From NCBI GenBank assembly GCA_951406725.2, contig OX597831.1, positions 31,620,001 through 31,684,000 on the forward strand: a stretch of DNA of 64,000 bases, written 5' to 3'. Positions 1 through 64,000 of this stretch are shown here, in pieces (the first letter of the stretch is position 1; every line of letters begins with the position of its first letter). This stretch comes from Octopus vulgaris. Its lineage: Eukaryota. Under the pieces are notes generated by a model. That model had not been told where the DNA came from. It did not search any database and saw nothing but the letters and a program-made list of their open reading frames with translations. The translations under genes were made by a program, and so were the position numbers.

Positions 1-711
1 AGGCGAACACATCACACACCCACACAGCTAGGTGACCCTGCTCGATGTGTAGAAAAGGTGTAGGTAGAAACTCCATAAGATGTACCCAGTGTAAGCTATG
101 GACACTTAAGAGGTGCAGCAACATCAAAGGAAGATTAACCGAGAAGATAGCATTTGTGTGTGGCAGATGCACAGGGGCAGTAAACACCACAGATGCTCAA
201 AAAACAGATTCCATCACACTCCAGGTGGAGAAACTAGAAGCAGTTGATAGCATCCACTACCTACGTGACCAAGTTGGTAGTGGTGGGGGGGATGCTCAGA
301 GTGTTACCACTAGAATAAGAATAGCCTGGGAAAAGTTTAGAAAGCTTCTATCCCTACTGGTGATAAAGGGCCTCTTGCGTGGAGTGAAAGGTAGATTGTA
401 TGATGCATGTGTACGAACTGCCATGCTTCACGGTTGTGAAACGTGGGCTGTGACTGAAGAAGACATGCGTAGGCTTGAAAGAAATGAAGCTAGTATGATC
501 CGCTGGATGTGTAACATCAGTGTGCACACACGACAGAGTGTAAGCGCCCTGAGAGAAATGTTGGATATAAGCATCAGATATGGTGTGCAAGAGAGACGTT
601 TGTGCTGGTATGGTCATATACTATGGATGGATGAGGAGAGATGTGTGAAGAAATGCCACTCCCAAACAGTTGAAGGAATCCGGGGTAGAGGTAGACCCAG
701 GAAGACATGGG
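1..711 (+). mobile_element. RTE-clade LINE fragment (C-terminal part of RT ORF), in ADPGK intron
   Basis: Translation has CGRC, 'RIRIAWEKFR', 'KGRLYDACVRTAMLHGCETW' and 'GRGRPRKTW', typical of RTE RT C-termini; closely similar to copies at 33.2-35.3 kb and 44.7-46.3 kb. Confidence 0.9.
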
Positions 712-770
712 ATTTGTTTTTATATTTTCTTCAGTTTGTTTAATAACATTAAGATCTGTTTTCTTTGTAG

Positions 771-996
771 GATCAATTCTTGTTTGGACATTATTATCGA
801 AGGAATTCCATTCTTGAAAGATCTCCACATTGAACCTGGGTCTGCCAAGGACCATTCACAACTTAAAACATTTGACCAGTTACAGGAAACCTTTACACAT
901 TATTTCACAAAAGGCTCTGCTGCCGAAAGAACATTCCAGGATGTGGAAGCTTTCAAGAAAATGGTTTCTGTGGCACAGTCACAGCCTAATGTTCAG
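771..996 (+). CDS. ADPGK: ADP-dependent glucokinase, first coding exon visible in the window (5' exons lie upstream)
   Basis: tttgtag| acceptor and |gtgagc donor; INSCLDIIIEG...KDHSQL...FTHYFTKGSAAERTF resembles ADPGK 'VNACVDVV...KDH...FMGKGAAAERFF'. Confidence 0.93.
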
Positions 997-1226
997 GTGA
1001 GCATCCTAACATCAGTTTTAATTGACCAAGAATTGCTTGATTGGAATGGTGGTAGTGGTGGTGTTGCTCTAGTGGCCACATAAGATTACATTCTACTTCG
1101 GACGGTTCTGGATATAACAGAGAGGTGGCATAGTGATGACTGTGGTATGTGCTGTGGTAGTGTTATGGTAGTTGCAATGTTAGGAGATAGTAGAAGTATT
1201 CAGCTGCTAATTTAAGAGGTAAAACA

Positions 1227-1905
1227 GGTGTGACTGTGGTGAGAAGTTTGCTTCCAAACCACATGGTTCCGGGTTCAGTTCCACTGTGTGGAACCTTAGG
1301 CAAGTGTCTCCTATAACCTCAGGGCGACCAAAGCCTTGTGAGTGGATGCGGTAGACACAAACTGAAAGAAGCCTGTCGTGTGTGTGTATATCATCATCAT
1401 CATCATCATCGTTTAATGTCCGTTTTCCATGCTGGCATGAGTTGGACAGTTTGATTTAAGACTGGCAAGCCAGGAGGCTACACCAGACACCAATCTGATC
1501 TGGCAGTGTTTCTACAACTGGATGCCCTTCCTAACGCCAACCACTCCGAGAGTGTAGTGGGTGCTTTTTACATGTTACTGGTATGAGGAGCTAGTCAGGT
1601 GGCACTGGTGAATGGTGCTTATAATGTGCCACCAGCACAGGTGCCAGTCAGTCCACAACTGCAATTTCCATTTTGATTTTGATCTTGATTTGATTATATA
1701 TGGGCTGTGGTCTTTGTGTCTGTCTACCACCACTGCTTGACAACCAATGTTGGTGCATTTACATCCCCATAACCTAGCAGTTCAGCAAAAGAGACTGATA
1801 GAATAAGTACTTAAAAAAAAAGTCCTGGGGTTGATTCATTTGACCAAAGATTCTTTAAGGGTGCCCCAGCATGGTCGCAGTCTGATGACTAAAACATAAA
1901 AAGAT
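1227..1905 (+). mobile_element. tRNA-derived SINE (family A) split by an antisense RTE 3'-UTR copy (about 1391-1690)
   Basis: Head 'ctgtggtgagaagtttgcttccaaaccacatggttccgggttcagttcc'; tail 'cagcatggtcgcagtc...aaaagataa'; inserted segment starts with (CAT)n. Confidence 0.75.
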
Positions 1906-2127
1906 AAGGACAATTCTTATTTTCCATTTCCAAAATATTTATTTTTCCTAATTCTTCAGTTGAAAAAACTGAAATTGACAGAAAATATCCTTCCACTCTG
2001 AATGTATCTGTTATTAACTCCACTTTTTGGGAAATGATTCTATTTTGGCAAACTATCAATTATTTCTTTAACTCTTCTTTCTTAAAGCCTCCTTAAGATT
2101 CATTTCTTTTTAATTTTCTATTTTCAG

Positions 2128-2193
2128 AAATATTTAGGTGGAAATGCTTTGTTAATGGCCAACAAAATTGCATTGAATTTTCCTGAGGTCAAG
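2128..2193 (+). CDS. ADPGK: ADPGK exon (66 nt)
   Basis: ttttcag| and |gtatgc; KYLGGNALLMANKIALNFPEVK contains the GGNA motif; phase 0-0; not in the ORF track. Confidence 0.93.
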
Positions 2194-2445
2194 GTATGCT
2201 ATATTTCCTCTCTTATTCTATCACACGTCACTTATTTTCTTGTTTTGCTTCTTTTTTTTTTTTTTTATTATACCCTCCTTCAGTGTCATTCCTGCAAATG
2301 TTGACTTGTAACAATTCTAAATGGCGTTAATGACATCTTGCTCATCTTTCTTAGAGATTCTGCAAAGGCCCATGAGCACTGCCCTTTCTTCTAAACTCAA
2401 AAATTTGTTTTGTATTATGCTAAACCTTTATCTCTCTCTCCCCAG

Positions 2446-2862
2446 GTGCAATATGTTGGTCCCATTGGCCCCAGTGTCCGAGAAGCGATGCCTCAAAACA
2501 TTGACGTTCCCAAAGAGAGCTTGCTGCCAGAGGATGAGGTTCACCTGATTCTAGAATACAAAGTAGGTGATGTGTGGGGCAACCACACCAGCATTGTGGC
2601 TAACCGTTTCATTCTCAACAACAACTTAGCCAACCTCAATGAAGCCCTCATGAAATTCTTCTTCAGTTCTTTAGAGATTTATCAGCCAGAGTTGATTGTC
2701 TTCTCTGGTTTGCACACATTCTCAGTACAAGATCTTGAACTCGGTGAGAGGAAGGTTAAAGAACTTGCCAAACACTTCCAGATGCTCCCTATCTCTGTTC
2801 CTGTACATCTGGAACTGGCTAGCATGACGGACCCAAACTTTGTCACATCATTGCTCAAAAAG
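2446..2862 (+). CDS. ADPGK: ADPGK exon (417 nt)
   Basis: cccag| and |gtcagt; GPIGP, DEVHLILEY, ANRFI, SGLH and VHLELASM motifs. Confidence 0.95.
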
Positions 2863-3660
2863 GTCAGTAATATATTCTATTTTTTACAGCTGATGTCCTT
2901 CGTTGTTCTGAGTTTAGGTCTCAATTCTGTGAATGTATGCAAGTGGGAGTGGGGGGGGGGGGGCGCAATTTTGATTGTTTTTCAAGAATGCAAGGCGACA
3001 GAATATTCTTTGAGTTCATTTGTAGTCTGTTAATGAATTTTTTGTAAAACCAAACATGAGTCATGTGAAAATTTAAACATTAGATTGTTGTTTATTTCAA
3101 GGGCAGCTCTGATCAAGGAAAACTATAATAATACAGCATTCCAGTTGTGACCACCCCACCTTTATGTCTTTCCCAAGTATAATGTATCTGGGATCACATT
3201 ATCATCTCTCAGCTATGTTGTTACATTAAGACAGTAGGATGTAGTTTGAGAAAGATAGATATTGTTTTGTTGTGGCGAGCATCATTGACACCCTTGGGGG
3301 ATTGGAAGAATGGACTAGCCAAACTCTTATAAAGAGTAGCCTATTGATTGAGACAAGAGGTCGGTAGGAGTTGTTGAGAGGCTGTTTTGGAGTCTTGCAA
3401 AGTATGTTATGTGAATGCATTGATTTTAGCTCCGCTTCATTAAATTATATATCTAACGTTTGTCAAGGATATGAAATATTTGAAGCAGGCTGAACAGCCA
3501 TGTAGAAGCTTGTGTGGACTGTGTAAGGCTGTCTGTGGGGACATGAGCAAGAATTGGGTGAAGTATGATCTATTGAGTCAGGGGCTGAGTCTCAAAGAAC
3601 TTTAATGTGTTTGTGGAAGAGGTTTATTTGGAATCTGAATAGTTTCTTGTTATTTTGCAG

Positions 3661-3768
3661 CTGATTCCACTGGTTTCTTCCCTTGGCCTGAATGAAGTGG
3701 AACTGGCACAGTTGTCATACCTAGGCAAAGGACCTCACACCAAAGATGGCCCTTCTCTCACATCAACG
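3661..3768 (+). CDS. ADPGK: ADPGK exon (108 nt)
   Basis: ttttgcag| and |gtaagt; SLGLNEVEL motif (human SLGLNEQEL). Confidence 0.93.
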
Positions 3769-3836
3769 GTAAGTAGAGTTGAAGACTGCTGTTTGATTCT
3801 GGTTAAGGAATTGAATTTTTTTAATTATTATTACAG

Positions 3837-4152
3837 AAAATCTTAAACACAGGATAGCTGTGAAAAATAAAAAGGCTTAGAAGATTGGGTAAATAACCTG
3901 AGAAGATGGAGAAAATATGGCCAAGAAGCAGCCACAGAGAACTGAACCCTGCACATTTCAAATTCTGGCCAAGCACTCTACCATTAAGCTAAGTGACCCC
4001 TAACTTAAGGATACGGAGTACTTGGCTGGAATTTGAAAGGTATAGGGTTCAGTTTTCAGTAGTGACTTGCTAGCCACTTCTTTTCCATTCTCTAAAGTTA
4101 TTTACCCCATCTTCTAAGCCGTTATCACAGCTAACCTGCATTCAAGATTTTT
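3837..4152. repeat. Palindromic element made of two divergent tRNA-like halves
   Basis: 'ggcttagaagattgggtaaataac' is complementary to 'gttatttaccccatcttctaagcc'; each arm has A/B-box-like text (tagcttaatggtagag...gggttcagtt). Confidence 0.75.
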
Positions 4153-4436
4153 TTTTACTTTCTGTAAAATGCCAAATTACTTGGTGCTTCTAAGTCGTTG
4201 GTAAAAAATGTTAATTGTCTTTCGTTTTTGATCTACAAATATCTAAAAATAGACATTGATCTCGTTATCATGACAATCATAGTGTAAATATTACCAACGA
4301 AAGAAACTATTAATAATTAAATATGCGAAAATGCATCAACTATTTAAAATCAGTCACAATTTGCATTTCATTAATCCAAATTAACTACATTTCTTATCAA
4401 GAAAGACGAGAAATGATTCTCACCATTTTGTTACTA

Positions 4437-4625
4437 TAATTCTTCCGGCCAACCCATGGACGGGTTATTTGCCCTGGACCAGAGGATAAATGGAAGCTAG
4501 GATCTCTTTCAATAAGGTCTCCTATTAGCCTAAACAGCAAACACAGAGACCGAATTTTCCAGTGGGTAGCACTTGAAATGACTACCTTTTGACAAAATTT
4601 CTTTATTCCACACACCACGCTTAGC
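4437..4625 (+). repeat. Single-arm copy of the 6965-7626 palindromic element
   Basis: Shares 'ccctggaccagaggataaatggaagcta...taaggtctc...ttagcctaaa' with about 7151-7213. Confidence 0.8.
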
Positions 4626-5484
4626 ATGGACAACGGATGATGATGATGAATTCGGTTGAAATGCATCCACTCATCATTATTGTTTAACGTCTGTCTTCCA
4701 TGCTGGCATGGGTGGGACCGCTGACAGGAGCCGGCCAGGCAGAAAACTACCCTAGGTTACTGTGTCTGTTTTGGCAGGATTTTTATGGCTGGATGCTCCT
4801 CTTAAAACCAACCACTCTACAGAGTGGACTCAGTGCTTTTCATGTGGCACTAGCACAGGTGAGGTTAGTTTTGGCATAATTTTTACAGCTGGATGCCCTC
4901 CCAAATGCCAACCACTTTACAATGTGGACTGGGTGCTTTTGAGTGGCCCCACTGCTTGCAAGTTGAGGAATTATGAGAGGGGCAGAGTTATTTGAGGAGA
5001 GGAAATTGTATCAAAGGATGAAGGGTTAGTGTTACAAAGAGACAGAGAGGTAGAAACAGGGGTATCTTGCTATAACGGAAGGGGTATTGGAGGCAGTGAC
5101 CCGGTATCAGATGATGAAAGGTTAGAGTGTGACAGAGAAATTAAAGGGGCAGAAACAGGTGTCTTGCTATAGAGGAGGTATATGATTACCCAAAGTGTTC
5201 AGAATATAAATTAACAGGAAATTTTAATGGAAGGTTTCAATTTAGACCAATTGGATCTTTCTGTTACTACATTTCTGTGATAATTCACTTCCTTTGTTCA
5301 ATTAATTTTGTCAGTCATGAAGAATTTGGTAAAATAACTTTGTCATTCTTAAGATGGTGTTTGGAACATAACATTGAGATTTTGATGAAAGGTTTCAGTT
5401 TTTATCACTTTAAAACAGAGTTTGTACCATAAAAGCAAGGATGGTCTCAGGTGGGTTGGTAGTCAAAGGATTAATCTTTTATCT

Positions 5485-5684
5485 CTTTATCTTTTACTTG
5501 TTTCAGTCATTTGACTGCGGCCATGCTGGAGCACTGCCTTTTAATCGAGCAACTCGACCCCGGGACTTATTCTTTTGTAAGCCCAGTACTTATTCTATCG
5601 GCATCTTTTGCCGATCTGCTAAGTAACGGGGACATAAACACACAAGCAATGCTAGGGGCACAAACACAGACACACAAACACACA

Positions 5685-5747
<63 letters not shown>

Positions 5748-5873
5748 CGGGCTTCTTTCAGTTTCCATCTACCAAATCCACTCACAAGGCTTTGGTCGGC
5801 CCGAGGCTATAGTAGAAGACACTTGCCCAAGGTGCCACGCAGTGGGACTGAACCCGGAACCATGTGGTTGGTA
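5485..5873 (-). mobile_element. tRNA-SINE family A with internal (TA)n
   Basis: Reverse complement of the element at 29853 and 32429. Confidence 0.85.
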
Positions 5874-6350
5874 ATGTGAACATAGTTTTAAAGGAAAACG
5901 AAATTTACATGACATCTAAGATTTAATTAACAAGTATTATAAGAAAGTGAATATAGACATATATGGTGGGAGTGAGAAGAGAAACAGCTAAGTGGGTAAC
6001 ATATTGAACGACCAACTTGTAAGTTTGTTGGAGGTATTATGTTGGGTTGCTAGATACGACTTGATGTAGTGTTCTAATTCACTTTGGAGATGGCAAAAGG
6101 TGGTGTGTATGTGCTTGTGTGAGTCTGAATTTACTAAAAAGACAGAAACTAGTCAATACAATAATAATGGAATTATTTGTGATGAGGAGGTTGCTCTCTG
6201 TTACTGCTCAGTTTTGCAGATGTCTGTCCCTGATTATGTAACTGAAATATAAGGCACAAGGCACTTTATAACAAAGATTTGTGTGGGCAGTCATTGAAAA
6301 AAAAATGTGTGTGTATTTAATATATGTATGTTTATGTGTGTGTGTGTATG

Positions 6351-6390
<40 letters not shown>

Positions 6391-6537
6391 AATGGATGAA
6401 TGAATTATCCTTTGTTTACCGTTAACAAGGAAAATTCAATAAACCGTTACCAGGGTAGCAAAATTCATGCCAGTAACACGGTTGAAGCGACCTATTCAAA
6501 GGTAGAAACTCCGAGTTAATGTGCAGTAATTTGTGTA

Positions 6538-6848
6538 TTATAAATAAATACATAAATGGAGTTGAACGAAGATGTTATTAAAATTCTTTTACTTTCGCCA
6601 TACGTTTCAAAGACAACATGGTTTTATTCCAAAAGAATAAACGGTGTAAAATGCAATCTTCTGTTTATCATTTAGGCAGTCATCGTAATTGTTATAATGT
6701 CTTGTTGTTGAGAGAGGCTCTCTCTTTCTTTCTTGATGAGAAGATTGCATTTTACACCATTTATTCCTTTGGAATAAAACCATGTTGTCTTCGAAACATA
6801 TGTCGAAAGTAAAAGAATTTTAATAACATCTTCGTTCAACTCCATTTA

Positions 6849-6861
<13 letters not shown>
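6538..6861. mobile_element. Inverted-repeat element (about 125-bp arms) containing a hammerhead motif; probable inverted Penelope-like pLTR relic
   Basis: 'aaatggagttgaacgaagatgttattaaaattcttttactttcg' has its reverse complement at about 6804-6847. Confidence 0.8.
6728..6809 (+). ncRNA. Type I hammerhead ribozyme motif (C3U core variant)
   Basis: Stem I CTTTC/GAAAG; core TTGATGA; stem II GAAGA...TCTTC; GAAA; palindromic stem III CATATG; GTC cleavage triplet. Confidence 0.7.
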
Positions 6862-6898
<37 letters not shown>

Positions 6899-6981
6899 AG
6901 TATATGTATTCTTTTACTTGTTTGACATTTGATTGCAGCCATGCTGGAGCACATGTTAAACCATAAAGTTAAAGTCTAGTC

Positions 6982-7047
6982 ATAGAGTGATCAATGGTTT
7001 CATATCTAGGGAAGCTACAATCTTGTGGACAACTCATCAGACTCAAT
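6982..7047 (-). ncRNA. Degenerate type I hammerhead motif (left arm)
   Basis: Minus strand reads ATTGAGT CTGATGA GTTGTC...GATAT GAAA CCATTGA TC ACTCTAT. Confidence 0.55.
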
Positions 7048-7560
7048 GCAAAGACAAATTTAACTTTTCACTTCGCAGATGCAGAGAAATACTAGGACAA
7101 AATGGTCAAACAGCTGTCAGAAAAAAACATTACTGAGGACAGGTTATTTCCCCTGGACCAGAGGATAAATGGAAGCTATGGTCCATTTCATTAAGGTCTC
7201 TTCTTAGCCTAAATGGCAAACGGAGAGACCCAATTTTCTTGTAGATAGCACATGAAATGAACATGTTTTGAGAGAACTTCTTTGATTATTTAATGCACCA
7301 GGCTTAGTATAGTTTTTAAGAATTTTTGTTTGCTCTGTGTTAAATAATCGTAAAGAAATTTTCTCAAAATGTGTTCAAGTGCAACCTACTGGAAAATTCG
7401 GCCTCCCTGGTTGCTGTTCAGGCTAATAAGGACCTTAACAAAATAGATCCTAGCTTCCATTTATCCTCTGGTCCAGGGGTCATAACCCGTCCTCATAACG
7501 ATTTTCTCTTACAACTGTTTGACCATTTTGTCCAAGGTGAAAAGTTAAATTTGTTTTTGT

Positions 7561-7609
7561 ATAGAGTCTGATGAGCTGTCCACAAGGCTGAAACCATTGG
7601 TCACTCTAT
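7561..7609 (+). ncRNA. Type I hammerhead ribozyme motif (right arm)
   Basis: Perfect stem I ATAGAGT/ACTCTAT; CTGATGA; weak stem II; GAAA; CCATTGG; GTC cleavage triplet. Confidence 0.7.
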
Positions 7610-8483
7610 GACCAGACTTTAACTTTGTTTTAATACTTACTGCTCTATTCTTAAGGGTGTGCTGTATTTTCTTGTGGCACTAGCAATAGAGACATTGACA
7701 AGCCCACACTATAACAAGACTGAAGGGACTTCTCATCACTAGTTTACATTTCCTTACTTCCTAACCACTGTTGAGTGTATCTACACATGCATAGAACAGG
7801 GTTCTTTCAATTTCTATCTCCCAAATCCATCCACAAAAGCTTTGGCTGACTCTCAAGCCTATAGCAGAAGGCACGGGCACAAGGTTCTTCACTGTGGAAT
7901 TGAACCTGAAATCATGATCACAGCCATATTAGTGCCTATCATACTATATATATATATATACATACACACACACACACACCAGAGTAAGCATATAAATGTG
8001 AAACAAGGTGGAAAAATAGTACTCAAATACCAGAGGTAGAGTAATATGCTTTATTAATAAAGCTGGAAAGACATCACAAAAACTTACTCAGAGTTTCACA
8101 TTCCTGTTCTTTGAACAGTTTTGGACCAAAACTGTCTTTGCAGCTTTATTAATAAAGTATACACCCCCCCCCCCCCACACACACACACATATGAAAGAAG
8201 GTTTGAAAATGCAATGTTAAAGTTGTTTATTCACTTGATTGGTTTCACTTTTTTTAGAAAAAGAGTGTCAAAAGTAAAATGTAAAAGCTTTGTATAAGCT
8301 TTGTTGTGTTAAGTACTGGTACCACAAAACTATTAAAATACAAATATACTTTCTTTGATAATAATAAGAAATTGTTAAAAACAGTTTACAAGGAAATATC
8401 TGAGAAAGTATTCAATAAAAAGTATTAGGAGTTCAATGAAAGTCATGTTTGTTTGGTAGTGTGTGTGTGTATATATATATATA

Positions 8484-8647
8484 ATACATACACAGAAGGA
8501 GATATATTTAAGAGTTTACAAAGAATTTGAGATCAACCAACCTGTTTTCCTAGCATTTTGACAAAACAAAAAACGCTAGGAAAGCAGGTTGGTTCCTCTC
8601 AAATTCTTTGTAAACTTTTAAATATATCTCCTTCTGTGTGTATGTAT
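8484..8647. repeat. Palindromic element (about 70-bp arms) in a TA/TG microsatellite
   Basis: 'cacagaaggagatatatttaagagtttacaaagaatttgag' vs 'ctcaaattctttgtaaacttttaaatatatctccttctgtg'. Confidence 0.85.
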
Positions 8648-9938
8648 ATATATATATATGTATATGTAAAAAGATACAAACTGGGACAAGAACGCAAAAC
8701 ATTTAGAAGACGATACAAAAAACACGGACGGGACATTCGAAGCCTTCAATCTTCAGTCAAGAACCGGATCATCCTCGCAATTTCGGTTGGTTATATATAT
8801 ATATATATATAAATTTACAGTAAAATGTAATGCAAACACAAGATAATTGTGAAACAAAGCAGGGCATTGAACAGGATAAAATATGAATAAATGGAACACC
8901 AACTTGGGACTGAAATCTTAATAGCTTAAAAATTAATTAGAAATCTTCTGTGATTTAATTGTAAGAGGTCTGTAATATACTAACACCTGTGTGTGGGAAA
9001 TGGTATACACCTCTCGGTATATAGAACTATGTGCACCTGTATGTGTAGAATAATTTACATCTCTCTGTAGGGGGGCAATTTATTGATTTGTGTGTGTATG
9101 GCCGTTTATGCCTGTGTGTGCACGCAGGTGCATGTAGGACAATTCTCTGCGTAGAATGGTAAGCACTTCTCTAATACGACAGTTTGTACCTGTGGATGTA
9201 GAACTTATTCCGTCTCCCCCCGGCTCTCTGACATTATACAAATGCTATGAGCATTCAATCATTTTCTTCTGACTAACAATGGTTATTCTGTCTCGTCCAA
9301 TTGTAACAATGTTGGTGGTTGATTGTTAATTAAACAGCATCCTGTTTCCCTTTATTTAGCTCTCAGTTAGCCCCAGTGGAGGGACTTGATTAAATGCTTT
9401 CTAGCTGGGACCATCCTGTCATTATTTCTGTTTTATTTAGACACAGTGTATCTTGGACATATGCAATGTAACACTTCCTTTAAGTCAGTAAGTAATGATA
9501 TAAAAAGTGACTTGGCTACTGTTTTTAGAAACTCAAGTGACCACATAGAACAGGATTTCTTCACCAGGAATGCCCATACACCTAGGAGTACTGACCACAA
9601 TCTCTGGTATTGCTTTCTTTAAATATCAAAATCTTTGAGATTTTCTCTCCTCTTCTATTATTACTGGTTATCCATTTATAAAGTAAAACAAAGCAACTCA
9701 AAAAGATTGATAATGATTTTAATGCTATGGAAAACCAGATACGAGGACACATTAGGCAATGTTTTAAGGGCCTGGAATTGTAAAAGGAACAAGAACCCCT
9801 CATATAATGGCTCTCCTTTGTTTGTCCATTTCACTTTTGTTTTTGTTGTTTTTTTTTATTGCAGGTGTAGTATGTAAGTGCATTTCTAATGTGCATGTAT
9901 TTAAACAGCCAAGTTGTTATTCTGTCATCTCATTGCAG

Positions 9939-10424
9939 GACAGTTCTTCAGGTTTTGCTGTCAACCAGCCGGAAATCCATAAAGTCTCCGACATAATCTT
10001 GTGGTTATTAAAAAACTTTGGCTACTCCAAAAAGGATTTCCCAGCATCCCGACTGACTCGCATTCATTTCCACTCCTTGACTTACCACATTGTAGGGGTC
10101 GTGCCTGACGCCTGGGAAAACAGTGAGTCAGCAGCAGCTGCTGGCACTCAAATAGCAGGGCGGCAGGCTTGTAATACAGAGCGGTTGGTATCTGAGGATG
10201 TGAAACTAAAGATTCCCAAAGCATTCCGCCTACATTCCAACGCCGAACCACGCTCTCTTGATGAGAAACGGCCAGTGATATCATGGGACTTGGAAGGGTA
10301 TCACTTTGTCTTCAGCCCTGTTCTGGTCTGTCAACATCCCAAGAGGACTGTCGGTTTAGGTGATGCAATCTCGTCTACAGGACTGATGTACTCAACTTTC
10401 AAAACTAAATATCGATTTCAGTAG
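9939..10424 (+). CDS. ADPGK: ADPGK last coding exon
   Basis: cattgcag| acceptor in frame; VSDIILW, LTRIHFHSL and catalytic TVGLGDAIS motif; TAG at 10422-10424. Confidence 0.95.
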   Translation, partial: DSSSGFAVNQPEIHKVSDIILWLLKNFGYSKKDFPASRLTRIHFHSLTYHIVGVVPDAWENSESAAAAGTQIAGRQACNTERLVSEDVKLKIPKAFRLHSNAEPRSLDEKRPVISWDLEGYHFVFSPVLVCQHPKRTVGLGDAISSTGLMYSTFKTKYRFQ

Positions 10425-12170
10425 ACTACAGGTTGCTGGAACTTCTTTAAAAAAAAAAAAAGCCAAAAAAAAAAAAAAAAAAAAGCAACTGTGATTATTT
10501 AAAGAAGAAATTTAATATTCTTAAAAAAAAAAAAAAACCCTACCGTTTTGTAAATATGAATGTATATATTGTTGGACTAATGTTTGGGCTGAAGGAATAT
10601 TTGTGGTATGACTTGGTGTGGTGTACAAATAACTTTTCTATGTTGGTTAAAAATTTTATAACAAATAGTATCATTGAGAAATATGTAAATTCAATGTTTA
10701 AAGAAGATTTATTCTCATTTAATTGTTAGGGATGGAAACAGGAATAGATTAGGAATAGAAGCAGTATTAATAGCAAATGGTAATCTTTGTATCCAGATTA
10801 TCGGGGAAATCTTGTTGGAACATGGATCACTTATTAATCACGAGAGATCCTCTCACATAGGCAATTTTTATTGAATAGTGACACTTAGGAGTTTGTATTT
10901 GTTACTTTGCCATAAACATGTAGTTTTTGAGAGAACTAAGCTACATGAAACACTTATCCCTTTCGTTACCAATCTGGCTCTGTAGTACGAATGTCTTCAC
11001 CAAACCGTAGTCAAAATTTACGTTCCTAAAACTAGCTGAATGATAACTAAGTTATTTTACTAATTTCTTTATTATATTTAAAGTAATTGAAAGAAACACA
11101 GTATCTCAACAGAAATACAGTAACGAAAGAGTTGAACAGATCTCCAGAGAACCTTTGTCCCGTCCACTCTGTATACAAAGAAGTTCCATCTTAGCCTCCA
11201 TGTGTTGATATATATTGTCTTGTAGTCATATATTGAGCACATTTAGTTGTGTCCCCGGAGTAACAGAAATGTCCAAGCACCACTGTAAAGGCTTTACAAT
11301 ATTCAGTTTCAAACCTCTAGCTTCTAGTTTCAACTCTTCCTGTTATCCTTCCTAAGTTAATAAAAAACGCACTTTGATCTTGTACCAGTTATATCCTAAG
11401 ATCAACTAAATTCTTTACATATGAAGTATGTACCAGTTATGTGCCAGGACCAACTAAAGTGTTCTCATTAAAATAATTAATGTGAGGGAATAATAATTAA
11501 ATGCAGGAAGGTCATGGTAGAGGTTCCCAATTACAGATCTTTCATAGAATTTTAATTTTTCATTGATCTCAGTTTCAAAACCTTGACAGATATCTGCCTT
11601 GTGTTATTGCAGATCTAAGGTGGGGTGAGGTAGGTTAATAAGAGTACCAGTAATATGCGTGGGTAAATTGTGTTCATAAAGTTTCTTGATACAACTACAT
11701 CTGGTCATTTGACTTGGTTAAATTCTGTTCTCATTTTTTACCACTTCCTCCCTGTTTGTCTGGGTAAAATCTTCATTTTTTTTTTTTTCTTTTTATGTAT
11801 TCTTCTTGCAAGGGTAAATTGATTTCTAACACCTGGCTACTCTTCCTTTCACCTGTAGCTTGCAACTATACTGAAAGGGAATCTGTTTATAAGTCTGACA
11901 AACTAAGGTGAGGAGAGTGTTTACAAACCTGTTTACAAACCAATAGTAGTAGTATCAGCAGCAGCAGCAGTTGTCAGTGACTTGGGATCATAGGGTGAGT
12001 AGGTTCCCAGATGGTAGATCTAGGAATGATCTAAATGAGGTGAATATTCCACATTTACCTCTCTCAGTAATAATTCTCTCTGACTTGGTGATCCATTGTT
12101 AGAAATCTTTAGACTTTTATCTGCAGTAGTTTACATGACTTGAGTTTATTGTTTTTGTGACTAGACTACA

Positions 12171-12290
12171 TGATGTGTGGGCGGCTTGCTTGACGTGTGG
12201 GCGGCTTGCTTGACGTGTGGGCGGCTTGCTTGACGTGTGGGCGGCGTGCTTGACGCGTGGGCGGCGTGCTTGATGTGTGGGCGGCTTCCT
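12171..12290. repeat. 20-bp minisatellite, 6 copies (TGACGTGTGGGCGGCTTGCT)
   Basis: Directly visible tandem units. Confidence 0.95.
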
Positions 12291-14750
12291 TGATATGAAG
12301 CTGGATTTTTTTTTTGTTTTTTTTTTTTTCTGCACTTAACATTTAACTGAGTTACTTTCCCCAGAAATGGTCAGTTGTCCAAGAACTTTACTCCAACTTT
12401 GCAGGCAGTGTGTGTTCATTATTCAAAATCAAAATAAATCCTTGTTTTGGAATGATCTCCAAAAAGACTAACATTCCATTATAATAATTCTACATTATAT
12501 TTCCTCACTTATGTGGTTCTGTTATGTCTCGACAAATAATATTTTGTTGTAATTAGTTTAATTAGTAAAGGGTGGCAGTGCGAGGGGAATTGACTCGGTT
12601 GCCTTATTTGGTTTACTTTGTTTTGAAGTTTAAAACTTGCCAAGATTGACTTTTCCTATCATCCTTCGGATGGTGATAAAATATCAGTCAAATACCGTCT
12701 TTTTTTTTTTTTTTTGCGCACGTGTGCCTAGAAAGAGGAAGAAGGGTGGTGTCTGTGGCTGTCTTCAAGGCTCTCCAAGACAAGTAGGATGGGGTTATCT
12801 CCAGGCTGAAAGTTCGATCCTAGCACTTGCAAGAGAGTGTTCTCTGCTGAATGTGCCAAAGGGCCAGCTCATGGTGATGTTAACTTAAATCAACACCACC
12901 GCCACTAGAACAGGAACAATCTCCCTGGTAGGCTTCTACCAAATTGCACTCACACAGTTTTGGCTAACCTGGGGCTCTGGTAGAAGACACTTTGTCTAAT
13001 GGCCTTGCAGTGGGATTGAATCCACAACCATGTGGTTAGGAAGTATCTACTGTCCTCAGTGTGTGGAAGTTGGACTCTTTTGCTCGTTGAAAGTTAATTA
13101 GCTCTAATTAATGTGAACAGTGTTTGTTTTTAGCACTGAAGTAATTTTTGGGTGGATACAACTTATGACTATGAATTTGTAAGCCACAGACTGTAGAGCA
13201 CGGGAGTGGTCAGGTTATAATGGCCACAAAGCGTGAATGGCAATGCCTCAGATGGTAAATGGTAGTGCTTCACAACCTAGTGGCTTCAGGTTCAGTCCTA
13301 CTGTGCAGCACTTTAGGTGAGTGGTTTTTCTATTAAAACTTTCATGTTTCTTGTGGATGGAATCAGGATGTTAGAATCTGTTGAGAAGCTAGTCATGAGG
13401 TGTGTGTAGGGGGTGTTTATTTGCTGTGTCCCTTCAAGCCTCATACTCTTGCAGTGAAATAGGTTCTGGTGTTGATGAAGACTGTGCCCCAGCATGGCCA
13501 CAGTCCATTGACTAAAACCAGTAAAAAAGTAAGGATGTAAATTATTACATTCCTCTTAAAATTAGTGAATTTCTGAGAAATCATGTAGGACAGTAAGGTG
13601 GGGGAAAGTGATAGTGTCTTGTGGTATTTGGTTTTGTTATATTTTCCAAAGTTCAAATCCTGCCAAAATTAGATGTTTTTTAATCCTTCAGGGAACAATA
13701 AAATTCATACTAGTTATGTATTGAGGGATAGGGAAGTGTTTTGATTCGTTTATTTACAGCCTATCTTTGCAACTTAATGGCCTTGTACACAAGGTAGACG
13801 CTGCCATTTCCATTGTTGATATTGGAAATTCACTTATTTAGGTTGGTGAGCTCCTGGTGAATTGTTTGACATGATTTCTTATCCCTGTTTTCTGTTGTTC
13901 TGCTTCACAAATTCGATCACCTACTGCACAGATGTTGTTAATTAACCATTTTTTTTAACATATCAATCATTAAAATTCTAATATAGTGTTGACATTTTTC
14001 TTTACACTCCATAAATCTTTGTTTATCTTCTGCTGTCAACCTCTTCCCTTTTTCTTTTTCTTTTTTGTCTTTAAGAGAAAAAAATTGATTCTTGAAGTTA
14101 AGATTGAACTCATAAACTTGTTTGTTGAAATAATATTCAAATAACGCATTCAAATATAGGACAATTTTGTTAGCAATCTGAATATCTTTACAGTATTTAT
14201 AATTCATTTGGTTTGCAAAATTTTTGATGTGAACTTGTGTGCTAAAGCATATTTTGTTGCCTCTTGGGGGGATCATGCCAATAGCAAACTCACATTGGTT
14301 ACATTTCAATTCATTATTATTTGTCAATTGGGTTAACTATTTAACCGATTAACTGATAAAATAGTTAGTTGGTCAAATGATTAACCAATTGACTAATAAA
14401 TATTAAAGAAGTGAAATAGAACCAGTGTGTTTATTATTAGCATAATGACCTTCCTAAGATACAACAAAATATGTAATTAAATTTCTTTAAATATATTTAA
14501 CACTCTTGGTAAGGGCATGAATATCACTAAATCTCAATCTTCCCCATATTTTGTATTTGTTTACTAACAGATGATATTTGTTCCTGAAAATTAACAAACT
14601 ACTTCAATAAAGAGGTATTCCAATCCAAAACAAGGCAGATTTGTGTATTTTTGTGTGTACATAGCCCTACAACCATTTTTTAGCCAGGGGAGTTAAAAGA
14701 AAGAAAGACTTGTAATAATTTCATGAAAAATTATCCAAAACAGATGAAAT

Positions 14751-15146
14751 TTTGGAGTAAAGATTGTTAGCCAACATAACATGGCAGTCCTGGTTGAGGA
14801 TGAATGTTGCTGTAATTTAGCCCCAGGAGACATCTTCTCCAGTTGGCTATACGACATGATCTGTGTCCTTACATTTTTCGAACAAGGGAATCTAGCACTC
14901 CCACTCAGCTCAAAACAATATCTGTGTATCACAATTTCCGGGTTATTTCCCTTCATCCAGAAATTGCGATACACAGATATTGCTTTGAGTTGAATGTGGG
15001 TGCTAGATTCTCTTGTTCGAAATTATAAGGACACAGATCGTGTCGTATAGCCAGCTGGAGACAATGTCTCTTGGAGCTAAATTACAGCAACATTCGTCCT
15101 AAACCAGGACTGCCATGTTGTGTTGGCAAACAATCTTTACTCCAAA
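14751..15146. repeat. Near-perfect 396-bp palindrome (about 190-bp arms)
   Basis: tttggagtaaagattgtt...aacaatctttactccaaa; arms align throughout, mostly with transition mismatches. Confidence 0.9.
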
Positions 15147-15365
15147 GTAGCATTGCTGAATATCTCTCATAAGTATCCATAAGCTACATCTCTCTCTCTC
15201 TTTCAGAGATGAAGGAAACACTCTTGATGAGCTAGTAATGACCAAGTAAAACTAGCCAAGTTGTTCTTTAATCTGTTCTGAGGTGAAAGTCATGTGGTTT
15301 AAACACAAGTTCTATTATAGCTCAAGGTTAAATATATATATTTGTATGTGTAAAGTAACAGTTTT

Positions 15366-15420
15366 AGAAAAAAACCATCGGTTTCATATCTAGCGTGAAC
15401 TAGGCATATCTTCAGTTTCT
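15366..15420 (-). ncRNA. Hammerhead motif in the 3' region of the Penelope-like element
   Basis: Minus strand reads AGAAA CTGAAGA TATGCCTAG ttcacg CTAGATAT GAAA CCGATGG TT TTTTTCT, about 120 nt after the GIY-YIG stop; stem II junction non-canonical. Confidence 0.6.
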
Positions 15421-15542
15421 GTAAACGATAACTGTTCTCTGCAAAGAATGTTTTTTAAAACCACAAGAACGCTGGTGATAATTAAAAAAATATTCCTCTT
15501 AAAAAATTATGGCTGGGTAAGTTGTCTTCCTTCACTTGATAG

Positions 15543-16222
15543 CTAGGTTTTCCAATTTTGAAGTAAAAATTTCCAAAAATGTGGACAACTCCCCATGGCT
15601 TCCATCCTGAAGTTCAGGTAGCCTCCTGGCTCAAGTGAGTTCATAAGGATTATATGTCTTTCTGCCATACACAATTTACATAGTCCTGTTCCATTGCGAT
15701 AGGGTCCACAAGTTTCTAGTAATTTCCATTTTATGTTAAAGGTCATATGATCATCCTTTAGGCACCATATGTATGCTGCAAGTGTTGTGTTGCATCTCTC
15801 CGGTACCCTGAAAGAAGATCTGTGGTTGTTCAGGCAAATTTTAAATTTGGATTCACAAGATCCGACATAAATTTTAATGTGTATCCCTTTGTTGGCATTG
15901 ATATTACTGATATTTGTGCTGCTCCTGTTTGAGGCTACTTTTGCTTGGTACACTGTAGTAGTCTTGGTGTTACATTGGCCGTCCACTGGGCATTCATTTC
16001 TAATCCTACATACATCCTCTGTCTGTGGTTTAGGAGTGCTAAGTAATTTTTTCTTAACATTGTGTGCACAACTGAAAGAGATATTTAAAAATTATGTCTG
16101 TTAAAGATCATTCTATATTTGTGTGATCGCGTGAAATGCTCATCAGTCAACCTATGAAAAATCTTACCTACGCATATCCAGACGTTTAGGGAGAAACAGG
16201 GAGCAAACCATAAGGTCTTGCA
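15543..16222 (-). mobile_element. Penelope-like element fragment (RT thumb, linker and GIY-YIG endonuclease), possibly Naiad-like
   Basis: LWFAPCFSLNV...GKIF...MIFNR...SFSC; CPVDGQC, VYQA, IYVGS, NH..SF, YIW.LK, CKLCMAE, LN.R.E...CPH; internal stop present. Confidence 0.8.
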
Positions 16223-16280
16223 GTGATGTTTCTTTTTATGGTTGCTCAATCCTGGCGTTTATACTATATGGTCCTTGAAC

Positions 16281-16476
16281 CCTATCTGAAAGTTTTGGTT
16301 TTCTTCCTGAGTTTTGTTTCGACGAGGAGGTTTTTATCTTTTTCTCAAAGGCTGTCATTACTTCCAAGACAGTACTTCTTGATACACCAAACATTTCAGC
16401 TGTTTACGTTAACGCTAATGCCTGCCATACGAGCACCAACAATTTAACCTCTTTGAAACTCTGGTAGATCTGTCAT
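16281..16476 (-). mobile_element. Tc1 transposase N-terminal HTH relic
   Basis: MTDLPEFQRG*IVGARMAGISV, frameshift, then TAEMFGVSRSTV.EVMTAFEK...SSSKQNSGRKPKLSDR. Confidence 0.8.
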
Positions 16477-16564
16477 TTTTAATGAATTTTAATTACCATT
16501 TTCTGATGATATCTGAAAAGAAACAGCAATTTTAGCAACACTAATAATAAATTTTTTAAAATGT

Positions 16565-17990
16565 GACCAACTCACCTTCCAGGTCCACGAAGATTGTACG
16601 TGTCTGCATGACCAGGCTTTTCCAGATCAAGACTGTGATCCTTCCTGGCTAGGAGAAATTATCTTCTCATAGTCATTCAGGAGGTCTGAGAAGGCCTGCA
16701 GCTTGCCCAGCCTGGTTTCTGTAGCAACCATAACATCTATACTGTGTGACCTGAGGTCATTAGACCCCATCTAGATAGATATTTTTTGCTTTGTAAGCTA
16801 CAGTTACTGGGTCTTTTTGTTGGGGGATATCTATGAGGATGGGATTGAAGGGGTTTTTCTTTTTTTTCTTTTCTACTGTTTTGGCTTTTGAAACTTTTGT
16901 GGGGGAATCCATTTTTTTGGAACGTTTCCGTGTGTATGTCTGGTATCCTGAATGTTGGTTTCCTCTGCACTTGTTGAGGTGGTCATTCCCTGGGTAACAG
17001 CCTCCTTGGCTGGGAGTGCTGCCCCTTTTGTAGATGCACTCCTGGGAGTGCACCTTCTTAGTTTCCTACCAAGGTTGTGCTCTGTGTAACAGCCTCCTGT
17101 GTGTTTTTTGACTTTTTGGTTTTAGAAGTCCCCTGCTGGGGTCCACTTCCTTCGAGGGGATAATGACTGTTTGGTTTACTTCTTTTTTATTATTCTTAGG
17201 ACACTTCTCCTTTATGTGTCCTTTCTTCTCGCATTTGAAGCATCGAGGCCTTCTTCCCTCTATGTGTATGGGCAGACTTATATCTTCCATAACTATAACT
17301 TCTGGGAGTTCTTCTAGATCATTGGCCGTGACTTGGACCAAGATCTCAAGTGTCTGGTCCCGCCAATTTTGAGGTCCATCTTTTGTGATCTCGATTAATT
17401 GGATTTTGTCCTCACTCTTGCATAAAAGTGTGGCCAAAATCCAGCCTACCTCTTCTTCTGGGGAGACATTTTTAATCTTTATCCAGGACATCCTACATCC
17501 CAGATATAATGGTAGAAATAGAATATTGCCACTTTGCAAGGTTTGAGTCGAATAGTCCCTTGCACGTTCCATTGACTCGAACCTTGCCTCTATTGTGGCA
17601 AATTTACCGCCTCTGGTGTGGTATTTAATTTCTTGCATTGTCGCACCAAGACACTTCTCTATGGTGCTTTCTTCCAAGTGCTCGAATCTCTTTGTTTCCA
17701 CATTGTATATTTTGTAGGCGATAGTCGTTTCTTTTATCTTGTTTTTTATTTCAATTGGAGGTGTTATTCTTGATTCACCATCTTTCTCAGTTATCAATCC
17801 AAAATAGGTTTGAATCTCTTCAATTTTTATCTTTGAGTTCACGGCTGCAGCGAAATTCATTTTTGAACTCTCTTCTATCAAAAACATTTTTAACGTAAAC
17901 AGCGAAATATTATCAATTACCCAAAATTCTTCTTGCATGACGCTACCACATCGATGACAAAGGTCTGCTTCTTGTGATGTATCCAGAAGA
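16565..17990 (-). mobile_element. Tx1/L1-like LINE 5' portion: ORF1 with CCHC knuckle plus start of the ORF2 endonuclease
   Basis: ORF 17066-17938 has CFKCEKKGHIKEKC; 16570-16760 reads DLRSHSIDVMVATETRL...IFVDLEGELV (APE N-terminus). Confidence 0.7.
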
Positions 17991-18039
17991 TTGTAGTCTT
18001 GTAAGAATGCAACTGCGGTTTCCTCTGTAAAAATTATAC

Positions 18040-18425
18040 CATCATCATCATTTAACGTCCATTTTCCATGCTAGCATGGGTTGGACGGATCGACCGGGGT
18101 CTGGGAAGCCAGGAGGCTGCACCAGGCTCCAATCTGATCTGGTAGTGTTTCTACAGCTGGATGCCCTTCCTAATGCCAACCACTCTTTTTACATACCATT
18201 TGCACAGGGGCCAGAGGAGGCTGGCAATGGCCACAATTGGTTGGTGCTTTTTACATGTCACCAGCACGGAAGCCAGTCAAGGCAGCGCTGGCATCAACCG
18301 CGTTCAGAAGGTGCATTTTACGTGCCACGAGCACGGGTATCACAACTACAATTTCCATTTTATTTTCATTTTGATGTTGATGTACTTGACTCAATAGGTC
18401 TCCTCAAGCACAGCAGGTCCAGATA
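18040..18425 (-). mobile_element. RTE 3'-UTR / RTE-tailed short element
   Basis: 'catcatcatttaacgtccattttccatgctagcatgggttggacgg', matching the 3' end of the RTE copy ending near 35306. Confidence 0.8.
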
Positions 18426-18450
18426 ATTGTAGCTGTGCTGTTCTGCTGGA

Positions 18451-18760
18451 CTAGCCTAAGCTTAAGCATACGCTGACAACCTCTATGACTTTATGTACCC
18501 ATTTCTCCACAAGGAGTATGCTTACACCCCCCACTCCATCCGTGTTACCTTGCCAGAAGATTTTGTACCTATGTGCCTTTCCTGAGAGGACCCTAGCTGA
18601 AGCTCCTCTCCATCTTACTTCTTGTATGCAGCATACATCAACATATCTCCTTTCAAGCATCTGTACAATCTCACTAGACCTATCTTTCAGTGTGCCTACA
18701 TTGACTGTGCCAACTCTGAAAACTGGGAAAGGAATGTGGGGTGAGGCTTGGGGAGGAGAG
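18451..18760 (-). mobile_element. RTE APE endonuclease N-terminal fragment
   Basis: FRVGTVNVGTL...VDVCCIQEVRW...GVGGVSIL. Confidence 0.85.
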
Positions 18761-19144
18761 ATGTTATTGAGTACCTGAAAAGAAGAGGGAGATTGTCGTA
18801 TTCGTTTTTTATTGCATGCTTCATCTGTTCTCACTTCCGACTTGACATCATTTCCAACCTGTCAATAGAAATCCTTTAACAGCATTGTAATGGTTAAAAT
18901 TAACTCAGGTTAAGAGGGTAAGAAAAGGTAGACAAACACTAAAAGTAATTTCACAGCATAGACAAGATACTGCAGTAGATCGCACGCTAAAGTAGCATCA
19001 ATTATCATCATTGATAAATGATTAGAGACAATTTTAAATACCCGGTGCAGCCTTCAATTTTCAAAAATGTTTATAAAAATGACTTGCTTATCACTTTTTT
19101 TTTTTTTCTTTGAATATCAGTGTTGTAATATTTAGCTGTGAAAA

Positions 19145-19420
19145 CAAGTTGCTTGCAGGTAGAAATATCTTGTTTCATCTAAAATAGCAAAGAACTATGT
19201 TGGGTTTAGTTTTGATGGCAAATTATTCAAAACATGTGAACCAATCACATTAGAAACAGTGCTTATTTCTTTAGTTCTTGTGCATTTAATGTCTTCGGTA
19301 GCTTTTGAATCAGGACATACATTAGATAATGAAACTAGGCTGAAACACTAATGGCATAGTTGTACCCAGCCATGAATCTACTATATTTTAGCTCAGCTGA
19401 TGCTACTATTTTTGTTGCAT
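19145..19420 (-). mobile_element. Degenerate hAT transposase fragment
   Basis: Minus strand AELKYSRFM...CPDSKATEDIKCTRTK...NVIG...FFAILDET, then (frameshift) DISTCKQL. Confidence 0.6.
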
Positions 19421-19693
19421 CAAACATTGACCAGCTTTAACAAACTCAGTTGTTTTAGCCGATTGGTTTGTTTCTTAGACATTCCTTTGATGTTTTCTTT
19501 TTATTCATATCTTTCTTCAGCTACCACTTGCCTCTCAAATATACAGTTTAGCAATAGCTTCTATTTTTTTTTTTTGTATTCTTTTTTTGTCATTTCCGAC
19601 TATGACAAAAATTTTCCTTTCATAGGAAGTAGATTTCAATTTATTTTTCTGAGAATTGTCATTTTGTCCCTGTTTGAGTAATGTTCTGGTATA

Positions 19694-20051
19694 GAACAAT
19701 GGCACAACTGAGATACACTGTGACACAGCTCCTTTCATTGAACAATGGCACTACTGAGATACACTGTGACTCAGCTCCTTTCATTGAACAATGGCACTAC
19801 TGAGATACACTGTGACACAGCTCCTTTCATTGAACAATGGCACAACTGAGATACACTGTGACTCACTGTGACACAGCTCCTTTCATTGAACAATGGCACT
19901 ACTGAGATACACTGTGACACAGCTCCTTTCATTGAACAATGGCACTACTGAGATACACTGTGACTCACTGTGACACAGCTCCTTTCATTGAACAATGGCA
20001 CTACTGAGATACACTGTGACTCACTGTGACACAGCTCCTTTCATTGAACAA
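19694..20051. repeat. 46/56-bp minisatellite, 7 copies
   Basis: GAACAATGGCACTACTGAGATACACTGTGACACAGCTCCTTTCATT; three units carry an extra TCACTGTGAC. Confidence 0.95.
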
Positions 20052-20974
20052 AAGCAGTAATGAAATGACAATTCTTAAATGCAGTATTGAAGATGACTTG
20101 CATGCATCATGGCAGGACTGCTTCATTTTCTCTTTCATTGTATGATAAGAATCATGCCTGTAGTCTGCTGACATTATTCGTAGCTTAGCTTGATGTGTTT
20201 TTTACATACATGCTGTATGGGACGAAATTTTCTCAAAGACAAAATCTGGCAGCAAATGCCTTTCACATTCTTGTGTTCAAGAACATATTAAAAAGCAATG
20301 TACCCGTCATTATTTTAATCCTCATTGTTTCGTGTGCTCCTACTAAATTAAATTCATATAGGCAAGTCTCTGCACTCATTAAGAAATATGGTATTTGCTA
20401 TTTTCTATACAGGATCATAAATTCCAGCCTGGTTTCATCCAGCAAAGAAGCTCAAAACATACCCAAATAGTCTGTTTTGTAGTCATCTGATGTTTTCTGG
20501 AACTCAGTTTGATGTGTTTATTATACACAGTCTACAGGGAGAAATATTTGTCCATCACAAAATCCATCAGCAAATGCGTTTCCATGTTCCAGTGTACAAG
20601 AACATGTTGGAAATAACTGTAGACAGCTCTATTTGCTTCTGTTTTCATGGAAACATTTTTATCATTGTAAGTGGTAATGAACTGAGATTTTATAATTAAA
20701 TGCATAACCTCCTTCTGTTCACATTCCACTATGATATTCTTGGTCATAATCCAATGTGATTTGGTAACAGAAGTAATACCCACCACTCGCCTCCTTTTTC
20801 TTTTATAATGGTGTAAAGGAGCTGCACGAATGGCATTTTGTTCTGATGTGTGGTTGTATACTCCAAATGGTAGCACAACCCTGACCACTGGTATTACTGG
20901 TACTTGCAATAAAATGGGTCCTGTTCTTACTCTTTTAGTCTTTTCTTCCTCTTGTTTCCTCCAGTTTGGTTTCA

Positions 20975-21330
20975 CAATATTTATTCTATCTTCTTGTCTT
21001 TTTCCTTCATCTTATTTCAATTGGGGGTGTTATTTTACTTTTACCATTTTCTTCGGTGATCATACCATGGTATGCTTGAATATCTTCCATCTTCAAAGTA
21101 ATTGTTTCAAGTCTGCAACAGCGGCAGCAAAATTCATTTTTCTTTGTGGTTCTTCTACAGAAGACATTCTTTTAATATTTCATTAGAGGGTGTCATTTTA
21201 CTTTTACCGTTTTCTTCGGTGATCATACCATAGTATGCTTGTATATCTTATTTTTTCAAAGTGATGGTTTCAAGTCCACCAACAGTGGCGGCAAAATTCA
21301 TTTTTATTTTTGGTTCTTCGAATATACGTT
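20975..21330 (-). mobile_element. Tandemly duplicated 5' ends of the Tx1-like ORF1
   Basis: Two about 165-bp copies with MNFAA start and 'EDIQAYHGMITEENGKSKITPP'-like sequence, homologous to MNFAAAV...EEIQTYFGLITEKDGESRITPP of the 17-kb ORF. Confidence 0.65.
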
Positions 21331-21380
21331 TTGCTTCCTCAATGCTGTTCGTGTTGAACCACTTCTCTTCTGTATATAAA

Positions 21381-24380
21381 TAATAATAATGAAATTATTG
21401 TATACAGTGCTCAGGTGCACTACAACTTGTCAAGTGTGTATAAAGCATATGCAGTAATGCATAAATGTCTGGAAAGTGAACAGTGTATGAGTCAGATACA
21501 TGCTTGTGTGTGTGTATGGAGGGGAGAAAATCAGGTGTAGTGTTGGTGAATCTCAGGAAGCATGGAAGTTTTGAAGGATGCAGTGCTCCGACAACTAACA
21601 ACTGATGCCGGCAATTTGTTCTATACTTCAGCAACTCTCAGCGTGAAAAAATATTTCCAAAAGTCATGGGAGCTGTGCTGTTTTCTGACTTTTGTAAACA
21701 AGTCCACGGGTGTTAGACAGATGGAGTTTGAAAAGATGCTCAGAGTTATTGTTTGTAAGATGGTTAATAATTTTATGGGTGTCTGCCAAGTCAGTTGCCA
21801 GACGTCGGAGTTTCAATGTATCCATGCCCAGAGAAGTAAGGCGTTCAGAATATGGCAAATGCCTGATGGAGGGTATACTCTTGGTTGCACATCGTTGAAC
21901 AGTTTCCAGATAATTAATATCCTGGGCAAGATAGGGGTTCCAGACTGGTGATGCAAATTCCAGGTGAGACTACACCATAGCTGTATAAAGCCTCAGATAG
22001 ATAGCCGGAGAGCAGCTCATAAAGGACTTTGTAAACATGTCCATGGGTGTCAGACAGATGGAGTTTGAAAAGGTGCTCAGAGTTATTGTTTGTAAGATAG
22101 TTAATAATTTTATGGGTGTCTGCCAAGTCAGTTGCCAGACGTCGGAGTTTCAATGTATCCATGTCCAGGGAAGTAAGGCGTTCAGAATATGGCAAATGCC
22201 TGATGGAGGGTATACTCTTGGTTGCACATAGCTGAACGGCTTCCAGACGATTAACATCCTGGGCAAGATAGGGGTTCCAGACTAGTGATGCAAATTCCAG
22301 TTGAGGTCGCACCAAAGCTATATAAAGCCGCAGATAGATAGCCGGAGAGCGGCTCACAAAGGACTTGGTGAGTGATGCCAAGACACCCTCAGCCTTCTTG
22401 GCAATTTTAGCAATGTGTTTTGTCCAACGCAAATCGCTGTTGACAATAATGCCCAGGTCACGTTCACAAGAAGACTTTTTCAGATTAGTGTTGTGGAGGG
22501 AGTAAGTAGACACTGGGATTTTTCCTCTCAAAATGCATGGTGGTACATTTGTCCACAGACAGCTTGAGTTGCCTGTCCATGATCCACTGCTGCATTGTGT
22601 CCAGGTCTGATTGCAATAAAGATCTATAGTGTACAAGATCTGTCCTCTTTATTTCGAGGTACAGCTTGATGTCATCTGCATATTTCAGCACTGTGGCATT
22701 CTTTAAGTTAGCATCTATGTCATTAATATATGCAACAAATAAAAGGAGGCCAAGAACAGATCCCTGTGGTACACCAGATGTCATCTCATAGGGGGAAGAG
22801 TGCTGTCCTAGAACTGTGATAACCTCTTTTCGGCCGATAATGAAGGACTTCAACCAGTTATAGAGATCATCTCTTACACCCATTGCAGAGAGTTTCACCA
22901 TAAGTCTTTTGTGTGGCACAGAATTAAAAGCCTTAGCAAAGTCCAGGGAAACAACATCCACCCAGGAGTCACCATCAGTGATTCGAGTAATGTCCTCAAG
23001 AAACTCAATGAGTTGATTACAGCAGCTGGAGTTAGGAATAAATCCAAATTGTGATGGCTGGATCATGCTGTGAGACTTCCAGAAGTTCCAGAAAGTTTCT
23101 GTGACACAGGATTCCATGTTTGGCGATGCAGCTAGTAAGACTAACGGGGTGATAGTTGACAGGCGATGTGCGGTCACCTTTTTTGAACATAACACTGGCA
23201 GTTTTCCACTGCCCTGGAGTAACACCATTGTCAAGACAGAATTGAAAGAATAGTGAAAGTTGGTTTAGAAGAAAGTACCAACTGCATTTGAGAAGTAGGT
23301 ATGTAACACTAGGAGAGGCAGAGTTATGTTTATTCTTAAGGTGGTGTTGTAGCATTGCTGGTGTAAATTTCATAGTAGTTATAGAGTCCGGTGTCAGAGG
23401 TGATAGAGATAGAACATTTTGATCTTCAACAGTAAAGATGCTTGCATAGCATCCAGCAATGATTTTTGCACATTCTTTGGGATTGTCAGTAATCTGGCCT
23501 GTGTGGGGATTGCGAAGGGGACCAACTGGAGAGTGAGGTCTCTGCTTTGAATGTACATACTTCCAGAACACTTTGCTGTCAGGGTTGGTTGCTATGCGCT
23601 GTTCGAATTCAAGCACTGCCTTTTTTGTCACCTGCTTGAGATGGTTGGCTGATCTATTGCACTTTTTCCTGTTGATTTCTGATTTCTGCATTTTGTATTC
23701 CTGTTCAGCATTTCGGCGTTCTTTCCTGGCAAGTCGGACTGCTGTGGTCAGAATGTTCTGAAGCATAGTGTTCACATCTCCATAGACATAAAATTCAAGC
23801 CAGTTTGAGCGTCACAGCTCAGTACAATAAGAGTTCCAGTCAAAGCGGGCAGTTTGAAGATGGTTGTGGTTTTTCTTACAAACAATCAGTGACAAGTCAG
23901 CCATGATCATGGAATGATCAAAGTCACCTAAAGGTTCTTCAGCAGTGACACTCATGATTGTTTCAGGAGAAGCGGTAAATAGCAGATCCAAAGTGTTGTT
24001 ACCCCTTGTGGGGGAGATAACGACTTGGGACCATGCACTTTGCGGCCAACAGAAGGCCTCCCAGTCATTCTCGGGGAAATTGAAGTCCCCCGCAATATAA
24101 ACATAAGTGGCTGTTTTCATGACAGCAAGTCTGAGGATATCAAAAAGATGTGTGTCTTGATGATAATTTGGGGGGCGGTAAACAACTCCAAGTAGAAGTG
24201 TTGACAAGGTCATGTGTATATTGCAGAAAAATACTTCCTGTTGAGATTGGTTCAAATCATCACACACCCACCACAGCGATTAATGCGGTCTTTGCGGGAC
24301 AGGTTGAAAATTCCATCACAAAGTGCAGAATGTGCCCATGTTTCTGTGACTGATGAAATCTGGGTCAATACTTTTGACGT
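21381..24380 (-). mobile_element. CR1/L2-type LINE, near-complete decayed ORF2 (APE + RT) with a duplicated 3' segment
   Basis: GVVYRPP, GDFNFP, TRGNNTLDL, DH; LDFAKAF, SGVPQGSVLG, YADD; ERDLG, VRPQLEF; (ATT)n-type tail near 21381; several frameshifts. Confidence 0.9.
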
Positions 24381-25939
24381 ATATATATATTAGTCTTATT
24401 AATGCAGCTGCCAAATGTGAAAGTAAAGGAACTGCTTGAATAGCATTTTGCTCTGATGTGGGGTTGTATACACAAAATTGATTGGCAAATGCGTTTCCAT
24501 GTTCCAGTCTACAAGAACATGTTGGAAATAACTGTAGACAGCTCCATTTGCTTCTATTTTCATGGAAACATTTTATCATTGTAGGTGGTAACGAACAGAG
24601 ATTGTATTATTATGTGCATGGCCTCTCTCTCTCTCTGTATACATACATAAAATGCATTTGAATGTAATCATTTTGTTCATAATCCCATGTGACTTGGTAG
24701 CAAAAGAAGTAATCCTTCTTCTCCCTCACTGCTCACCTCCTTGTTTGTTATAACGGAGTAAAGGAACTGCATTCAGTCACTGTCTTCTCCCATTTTATCA
24801 TCATTGACTCTTGGTTATACAAGAACAGATTAAAAAGAAAGGTAAACTGTTCTGTTTACTTCTATTTTCATGCAAACGTTTTATGAAATGCAGTAGGGTA
24901 TTTAAATGCCATTTGCTATCACCTTAAAACCACAAATTATTCACTATTAAAACACACATGGCGAACGCAACAAGCATAACAGAAATAGGCTTCACCTTGT
25001 ATGAACTACAGAAGCTCTTCAGCCAGATTTCACGCCAAGCATCTATTTCTGAAATATTCATCACATTATTCTGTGTATGTTCTTTCCTTTGAATGCCCCC
25101 TTGACATTCAAAAGCAAACATAAAAATGAGCCAGTATCTATAGAATTAATTATGTATCATTACCATTATTAATAATAATAATGATGATGAGAATAAAGTG
25201 GCATGCAAATATATACCTTTAAAGGTATAAAATTGCTAGCCACTTTATTATTCTTTTCTACTATAAGCACAAGGCCCTGAATTTGGGGGGAGGGGGGGCC
25301 AGTCGATTAGATTGACCTAGTACACAAATAGTACTTAATTTCTTGACCCTGAAAGGATGAAAGTTATGGAAACATGCACACGCCAAAAAATACCGAGACA
25401 TTATGACAATTAAATTGTTTTATTTAAGCCTCGCCACATGCAAAACTGGAATAGTACAGAGTTTAGAGCATCAAATTTATGAATTGATGCAGATTTAAAT
25501 TTGCCAAGTTATTAAAGTAGGGGTCGTGAAATTTAAAAAGGGTTGGGGTATGTTGGCAGTTCTGTATAATCCAGAAAGGGTTTCTTAGTCATAAATCAGG
25601 AGTTACTGGGTACCTGGGTAGTTGACTCCATTTGGCGTCATTGCTGGTGCTTGCTAAATTGTTCCATGTTGCATTCATCAAAGTTGTTACCATGTGCGAT
25701 ACAGGCTTGTGCTAGTTGTGATAAGTCGTATCTACACAGGATGACGATTCTAATCTCCTGATGTGTTCAGTTCTGGCTTTGACAAGTTTTCTTTCCTTGG
25801 TAGGTAATAGTGTCTGCTTCAGTGACTGTATATCTGTAACTTCATTTGAGTTTATTGGGATGTTATATTTGGAAATATTCATTACTTACAAATTTCTCTA
25901 TATATGGTTTCCAAACCGTGAGCCACACGAGTTGTCTGA

Positions 25940-26780
25940 GATCCACTTTTCCCCATTTTAAATGTGTCGTTTTCATGTAGAACCTGTTCTACCTGGTCCA
26001 CTCCATCTTGTCTCTCCACCTGCTCTGCTTGTTGCTTCTTCTGAGTGCACCATGTCTTCATGTGGCCCTTTTCTCCACATGAAAAACATATCGGCAGCCT
26101 GCCTTCCACTATAACTCTCAGTCTCACATCTTCTGGGAGCACAATCTCATCCACCACACTGTTCAAGTCCCCCTTGTTGCCTGAATTGTCAATTCTATGC
26201 TGTATCCCCAGTAGTTAACCTTCTGGGTCATTGTAACCTTCAAAATCTTCCCATCCTTCATGTTATTCGTTATGGCTGTCATTAGCCATGCTTCTTTCAG
26301 TTTGGGTGGCACCTTACCCACTCGCACTTTGGCTACACATTTGCCACAGTATGAAAGCAAAAACACCCATTTCTCTGACGTTATTGCCTCTGTGGATTGC
26401 TTTACTGCTTCCTCCTCTGTTGCGAAGCGCACCTCCACAGTGGCATATCTTCTCCCTCTTGTTGTGAATGTTGTAAATCTTTTGATGTCCTTGATGCATT
26501 CTTGTATTGCCTCTATAGAGGCAATCTCTATTTTTCTTGTAGCTGCCTTCATGGTTTTATACACCACTGTTCTCTTTGTCATATTGACCGATAACTCCTC
26601 CGGTAGCGTTAGCTTCAGTGTGTTTCCTTCCTTTGTTATCAATTTTTCACACTCTTTCATCTTTCAAAGTTCTATTTTTATCTCGCAGACCTCCAACTCT
26701 TGCACATCTACTCCCTTTCCAGTTGCGGCCGCATAACTTAGGCCTCCTTCTGGTGCCTTCTCCATCTTCCCACAATGGGA
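25940..26780 (-). mobile_element. Second Tx1/L1-like ORF1 (CCHC knuckle), frameshifted
   Basis: TRGRRYATVEVRF and VEGRLPICFSCGEKGHMKTWC parallel the 17-kb ORF1. Confidence 0.7.
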
Positions 26781-27289
26781 AGCAAAACAACAATTAAATT
26801 ATCAACAATGGTAACAATTTGAACAACAGTGGCAACAAGTCAATTAGCAATTCAATAAAAATTGCAGCATTAACTCACGTAAACAAAGTCTGGAACCGAA
26901 AGACATCGACTCGATGTTGAAGCTACCGTCTTATACCATACTATCAGCTCACCAGAATATTCGGAAGAGACTGTCTCACGTGACCTTATCAGAAGGCTAC
27001 AATTGGTTCGGTTGCACATTGGCGTGTAACAGCAACAGAAAAATGTGTGCCAATACCAACCAATCAGAGTAGTAGACGCAAAAGGGTAGCTGAAGGCTAG
27101 GTGTTATCTACTGCGTCCGTACTCATGTATATATGATAGAGAGAGTTCGCTACAGAAGTAATATTCACTCTGAATGTGAATAGGGCCTCCAAACACCCAT
27201 CCTATTTTGTAGCATTCTTCTGTCTTATGGTGGCTGGCTTGCACTGTTCACTTTCTCTGCAAAACTTCTTCTTATACACCTCTTCTTGT

Positions 27290-27460
27290 GGCCTTTTGCC
27301 ATTGTTCAGTCACTTTATGCTCTCTGCCACTGCATCAATCTGTACTCTGAGTGATTGGTTATGACACCCTGTATCACTGCCCTCCACACCTAGTGGCCAC
27401 TTGGAGAGTATGTGTCTCATTGTTCCAGCTTTTCCACATTTGCGCAGACTGCTCTCCTTA
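27290..27460 (-). mobile_element. Short HERO/NeSL-like non-LTR relic (CCHC motif before the RLE domain)
   Basis: KCGKAGTMRHILSKWPLG.EG...HNQSL resembles the HERO-type C..GTLEHIL..CP....GRY.WRH.QVL motif. Confidence 0.45.
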
Positions 27461-28539
27461 ACAAGGGAAAAGTTTGGGGTAGGGGCAGGAATGAAACCAA
27501 GTTTTTGTTGTTTTTTGAGGGTTTTTTTTCTTTCTAAGCAGTCATCTTCAGTGATGAGTTTGATAGATGGGAAGGAGAAAAGGGAAGTTTTTCTTTTTTT
27601 TTTTTTTAGTGAGAAAGAGAAAGAAAACATTTACGATAAGAATTCAAGTTTTCTTTAGTAAATCTGCTTGCAGCTGCTGATACTGGTTGATACATTCATA
27701 TTGTATTATCTACTACAAAAAATATGGAAGATTATCTTAAAACTGAATAAAGCCAATGATCAGGGGTGGGTAAAATTCAACACTTGACAATTTGTCCTCT
27801 GAATGGCATAAAATGTGTAAATACTGGTGTGTTTGCAAGGGTGGTTGGAACAACTGAATGTTGAAATGAATTTTGTAAATCTTTCGCAACAACTAAACTC
27901 TGTAAAAACTTTGTGGAATAAAGCAGGAATTTTTAAGAAAATACTTTTTAAAAAATTTTCCTGTTATATTCTTTAAAGAACTCTTGTGCAGATACATTTT
28001 ATTTTGTGGACAATGTCAGTAAGATGGTCACAACAAACTGACATTGACAGTATGACACTTTGAGGTCCTGTTATGTGTTGTTAAATGGTTTTAAAATAAA
28101 CTACAATAAAAAACTAAAAGTTTTGTTCTTGTTTTTTTTTTTTTTTTTTCTTTGATTTTCTTCATAGAAAGATGTTTCAAAAGTCCATCAGAATTCATCT
28201 CTTTTACTGTGCAGAACACTCCTTGTGAAACATTGTGGCCTCAAATTCATTTTTGACTTATGGAAAAGACCTCTCTCCCAAACAGTGACAATTAAACTAA
28301 GAATTAGTCACATGAATGCTTCCACATTATGGAGAGCCATCTGATATTTTTTTTTTTTTGCTCTACCTTGTATGTAATTTGATAAAGATATGTTTGAGGC
28401 AGAGATTGCTGTGCTGTAAGTGTTTGGCTTTGCCTTTTGTACAAAGGACCGCACAAACATCCAGGAGTAATTTTCAGGTCAACATCTGGATTCTATCAAA
28501 ACTTCAACAACTTCCTGAATCTCTTTCTGAGATGATGTC

Positions 28540-29830
28540 AGATTAGCAAGAAAGAAAACCATTTGTGCAACATCACTGTAAATTTGGTAAACCATTTTCA
28601 GATGTTTCCTAATAGTTGAAGACAACTTATCAATATGTGAAATATCAAGTATGGAATCTATTGATCAGCTGAAATGTCCAACGTTTTTCATGTCTGCAAA
28701 AGTTGCATTGTTAACATTTTTGGTCAAGGGTTGATCAGTGCGTCCATGCTGCCAACAAAGCACGCGGAATTCTGTTCTTGATTCGACGGTCATTCGGAAT
28801 GCTCACAGCAGCCATATTCCTACCGCTCTATGTCATGCTGGTGAGACCCATATTGGAGTACAGGATTCAAGCCTCTTCTCCTTATCTCCTCAAAGACATA
28901 CAGCATCTCGAAAGAGTCCAGAAGCTGGCTACCCGCATGGTTCTTGGTCTCAAGAATTTGTCTTATGAAGAAAGGCTGAAGACGCTCGACCTTTATTCTC
29001 TAGAAAAACGACGACGCTGTGGAGATCTCATTCTTGCTCACAACATCATAAGCGGAAAGGGTAACCTCTCGAAAGAGCTGTTCTTCACTCCTGCTCCAGA
29101 GCGTCGGCTGTGGGGTCATTCCGAAAAGCTCTATCTGCAACGATTTCATCTCAATCGAAGGAGAGGGGCTTTCTCTGTCTGGGTTGCGGATCTGTGGAAT
29201 AAGCTGCCAGACGAGATGGTGAAGATGCTGATGACCGCTCAGTTCAAAGTCTCCCTTGACCTCAAGTGGCCTGAACTCTTTACATGAACACCACCCTGTA
29301 CATAACTCCATGTCCCCCTACATGGCCTTGCTTTTTGCTTTTTGAGCCAAAAAATTAACTAACTAACTAACTATAATTTCCATATTGATTCTTATGAGCC
29401 AGAAAAAAAAATCAATCAAATTTTGCTGCTAGTTTTAAAAGATTAAGCCATGTTCTTCAAGACTGCATATTCTAACAATAAGTCTCTTTATGAATGCTAT
29501 CGCTGCCCCTGTTTTGTTTTTATAGGTTTCTCTAGCTTTGAAGTCAACATTTGCCCTTGCTCCTTTGTTAGCTTGCTCAACATGACATTCCTGTGTTTTC
29601 CTGAGTTTCCATGAATTAAGATAGGGCATAAATTTCACCTGTCATCAATACCCTTTAGAATCTATAACTGAAGCAGACGATGCAAAGTTAGGAAAGAATT
29701 TACAAACAAAACAATAAACCCAGTCTTTTGAAAGAGAAATAAACAAACCATTTGTCTGTGTGGTTCCCCATTGAATTTTGTTGACTAATAGAGCTTTTAT
29801 GCAAAACCTGGCATACTTTTCATGCATTCA
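28540..29830 (-). mobile_element. Degenerate hAT transposase (TTF-type Zn finger), interrupted by a LINE fragment
   Basis: WVYCFVCKFF...HENSGKH at 29.6-29.8 kb; GHFS*SIDSILDISHIDKLS at about 28.65 kb. Confidence 0.6.
28755..29372 (+). mobile_element. CR1/L2-type LINE 3' end with (AACT)n tail
   Basis: LVRPILEY, LERVQKLAT, SYEERL..L.LYSLEKRR..GDLI, WNKLP; tail aactaactaactaact. Confidence 0.9.
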
Positions 29831-29852
29831 CTTGGAATTTAAAAATAAACCA

Positions 29853-29983
29853 CAACATGGTTCCGGGTTCAGTCCCACTGCGTGGCATCTTGGGCAAGTG
29901 TCTTCTGCTATAGCCCCGGGCCAAACAATGTCTTGTGAGTGGATTTGGTAGACGGAAACTGAAAGAAGCCCGTCGTATATATG

Positions 29984-30016
<33 letters not shown>

Positions 30017-30236
30017 ATGTTTGTGTGTCTGTGTTTGTTCCCCTAGCATTGCTTGACAACCGATGCAGGTGTGTTTATGTCCCCGTCACTTAGCGGTTCG
30101 GCAAAAAGAGACCGATAGAATAAGTACTGGGCTTACAAAAAAGAATAAGTCCCGGGGTTGAGTTGCTCGACTAAAGGCGGTGCTCCAGCATGGCCGCAGT
30201 CAAATGACTGAAACAAGTAAAAGAGTAAAAAGAGTA
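29853..30236 (+). mobile_element. tRNA-SINE family A, well conserved copy
   Basis: B-box-like 'gggttcagtccc'; internal TA/TG microsatellite; (AAAAGAGT)n tail. Confidence 0.85.
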
Positions 30237-30528
30237 ATGACAAACATAAGAGGGGGTTCTCCTCTATTCAATAAGGTTCTTTATGATGTAATAATCCCAT
30301 TGGCAAACTAACATCTGTTAAGGTAAGTCTGTATTTAGCATCGGCTGACCTGTACAAGGAATACTTTGGACTTGGCCTATCATACCTATTGTGAAATGGA
30401 AATTCTGATGACCTATGATATCTTCTTGTGGTTCTTTAAATCTCTCCACGTCTGGTAAGTGACTCTTCAATTCTATATTTTCAGTTTGAGCCATCATGGT
30501 TGCCACTTCATAATCAGTTCATTGTTCT

Positions 30529-30899
30529 ATCCGAATCGTGGCCGATGCCAGTGCCGCCTCGACTGGCTTCCGTGTCGGTGGCACGTAAAAAGCGCCATCC
30601 GAATCATGGCCGAAGCCAGTGCCGCCTCGACTGGCTTCCGTGCAGGTGGCACGTAAAATGCACCAATCCGACCGTGGCCGATGCCAGCCTCACCTGGCAC
30701 CAGTGCAGGTGGCACGTAAAAAGCACCCACTACACTCACGGAGTGGTTGGCGTTAGGAAGGGCATCCAGCTGTAGAAACATTGCCAGATAAGACCGGAGC
30801 CTGGTGCAGCCTTCTGGCTTCCCAGATCCCCGGTCGAACCGTCCAACCCATGCTAGCATGGAGAACGGACGTTAAACGATGATGATGATGATGATGATG
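30529..30899 (+). mobile_element. RTE 3'-UTR short element with (GAT)n tail
   Basis: Three GGTGGCACGTAAAA subrepeats and terminal 'ggacgttaaacgatgatg'. Confidence 0.85.
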
Positions 30900-31476
30900 T
30901 TCCACATCTTGTAATTCTGTTTCCGTTTCAGAGAGGTTGTTCTTCTGGTTGGAAACTAGTGGATGGCACTGGGTATCTCCACCAGACTGGCTTCCCTGTA
31001 TTAGTATCAATGTCTCTGCTTCAGAGCTGGCACTTGTTTCCGTCCATGGCTGATACAAGAAAACACAGATTCGTCTTGACTTTTCACCATTCTACAAGCA
31101 CCATCTTAAAATCTTTTAATCTGACGATAATCAGAAAATAGATACAGTAATCTCTTGCTACTTGCACGGCTGTTTTTTTCAAAATATTGATCTTACTGTT
31201 TTCCTAGAAGTGTAAGATCAATACAAAAATCAATGCTAGTGCCATTTTATTGGCTTAAATCAATATTATTCTGAAATGGAGGGCAAGGAAAGTGTTTGGA
31301 GACTACAGTGTATTACGAGAGAATATGTAGGTGGGGACTGTGACATTGTGGACATTGATATACACCTTCGTTAGAGGCTTCTCAGATATTGTGACCTTCA
31401 GTTTCAGCCTGCCAAGTCTATCGGGAAACCAATCACTGTATGTATGTACACGTATGTTTGTGTATGTATGTATGTA

Positions 31477-31868
31477 TCATCATCATTTAACATCCGTTTT
31501 CCATGCTAGCATGGGTTGGACGGTTTGACCGTGGTCTGGAAGCCATGGAGGCTGCCAGGCTCTAGTCAGATTTGGCAGTGTTTCTACAGCTGGATGCCCT
31601 TCCTAACGCCAACCACTCCGTAAGTGTAGTGGGTGTTTTTTTATGTGCCACCGGCACAGGGGCCAGAGCGGGCTGGCAAACGGCCACGATCGGTTGGTGC
31701 TTTTACATGTCATCGACACAGACGCCAGTCAGGTGGCGCTAGCATTTGCCACGTTCGGACAGTGCTTTTTACATTGTCACCGACACGGGTGTCTTAACTA
31801 CAATTTCCATTTGAATTTTTATTTTGATGTTGATGTACTTGACTCAATAGGGCTCCTCAAGAACAGCG
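31477..31868 (-). mobile_element. RTE 3'-UTR short element
   Basis: Same family as 30529, antisense. Confidence 0.8.
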
Positions 31869-32219
31869 GGTATATATATATATATATATATAGTGTTCAG
31901 TCAAAAGTTTTGGTAACTTATTTGCTTTATTCATAAAGGCAGCCAAGCGTTCAAAGTAGAGGCCATCTTGTTGCACTGTCTGAAGCCACTTTTCTGTCAG
32001 TTCTTTGATCCCATGTTGATGTATATGTACTTCATTTTCTATGTTTGCATGGGCCAAATGGAGTTTGTTGAGGCAAATTTTCTATGGTTGGGTGCCTTTC
32101 CTGTCATTCACCCTCACCTGCTGGACATCTTTTTCATGGAAGACTAGAAACGAACAACATTTTGCATGTATGACTCATTAACATGCATCATCTGATGCCA
32201 AACAAAAAGAAAACACACA

Positions 32220-32410
32220 TGTGGGATGCTGAAAAGTTCCTGACTTTAAAGGTATCGTGAAAGGCCTAGCTGGAGGTCCAACCTTCTTTTACAGAGCTTA
32301 GAAAAACTGAAGACCTGCTGCAATAAGTGTGTGAAACTGAGAGGGGAATATGTTGAATAAAATCATAATTTACTGATCCTCCTGTATTTTTCTTTACTCA
32401 AACACCTCCC
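32220..32410 (+). mobile_element. Mariner-derived MITE (related copies at about 46703-46918 and 54640-54800)
   Basis: Encodes a mariner C-terminus 'LEKLKTCCNKCVKLRGEYVE*'; the 46.7-kb copy shows both TIRs (gaggtgttgctgaaagg...tttttcaacaccttg). Confidence 0.7.
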
Positions 32411-32428
32411 TTTTATATATATATATAT

Positions 32429-32806
32429 AGGCGCAGGAGTGGCTGTGTGGTAAGAAGCTTGCTTCCCAACCACATGGTTCCAGGTTCAGTCCCACTGTGT
32501 GGCATCCTGGGTAAGTGCCTTCTACTGTAGCTTCGAGCCGACCAGAGCCTTGTGAGTGGATTTGGTAGACGGAAACTGAAAGAAGCCCGTCGCATATATG
32601 TATATATATTATGCGTGTGTCTCTGTTTGTCTCCTCTCACATCGCTTGACAACCGATGTTGGTGTGTCTGTGTCCCCATAACTTAGCGGTTCGGCAAAAG
32701 ACTGATAGAATAAGTACTAGGATTACAAAGAATAAGTCCTGGGGTCGGCTTGTTCAAATAAAGGTGGTGCTACAGCATGGCCACAGTCAAATGACTGAAA
32801 CAAGTT
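32429..32806 (+). mobile_element. Full-length tRNA-SINE family A
   Basis: Starts 'aggcgcaggagtggctgtgtggtaag' (A box) with 'ggttcagtccc' (B box). Confidence 0.85.
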
Positions 32807-33217
32807 CAATGGACTTCTTTCAGTGCAATAATTATATTTATCTCTGTTGAATATTATCAAATAATATTCCACATACAATGAGGAAAGCGGAAACAGTTAA
32901 CAACAGTAACAACAAAAAATAAAACATATTATTTATCTCCCTAACAAGTGTGCTATATCTTCACATCCTTTTTTTTTTTTGCTTTGTTTACCTTTGTACT
33001 ACGGTACGGATGGGTAGACAGAACAAAACTGCCACGGTATCATTCGTGGCTGAGCTGTGCGACAAAACTGGTCGCTGTCCTAAAATAGAACATTGCCCGG
33101 CAAATCACATCTGTCATCTATGCACAAAACTAAGAAAATTCCTTCCGAAATAGATGGGTTGAATGCAGTAAATGTCGTGTTTTGATCTGCTTTCAATGTG
33201 CCACAAACTTTTAAAAG

Positions 33218-35306
33218 ATCCCAGGCCCTATACAGAGAGGCCTTTAGTAAGGTTAGGATTGGAAATGAGTATACTGAAGAATTCCGGGTAGAAGTAGGGG
33301 TCCACCAAGGATCAGCCTTCAGTCCCCTTTTATTCATCATAATCCTCCTGGCAATAACAGAGGAATTCAAGACGGGTTGCCCCTGGTAGCTCCTCTATGC
33401 TGATGACCTGGCCCTCATAGCAAAATCACTACCAGAACTAAAGAAATTTTGGGTGTGGAAGCAAGGTTTAGAATCGAAATGCCTTAGGATCATGTTGCAA
33501 AGACCAAAATTCTAGTAAGTAGGAAGGCGAACACATCACACACCCACACAGGAAGGTGACCCTGCTCGATCTGTAGAAAAGGTGTAGGTAGAAACTCCAT
33601 AATATGTACCCAGTGTACATTGACTGGGAAGATAGCTTTCGTGTGTAGCAGATGAACCAGAGCAATAAACACCACAGATGCTCAGAAAACAGATTACATT
33701 ACATTCCTGGGGAAGAAACCAGAAGTAGTTGATAGCTTCTGCTACCTAGGTGACCAAGATTCAAGACAGGATGCCCCTGGGAGCTCCTCTATGCTGACGA
33801 CCTTGCTCTAATTGCTAATTCACTATCAAAACTAGAGAAGTTTCAGGTGTGGAAACAAGGATTAGAATCAAAGGGCCTTAGAGTCAACCTAGCTAAAATC
33901 AAAGTCCTAATAAGTAGGAAGGCAAACAAACCACAAATCTGTTCAGGTAGATGACCCTGCTTGACCTGTAGAAAAGGCACAAGTAGAAACTCTATAAGAT
34001 GTACCCAGTGGAAGCTATGGATACATAAGAGGTGTAGCAATATCTGGGAGGATAGTTTTTGTATGTGGCAGATGTTCAGGAGCAATAAACACTGAAAATG
34101 TGCAGAGAACAACTTTTGCCACATTCCAGCTATCAACTAGAAGTAGTTGATAGCTTCTGTTACCTCGGTGACCAAGTCAGTAGCGGGAGAGGGTGCACTG
34201 AAAGTGTAGCTGCTAGAATAAGAATAGCCTGGGCAAAGTTCAGAGAGCTGTTACCTCTGCTGGTGACAAAGGGCCTCTTGCTCAGAGTAAAAGGTAGACT
34301 GTATGATGCATGTGTACGAACAGCCATGCTATATGGCAGTGAAACATGGGCTGTGACTGCAGAAGACATGCGTAAGCTTGCAAGGAATAAAGCCAGTATG
34401 CTCCGATGAATGTGTAATGTCAGTGTGCATAATTGACAGATTGTAAGTACCTTGAGAGAAAAGTTGGACCTAAGAAGCATGAGATGTGGTGTGGAAGAGA
34501 GACAACTGCGCTGGTATGGTCATGTGGTAAGAATGGATGAGGATAGCTGTGTGAAAAAGTGCCACACCCTAGTGGTTGAGGGAACCTGTGGGAAAGGTAG
34601 ACCCAAGAAGACCTGGGATGATTGTTGAAGCACGACCTTCGAATATTAGGCCTTACCAAGGCAGTGACTAGTGACCAAGACCTTTGGAAATATGCTGTGC
34701 TTGATAAGACCCTGCAAGCCAAGTGAGACCATAACCTGTGGTTTATACCAGCAGTGTAACTAGCCCACTTATGCATACCTTTCCTTCATTGGACACTAAA
34801 CTCTGCTTGCGAAGACCTGTTGAGGCAAGTGAAATCGAAATCAAATTCGATGACTGGCATCTGTGCTAGTGGAGAGCTAAGAGCACCATCCGAGCATGAT
34901 CATTGCCAGAGCGGCTAACTGGCTTCTGTGCCAGTAGCATGTAAAAAGCATGATTCAAGTGTGATCATTACCTGCGTAGCCTTACTGCCACTTGTGCTGG
35001 AGGTATGTGAAAAAAGCATTCAAGCGAGGTCGTTACCAGTGCCGCTGGACTGGCTCCTGTGCAGGTGGCACATAAAAAACACCATTTGAGCACGACCGTT
35101 GCCAGTACCGCCTGGCTGGCCCTTGTACCGGTGGCATGTAAAAGCACCTACTACACTCTCAGAGTGTTTGGCCTTAGGAAAAGCATCAAGCTGTAGAAAC
35201 TCTGCCAGATCAGATTGGAGTCTGATGCAGCCATCTGGTTCGCCAGACCTCAGTCAAATCGTCCAACCCATGCTAGCATGGAAAGCAGACGTTAAATGAA
35301 GATGAT
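33218..35306 (+). mobile_element. Two tandem, decayed RTE LINE 3' segments plus 3'-UTR
   Basis: GVHQGSAFSPLLF; LLYADDL appears twice (about 33390 and 33785); GRPKKTW; 3'-UTR ending gttaaatgaagatgatg. Confidence 0.9.
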
Positions 35307-35313
35307 GTGTGTG

Positions 35314-35344
<31 letters not shown>

Positions 35345-35619
35345 GTATATGTGTGTGTGTATATATATATATATGTGTGTGTGTATATATATATGTGTAT
35401 GTATATGTGTGTGTGTGTATATATATGTGTGTGTGTGTGTATACACGTGTGTGTATACATGTGTGTGTGTATACATATGTGTGTGTGTGTGTATACATAT
35501 ATGTGTGTGTGTGTACATGTATATATATGTGTGTGTATATATATGTGTATATATGTATGTTTATATATATATGTGCATTTATATATATGTGTGTATGTAT
35601 GTGTGTGTGTGTTTATATA

Positions 35620-35668
<49 letters not shown>

Positions 35669-35680
35669 ATGTTTGTATAT
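35305..35680. repeat. Compound (TA)n/(TG)n microsatellite
   Basis: Directly visible; source of spurious YIYI/CVCV ORFs. Confidence 0.95.
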
Positions 35681-35699
35681 GATGGCCATCCACTCATGA

Positions 35700-35984
35700 C
35701 CGAGAAAGGCTTTGAAGGACATTGTGCGCTCTAGGACTAACTTATATTTTGCATTTGCGGCTCCGTTGGTGGCTAATGAGCCTTGCTCTTGACAAACATA
35801 CACAACCACAAACATTGCAAACCAAGCTTTCTCCATTCACCATCCTAGTAGTGTGCTTTTGAGCAGCACGTTTAAGTTCTTCATGAAGAATACGTGCTCT
35901 TTCAAAGGTGGAGATCCCATCCTGAGCCTGCTTCCTCCATCTGTGGCTGTGACAGGCAATGCTTTCCCAGTCAGTCTCCTGCAT
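35700..35984 (-). mobile_element. RTE/BovB-like LINE 3' end with terminal Zn finger
   Basis: WESIA...WRK...G...FE...CNVCGCVCLSRARLISHQRSRKC. Confidence 0.65.
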
Positions 35985-36009
35985 ATATCTCTATATATAT
36001 AGATATATA

Positions 36010-36365
36010 GTTAATCCAAACATGAAAGCACAAAAAAACACAACAACGCGAGGACGTGGAACAAATATAGTATTATTGGACGCTCAGGAAAGAAGGAGTG
36101 TTTAACTTTTCAAGCAGAGCTCTTCGGCGGAAACATAGGAGAAGGAAAGATCCAGAGAAAGGAAGACAGAGGAAAACAAAAATTGCCAATGGTACACATG
36201 CGATGCATACATACAGTTGAGCACATAGGTACAAAACAAAGTGGAAAAAATAGTACTCAAATACCAAAAGTAGAGTAATATACTTTTTATTAAAGCTACA
36301 AAATTAGCACAGAATTATTACTTAGTTTCACATTCTTATTCGTCAGTTGTGATGAAAACTGAATT
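36010..36365 (-). mobile_element. Penelope pLTR-like relics with degenerate hammerhead cores
   Basis: Minus strand CTGACGA ATAAGAATGT GAAA CTAAG TA (about 36319-36346); shares 'gtggaaaaatagtactcaaatacca' with about 8009-8033. Confidence 0.4.
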
Positions 36366-36520
36366 ATATATATGCATGCATCTTTTATATTAGTGTGTTT
36401 GTATGTATGTTTATATGGTTTGCCTCATCTTCATTTTATTTTTCTTCCTTTCTAATGTTCGAAACTCCTCTGGTGGGGTGCCTCCCTAATGTATTTTAAC
36501 CACATAATATTAATCACCTC

Positions 36521-36750
36521 AGTGGCAAGCTGGCAGAATCATTAGCACACTGGGCAAAATACTAAGCGGTATTTCATCTGCCCTTTACGTTCTGAGTTCA
36601 AATTCCGCCAAGGTCGACTTTGTCTTTCATCCTTTTGGGGTCAATTAAATAAGTACCATTTTCTCACTGGAGTCCATGTAATTGACTTAATCCCTTTGTG
36701 TGTCTGTTTGTCCGTTCTATGTTTAGCCCATGGTGGGCAATAAAGAAATT
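36521..36750 (+). mobile_element. tRNA-SINE family C (other copies at about 49050, 61470, 62685)
   Basis: 'gagttcaaattccgccaaggtcgactttgtctttcatccttttggggtcaattaaataagtacca' recurs across copies. Confidence 0.75.
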
Positions 36751-37479
36751 AATATTAATCACCTCAGTCAAATCGTCCAACCCATGCTAGCATGGAAAGC
36801 GGATGTTAAATGATGATGATAATGATGATGAGTGATCAAAACCAAGAGTTAAGTAAATCAATGAATTCAAAATGAATGAAATTAATTGTCAAATCAATGG
36901 CTGTTTAGTTTTGTTTTTGTAACGATGCAATAACATATCTGTGAAAATATCGACGAGTTATTACACATCACAGACTAAGGTAAAAAGAAATGCCATCAAT
37001 ATTTCCCTCCCCCACCCCACTTCTCACAACATCTCTAATGTTGTTGACAAAGCCAGGAAAAGGAGGAGGAGTCCCATCAGTTAAAAAAACTGTGTGGTTT
37101 TGAATGTCCCAGTTCATTAAGGATTTGTCTCCTCCTTGTCCTAAAAGGAGGCTGTGGGTGTGTCTGCAAACTCCACACCTTCTGCTGATTAATTAATGGC
37201 AAAATATAGCTTTTATAAACAAATGTCAACAGCTAGAGGAGAGTTTATCGGAAAATGATTAAAAATGCAAAAGTGTGTTAAGCGTTACACTAACATGTTT
37301 GTGTACATTAGGTGCAAATAAATTTACTTAGGTATGTTAAATAGACGCACATTTAGTCAGGAAATGTAACAGGATCCAGTGTGACTAAAATATGTTTACT
37401 CAATGTATGTAAATATATTTATAAGATCAACATGCACACACATGCATGTGTGCTTGAATGTGTGTGTGTGTGTGTGTGT

Positions 37480-38720
37480 CATCATCATCATCATTTTAAT
37501 GTACGTTTTCCATGCTGGCATGGGTTGGATGGCTCAACTGGGGTCTGGGAAGCAAGGAGGCTGCACCAGGCTCCACTCGGATCTGACAGTGTTTCTACAG
37601 CTGGATGCCCTTTCTAACGCCAACCACTCTGCGAGTGTAGTGGGTGCTTTTTACGTGCCACCGGCACAGGGATCACAACTGCAATTTCCATTTGATTTTG
37701 ATGTACTTGACTCAATAGGTCTCCTCAAGTACAGTATATATATATATATATATATATATATTCATTTTGTTTGTCATTTGAATGCGGCCATGCTGGAGCA
37801 TCGCCTTTAGTCAAACAAGTTGACCCCAGGACTTATTCTTTGTAAACCTAGTACTTATCCTATTGGTCTCTTTTGCCAAACCGCTAAGTTATGCGGATGT
37901 AAACACACCAACATCGGTTGTTAAGCAATGGTGGGGGGACAAACACAGACGCACACATATGTATGACAGGCTTCTTTCAGTTTCCGTCTATCAAATCCAC
38001 TCACAAGGCTTTGGTCGGCCAGAGGCTATAGTAGAAAACACTTACCCAAGGTGACCTGTAGTGGGACTGAACCTGGAACCATGTGGTTGGGAAGCAAGCT
38101 ACTTACCACACAGCCATGCCCACACACACACACACACTCACTCACTCTTAAGTATACGCACATACAGAGGAGTAGGTACAGCTAGTTAAGAAGTTTACAT
38201 CCCAGTGAATTTGGTAGATGGAAACAGAATGATTAAAATTGTGAGTGAGTGTGCTTATATATATATATATATATTGTGTACATTTTATTGGCACCTGTGC
38301 CAGTGGAGTGCTAACAGCTCCATCCGAGCGGGATCACTGCCAGAGCAGCTGTTTGACTTGTGTGCCGGTGGCACGTAAAAAGCACCATTTGAGTATGATC
38401 GTTACCAGCATCGCCTTACTGGCACGTGAACAAAACATTCGAGCGAGGTCGTTGCCAGTGCTGCTGGACTGAATCCTGTGCAGGTGGCACGTAAAAAACA
38501 CCATTTCGAGCATAGCCATTGCCAGTACCGCCAGACTGGCCCTCGTGCCAGTTGCATGTAAAAGCACCCACTACACTGTCGGAGTGGTTGGGGTTAGGAA
38601 GCGCATCCAGTTGTAGAAACTCTGCCAGATCAGATTGCAGCCATCTGGTTCGCCAGTCCTCAGTCAAATTGTCCAACCCATGCTAGAATTGAAAGCGGAT
38701 GTTAAATGATGATGATAATG

Positions 38721-38722
<2 letters not shown>
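37480..38722. mobile_element. Cluster: RTE 3'-UTR element (-), SINE A (-), RTE 3'-UTR (+)
   Basis: Same diagnostic motifs as the other copies in the window. Confidence 0.75.
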
Positions 38723-38751
<29 letters not shown>

Positions 38752-39147
38752 CTAGCAGTATCGCCCGGCGTTGCTCGGGTTTGTAAGGGAAATAACTATA
38801 AAGCATTTTTAGAGAGTTATAGCCAAAAATAGCAAAAAAATGCATTAAAAATGGAAAAAAACATTATAGTAATTTTTTTTTAAATCGTTGACTCATCGGA
38901 GACATTTTTAGAGAGTTATTTCCCTTATATAATAGCAAAAAAATGCATTAAAATGGAAAAAAATGATGGTAAATTATTTTGAAAATCGTATACTCATCGT
39001 AGACGCGCGCTAATACCCAGAAGGGCTCGATATGAATCACGACTATAAGATACCCGGTTTTGGTTAAACTGCACCACAAAATGTGGGAGTAGTTAGGAAT
39101 CTAAATTGTAGGAGACAGACACACAACTTCACTTTTATATATAAAGA
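38752..39147 (-). mobile_element. Non-autonomous Helitron unit
   Basis: Minus strand starts TCTTTATATATAAAAG and ends CCCGAGCAACGCCGGG-cgatactg-CTAG|T (subterminal hairpin plus CTRR). Confidence 0.85.
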
Positions 39148-39149
39148 TT

Positions 39150-41677
39150 TGTGGAAAGTGTGACTGCGCATGCGGGAAAGTGTGACTGCGCATGTCCGAA
39201 AGTGTGATTGCGCATGCACGAACGTGTGACTGCGCATGCGGGAAAGTATAAATGCGCATGCGCGAAGTGTGACTGCGCATACGCGAACGTGAATGCGCAT
39301 GCGCGAAAGGGTGACCGCACATGCGCGAACGTGTGGCTGCGCAAGCGCGAAAGTGTGACTGCGCAAGCGCGAAAATGTGACTGCGCGAAAGTGTAACTGC
39401 GCATGCGCAAAGTATGAATGCGCATGCGCGAAAGTGTGAATGCGCATGCGCGAAAGTGTGAATGCGCATGCGCGGATATGTGAATGCGCATGCGCGAAAG
39501 TGACTGCGTTTGCGCGGATATGTAACTGCGCATGCGCGAAAGTGTGAATGCGCATGCGCGAAAGTGTGATTGCGCATGCGCGGATATGTGACTACGCATG
39601 CGCGAAAATGTCACTGCGCATGCGCCGACGTGTGACAACGCATGCGCGAATGTGTGACTGCGCATGCGCGAAAATGTGACTGCGCATGCGCGAAAGTGTC
39701 ACTGCGCATGCGTGAACGTGTAAATGCACAAGCGCGAAAGTATGACTGCGCATGCCCGAAAATATGACAGCGCTGCGCGAACGTGTGACTGCGCATGCGT
39801 AAAAGTGTGACGGCGCATGCGCGAACGTGTGACTGCGCATGTGCGAAAGTGTGGCCACACATGCGCGAATGTGTGACTGCGCATGCGGGAACGTGTGACT
39901 GCGCATGCGCGTAAGTGTGACTCCGCGAAAGTGTGAATGCGCATGCGCGAAAGTGTGAATGCGCATTCGCGGATATGTGAGTGCACACGCGCGAAAGTGT
40001 GACTGCGCATGCGCGAACTGTGACTACGCATGCGCGAATGTGTGACTGGGCATGCGCGAACATGTGACTGCGCATGCGCGAACGTGTGACACGAAAATAT
40101 GACAGCGCTGCGCGAACATGTGACTGCGCATGCGCAAAAGTGCGGATGTGTGAATGCGCATGCGCGAATGTGTGACTACGCATGCGCGGAAGTGTGAATG
40201 CGCATGCGCGGATATGTAACTGCGCATGCGCGAACGTGTGACGGCGCATGCGCGAATGTATGACTGCGCATGCGCGAACGTGTGACTGCGCATGCGCGAA
40301 AGTGTGACTGCGCATGCGCGGATATGTCACTGCGCATGCGCGAAAGTGTGACTGCGCATGCGCGGATATGTGACTGCGCATGCGCGAAAGTGTGACTGCG
40401 CATGCGCGGATATGTGACTGCGCATGCGCGAATGTGTGACTGCGCATGAGCGAAAGTGTGAAAGCGCATGCGTGAAAGTGTGACTGCGCATGCGCGAAAG
40501 TGTGACTGCGCATGCGCGAAAGTGTGACTGCGCATGCACGAAAGTGTGACTGCGCATGCGCGGATGTGTCACTGCGCGTGCGCGAAAGTGTGACTGCGCA
40601 TGCGCGAAAGTATGAATGCGCATGAGCGTATGGGCGGATATGTGACTGCGCATGCGCGAAAGTGTGACTGCGCATGCGCGAAAGTGTGCCTGCGCTTGCG
40701 CGAAAGTGTGGATGCGCATGCGCGAAAGTGTGACTGCGCATGCGCGAATGTGTCACTGCGCATGCGCGAAAGTGTGACTGCGCATGCGCGAAAGTATGAA
40801 TGCGCATGCGCGAAAGTGTGACTGCGCATGCGCGAAAGTGTGGATGCGCGTGCGCGAAAGTGTGACTGCGAATGCGCGGATATGTGAATGCGCATACGCG
40901 AAAGTGTGACTGCGCATGCGCTGATATGTGACTGCGAATGTGTGACTGCGCATGCGCGAAATTGTGACTGCGCATGCGCGAAAGTCTGACTACGCATGCG
41001 CGAATGTGTGACTGCGCATGCGCGAGAGTGTGACTGCGCATGCGCGAATGTGTGAATGCGCATGCGCGAATGTGTGACTGCGCATGCGCGAAAGTGTGAC
41101 TACGCATGCGCGGATATGTCACTGCGCATGCGCGAAAGTGTCACTGCGCATGCGCGAAAGTGTGACTGCGTATGGACGGATATGTGACTGCGCATGCGCG
41201 AACGTGTGACTGCACATGCGCGAAAGTGTCACTGCGCATGCGCGGATATGTCACTGCCCATGCGCGAAAGTGTGACTGCGCATGCGCGAAAGTGGATGCG
41301 CATGCGCGGATATGTGACTGCGCATATGCGAAAGTGTGACTGCGCATGCGCGGATATGTGACTGCGCATGCGCGAATGTGTGACTGCGCATTAGCGAAAG
41401 TGTGAAAGCGCATGCGTGAAAGTGTGACTGCGCATGCGCGGATATTTGACTGCGCATGCGCGAAAGTGTGACTACGCATGCGCGAATGTGTGACTGCGCA
41501 TGCGCGAGCGTGTGACTGCGCATGCGCGAGCGTGTGACTGCGCATGCGCGAGCGTGTGACTGCGCATGCGTGAAATGTGTGACTGCCCATCGCGAATGTG
41601 TGAGCGCGCATGCGCGAATGTGTGACTGCGCATGCGCGAAAGTGTGACTACGCATGCGCGAATGTGTGGCTGCGCAT
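39150..41677. repeat. 22-bp satellite array 1 (AAAGTGTGACTGCGCATGCGCG), about 115 units
   Basis: Directly visible; 22-aa periodicity of overlapping ORFs equals 3 x 22 bp. Confidence 0.95.
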
Positions 41678-42010
41678 TTTTAGAGAGTTATAGCCAAAAA
41701 TAGCAAAAAAATGCATTAAAAATGGAAAAAAAATTATAGTAATTTTTTTTTTAAATCGTTGACTCATCGTAGACATTTTTAGAGAGTTACTTCCCTTATA
41801 TAATAGCAAAAAAATGCATCAAAATGGAAAAATGATGGTAAATTGTTTTGAAAATCGTATACTCATCGTAGACGCGCGCTGATACCCAGAAGGGCTCGAT
41901 ATGAATCACGACTATAAGATACCCGGTTTTGGTTAAACTGCAACACAAAATGTGGGAGTAGTTAGGAATCTAAATTGTAGGAGACAGACACACAACTTCA
42001 CTTTTATATA
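41675..42010 (-). mobile_element. Internal Helitron 5' segment repeated between the satellite arrays
   Basis: Near-identical to about 38804-39143. Confidence 0.85.
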
Positions 42011-42014
42011 ATTA

Positions 42015-43440
42015 TTTGTGGAAAGTGTGACTGCGCATGCGCGAACGTGTGCGTGCGCATGCGCGAATGTGTGACTGCGCATGCGCGAACGTGTGACTGC
42101 GCATGCATGAAAGTGTGATTGCGCATGCGCGAACATGTGACTGCGCTTGCGCGAAAGTTTAAATGCTCATGCTCGAACGTGTGACTGCGCATGCGCGAAC
42201 GTGACTGCGCGTTCGCGAAAGTGTGACCTCACAAGTACGAACGTGTGGCTGCACGAAAGTGTAACTGCGCATGCCCGAAAGTGTGACTGCGCATGCGCAA
42301 AAGTGTGAATGTGCATGCGCGAAAGTGTGAATGCGCATGCGCGGACATGTGACTGCGCATGCGCGAATGTGTACTGCGCATGCGCGAATGTGTGACTGCG
42401 GATGCGCGAAAGTGTGAATGTGCATGCGCGAAAGTGATTGCGCATGCGCGGACGTGCGATTTTGCATGCGCGAAAATGTGACAGCGCATGCGCGGATATG
42501 TGACTGCGCGTGCGCGAACGGGTGACTACGCATGCGCGAATGTGTGACTGCGCATGCGCGAACGTGTAACTGCGCATGCGCGAAAGTGTGAATGCGCATG
42601 TGCGAAAGTATGAATGCGCATGCGCGGATATGTGACTATGCATGCGCGAAAGTGTGACTACGCATGCTCGAATGTGTGACTGCGCATGCGCGAACGGGTG
42701 ACTACGCATGCGCGAATGTGTGACTCGCATGCGCGAATGTGTAACTGCGCATGCGCGAAAGTGTGAGTTCGCATGCGCGGATATGTGACTATGCATGCGC
42801 GAAAGTGTGACTACGCATGCGCGAATGTGTGACTGCGCATGCGCGAACGGGTGACTGCGCATGCGCGAAAGTGTGAATGCGCATGTGTGAAAGTTTGATT
42901 GCGCATGCGGGAAAGTGTGACTGCGCATGCGCGAAAGTGTGACTGCGCATGCGCGAATGTGTGACTGCGCATGCGCGAAAGTGTGACTGCGCATGCGCGA
43001 ACGTGTGACTGCGCATGCGCGAAAGTGTGAATGCGCATGCGCGGTTATGTGAATGCGCATGCGCGAATGTGTGACTGCGCATGCGCGAAAGTGTAACTAC
43101 GCGTGCGCGAATGTGTGATTGCGAAAGTGTGAATGCGCATGCGCGAAAGTGTGAATGCGCATGCGCGAAAGTATGACTGCGCATGCGCGGATATGTGACT
43201 GTGCATGCGCGAAAGTGTGACTGCGCATGCGCGAAAGTGTGAATGCGCATATATGTGACTGCGCACGCGAACGTTTGACTGAGCATGCGCGAAAGTTTGA
43301 ATGTGCTTGCGCGAACGTGTGAGTGCACATGCGCGAACGTGTGACTGCACATGCGCGAATGTGTGACTGCGCATGCCCGAAAGTGTGACTGCGCATGCGC
43401 GAAAGTGTGACTACGCATGCGCGAAAGTGTGACTGCGTAG
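42015..43440. repeat. 22-bp satellite array 2, about 65 units
   Basis: Same monomer as array 1. Confidence 0.95.
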
Positions 43441-43444
43441 TCAC

Positions 43445-44247
43445 ACTTTACGAGGGAGGGAAGAAGGGGGAGAAGCAACACAGGTGCAGGTGTGAGCATG
43501 GACGCCAACTCCGCCTCCATCGACACACGAAAAATTTGGAAGAAATGGAAAAAAATGATGTTAAATTATTTTTTAAATCGTAGAGTCATCGTAGACGCGC
43601 GCTAATACCCAGACGGTCTCGATATGAATCACGACTATAAGATACCCGAATTTGGTTAAACTGCACCGCAAAATGTGGGAGTAGTTAGGAATCTAAATCC
43701 TAGGAGACAGACACTCACACAACTTTACTTTTATATATATACTAGCAGTATCGCCCGGTGTTGCTCGGGTTTGTAAGGGAAATAACTATATAAGCATTTT
43801 TAGAGAGTTACTTCCCTTATAAATTCAGGCTTTCTTAGCCATTTTTGTTTTGGTGTCTTCAAGCCATGAAGTCGTTGTTCTAAAAGAACGCTGGTTTCCT
43901 TCACAACGCATTACGACGTTGATTTCTTTACACTCCCTTCCCCACAGCTTCACGAGGGAGGGAAGGGGGAGAAGCAAACAGGTGCAGCTGTGACCATGGA
44001 CGCCAACTCCGCCGCCATCGACATACGATGCATTTTATGCATTAAAATGGAATAAAAAATGATGTTAAATTATTTTTAAAATCGTAGACTCATCGTTGAC
44101 GCGCGCTAATAGTGAGATGGGCTCGATATGAATCACGACTATAAGATACCCGAATTTGGTTAAACTGCACTGCAAAATGTGGGAGGAGTTAGGAATCTAA
44201 ATCGAAGGGGACAGACACTCACACAACTAGAGTTTTATATATATAGA
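43445..44247 (-). mobile_element. Helitron 5' segment (43445-43740) abutting a complete Helitron unit (43742-44247)
   Basis: Second 'ctagcagtatcgcccggtgttgctcggg' 3' end at 43742; 5' TCTATATATATAAAAC at 44247. Confidence 0.85.
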
Positions 44248-44682
44248 TATATATAGATATATATATATATATAAAGTCTGTTTTAAAGTTGAAAGGATTA
44301 AGGTTTAGAAAATATGCATTAAACACAATATCCAAACCTTGTTTCAGAGTAAGTTGTGTGTCCACCAGGTGTCATCAGTAATATTTTGCATTCATCGTTG
44401 GATCAACTTCCAGGAATTCCAGGGTGCACATAGAGTGTATGTATTGAAGATTAATCCTTAATATATATATTATATAATAAAACAGAGTTTGTGTGTGTGT
44501 ACGTTCCCTATGGAATGTACGCACACACACATTTTGGATGCATGTCTTTGAAGTTTCATATTGTTGTTGGATGCTCGAAATGAGTAGTAGACAGACAGCA
44601 GAAAGCTGATGAAGGGTCTTTACTCTCTGTTTATTTGCCCTGTTTTCCATTTTTTTGTTGTTTACATATCTAACTCGTTTCA

Positions 44683-46290
44683 TTATCATCATCGTTTAAC
44701 GTCCGTTTTCCGTGCTAGCATGGGTTGGATGGTTCAACTGGGGTCTGGGAAGCCAAGGGGCTGCACCAGGCTCCAGGCTGATCTGGCAGTGTTTCTACAG
44801 CTGGATGCCCCTCCTAATGCCAACCACTCCGTGAGTATAGTGGGTGCTTTTTATGTGCCACTGGCACAGGTATCACAACAACAATTTCTATTTGATATTT
44901 ATTTTGATGTTGATGTACTTGACTCAATAGGTCTCCTCAAGCACAGCAGGTCATGTGCCACCGGCACAGAAGCCAGTCAAGGCGGCGCTGGCATCGGCCA
45001 CGTTCGGATGGTGCTTTTTATGTGCCGCCAGCACAGGTATCGTAACTACAATTTCCATTTGATATTTATTTTGATATTGATGTACTTGACTCTGTAGGTC
45101 TCCTCAAGCACAGCAGGTCACCCTATGATCCAAGGTAAGCAAGGCAGGTCATTCTGCAATCCAAGGCACTTTGAATGGGCTGGGGCTATGCAAGACTGGT
45201 GCAGGAAGCAGCCCGGGTCTTTGCAGTCACAGCATATATCCTGAGATCTTGGTCTTTCGTCATTGCCTCTGTGAGGCCCAACGTTCGAAGGTCATGCTTG
45301 ACTACCTCATCCCATGTCTTCCTGGGTCTACCTCTCCTCCTGATACCTTCAACTGTTTGGGAGTGGCACTTCTTCACACATCTCTCCTCATCCATCCACA
45401 GTACATGACCATACCAGCGCAAATGTCTCTCTTGCACACCACATCTGATGCTTCTTATGTCCAGCATTTCTCTCAGAGTGCTTACACTCTGTCGTGTGTG
45501 CACACTGACATTACACATCCCTCAGATCATGCTAGCTTCATTTCTTTCAAGTCTACGCATGTCCTCTGCTGTCACAGCCCATGTTTCACTACCGTGAAGC
45601 ATGGCAGTTCGCACGCATGCATCGTACAATCTACCTTTCACTCTGAGCGAGAGAACCTTTGTCACCAGTAGGGGTAGGAACTTTCTAAACTTTTCCCTGG
45701 CTATTCGTATTCTAGTGGTGACACTCTCTGAGCATCCACCTCCACTACTAACTTGGTCACCTTGGTAGCGGAAACTATCAACTACTTCTGGCTTCTTCCC
45801 CTGGAGTGTGATGGAATCTGTTTTCTGAGAATCTGTGGTGTTTATTGCCCCTGTGCATCTGCCGCACATGAAAGCTATCTTCTCAGTTAATTTTCCTTTG
45901 ATGTTGCTGCACCTCTTATGCATCCATATCTTACACTGGATACATCTTATAGAGTTTCTACCTACATCTTTTCTACAGATCGAGCAGGGCCACCTGCCCA
46001 AGTGTGATGAGTTCGCCTTTCTGCTTACTATAACTTTGGTCTTTGCTACATTTACTCTAAGGCCCTTCGATTCTAAACCTAGCTTCCACACCCAAAATTT
46101 CTTTTCTAGTTCCGGTAGTGATTCTGCTATGAGGGCCAGGTCATCAGCATAGAGGAGCAGGTACCAGGAGCAACCCGTCTTGAATTCCTCTGTTATTGCT
46201 TGGAGGACTATGATGAATAGAAGGGGACTAAGGGCTGAACCTTGGTGGACCCCTACTTCTACCCGGAATTCTTCACTATACACGTTCTTC
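44683..46290 (-). mobile_element. RTE LINE 3' half with 3'-UTR
   Basis: GVHQGSALSPLLF, YADDL, GRPRKTW; in-frame stop at about 45522; (GAT)n tail. Confidence 0.9.
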
Positions 46291-46295
46291 ACTAT

Positions 46296-46428
46296 ACTCG
46301 TTGTTTACATATTTCATGTTATTTGTACTGTTGGTGACGTCCTATACCCGTATATGCATATATATATATATATGGGTATAGGACGTCACCAACAGTACAA
46401 ATAATATGAACTACGTAAACAAACAAGT
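46296..46428. repeat. Hairpin with (TA)n loop
   Basis: 'ttatttgtactgttggtgacgtcctataccc' vs 'gggtataggacgtcaccaacagtacaaataa'. Confidence 0.85.
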
Positions 46429-46923
46429 TAAATATATATATATATATATATATAATCACATCATCATCCATCATTTTGAATTTGGGTTTTGTCCCTGTTA
46501 ACGGGGGTGGCTGGATCTACTTCAATGCCATAGCAATCACCCTCCCACCATCTCCCCATCTTGCCTGGTTTTGGGCATCCTACCTTCTCAAGCCAACCCT
46601 CCCAACCTCCTCCTCCTCCACCTGTCCTCTCCAGATTTTCCACAGTTTACCTCACTTTCACTGTCCATTTACCTCAAACTCTAGCACACACACACACACA
46701 CACATGAGGTGTTGCTGAAAGGTTTCTGGCTTTGGATAAAACAAAATTCCAGAGAATCAGTTAATTATGATTTTATTCAACATTCTCCTCTCAGATTCAC
46801 ACAATTATTGCAGCGGTCCTTCAGTTTTTCTAAGCCCTGTAAAAGAACACAGAAGGTTGGGCCTCCAACCAGATCTTTCGTGATACCCCTAAAGCCAAGA
46901 ATTTTTCAACACCTTGTATGTAA

Positions 46924-46965
<42 letters not shown>

Positions 46966-47021
46966 CTGTTTGTTTTGTACACAACCTGTTTTCGTCTTTT
47001 GTTTTTTTTGTAAACTCTCCC

Positions 47022-47099
<78 letters not shown>

Positions 47100-49749
47100 G
47101 ATGTACATGTATGTATATGTATATGTAGATGTACATGTATGTATATGTAATATATATACATGAGAGAGAGAGCTATACCAGCATAGAAGATTAGTATGTA
47201 TGTGTGTGTGTGCATCCTCACACAGTGTAACACAATCCTCACAGGAAATAGTTTTGCTTGTTTTTCTGTGGTAACGGCACCATCATCATCATCATTACAA
47301 CCACTGAAAACATCCCTGTCACCACCACCATCTCCATTCCCATCACTGCAAACACCACACGTGTGATCACTCTCGTTATCTCACCACCACAACCAACTCC
47401 ATCATCGTCAATATTTTTGTTCATAATATCAATAATGATTATTGTAAATTCAATTGTTTCGACAGGTATCTTAAATAACTGGATTGTGCAAAGTTAGTCC
47501 CTTGTAAACATAACAAACCTGTCTTTTGATTACAAAATATCATTGTTTTTCTTGCTCTTTTTTTTTTCCTTTTACTTACTAACACTACTAATTATACTCC
47601 CACCATCACCACAAGGGCTTTGAGCCATCTGCACCTGTATTCAGGTGCATTCAACCAGAAAATAGATTCACTGTTAAATCTCTCTATTTTAGCTTTGTCT
47701 TAATTGGAAACTGGTATAAAGGTTAGTTAAATTACTCTCTCTGTCTGTCTGTCTGTCTGTCTCTCTCTATACACACACACATATAAACATTTCATTTCAG
47801 CCTTGCAGTAATTTCTTTCCAGTCATCCAGTCAACTTGTTTAAAATCTCTTGGATGCTTTTCAGTCAAATTTCTGGTCAACTTCACATATTTCTTCTACA
47901 ACCAAATGACGTCTCTGTTTTTTTTCCACAGTTATTTCCACTCAACTTTTCACTAAGAATTAAGCCAAGACTCTTCTCCACCATTCCCAGTGAAACTGCC
48001 AATTTATGTTCTTCTCACAGACAGACGTACTCCAAGAATGAAATGTCAACCCAACCTTCTCTCATGATGCCAACTTTCTTGTGAAGATTTTCTGACCAGT
48101 TTATTTCTTCCTGATTTTATTAAAAATTTTTTAATCCAGTTTCCAAAACATTTCCAACAACTTGAAGTGGTCACATTCTAATTATTTTACCAATTTAAAG
48201 TGACAGGACCGGACAATATGATTTAATCACAAAAATATTTGGATACAATTAATATTAGTTACCATTATTTTGTTATCAGTATTGTTATTCATATTTTAAA
48301 CCAAAAGGTATGGAAATATATATTTAATATTATTTAATATGATTTAACTTTTTTTACTGCAGAAATCAGATAAAATCCACTTAAAATTTCATTACCTTTA
48401 ACTACAGAAGCAGTTTTATATGTGAATCTATCTTTTCTTGAGGAATATTATGTTTGATAGTAATTTTTGTTGTGATATGTCCAGTTTATTGAGGGGTCAT
48501 GACTTGCAGAAAATACCAATTCTATTTTTTGATGGATATTTAAGATCATTTCTGGAATAACATTGGAATTCAGTTTCACAGTTAAAGGGTTAACATTATG
48601 GTTTTTCTTGTTCTTCTTTCTCTTTTCTTTTTTCCCAATATTTAGTTCCATCCACTATGTTCAAGAAAAGTCCTGTGGCCTAGTGGTTAAGGTGTTGTAC
48701 TCATGGCTCCCAGATCACAGTTTCAATTCCTGGACCAGGGTGTGTGTTGTGTTTTTGAGTAAAACATTTCGTGTTGGTCCAGTCCAATCAGTCATAAATG
48801 ACTGACCCCACTACAAACCTGTGCCCCATTTACTTCTGCTCCATGGGAACTGGGTAACTGGCCCTATGGGTCCTCGGACTTGAGACAGAAATGTCCAGGA
48901 GTCGATAATGATGATTCTGTTCAGAGTTCAAATCCCTTGAAATTCATAGGTACCTGACATACACTGGGGCCAAACCAGTCAACTTTGTTACAGTCCACTA
49001 AAGACTGAAAAATCATCATCAGGGTTCAGGGGAAAATACTTTTATAGTATGTGTTCTGAGTTCAAATTCTGCCGAGGTTGACTTCACTTTTCATCCCTTT
49101 CTAAAATAAATACCAGTTGACCACTGGGGTCAATGTAATTGACTTTTTGTTTCCCTTGAAATTACTGGCCTTGTGCTTATCATAGTAATGGTTATTATTA
49201 TTATTATGTTTCCTTTGCTCAGCTTCTAACAAAGGAGGAGGATGGGGTCACTGTCAGTGTTCATTATCAATGGACTGCGGTAACACCCCCTATTTTTCAA
49301 GTGCCCTCTGGTCAATGTACTTCTCAGATTCTACTTGCTCTGGTTCAATTCCATAAGAGGGGACAACAACCTGTTGTCAAGGATTTCACAGAGTCTCTTT
49401 TCAGGATACTTAACATCCAAGCACCAGTTCCAAAATCCTTGCTGTCCCCCAATAAAGCATTTTTCTGAGCATCTTCTACCTTCATCTCAATCCCAATTTC
49501 TCCAACAAATTTCTGAAACTTGGTTGTTTTTCATCATCATCATCTCTATCATTTAGCGTCTGTTTTCCATGCTAGCATGGGTTGGACGGTTCAACTGGGG
49601 TCTGTGAAGCTGGAAGGCTTCATCAGGCCCAGCCAGATCTGGCAGTGTTTCTACGGCTGGATGCCCTTCCTAACGCCAACCACTCCGTGAGTGTAGTGGG
49701 TGCTTTTTACGTGCCACCCGCACAGGTGCCAGACAGAGATCATCATAAT

Positions 49750-49780
<31 letters not shown>

Positions 49781-49845
49781 GAATTATTTATAAAATATGT
49801 TATTTACATCTTTTTCATGTTGACAGTTGTAGACTGAAAGCAGTG

Positions 49846-50233
49846 ATGGATGTTTGCCCTTATCTTTCAGTAATGAAACTTCTAGAGAAACTCATACAAA
49901 GGGCTGACCATCTGTTGCGACTGTTGTTGTTTCTGCACGTTTTTTGCACCATTTGTCAACAGGCTGCAATTTCACAATCCAACATGGTTCGAAATGTAAC
50001 TTACAGAAAGATTCCCAACAAGAATTTCAGACGTTCCTTTGGCATCAATGGAAGCCGTCATCGTCAAGAGAGGAGGGTGCGCAGTGTTATTGAGTGCAGC
50101 GTATTTTGCATGGAATCACCGAGTTGCACCTTTTTCACCTTTTGGAGGAAGAGGAAATGTGAGAGGTTCTCCGATTGGCAAATGATTACCACCTCGTCTT
50201 CATGGAAAGATGTTTCCTACATACAGACTTACG
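49846..50233 (+). CDS. Uncharacterised, probably secreted PAN/Apple-domain protein, first coding exon (start at 49846 or 49873)
   Basis: Hydrophobic LLRLLLFLHVFCTIC signal-like segment; SVIECSVFCMESPSCTFFTF...C is a PAN-like Cys pattern; acg|gtaagg donor (phase 1). Confidence 0.75.
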
Positions 50234-50594
50234 GTAAGGAAACTGATAAAATATTAGGGAGTAAATCCAAACTTACAGGGAAAAATTAGATTTAGGATTA
50301 AATCTAATTTTATAGTATAAATATATATTATATTAAATTAGAGATAAAACCACTACTAGGCAAATCAAATCAAATCAAACAGCCAATACATAGAAATAAA
50401 ATTAAATAAAAAATATAAAAAATATAAAATATAAAAATCCAATTAAAATATTTAAATTAAAGTTAAAATTTTAAAAAATTATTTAAATTAATAAATTAAA
50501 CTTATAAATTTTAAATATATATATATATATATATGTATTTTTATTATTTTATTTATTTATTTATTTATTTATATAAATAAATAAATAAAATAAT

Positions 50595-50653
<59 letters not shown>

Positions 50654-51102
50654 TGGGAATAGTGTGTCTCCTTGACTTGACATTGTGCATAATCATCATC
50701 ATTTAACATCCGTTGTCCATGCTGGCATGAGCTGGACAGTTTAACCAGGGATGGCAAGCTGGAAGGCTGCACCAGACTCCAATCTGATCTCTGCAATGCT
50801 TGTAAAATGAGCATTACCAATGTAGAAGCAGTGTCCTTTATTTCCAATCTCCCTTAAAAAAAATATAACCACAATAGGAAAATATTACCTTGCTTGGTGA
50901 CAGGTGAGCATTAGCAACAGGAAAGGTATCCAGCTGTAGGTAATCAGTATCAATGAATTCTGTCTGACCCATGCAAGCATGGAGAATAGAACGTTAAAAC
51001 AATAATTACAATAATGTGTACACTAAGTAATCTCATCAATTGTATGCTTTTTGTTTTTTTTCTTTTATTTGTCTCCTTAGAATTTTTTCTTTTCTCTTCA
51101 AG

Positions 51103-51254
51103 ACTCTTTGTGGTATAAAGCCTTCTCATTCAACACCAATTCCATGTCTAGCCCTGCTGATGTATTCTTTGGCAAACATAATCGAAGTCGCCCTCATTCT
51201 GAATTCTACCGAAGTTCTATCCTTGATGTCTGGGATTCTCTTAATATTAATGAG
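51103..51254 (+). CDS. Same gene, exon 2
   Basis: ctcttcaag| and gag|gtaaac; phase 1-0; DSLWYKAF...FYRSSILDVWDSLNINE. Confidence 0.75.
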
Positions 51255-51662
51255 GTAAACCTTTATGAAGTCCTCTTTCAAAAGGATTTTTTTTTTATTT
51301 CCCTCATCCTTCATCTGTTGTCTTTTTAGATTTTCCCTATTTTTTTCTTTCTTTTTTTTTTTTTTGTTGTTAGATATTATGGTTGTGTGGATTAAGAAGC
51401 TAGCATTCAAATGCAACCCTGTGGTTTTGGGTTCATTCCTCATGTGTGGCACCTTGGGCATCTTCTACTATTACCCTGAGCTGCCAAATGCCTTGTGATG
51501 AACTTGATAGACATAAACGATGTGGAAACCTATCGTATATTTGTATTTGTTTTTCCCATCTCTACTTGACAGCTGGTGTTGGTTTGTTGTCATCCTTGTC
51601 ATTTAGTGGTTCAGCAAAAGGGAATGATAGAATAAATACTACACTTGATAAAAAGCTTGTGA

Positions 51663-51983
51663 AGGCATGTGACTTAATGGTTAGGGCATTCAGCTCACAA
51701 CTGTAGGGTCGTGAGTTCCATTCCAGGCGATGCGTTGTGTCCTTGAGCAAGACACTTTATTTCCCATTGCTCCACTCCACTCAGCTGGCAAAAATGAGTG
51801 GTACCTGGATTTCAAAGGGCCGGCCTTGTCACACTCTGTGTCACACTGAATCTCCCTAAGAACTACGTTAGGGGTACACGTGTCTGTGGATTGCTCAGTA
51901 ACTTGCACGTTAATTTCACGAGCAAGCTGTTCCATTGATCGTATCAGTTGGGACCCTCGTCGTCGTAACCAACGGAGTGCTCC
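51663..51983 (+). mobile_element. tRNA-SINE family D
   Basis: A/B-box-like head and 'gtgtccttgagcaagacact' core; related pieces at about 48672 and 63640-63960. Confidence 0.7.
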
Positions 51984-52345
51984 ATGATAAAAAGTAAATG
52001 TTGAAGTTGATTTGTTTCACTCAACTCTTAAAGGCAGTGCCCCAGCATGGCCACAGTCCAATGATTTAACAAGTAAAAGCTGAATGCTAATATTTTGTGT
52101 TTGTTTTACATGAATTCAGAATTAATAACTATGGTTTCCAACTGTAAGGTTATTCAGTAAATTATTTGGGTGGCGGGTCTGTGTGTGCATGCGTGTGTGT
52201 ATGTGTTAGGGAGTCAGGAGGAAACACATGGAATCGAGAGTCATTGAAGAGGTCACAGGGTGTGTGATGAAAGATTTCAGACAAAGGACATTAAAATTAT
52301 AATAATAATAATAATAATAAAAGTAAAGTGAATTCCAAGAATATA

Positions 52346-52377
<32 letters not shown>

Positions 52378-54050
52378 ATGTGTGTGTGTTTAATTGACAA
52401 AACAAATGTGACCATCCCCAACTATAACTAAACATTAATATTTTATTATATTTTTGCCACCTTTAACCTGGGGGTTCTTAACTCACCTTATTCCCTTATA
52501 ATCCATCCTGGCCATTTCAAAGCAACCCAAGTTAAAATGCATGTCACACGCATATTGTTCAGCCCTAGGCCAGCTCTTATTGAACAGACTTGTGATCAGA
52601 AGTGTTCCAGCCATGATCATCCCAACTATTAAGATTGATGCCTTACAATAAGTCCTTCCAATTTTAAGACTGTAAGGAGGGATCTTACAGAGATTTGTAT
52701 GCTATTTCTATCAAGTTGAGTGACCCCCAAGGAAGGACACTATAGTGCTATCATGTTGAGTAACTCTGTAGAGGGATGCTACAGTACAGTTTCTGCTAGT
52801 CTTCCATAAAAACAACTTTGCCCGGACTTGTGCTTTGAAGGGTAACTTTCTAGGTGCAATCCCATGGTCATTCATGAACGAAGGGGGTCACTCTCTCGTG
52901 TATACATTTGCATATATATAAATATGTATGTTTGTGTGTGTGTGTGTGTGTGTACATAGACACACACACACACATATACAAATGTATAAAATATGTATCT
53001 ATGTGTGTGAGTATGTATATATACATACATACATGTGTATATGTATGTGTGTGTATTTGTATTACACCCCACACCACTTGACAACCAGTGTTAGTTTGTT
53101 TACATCCTCATGGCTTAGAAGTTAGGAAACAAAGACTAATAAAATAAGGACCAGACTTTGAAAAAAAAAGCAGTCCTGGTATCAATTAGTTCGATTAAAC
53201 CCTTGAATGCAGTGCCCCAGCATGGCCACAGTCCATTGACTGAAACAAATAAAAGAAGTGAATGATGTGTGTATAGGAATAAAGTATTGAGTAAGTAAAT
53301 GACAGGTCTTGAGTTCAAATCTCTTAAAAGTGTGACTGTGTGGGTAGGCACAGGCGTGACTGTGTGGTAAGTAGCTTGCTTACCAACCACATGGTTCTGG
53401 GTTCAGTCCCCCTATGTGACACATTGAGCAAGTGTCTTCTACTGTAGCCTAGGGCCAGCCAAAGCCTTGTGAGTGGATTTGGTAGACGGAAACTGAAAGA
53501 AGCCCGTTGTATATATATATATATATATACATATTGGGTTGACAACTAAATTCCCACCGTTTTATGGGGGAGGGTTGCAAGAAGGAAGAAAGAAATATAG
53601 ACACAAGAAGGGATCAAGAAAAAATAGTATATATGGGGGGGGGGGCATGGAGAGACTTAGGTGGAAAACCAGTCTGGTCCTTCTTCACCAGAATGTCCTC
53701 CCACTGGAATTCTCCCCTTGCCTATGTTTCTTGCAGTGGTTAATATACAATGGCTCAAGAGGAACACTAATGGTGTCACTAATATGGGGGACCTGTGAAG
53801 GACCATGGGGTACTGACCCTTCCTTGTGAACCAGAGAGTAAAAAAAATAAAAACAAGAATAAGAGAGAAACACAAACAAACAAGGATAAGAAAAGAGAGT
53901 GGGGAGTGAAGAGATAGAGATACAGTAAAGAAAGAAAGCAAGCAAGAAGGAAATCTATTTTTGAATACTCTCCACCACCACCACCACACCCCCTGCATCA
54001 TGGGTCTCACCATAACTTTATCATCTCAATTTCTCTCTTTCTTCTCCAAG

Positions 54051-54214
54051 GTGAAAATAGTTCTCAGAAAAGCTGATAAAGATGTCCTCACCTTGAAGTT
54101 TGCAGCCACCAACACCAACATCAGCAACTGGTTTTCTGGTCCCAACCTAAAATTTGCTCCTTGGTCTGATCTACCACCAGACAATACGACATACAAGATG
54201 GATATTGTCTATAA
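54051..54214 (+). CDS. Same gene, exon 3
   Basis: cttctccaag| and aa|gtgagt; phase 0-2; VKIVL...F...NWF...L...PWSDL continues a pattern I recall from uncharacterised mollusc PAN-associated proteins. Confidence 0.75.
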
Positions 54215-55214
54215 GTGAGTTACAACTGGTTTTGAATCATAGCTTTATGCACGCACGCACACATGCAAGTACACACACACGGGCACAGGCATGACTCTCC
54301 AACAACATACAAGGGGGTGCTGAAGAGATCCTGGCTTTGGATTCCGTGCTGGTGGCACGTAAAAAGCCCCAATCCGATCGTGGCCATTGCCAGCCTCGCC
54401 TGGTACCTGTGCCGGTGGCACGTAAAAAGCACCAATCCGATTGTGGCCGTTGCCAGCCTCGCCTGGCACGTAAAAAGCAACCACTACACTCACAGAGTGG
54501 TTGGCATTAGGAAGGGCATCCAGCTGTAGAAACACTGCCAGATCAGACTGGAGCCTGGTGCAGCCTTCTGGCTTCCTAGATCCCGGTCGAACCGTCCAAC
54601 CCATGCTAGCATGGAAAACGGACGTCAAACGATGATGATGATCAGTTAATTATGATTTTATTCAACATATTCCCCTCTCAGATTCACACACTCATTGCAA
54701 TGGTCTGTCAATTCTTCTAAGCCCTGTAAAAGATCTTGGAAGTTTGAGCCTCCAACCAGGTCTTTTGTAATACTCTTAAAGTCAGGAACCTCCCTCGTAG
54801 TTTCAGGTTCAATCCCACAGTGTGACAAGTGTCTTCTATCATAGTTCCAGGCTAACCAAAACTCTGTGAGCGAATTTGGGAGATGCAAAATGGAAGAAGC
54901 TTGTCACATATATGTATATGTGTATCTTTATTACCCACAAGGGTTAAGTACATATATATGGGAACTTAAGGATAAAAAAATAAATTATAATTTACAATGA
55001 AAAATACTTATATCTGCACCAGAAAAATAGAAAACGCTCATTATGCATTAACGAGATTTTCTTTATAATTAGGAGTAATTTACCGATTATTAACAATTTT
55101 AAGGAATGTAAAGCCTCATGTCTCCATAAAATTGGGTATACTTTCTCCAGATATAAATAGTACTTATAAAATACCCTTTGAAATAAATGCAACTAGTTAT
55201 AATCTTTCTTTCTT

Positions 55215-55605
55215 TATCTTTTACTTGTTTCAGTCATTTGACTGCGGCCATGCTGGAGCACCGCCTTTAGTCGAGCAAATCGACCCCGGGACTTATTCTT
55301 TGTAAGCCCAGTACTTATACTATCGGTCTCTTTTTGCCGAACCGCTAAGTGACGGGGACGTAATCACACCAGCATCGGTTGTCAAGCAATGCTAGGGGGA
55401 CAAACACAGACACACAAATACACACATACATATATATATATACATATATACGACAGGCTTCTTTCAGTTTCTGCCTACCAAATCCACTCACAAGACATTG
55501 GTCGGCCCGGGGCTATAGCAGAAGACACTTGCCCAAGATGCCACGCAGTGGGTCTGAACCCGGAACCATGTGGTTGGTTAGCAAGCAATTTACCACACAG
55601 CCACT
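55215..55605 (-). mobile_element. tRNA-SINE family A
   Basis: Near-identical reverse complement of 29853-30236. Confidence 0.85.
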
Positions 55606-56756
55606 CGAGCACTTTTACTTTATTATATTTAGGAGTACAGAAATTGAAATGGGTTATGGGCATATTGTTATTTGTATATGTATGTATATGTGTGTAATAT
55701 ATGTATATGTAAGTGAATATGTTTATATATATATATATATTCTAGCAAAAACTATATATATATATATAAGTGTTTATTTGTGTGTACATATTTGTATATT
55801 CTTTATGTACTTGCATTTGTTTGTAGATATATCCATATATTTATGTATATTGATATATATTTACACTTGTTATTTAGTATATAGTTATGTATAAAGTATG
55901 TGTGAATGTACTAACCCACTTGAGTACACTAGTGGATTTGTATAGGTGTTGATGGATATGTGTATATATATGTATGTATGTATGTATATTTGTGTACATG
56001 TTATTACGATAAACTAATATGATTTATTTAACTAATAATCTGACCTCCTATTGTTTACAACAGATCAAGCGGATAAGTTCAAATGAATTAGCCAATTAGA
56101 AATAGCTTATGATTTAAAATAACCGCCCCCTAACCCCTAATAATTTTGAAAATCTTTAATATATATATAATATAAGCATAAATATTGTGGATTAAATTCA
56201 GCTTTGACAAAAAGTTAGGAATTACTCTTTTGGATTTTACAATTGAATTTGTTTGCTTTATGTGGATGTATAAAATGATAACTATATTCTGATTGTCTGG
56301 TTTATATGCTTATACGCATGTATTTTTGTATGTATATATATATATATTAGCCTGCTCGCTTAGCCAGTGGGGTGGCATCATTTGAAGGCTAAAACAATGT
56401 GAAGCGCATTGTGACCAGCGATGTGTAACAAAATCTGATAGCCTGGTCGGTCACGGTGATCACGGTGATATATATATATATTGAATCTTGTATCGTGAAT
56501 TTTTGATATGTTAGAAGACATTATTATAGTATGTAAGATCTGTTGAAGATTACTGTTAATACAATAATATTGTTGTTACTGATAAGCATAGACGTGTTTA
56601 TATGTTCTAATGTATTTATATACGTATATGACATATGGTATATCCACTGGAATATATTGTTTAATTGTGTTCATTAATGTGTTTTGTGCATGTGAATAGT
56701 ATATACGCTTTGCTTATGTATGTATATGTGTGTATATATGTATTTGTGTGTATATA

Positions 56757-56793
<37 letters not shown>

Positions 56794-56874
56794 TTGGATA
56801 TTTGTTTATTGTTTATTTTTTATATATTAAGTAATATGTGTATCATGTTCAGTATATTAATATTAATATTTTTA

Positions 56875-57038
56875 AAGTTCTTTATAATCTCTGACGAGGC
56901 CTATGGTTTTTTTAATATATAAGTATTTTTTTTTTTAAATGCCTACAACCTTAGTATGTTGACATCTATAGGCAAATAAAATTAAATTTACTTTTGACCA
57001 TAGGCTGAAACAGCTGTAAGAAGTAATCTTTAGGACTT
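56875..57038 (+). ncRNA. Type I hammerhead ribozyme motif with a greatly extended stem II
   Basis: TCT CTGACGA GGCCTATGGT [about 90 nt] ACCATAGGCT GAAA CAGCTG TA AGA; distal stem I AAGTTCT/AGGACTT. Confidence 0.75.
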
Positions 57039-57213
57039 CATTAATTTATACTATGACTTTTAAAATCTGTATTTGTATTATTATCTATTGATTTATATAA
57101 TATTTTTTGTATGCTTTTGATGTTCTAATTTGTAAAATGAATAAATAATCCAACCATTATAATATCCGTAAGTTGATGAACAAACCAAATTTGTTTCTCC
57201 ATTTTCTTATTTG

Positions 57214-57249
<36 letters not shown>

Positions 57250-57844
57250 GTATATATACTTGATGTATATAGAGCTATAACTATGAGCATTTCAATTTTG
57301 GGGGGAAAACCTTTAACAGGGGGAAAAAAAAAGTTAACAGCCAAATAGTTAGTTACATAAGCAGCTGTTAACTAGATTAATAGTTGTGTGTGTGTGTGTG
57401 TGTGCATATGTATATATGCTGTCCAACTGAATCATCTCTTCCAATCATATGAAGTAAAACCTTCAACTTTTTTGTGTATTTTGACAAGATTCCAGTTAGC
57501 TTTTTCGTGAATCCGACTGTAAAATATTGTCCAGACATTACTATTAGACAAATCTCTGTGATGGGTGTTTTAGAAAATGACCTTTAAGCCAAGTATTGAG
57601 AAGAAAGATCCATCAAGCTGAGTGATGTTGTAGTCATGGCAGATACTGAGGTCATGCAAGTGGCACCCGTGCTGCTGGCACGTAAAAGCACCCATTACAC
57701 TCTCGGAGTGGTTGGTGTTAGGAAGGGCATCAAGCCATAGAAGCCATGCCAAATCAGACTGGAGTTTGGTGCAGCCTGCCAGCCCTGGTTAAACCATCCA
57801 ATCCATGCTAACACGGACAACGGACATTAAATGATGATGATGAC

Positions 57845-57920
<76 letters not shown>

Positions 57921-58812
57921 AAATGTGTGTGTGTGTATAATATCACCGTGTCTCTTTTATTCACTCTGTGAGTTACTTGGTGACTTCAGCAGTGCGTGCT
58001 GACGGCATGATGAAATGCACCTAGTGCACTCTGTTAAATGGTTGGCGAATTGAGCAGAGGATTCTTTAGTATTGCTGAAGGTTGAGCAACCTCTCCAGTG
58101 CTGGTGTCTCAAGAAACTGCCCCCACCCAGTTTTGCTCTGTAATGTGGTTGATTTTACAGAAGAGTCTTTCACCCCTGAAACTGCCAAAACTTTGTAAAG
58201 ATGATCAGATGCAGCATGGACCTTCAGTTCACCTGAGAGGGCACCAAATGTCTTGGATTATAAAGAACTGCCCAACCCATTACCAGTATAGAAACTTGGT
58301 GGGAGGAGGGCAGATGATATGAGTGGATGGCTAATGTATTGATTTGCTAAGACACAGGATGAGTGTCCAAGACAACTGTAGGAAAAACACTATATTCGAC
58401 ATGACCTTAATCACCTAAAGTGTTAACAATGATATTCTCCAGATGATTTGATGATAATGCCATTGGTAATCTGGGGATAATATCATTGATAATCTGTTAT
58501 TCATTCTTGCTGCTTCAATACCATTGCAAAATTCACTTGAGTTTTTCCTCAAAATCATTGCTGATGTTTTGCCCCTCCCCCAAGGGAGATGTCTAAAGTC
58601 AATAGTGCCATCACAACCCCCCACAGTCTTGCTACCATCCCACTACAATCCCATCGCTGTCCCTGTCTGACCCAGCTTCAGTACAACAGTTGATCCACCA
58701 ATACTTCCAGCCATCTGTCCCAGTGACACACTTTTAAATCTTCCTTTTAAACCCCAGTTTTCTCTCCACCAACCACCCCTCACTCAAAATGTTCCTTGTT
58801 TTCATATTGCAG

Positions 58813-60060
58813 CATAACAAGTGATGTTAATTCACATAACAACACTAACCAAGTTGACCATGGTAACCAAGGTAACAACACTAACAACATTGACAACAGT
58901 AACCAAGGTAACAGCACTAACAACATTGACAACAGTAACCAAGGTAACAGCACTAACCAAGGTGACAACAATAGATATGATGCGAATAAAGTCATGGAGA
59001 ACAATGGTAAAGTTGAGGCTAAGAAGGTGCATGATGATGATAAGGACAAAGACAAATGTAAGGGTGAAGGGAAGGGTAAGGGCGATTGTAAAGATAAAGA
59101 TGATAAGGACAAAGACAAGTGTAAGGGTGAAGGGAAGGGGAAGGGCGATTGTAAGGATAAAGATGATAAGGACAAAGACAAGTGTAAGGGTGAAGGGAAG
59201 GGGAAGGGCGATTGTAAGGATAAAGATGATAAGGACAAAGACAAGTGTAAGGGTGAAGGGAAGGGGAAGGGCGATTGTAAGGATAAAGATGATAAGGACA
59301 AAAACAAGTGTAAGGGTGAAGGGAAGGGGAAGGGCGATTGTAAGGATAAAGATGATAAGGACAAAGACAAGTGTAAGGGTGAAGGGAAGGGGAAGGGCGA
59401 TTGTAAGGATAAAGATGATAAGGACAAAGACAAGTGTAAGGGTGAAGGGAAGGGGAAGGGCGATTGTAAGGATAAAGATGATAAGGACAAAGACAAGTGT
59501 AAGGGTGAAGGGAAGGGGAAGGGCGATTGTAAGGATAAAGATGATAAGGACAAAGACAAGTGTAAGGGTGAAGGGAAGGGGAAGGGCGATTGTAAGGATA
59601 AAGATGATAAGGACAAAGACAAGTGTAAGGGTGAAGGGAAGGGGAAGGGCGATTGTAAGGATAAAGATGATAAGGACAAAGACAAGTGTAAGGGTGAAGG
59701 GAAGGGGAAGGGCGATTGTAAGGATAAAGATGATAAGGACAAAGAGAAATGTAAGGGTGAAGGGAAGGGTAAGGGCGATTGTAAGGATAAAGATGATAAG
59801 GACAAAGACAAATGTAAGGGTGATGGGAAGGATAAAGGTGATTGTAAGGATGAAAAGAAGGACAGTGATGATGGTAAAGATAAGTGCAAGAGCCAAGGAA
59901 AAGGCCAGAATCAGTGCAACAATACTAGTGAAGGCAACATCAATGATGAAAGCCTCAACAGTAACCATGGCAATAACAGTAAGCAAGAAAACAACAGTAA
60001 CAGCAGCAACGACATCAATTCTGAAGTGAAACCCCTAAATTTACATAAAAACAACCCAAG
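58813..60060 (+). CDS. Candidate 1248-nt exon: Asn-rich segment, 13 x DKDKDKCKGEGKGKGDCKDKD, Asn/Ser-rich segment; possibly exon 4 of the PAN-domain gene
   Basis: ttttcatattgcag| acceptor and caag|gtaatg donor, phase 2-2; several unit differences are synonymous in this frame; non-repetitive flanks stay open. Confidence 0.6.
59039..59857 (+). repeat. 63-bp minisatellite, 13 copies
   Basis: First unit at 59039, last at 59795 (12 x 63 apart). Confidence 0.95.
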
Positions 60061-60485
60061 GTAATGATCAATGTTTTTGTTGTTATATTTTAGGCCTAGG
60101 TCAATAGATCTATGTGATCAATATATTAAGAGATTCACTGACAGCACGAAACTGGCTCAAATTCTAAATTTGACCCCAACCATCAAATCTCCTTTATACA
60201 ATAGTGTTGTTAATTAAATTGCGGTTTCGTTTAGCCTCGTTGTCTTTTACATATGTAATCTTTTATCTGTTTCAGTTATTTGAGTGTGGCCATGCTGGGC
60301 AGCACTGCCTTGAAGTCCTTTTAGTTGAAGGAATCGACCCCAGGATTTTCTTTTCTTTAAAGCCTGGTTCTTATTTTATTGGATCTTTTACCAGACTGCT
60401 TAGTTACAGGGACATAAACATACCAACACTGGTTATCAAGCAGTGGTGGGGGACAAACACAGGCACAGACACACTCATAAGTGTG

Positions 60486-60516
<31 letters not shown>

Positions 60517-60559
60517 ATATATATATGTATATGTTAGCATGGAGAACGGACGTTAAACG

Positions 60560-60815
60560 ATGATGATGATGATGTATATGTATATATGTGTATATATATG
60601 TATATATATGTATATATATGTGTATATATATGTATATATATATGTGTGTATATATATGTATATATATATGTGTATATATGTATATATATGTGTATATATA
60701 TGTGTATATATGTGTATATATATGTATATATATGTATATATATATGTATATATATGTATATATATATATATGTATATATATGTATGTATATATATATATA
60801 TATATACACATACAC
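60560..60815. repeat. (TA)/(TATG) compound microsatellite inside a SINE A copy (about 60258-60925, -)
   Basis: Directly visible. Confidence 0.9.
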
Positions 60816-62132
60816 ACATGATGGGCTTCTTTCAGTTTCTGTTTAACAAATCCATTCACAAGGTGCTATGCAGCGGGACTGAACCCAGAACCATGTGGTT
60901 GGGAAGCAAACTTCTTACCACCCATCCACACTTGCACCTAGGACATTCGAAGAGGCAACAAATGATTTTTAGGATTATAATCGTCCTCAGTAATGAACCT
61001 GTTCTGGACATTAAGAGGGAGCTTTTTGTTACCAACACATTTACACAATACCTGACTGCAACTGAACTAGGAACCTGCATTTCTAAGCTAAACGTAGAGA
61101 CACTCTTATCAGTGAAATCACTGATGCATGTTCAATGAGTGGTGGATTATCAGAAAGGTGCCCGTGTTGGCCAAAATCCATTGACAAAACTGGGTTCCAG
61201 TTTTGTCAATGTTGATTTTGGTTCAGAGGTGAAATCATGATTGTGTGGTCGAGAAGTTTGCTTTGCAAACATGTGGGTATTGAGTGCAAACCCTTGACCC
61301 AACACCTTGGGCAAACGTCTTCAATTAAAGCTGCATGCTGGCCAGTGCCTGGCGAGTGAATTTGGTTGAGAGAAACTGTGTGGAAGCCCATTGTATGTGT
61401 GTGTGTGTTTCAGTCTGTGTTTGCCCCCACCTCCCTGCCCCACCAGTTGACAACTGGTATTGGTCTGCCGCCATGTTCTGAGTTCAAATTCCGCCGAGGT
61501 CGACTTTGCCTTTCATCCTTTTGGGGTCGATTAAATAAGTACCAGTTACGCACTGGGGTCGATGTAATCGACTTAATCCGTTTGTCTGTCCTTGTTTGTC
61601 CCCTCTGTGTTTAGCCCCTTGTGGGTAGTAAAGAAATAGGTATTAGTTTGTTTACATCCCCATAAATTAGCAGTTCGACAAAAGATACCAATAGAATAAA
61701 TACCAGACCTTAAAAAAATAAGCACCGGGGTCAATTTGATTAAAACCCTTTTAGGGGCCACTAGAATAAGTACCAGGTTTTAAAGTGAAAAAAAGGTTCT
61801 GGGGTCGGTTCATTTGACTAAATTCTTTTGAGGCATTGCCCCAGCATGGCCACAGTCCAATGACTGAAACAAAAGATTAAACAAAGTCATACTATGTTGA
61901 TGTCTGGGTCAGCTTTATTATTTAGTCTTCCACAACCCTAATATATTGATTATTCCTTCAATTTTCTACATTTCTACTATTATTTTCTCTTTTAATTATA
62001 CAAATTACATTCCACGTTGATGTGCAATTTTTTTCTATTTTGGCACCATTTCTGTTTAGCCATTCCTGCTAGAATACCGTTTGTGCCTTCAATGTTCAGT
62101 TAGAAGTCTTTATCAATGTACGTCCTTGGATT

Positions 62133-62545
62133 TCAGAACAACCTGCTGTGCTTGAGGAGACCTATTGAGTCAAGTACATGAACATCGAAATAAATATCAA
62201 TGGAAATAGTAGTTGTGATACCTGTGCCGGTGGCACGTAAAAAGCACCATCCGAACGTGGCCGATGCCAGCGCCGCCTTGACTGGCTTCTGTGCTGGTGG
62301 CACGTAAAAAGCACCAGCCAATCATGGCCGCTGCCAGACTCCCCTGGCACCTGTGCTGGTGGCACGTAAAAAGCACCCACTACACTCACGGAGTGGTTGG
62401 CGTTAGGAAGGGCATCCAGCTGTAGGAACACTGCCAGATCAGACTGGAGCCTGCTGCAGCCTCCTGGCTTCCCAGACCCCGGTCGAACCGTCCAACCAGT
62501 GCTAGCACGGAAAACAGACGTTAAACGATGATGATGATGATGATC
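62133..62545 (+). mobile_element. RTE 3'-UTR short element (another copy at about 54340-54640)
   Basis: GGTGGCACGTAAAAAGCACC subrepeats and (GAT)n tail. Confidence 0.85.
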
Positions 62546-63245
62546 CATTCTCATCTTTTGCAGACTCCATGATTCTCCTTTATATAAAACCTTTTTACAA
62601 ATATTTATGTTTTAAACATATTCCGTCTAATATCCTGGAAAGCGGACGTTAAACGATGATGATGATGATGATGATGAAGAAGATGGTGAGCTGGCAGAAC
62701 TGTTAGCACACTGGATGAAATGCTTAGCAGTATTTCGTCTGCCGCTGCGTTCTGAGTTCAAATTCCGTTGGGGTCAACTTTGCCTTTCTTCCTTTTGAGG
62801 TTGATGAAATGAGTACCTGTTATGCACTGGGGTCAAAGTAATTGACCCCTTCCCCAAATATTCAGGCCTTGTGCCTACAGTAGAAAGGATTATCATTATT
62901 ATTATAATTCCTGAATTTCATTGTTGGTGTGTCATTCAATGGTATTGTCCCTTCCTCTTTAAATGGCTCTCTCAGATGTTTTGCTTGAAGATGCCCTCAT
63001 CTTGTTTTAAGCTAATTATTGTAATTAAGGCCAATATAATTAATGTAAGACTTTCTTTTCCTAGAGTACTGCACTTTTTATGCATATTAATAGGATTGTA
63101 GTATTTTTTCTGTTTTCACAGTGTCCTCCCCAACCACCTGGTCCCAGGTTCAGTTTCACTGTACAGCACCTTGGGCAAGTGTCTTCTACTATAGCCCTGG
63201 GCTGACCAAAGTGGATTTGGATGACAAGAACTGAAATAAGCCCAT

Positions 63246-63319
<74 letters not shown>

Positions 63320-63699
63320 CTGGTGCCACATAAACTGCACTCATGCCAATGCTGCATAAATGCACCCATGCCAGTGGCACGTAAAAAGCACCCAGCACAC
63401 ACACACCCTGCGAAGTGGTTGGTGTTAGAAAGGGCATCCAACTATAGAAACGATGCCAAAACAGGCAACTGGAGTCCGGACAGCTCCCTGGCTGGCCAAC
63501 TGCTGTCAAACCGTCCAACACATGCCAGCATGCGAAGTGGACAGTAAATGATGATGATGGTTGGTCGGTCTACATTACTTTGTAAGGAGTACAGGACCAC
63601 TTTCCCAGTTTCTCTGGCATATACCCGCCCCCAGAAGGGACACTGGTCTATCGCAGAGTTACTCCTTTTCACCAGCTGAGTGGACTGGAGCAATGTGAA

Positions 63700-63885
63700 G
63701 TTAAGTTAATTTTTTGGCTCAAAAAGCAAAAAGCAAGGCCATGTAGGAGAACATGGAGTTATGTACAGGGTGGTGTTCATGCAAAGAGTTCAGGCCATTT
63801 CTGGTCAAGGGAGACTTTGAACCGAGCAGTTGTCGGCATCTTCACTATCTCATCCAGCAGCCTATTCCACGGATCCGCAACCCGG
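63700..63885 (-). mobile_element. CR1/L2-type LINE 3' end nested in SINE D
   Basis: Reverse complement of about 29180-29365. Confidence 0.8.
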
Positions 63886-64000
63886 AAGTGAAGTGTTTTG
63901 CTCAAGGAACCACCATCTTACAGTCATGAATCAAAGGCCCTAACCACTAAGCCATGTGCCTCCACACATACTCATGTGAATGTGTATGTGTATCACCTTG

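Follow-up and report, generated by a model that had tools for sequence, protein, structure and literature searches.

A likely gained exon encoding a Cys-periodic Lys/Asp polyampholyte inside a globular domain of an octopus PAN-domain protein

Interruption of a globular domain by a low-complexity repeat is already known for a secreted mollusc protein, nacrein, in which a Gly-X-Asn or acidic repeat divides the carbonic anhydrase (CA) domain (PMC4066178). In the sections of the reports cited here, the length and make-up of the repeat of nacrein and N66 are described as varying between species (PMC4066178, PMC6599672). The PAN-domain gene considered here, whose first four coding exons lie in the analyzed 64,000-nucleotide stretch of Octopus vulgaris DNA (the window), works like nacrein in that a most likely extracellular globular domain is split by a low-complexity repeat, and, like nacrein and N66, it encodes Asn-rich segments. 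The repeat itself is different, being a Cys-periodic Lys/Asp polyampholyte rather than a Gly-X-Asn or poly-acidic sequence, and membership in the nacrein group was rejected because Pfam identifies no alpha-carbonic anhydrase domain. The PAN-domain family is uncharacterised, and the insert is new in its make, whereas its design is known; since nacrein provides the precedent, the surprise is moderate.

The parallel invites the reading that the octopus protein is a nacrein-like biomineral matrix protein of the statolith or stylet, with an insert that binds calcium or crystal faces. The design shared with nacrein, as outlined in the cited sections of PMC4066178, and the Asn-rich flanks of the insert agree with this reading. 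Nevertheless, we consider it very improbable: the repeat has a net charge of +11, i.e., it is neutral to basic without an acidic excess; the CA domain is absent; and the top Atlas match of the paralogue domain, the coral USOMP-5 / egg-protein-like family, scores below 0.9 (0.89, a lead only). USOMP-5 resembles the octopus family in a fibrinogen-type start, seen by eye in the alignment (PMC4890752, S17 Fig), but in the sequences displayed there neither the WFS...PWxDL motif nor the Cys/Lys repeat can be recognized by eye. USOMP-5 is a distant fold relative at most.

Another group of known proteins comparable to the product of the PAN-domain gene is the FReDs (ficolins, ANGPTL, intelectin), whose fibrinogen globes are weakly resembled by the model of its second domain; PAN-bearing FReDs are among those reported, in the part of the source cited, from Biomphalaria and Lottia (PMC7588048). 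In contrast with FReDs, the octopus proteins have no Pfam Fibrinogen_C match, and TLDc folds score as well. No insert of the kind described below was found for FReDs in the literature searched.

The PAN-domain gene has six coding exons joined in an open frame of 715 aa; the frame that omits exon 4 is also open (299 aa). Its features are listed below by position in the window or, for exons 5 and 6, in locus L002.

49846..50233, plus strand: coding exon 1; hydrophobic, signal-peptide-like N-terminus and PAN/apple domain; 81% identity to orthologue
51103..51254, plus strand: coding exon 2, phase 1-0; second globular domain begins; 88% identity to orthologue
54051..54214, plus strand: coding exon 3, phase 0-2; signature WFS...PWxDL; 91% identity to orthologue
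58813..60060, plus strand: exon 4, 1248 nt = 416 codons, phase 2-2; very likely coding sequence of the PAN-domain gene
58837..58970, plus strand: 36-nt (12-aa) Asn-rich repeats, 3.7 copies (TRF), in the 5′ flank of exon 4
59036..59851, plus strand: 63-nt array, 13.0 copies, 98% (TRF); 21-aa Lys/Asp/Gly/Cys unit
59852..60060, plus strand: Asn/Ser-rich 3′ flank of exon 4; 73% identity to orthologue
60061..64000, plus strand: start of intron 4, which continues past the window end
L002:1427-1575: exon 5, phase 2-1; second half of the globular domain; 98% identity to orthologue
L002:4128-4175: exon 6; last strand and stop; 100% identity to orthologue

Exons 5 and 6 were located via the orthologue sequence, 1.4 and 4.1 kb past the end of the window, or 5.4 and 8.1 kb after exon 4; a search for downstream exons with the family motif GC..D.GW found none, the motif residues being lost in the PAN-domain gene. 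The encoded protein begins with a hydrophobic N-terminus, followed by the PAN domain and a second, unnamed globular domain that is weakly fibrinogen-like or TLDc-like in fold. Exon 1 matches Pfam PAN_1 with 25 bits (cut-off 21.4), which places the protein among PAN/apple-domain proteins. The ATG at 49873 is common to three of the four O. bimaculoides models discussed below, while the fourth model enters exon 1 by splicing from an exon further upstream. Hydropathy peaks at 2.55 over residues 26-37 (12-residue window) and there is no membrane span further on; judging from these features, the protein is most likely secreted.

Several neighboring elements deserve mention. Exons of an ADP-dependent glucokinase (Pfam ADP_PFK_GK; window 2395-3033 and 9768-10424) lie upstream of the PAN-domain gene and provide a synteny anchor for other cephalopods. 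A 22-bp satellite of about 197 copies (39154-43437, GC 50-58%) ends about 6.4 kb before the first coding exon; its core is GC-rich and palindromic and presumably resembles the NRF1 binding motif. A 337-bp tandem duplication (92%) at 21691-22366 lies inside retroelement fragments that by eye are reverse-transcriptase-like. Locus L009 on the same contig (G000:C18, minus strand, about 73-78 kb past the window end) is a long degenerate satellite, the frames of which encode Arg/Lys/Cys-rich repeats interrupted by stops.

Exon 4 is bounded by an acceptor, ...tttcatattgcag followed by the first exonic C at 58813 (AG at 58811-58812), and by a donor, CAAG/GTAATG, with the last exonic base at 60060 (GT at 60061-60062). 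The splice sites, 416 codons and 2-2 phase given in the preliminary description are confirmed from the sequence. The phase-2 join of exon 3 to exon 4, also proposed there, holds as well: exons 1-3 continue into exon 4 in an open frame (...MDIVY-N-ITSDVN...), and the O. bimaculoides orthologue models contain the same join. The exon consists of a 73-aa Asn-rich flank, a repeat of about 286 aa and a 56-aa Asn/Ser flank, with totals of 28 Cys, nine N-glycosylation sequons, all of which are in the flanks, and a net charge of +6. The repeat comprises 27 Cys, 108 Lys, 83 Asp, 14 Glu and 52 Gly, and no A, V, I, L, M, F, W or Y. This polyampholyte has 72% charged residues, a net charge per residue of 0.04, and 106 opposite-charge against 16 like-charge neighbors. 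Cys spacing alternates between 9 and 10 in the repeat, and the only spacings in the exon overall are 9, 10 and 13. TRF (13.0 copies), spacing and composition bear out the earlier account of a 13-unit array with C-X9-C-X10 periodicity and no hydrophobic residues; nine of the 13 units are identical. Outside the array, the 63-nt unit has no match in the genome either as DNA (nine exact matches, all in the array) or as protein (eight matches, likewise all in the array). No Pfam family matched exon 4, and the Atlas search gave no usable match.

That exon 4 is a coding exon of the PAN-domain gene is, in our opinion, very likely. The open frame of the repeat alone is weak evidence for this, because five of the six frames are open across the 63-nt array. 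The openness of the flanks is more telling: the 429 nt outside the 63-mers stayed open in only 4 of 20,000 shuffles. Coding constraint had previously been proposed from the three differences between unit 1 and the core unit, all of which are indeed synonymous, and this argument stands in part. Among the nine distinct variants over all 13 units, five are synonymous, where a fraction of 0.15 is expected (P 0.006), and seven affect third positions (P 0.008); however, the antisense frame, taken in register, likewise has five of nine synonymous, and the four other distinct variants, in units 5, 12 and 13, are non-synonymous. The same open frames would also be seen in an intronic minisatellite wrongly taken for an exon, as would an X1 contig that spans the exon 4 acceptor unspliced (58313-58908). 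This contig, like other intronic contigs that were obtained, may represent DNA or unspliced RNA. Against a minisatellite argue the rarity of open flanks among shuffles and the preservation, at the protein level, of the flanks and both exon ends in O. bimaculoides despite several indels; we regard this alternative as scarcely credible.

A search with exon 1 identified one protein cluster, with four members, all from Octopus bimaculoides (XP_052830469.1, A0A0L8IDZ1, XP_014773361.1 and XP_014773369.1); no orthologue beyond O. bimaculoides was found in the sequence searches. All four models, which are automatic annotations of a single species and not independent of each other, include exon 4 with both junctions. 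Exon 4 is already present in public O. bimaculoides gene models, with uninformative names: those in the databases, clkA kinase and GATA zinc finger, have no Pfam match behind them in the model scanned and likely reflect the Asn-rich composition.

Exon 3 matches at least 41 other places in the genome, all on contig C28 and most within its first 2.3 Mb, where they form a dense cluster in both orientations. This cluster (G000:C28:28439-2258486, also about 14.6 Mb and 27.8 Mb; loci L015-L035) encodes PAN plus weakly fibrinogen-like proteins with variable loops and might represent an expansion in octopus that serves recognition or immunity. A family profile built from 11 of the C28 exon-3 paralogues together with exon 3 retrieved 77 proteins, mostly from octopus but also from amphioxus, sea star and snail, nearly all of them uncharacterised. 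Complete octopus paralogues are about 285-300 aa long and consist of a hydrophobic leader, a PAN-like domain and the second domain. The PAN-domain gene shares the domains, motifs and intron phases of this PAN + WFS...SSPWxDL family, including the N-half motif and, as a weak match, the C-half motif. The orthologue tail scores 11.7-12.9 bits against the family C-half, a value of 12.9 being reached by none of 1000 shuffles (best 12.5), and the hhalign probability is 79. The two C-half Cys of the family are missing from the PAN-domain gene, as is a second Cys pair earlier in the domain.

In all 11 paralogue genes examined (10 loci), the exon-3 equivalent is followed by an intron and then by the RRFY exon, with the same phase-2 boundary in 11 of 11 as read from the printed splice contexts; the paralogue introns at the position of exon 4 are about 0.5-3.6 kb long. 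Exon 3 of the PAN-domain gene terminates at this ancestral intron. Because the orthologue tail matches the family C-half and the paralogues share the intron, exon 4 lies in the ancestral phase-2 intron and inside the second globular domain. It is not a module appended to the protein; the globular domain that it interrupts has its second half encoded beyond the window.

In contrast to the PAN-domain gene, no scored relative in the family has an insert. Linkers between N-half and C-half range from -3 to 16 aa, and none exceeds 16 aa, in the 71 scorable domain pairs (64 of 92 proteins). Of the 26 N-halves without a scored C-half, four are the orthologue models and 22 could not be judged; moreover, five of 17 matches from one relatives search were dropped because the N-half was missing. 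Absence from all scored relatives makes it likely that exon 4 was gained here rather than lost elsewhere. The PAN-domain gene stands alone on contig C18, with a tree branch of 3.86. In a tree of 26 rows built from the N-half only, the orthologue groups with octopod rows (95/96), a placement that is unsure because the branch is very long.

Some relatives are of interest in their own right. P0057, modelled in O. sinensis, is a paralogue in which the N-half continues into an Asn/Ser-rich tail and the C-half is missing. This reflects either an annotation error or another gain of low-complexity sequence close to the site seen here. P0082 (O. bimaculoides LOC106874130) is a diverged paralogue that has neither the C-half Cys pair nor an insert. 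Atlas gives a further lead, and no more than a lead, to an unnamed cluster of mollusc PAN proteins (0.86). No literature on the PAN-domain gene or the C28 cluster was found, including by orthologue accessions and paralogue identifiers, in a search that covered mostly listings and abstracts and few subscription papers or supplements.

Structural models agree with the position of the insert. In the model of a paralogue (pLDDT 82), strands 218-220 and 228-235 flank the intron position, and the insertion point of exon 4 is thus predicted to be a surface loop between two strands. The N-terminal domain of the paralogue superimposes on the HGF N-domain (Z 10.7, rmsd 2.7, 81 aligned), and the orthologue PAN domain on the PAN fold (Z 7.0, rmsd 1.8, 63 aligned). 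The second domain is harder to assign. The paralogue domain matches fibrinogen globes weakly (Foldseek prob 0.77, E 0.017), and the Foldseek search with it gave no match at E <= 0.001; fold alignment gave Z 4.7 for ANGPTL3 (rmsd 4.5, 152 aligned) and VIA Z 4.4-4.9 for fibrinogen globes, with TLDc equally good at Z 5.0-5.4. When the family profile was searched against PDB sequences, only weak matches were obtained, mostly PAN domains (best E 0.024), and none of nine proteins reached the Pfam Fibrinogen_C cut-off. A diverged fibrinogen-like domain is favoured, though not proven, by an unnamed relative in which a fibrinogen-type start precedes the domain (E 0.0028, short of the cut-off).

The orthologue model has a mean pLDDT of 52. 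Confidence is high for residues 121-210 (blocks 70-90) and low for the insert (26-45), the strands after the insert are weak (block pLDDT 35-54, residues 491-540), and the last strand reaches 88. Because the alignment supplied to the model put part of the family C-half wrongly into the insert, the confidence after the insert may be understated. The fold alignments of the orthologue extend from before the insert to residue 557, i.e., over both sides, and the last strand of the second domain is predicted to dock back across the insert. The 416-residue insert is predicted to be disordered, and its composition agrees; it should be noted that the low pLDDT, in a region without homologues, is a prediction of disorder only.

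Exon 4 is probably included in the main isoform. The preliminary description proposed a skippable cassette. The exon does preserve the frame and its phase is symmetric, but symmetry is no sign of a cassette, because any exon surviving in a phase-2 intron must be 2-2. None of the four orthologue models skips it. Skipping is possible, since the 299-aa frame is open. A regulated cassette, with tissues making either a 299-aa protein resembling the paralogues or a cross-linking form of 715 aa, would suit the length of the skipped product, which is close to that of complete paralogues, and the large size of exon 4. We regard such regulation as improbable, given that the phase is forced by the ancestral intron, that the two labelled O. 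bimaculoides isoforms differ at the N-terminus only, and that the exon 4 donor agrees with the consensus at 7 of 9 positions, as is also the case for the donors of exons 1 and 3. Of 24 sequencing runs listed, 20 contain the stretch or part of it, with none on record as RNA, which speaks neither for nor against expression. Reads from four of these runs over 53950-59035 were swamped by intronic repeat families. The 54214 to 58813 junction is not among the joints listed for these runs (15 of 148), nor is a loose end at 54214 or 58813 among the loose ends listed (24 of 1599). X3 and X9 show depth in the bin with the start of exon 4 and none in the five preceding bins, although regions lacking coverage carry no weight here.

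The comparison with O. bimaculoides bears on what the insert does. The flanks of exon 4 are 71% (5′) and 73% (3′) identical between the species, but the O. bimaculoides repeat is built differently, with Cys spacings of 3, 5, 7 or 9, and its insert is 265-309 aa long, depending on the model, versus about 415 aa here. Nevertheless, both species keep a Cys every 3-13 residues of the repeat, balanced charge and 8-9 sequons, and richness in Cys, Lys and Asp/Glu is common to both repeats although the unit differs. Thus, composition rather than exact periodicity is kept, and the C-X9-C-X10 pattern is not shared by the two species. The O. bimaculoides insert also contains a basic segment in which Cys, Trp and Phe occur (P0004, residues about 281-308) that has no counterpart in O. 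vulgaris exon 4.

We propose that exon 4 is a usually included exon encoding a disordered Cys/Lys/Asp loop that serves cross-linking in a secreted, lectin-like matrix or gel protein, a proposal to which we give even weight for and against; the cross-linking matrix role, taken by itself, is about equally balanced. Its likely origin is a gain within the ancestral intron of the PAN-domain gene. The PAN and fibrinogen-like or TLDc-like domains may bind a glycan or protein partner; PAN domains have a role in protein or carbohydrate interactions (PMC7588048, in the part cited). The long loop would leave the second domain through Asn-rich, likely N-glycosylated linkers at both ends, and the near-neutral polyampholyte, with opposite charges adjacent, would stay hydrated. 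Under the oxidising conditions outside the cell, the widely spaced Cys could form both intra-chain and inter-chain pairs, and inter-chain disulfides would then yield a hydrated network. The array would turn over by unequal crossing-over, with selection acting on frame and composition, not on the exact period. Of the disordered, disulfide-crosslinkable module first described, the predicted disorder, the Cys- and charge-rich composition and the signal-like N-terminus stand.

The main rival is a tolerated spacer, followed by the regulated cassette. As a spacer, the loop would be nearly neutral and would change size by recombination, while the globular domains carry the function. The identity of most units, the location of the insertion site in a predicted loop, and the divergence of unit, Cys spacing and insert length between species that keep the flanking exons 91 and 98% identical all speak for it; variable Cys spacing and repeat length fit a tolerated spacer equally well. 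Many unpaired Cys in a secreted protein are costly, which argues for their use, as does the composition that both species retain; a mere spacer is accordingly possible but doubtful.

Two further classes were considered. Metallothioneins are small cytosolic proteins with CxC, CxxC or CC clusters. The 28 Cys, abundant Lys and Gly, and lack of hydrophobic residues in the repeat might suggest a metal-binding, metallothionein-like module, and metal binding was among the uses first suggested. However, the Cys are 9-13 apart (spacings 9, 10 and 13 only), CxC and CxxC are absent from exon 4, and an oxidising compartment is suggested by the signal-like N-terminus and the sequons. The protein is not a metallothionein, and metal binding of this kind is highly improbable. 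Neuropeptide precursors have dibasic cleavage sites between repeats; with one dibasic site in its repeat of about 286 aa, exon 4 does not encode one.

The locus offers a clean, datable likely exon gain, in which a large, predicted-disordered, Cys-periodic polyampholyte was put inside a folded domain and for which dozens of same-genome paralogues serve as controls. It also points to a large unnamed gene cluster in octopus. If cross-linking is true, the protein would be a candidate component of some octopus secretion, and its 21-aa unit a simple design for charge-balanced disulfide gels. A bolder version, which we consider unlikely, is that of an octopus-specific, self-cross-linking polyampholyte gel or cement that arose through a de novo exon in a lectin-like PAN protein, possibly with tissue-specific skipping. 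If so, the protein may be a component of egg-string glue or of sucker or skin mucus, repeat number would tune cross-link density between species, and skipping, if it occurs, would switch between a soluble 299-aa form and the cross-linking one.
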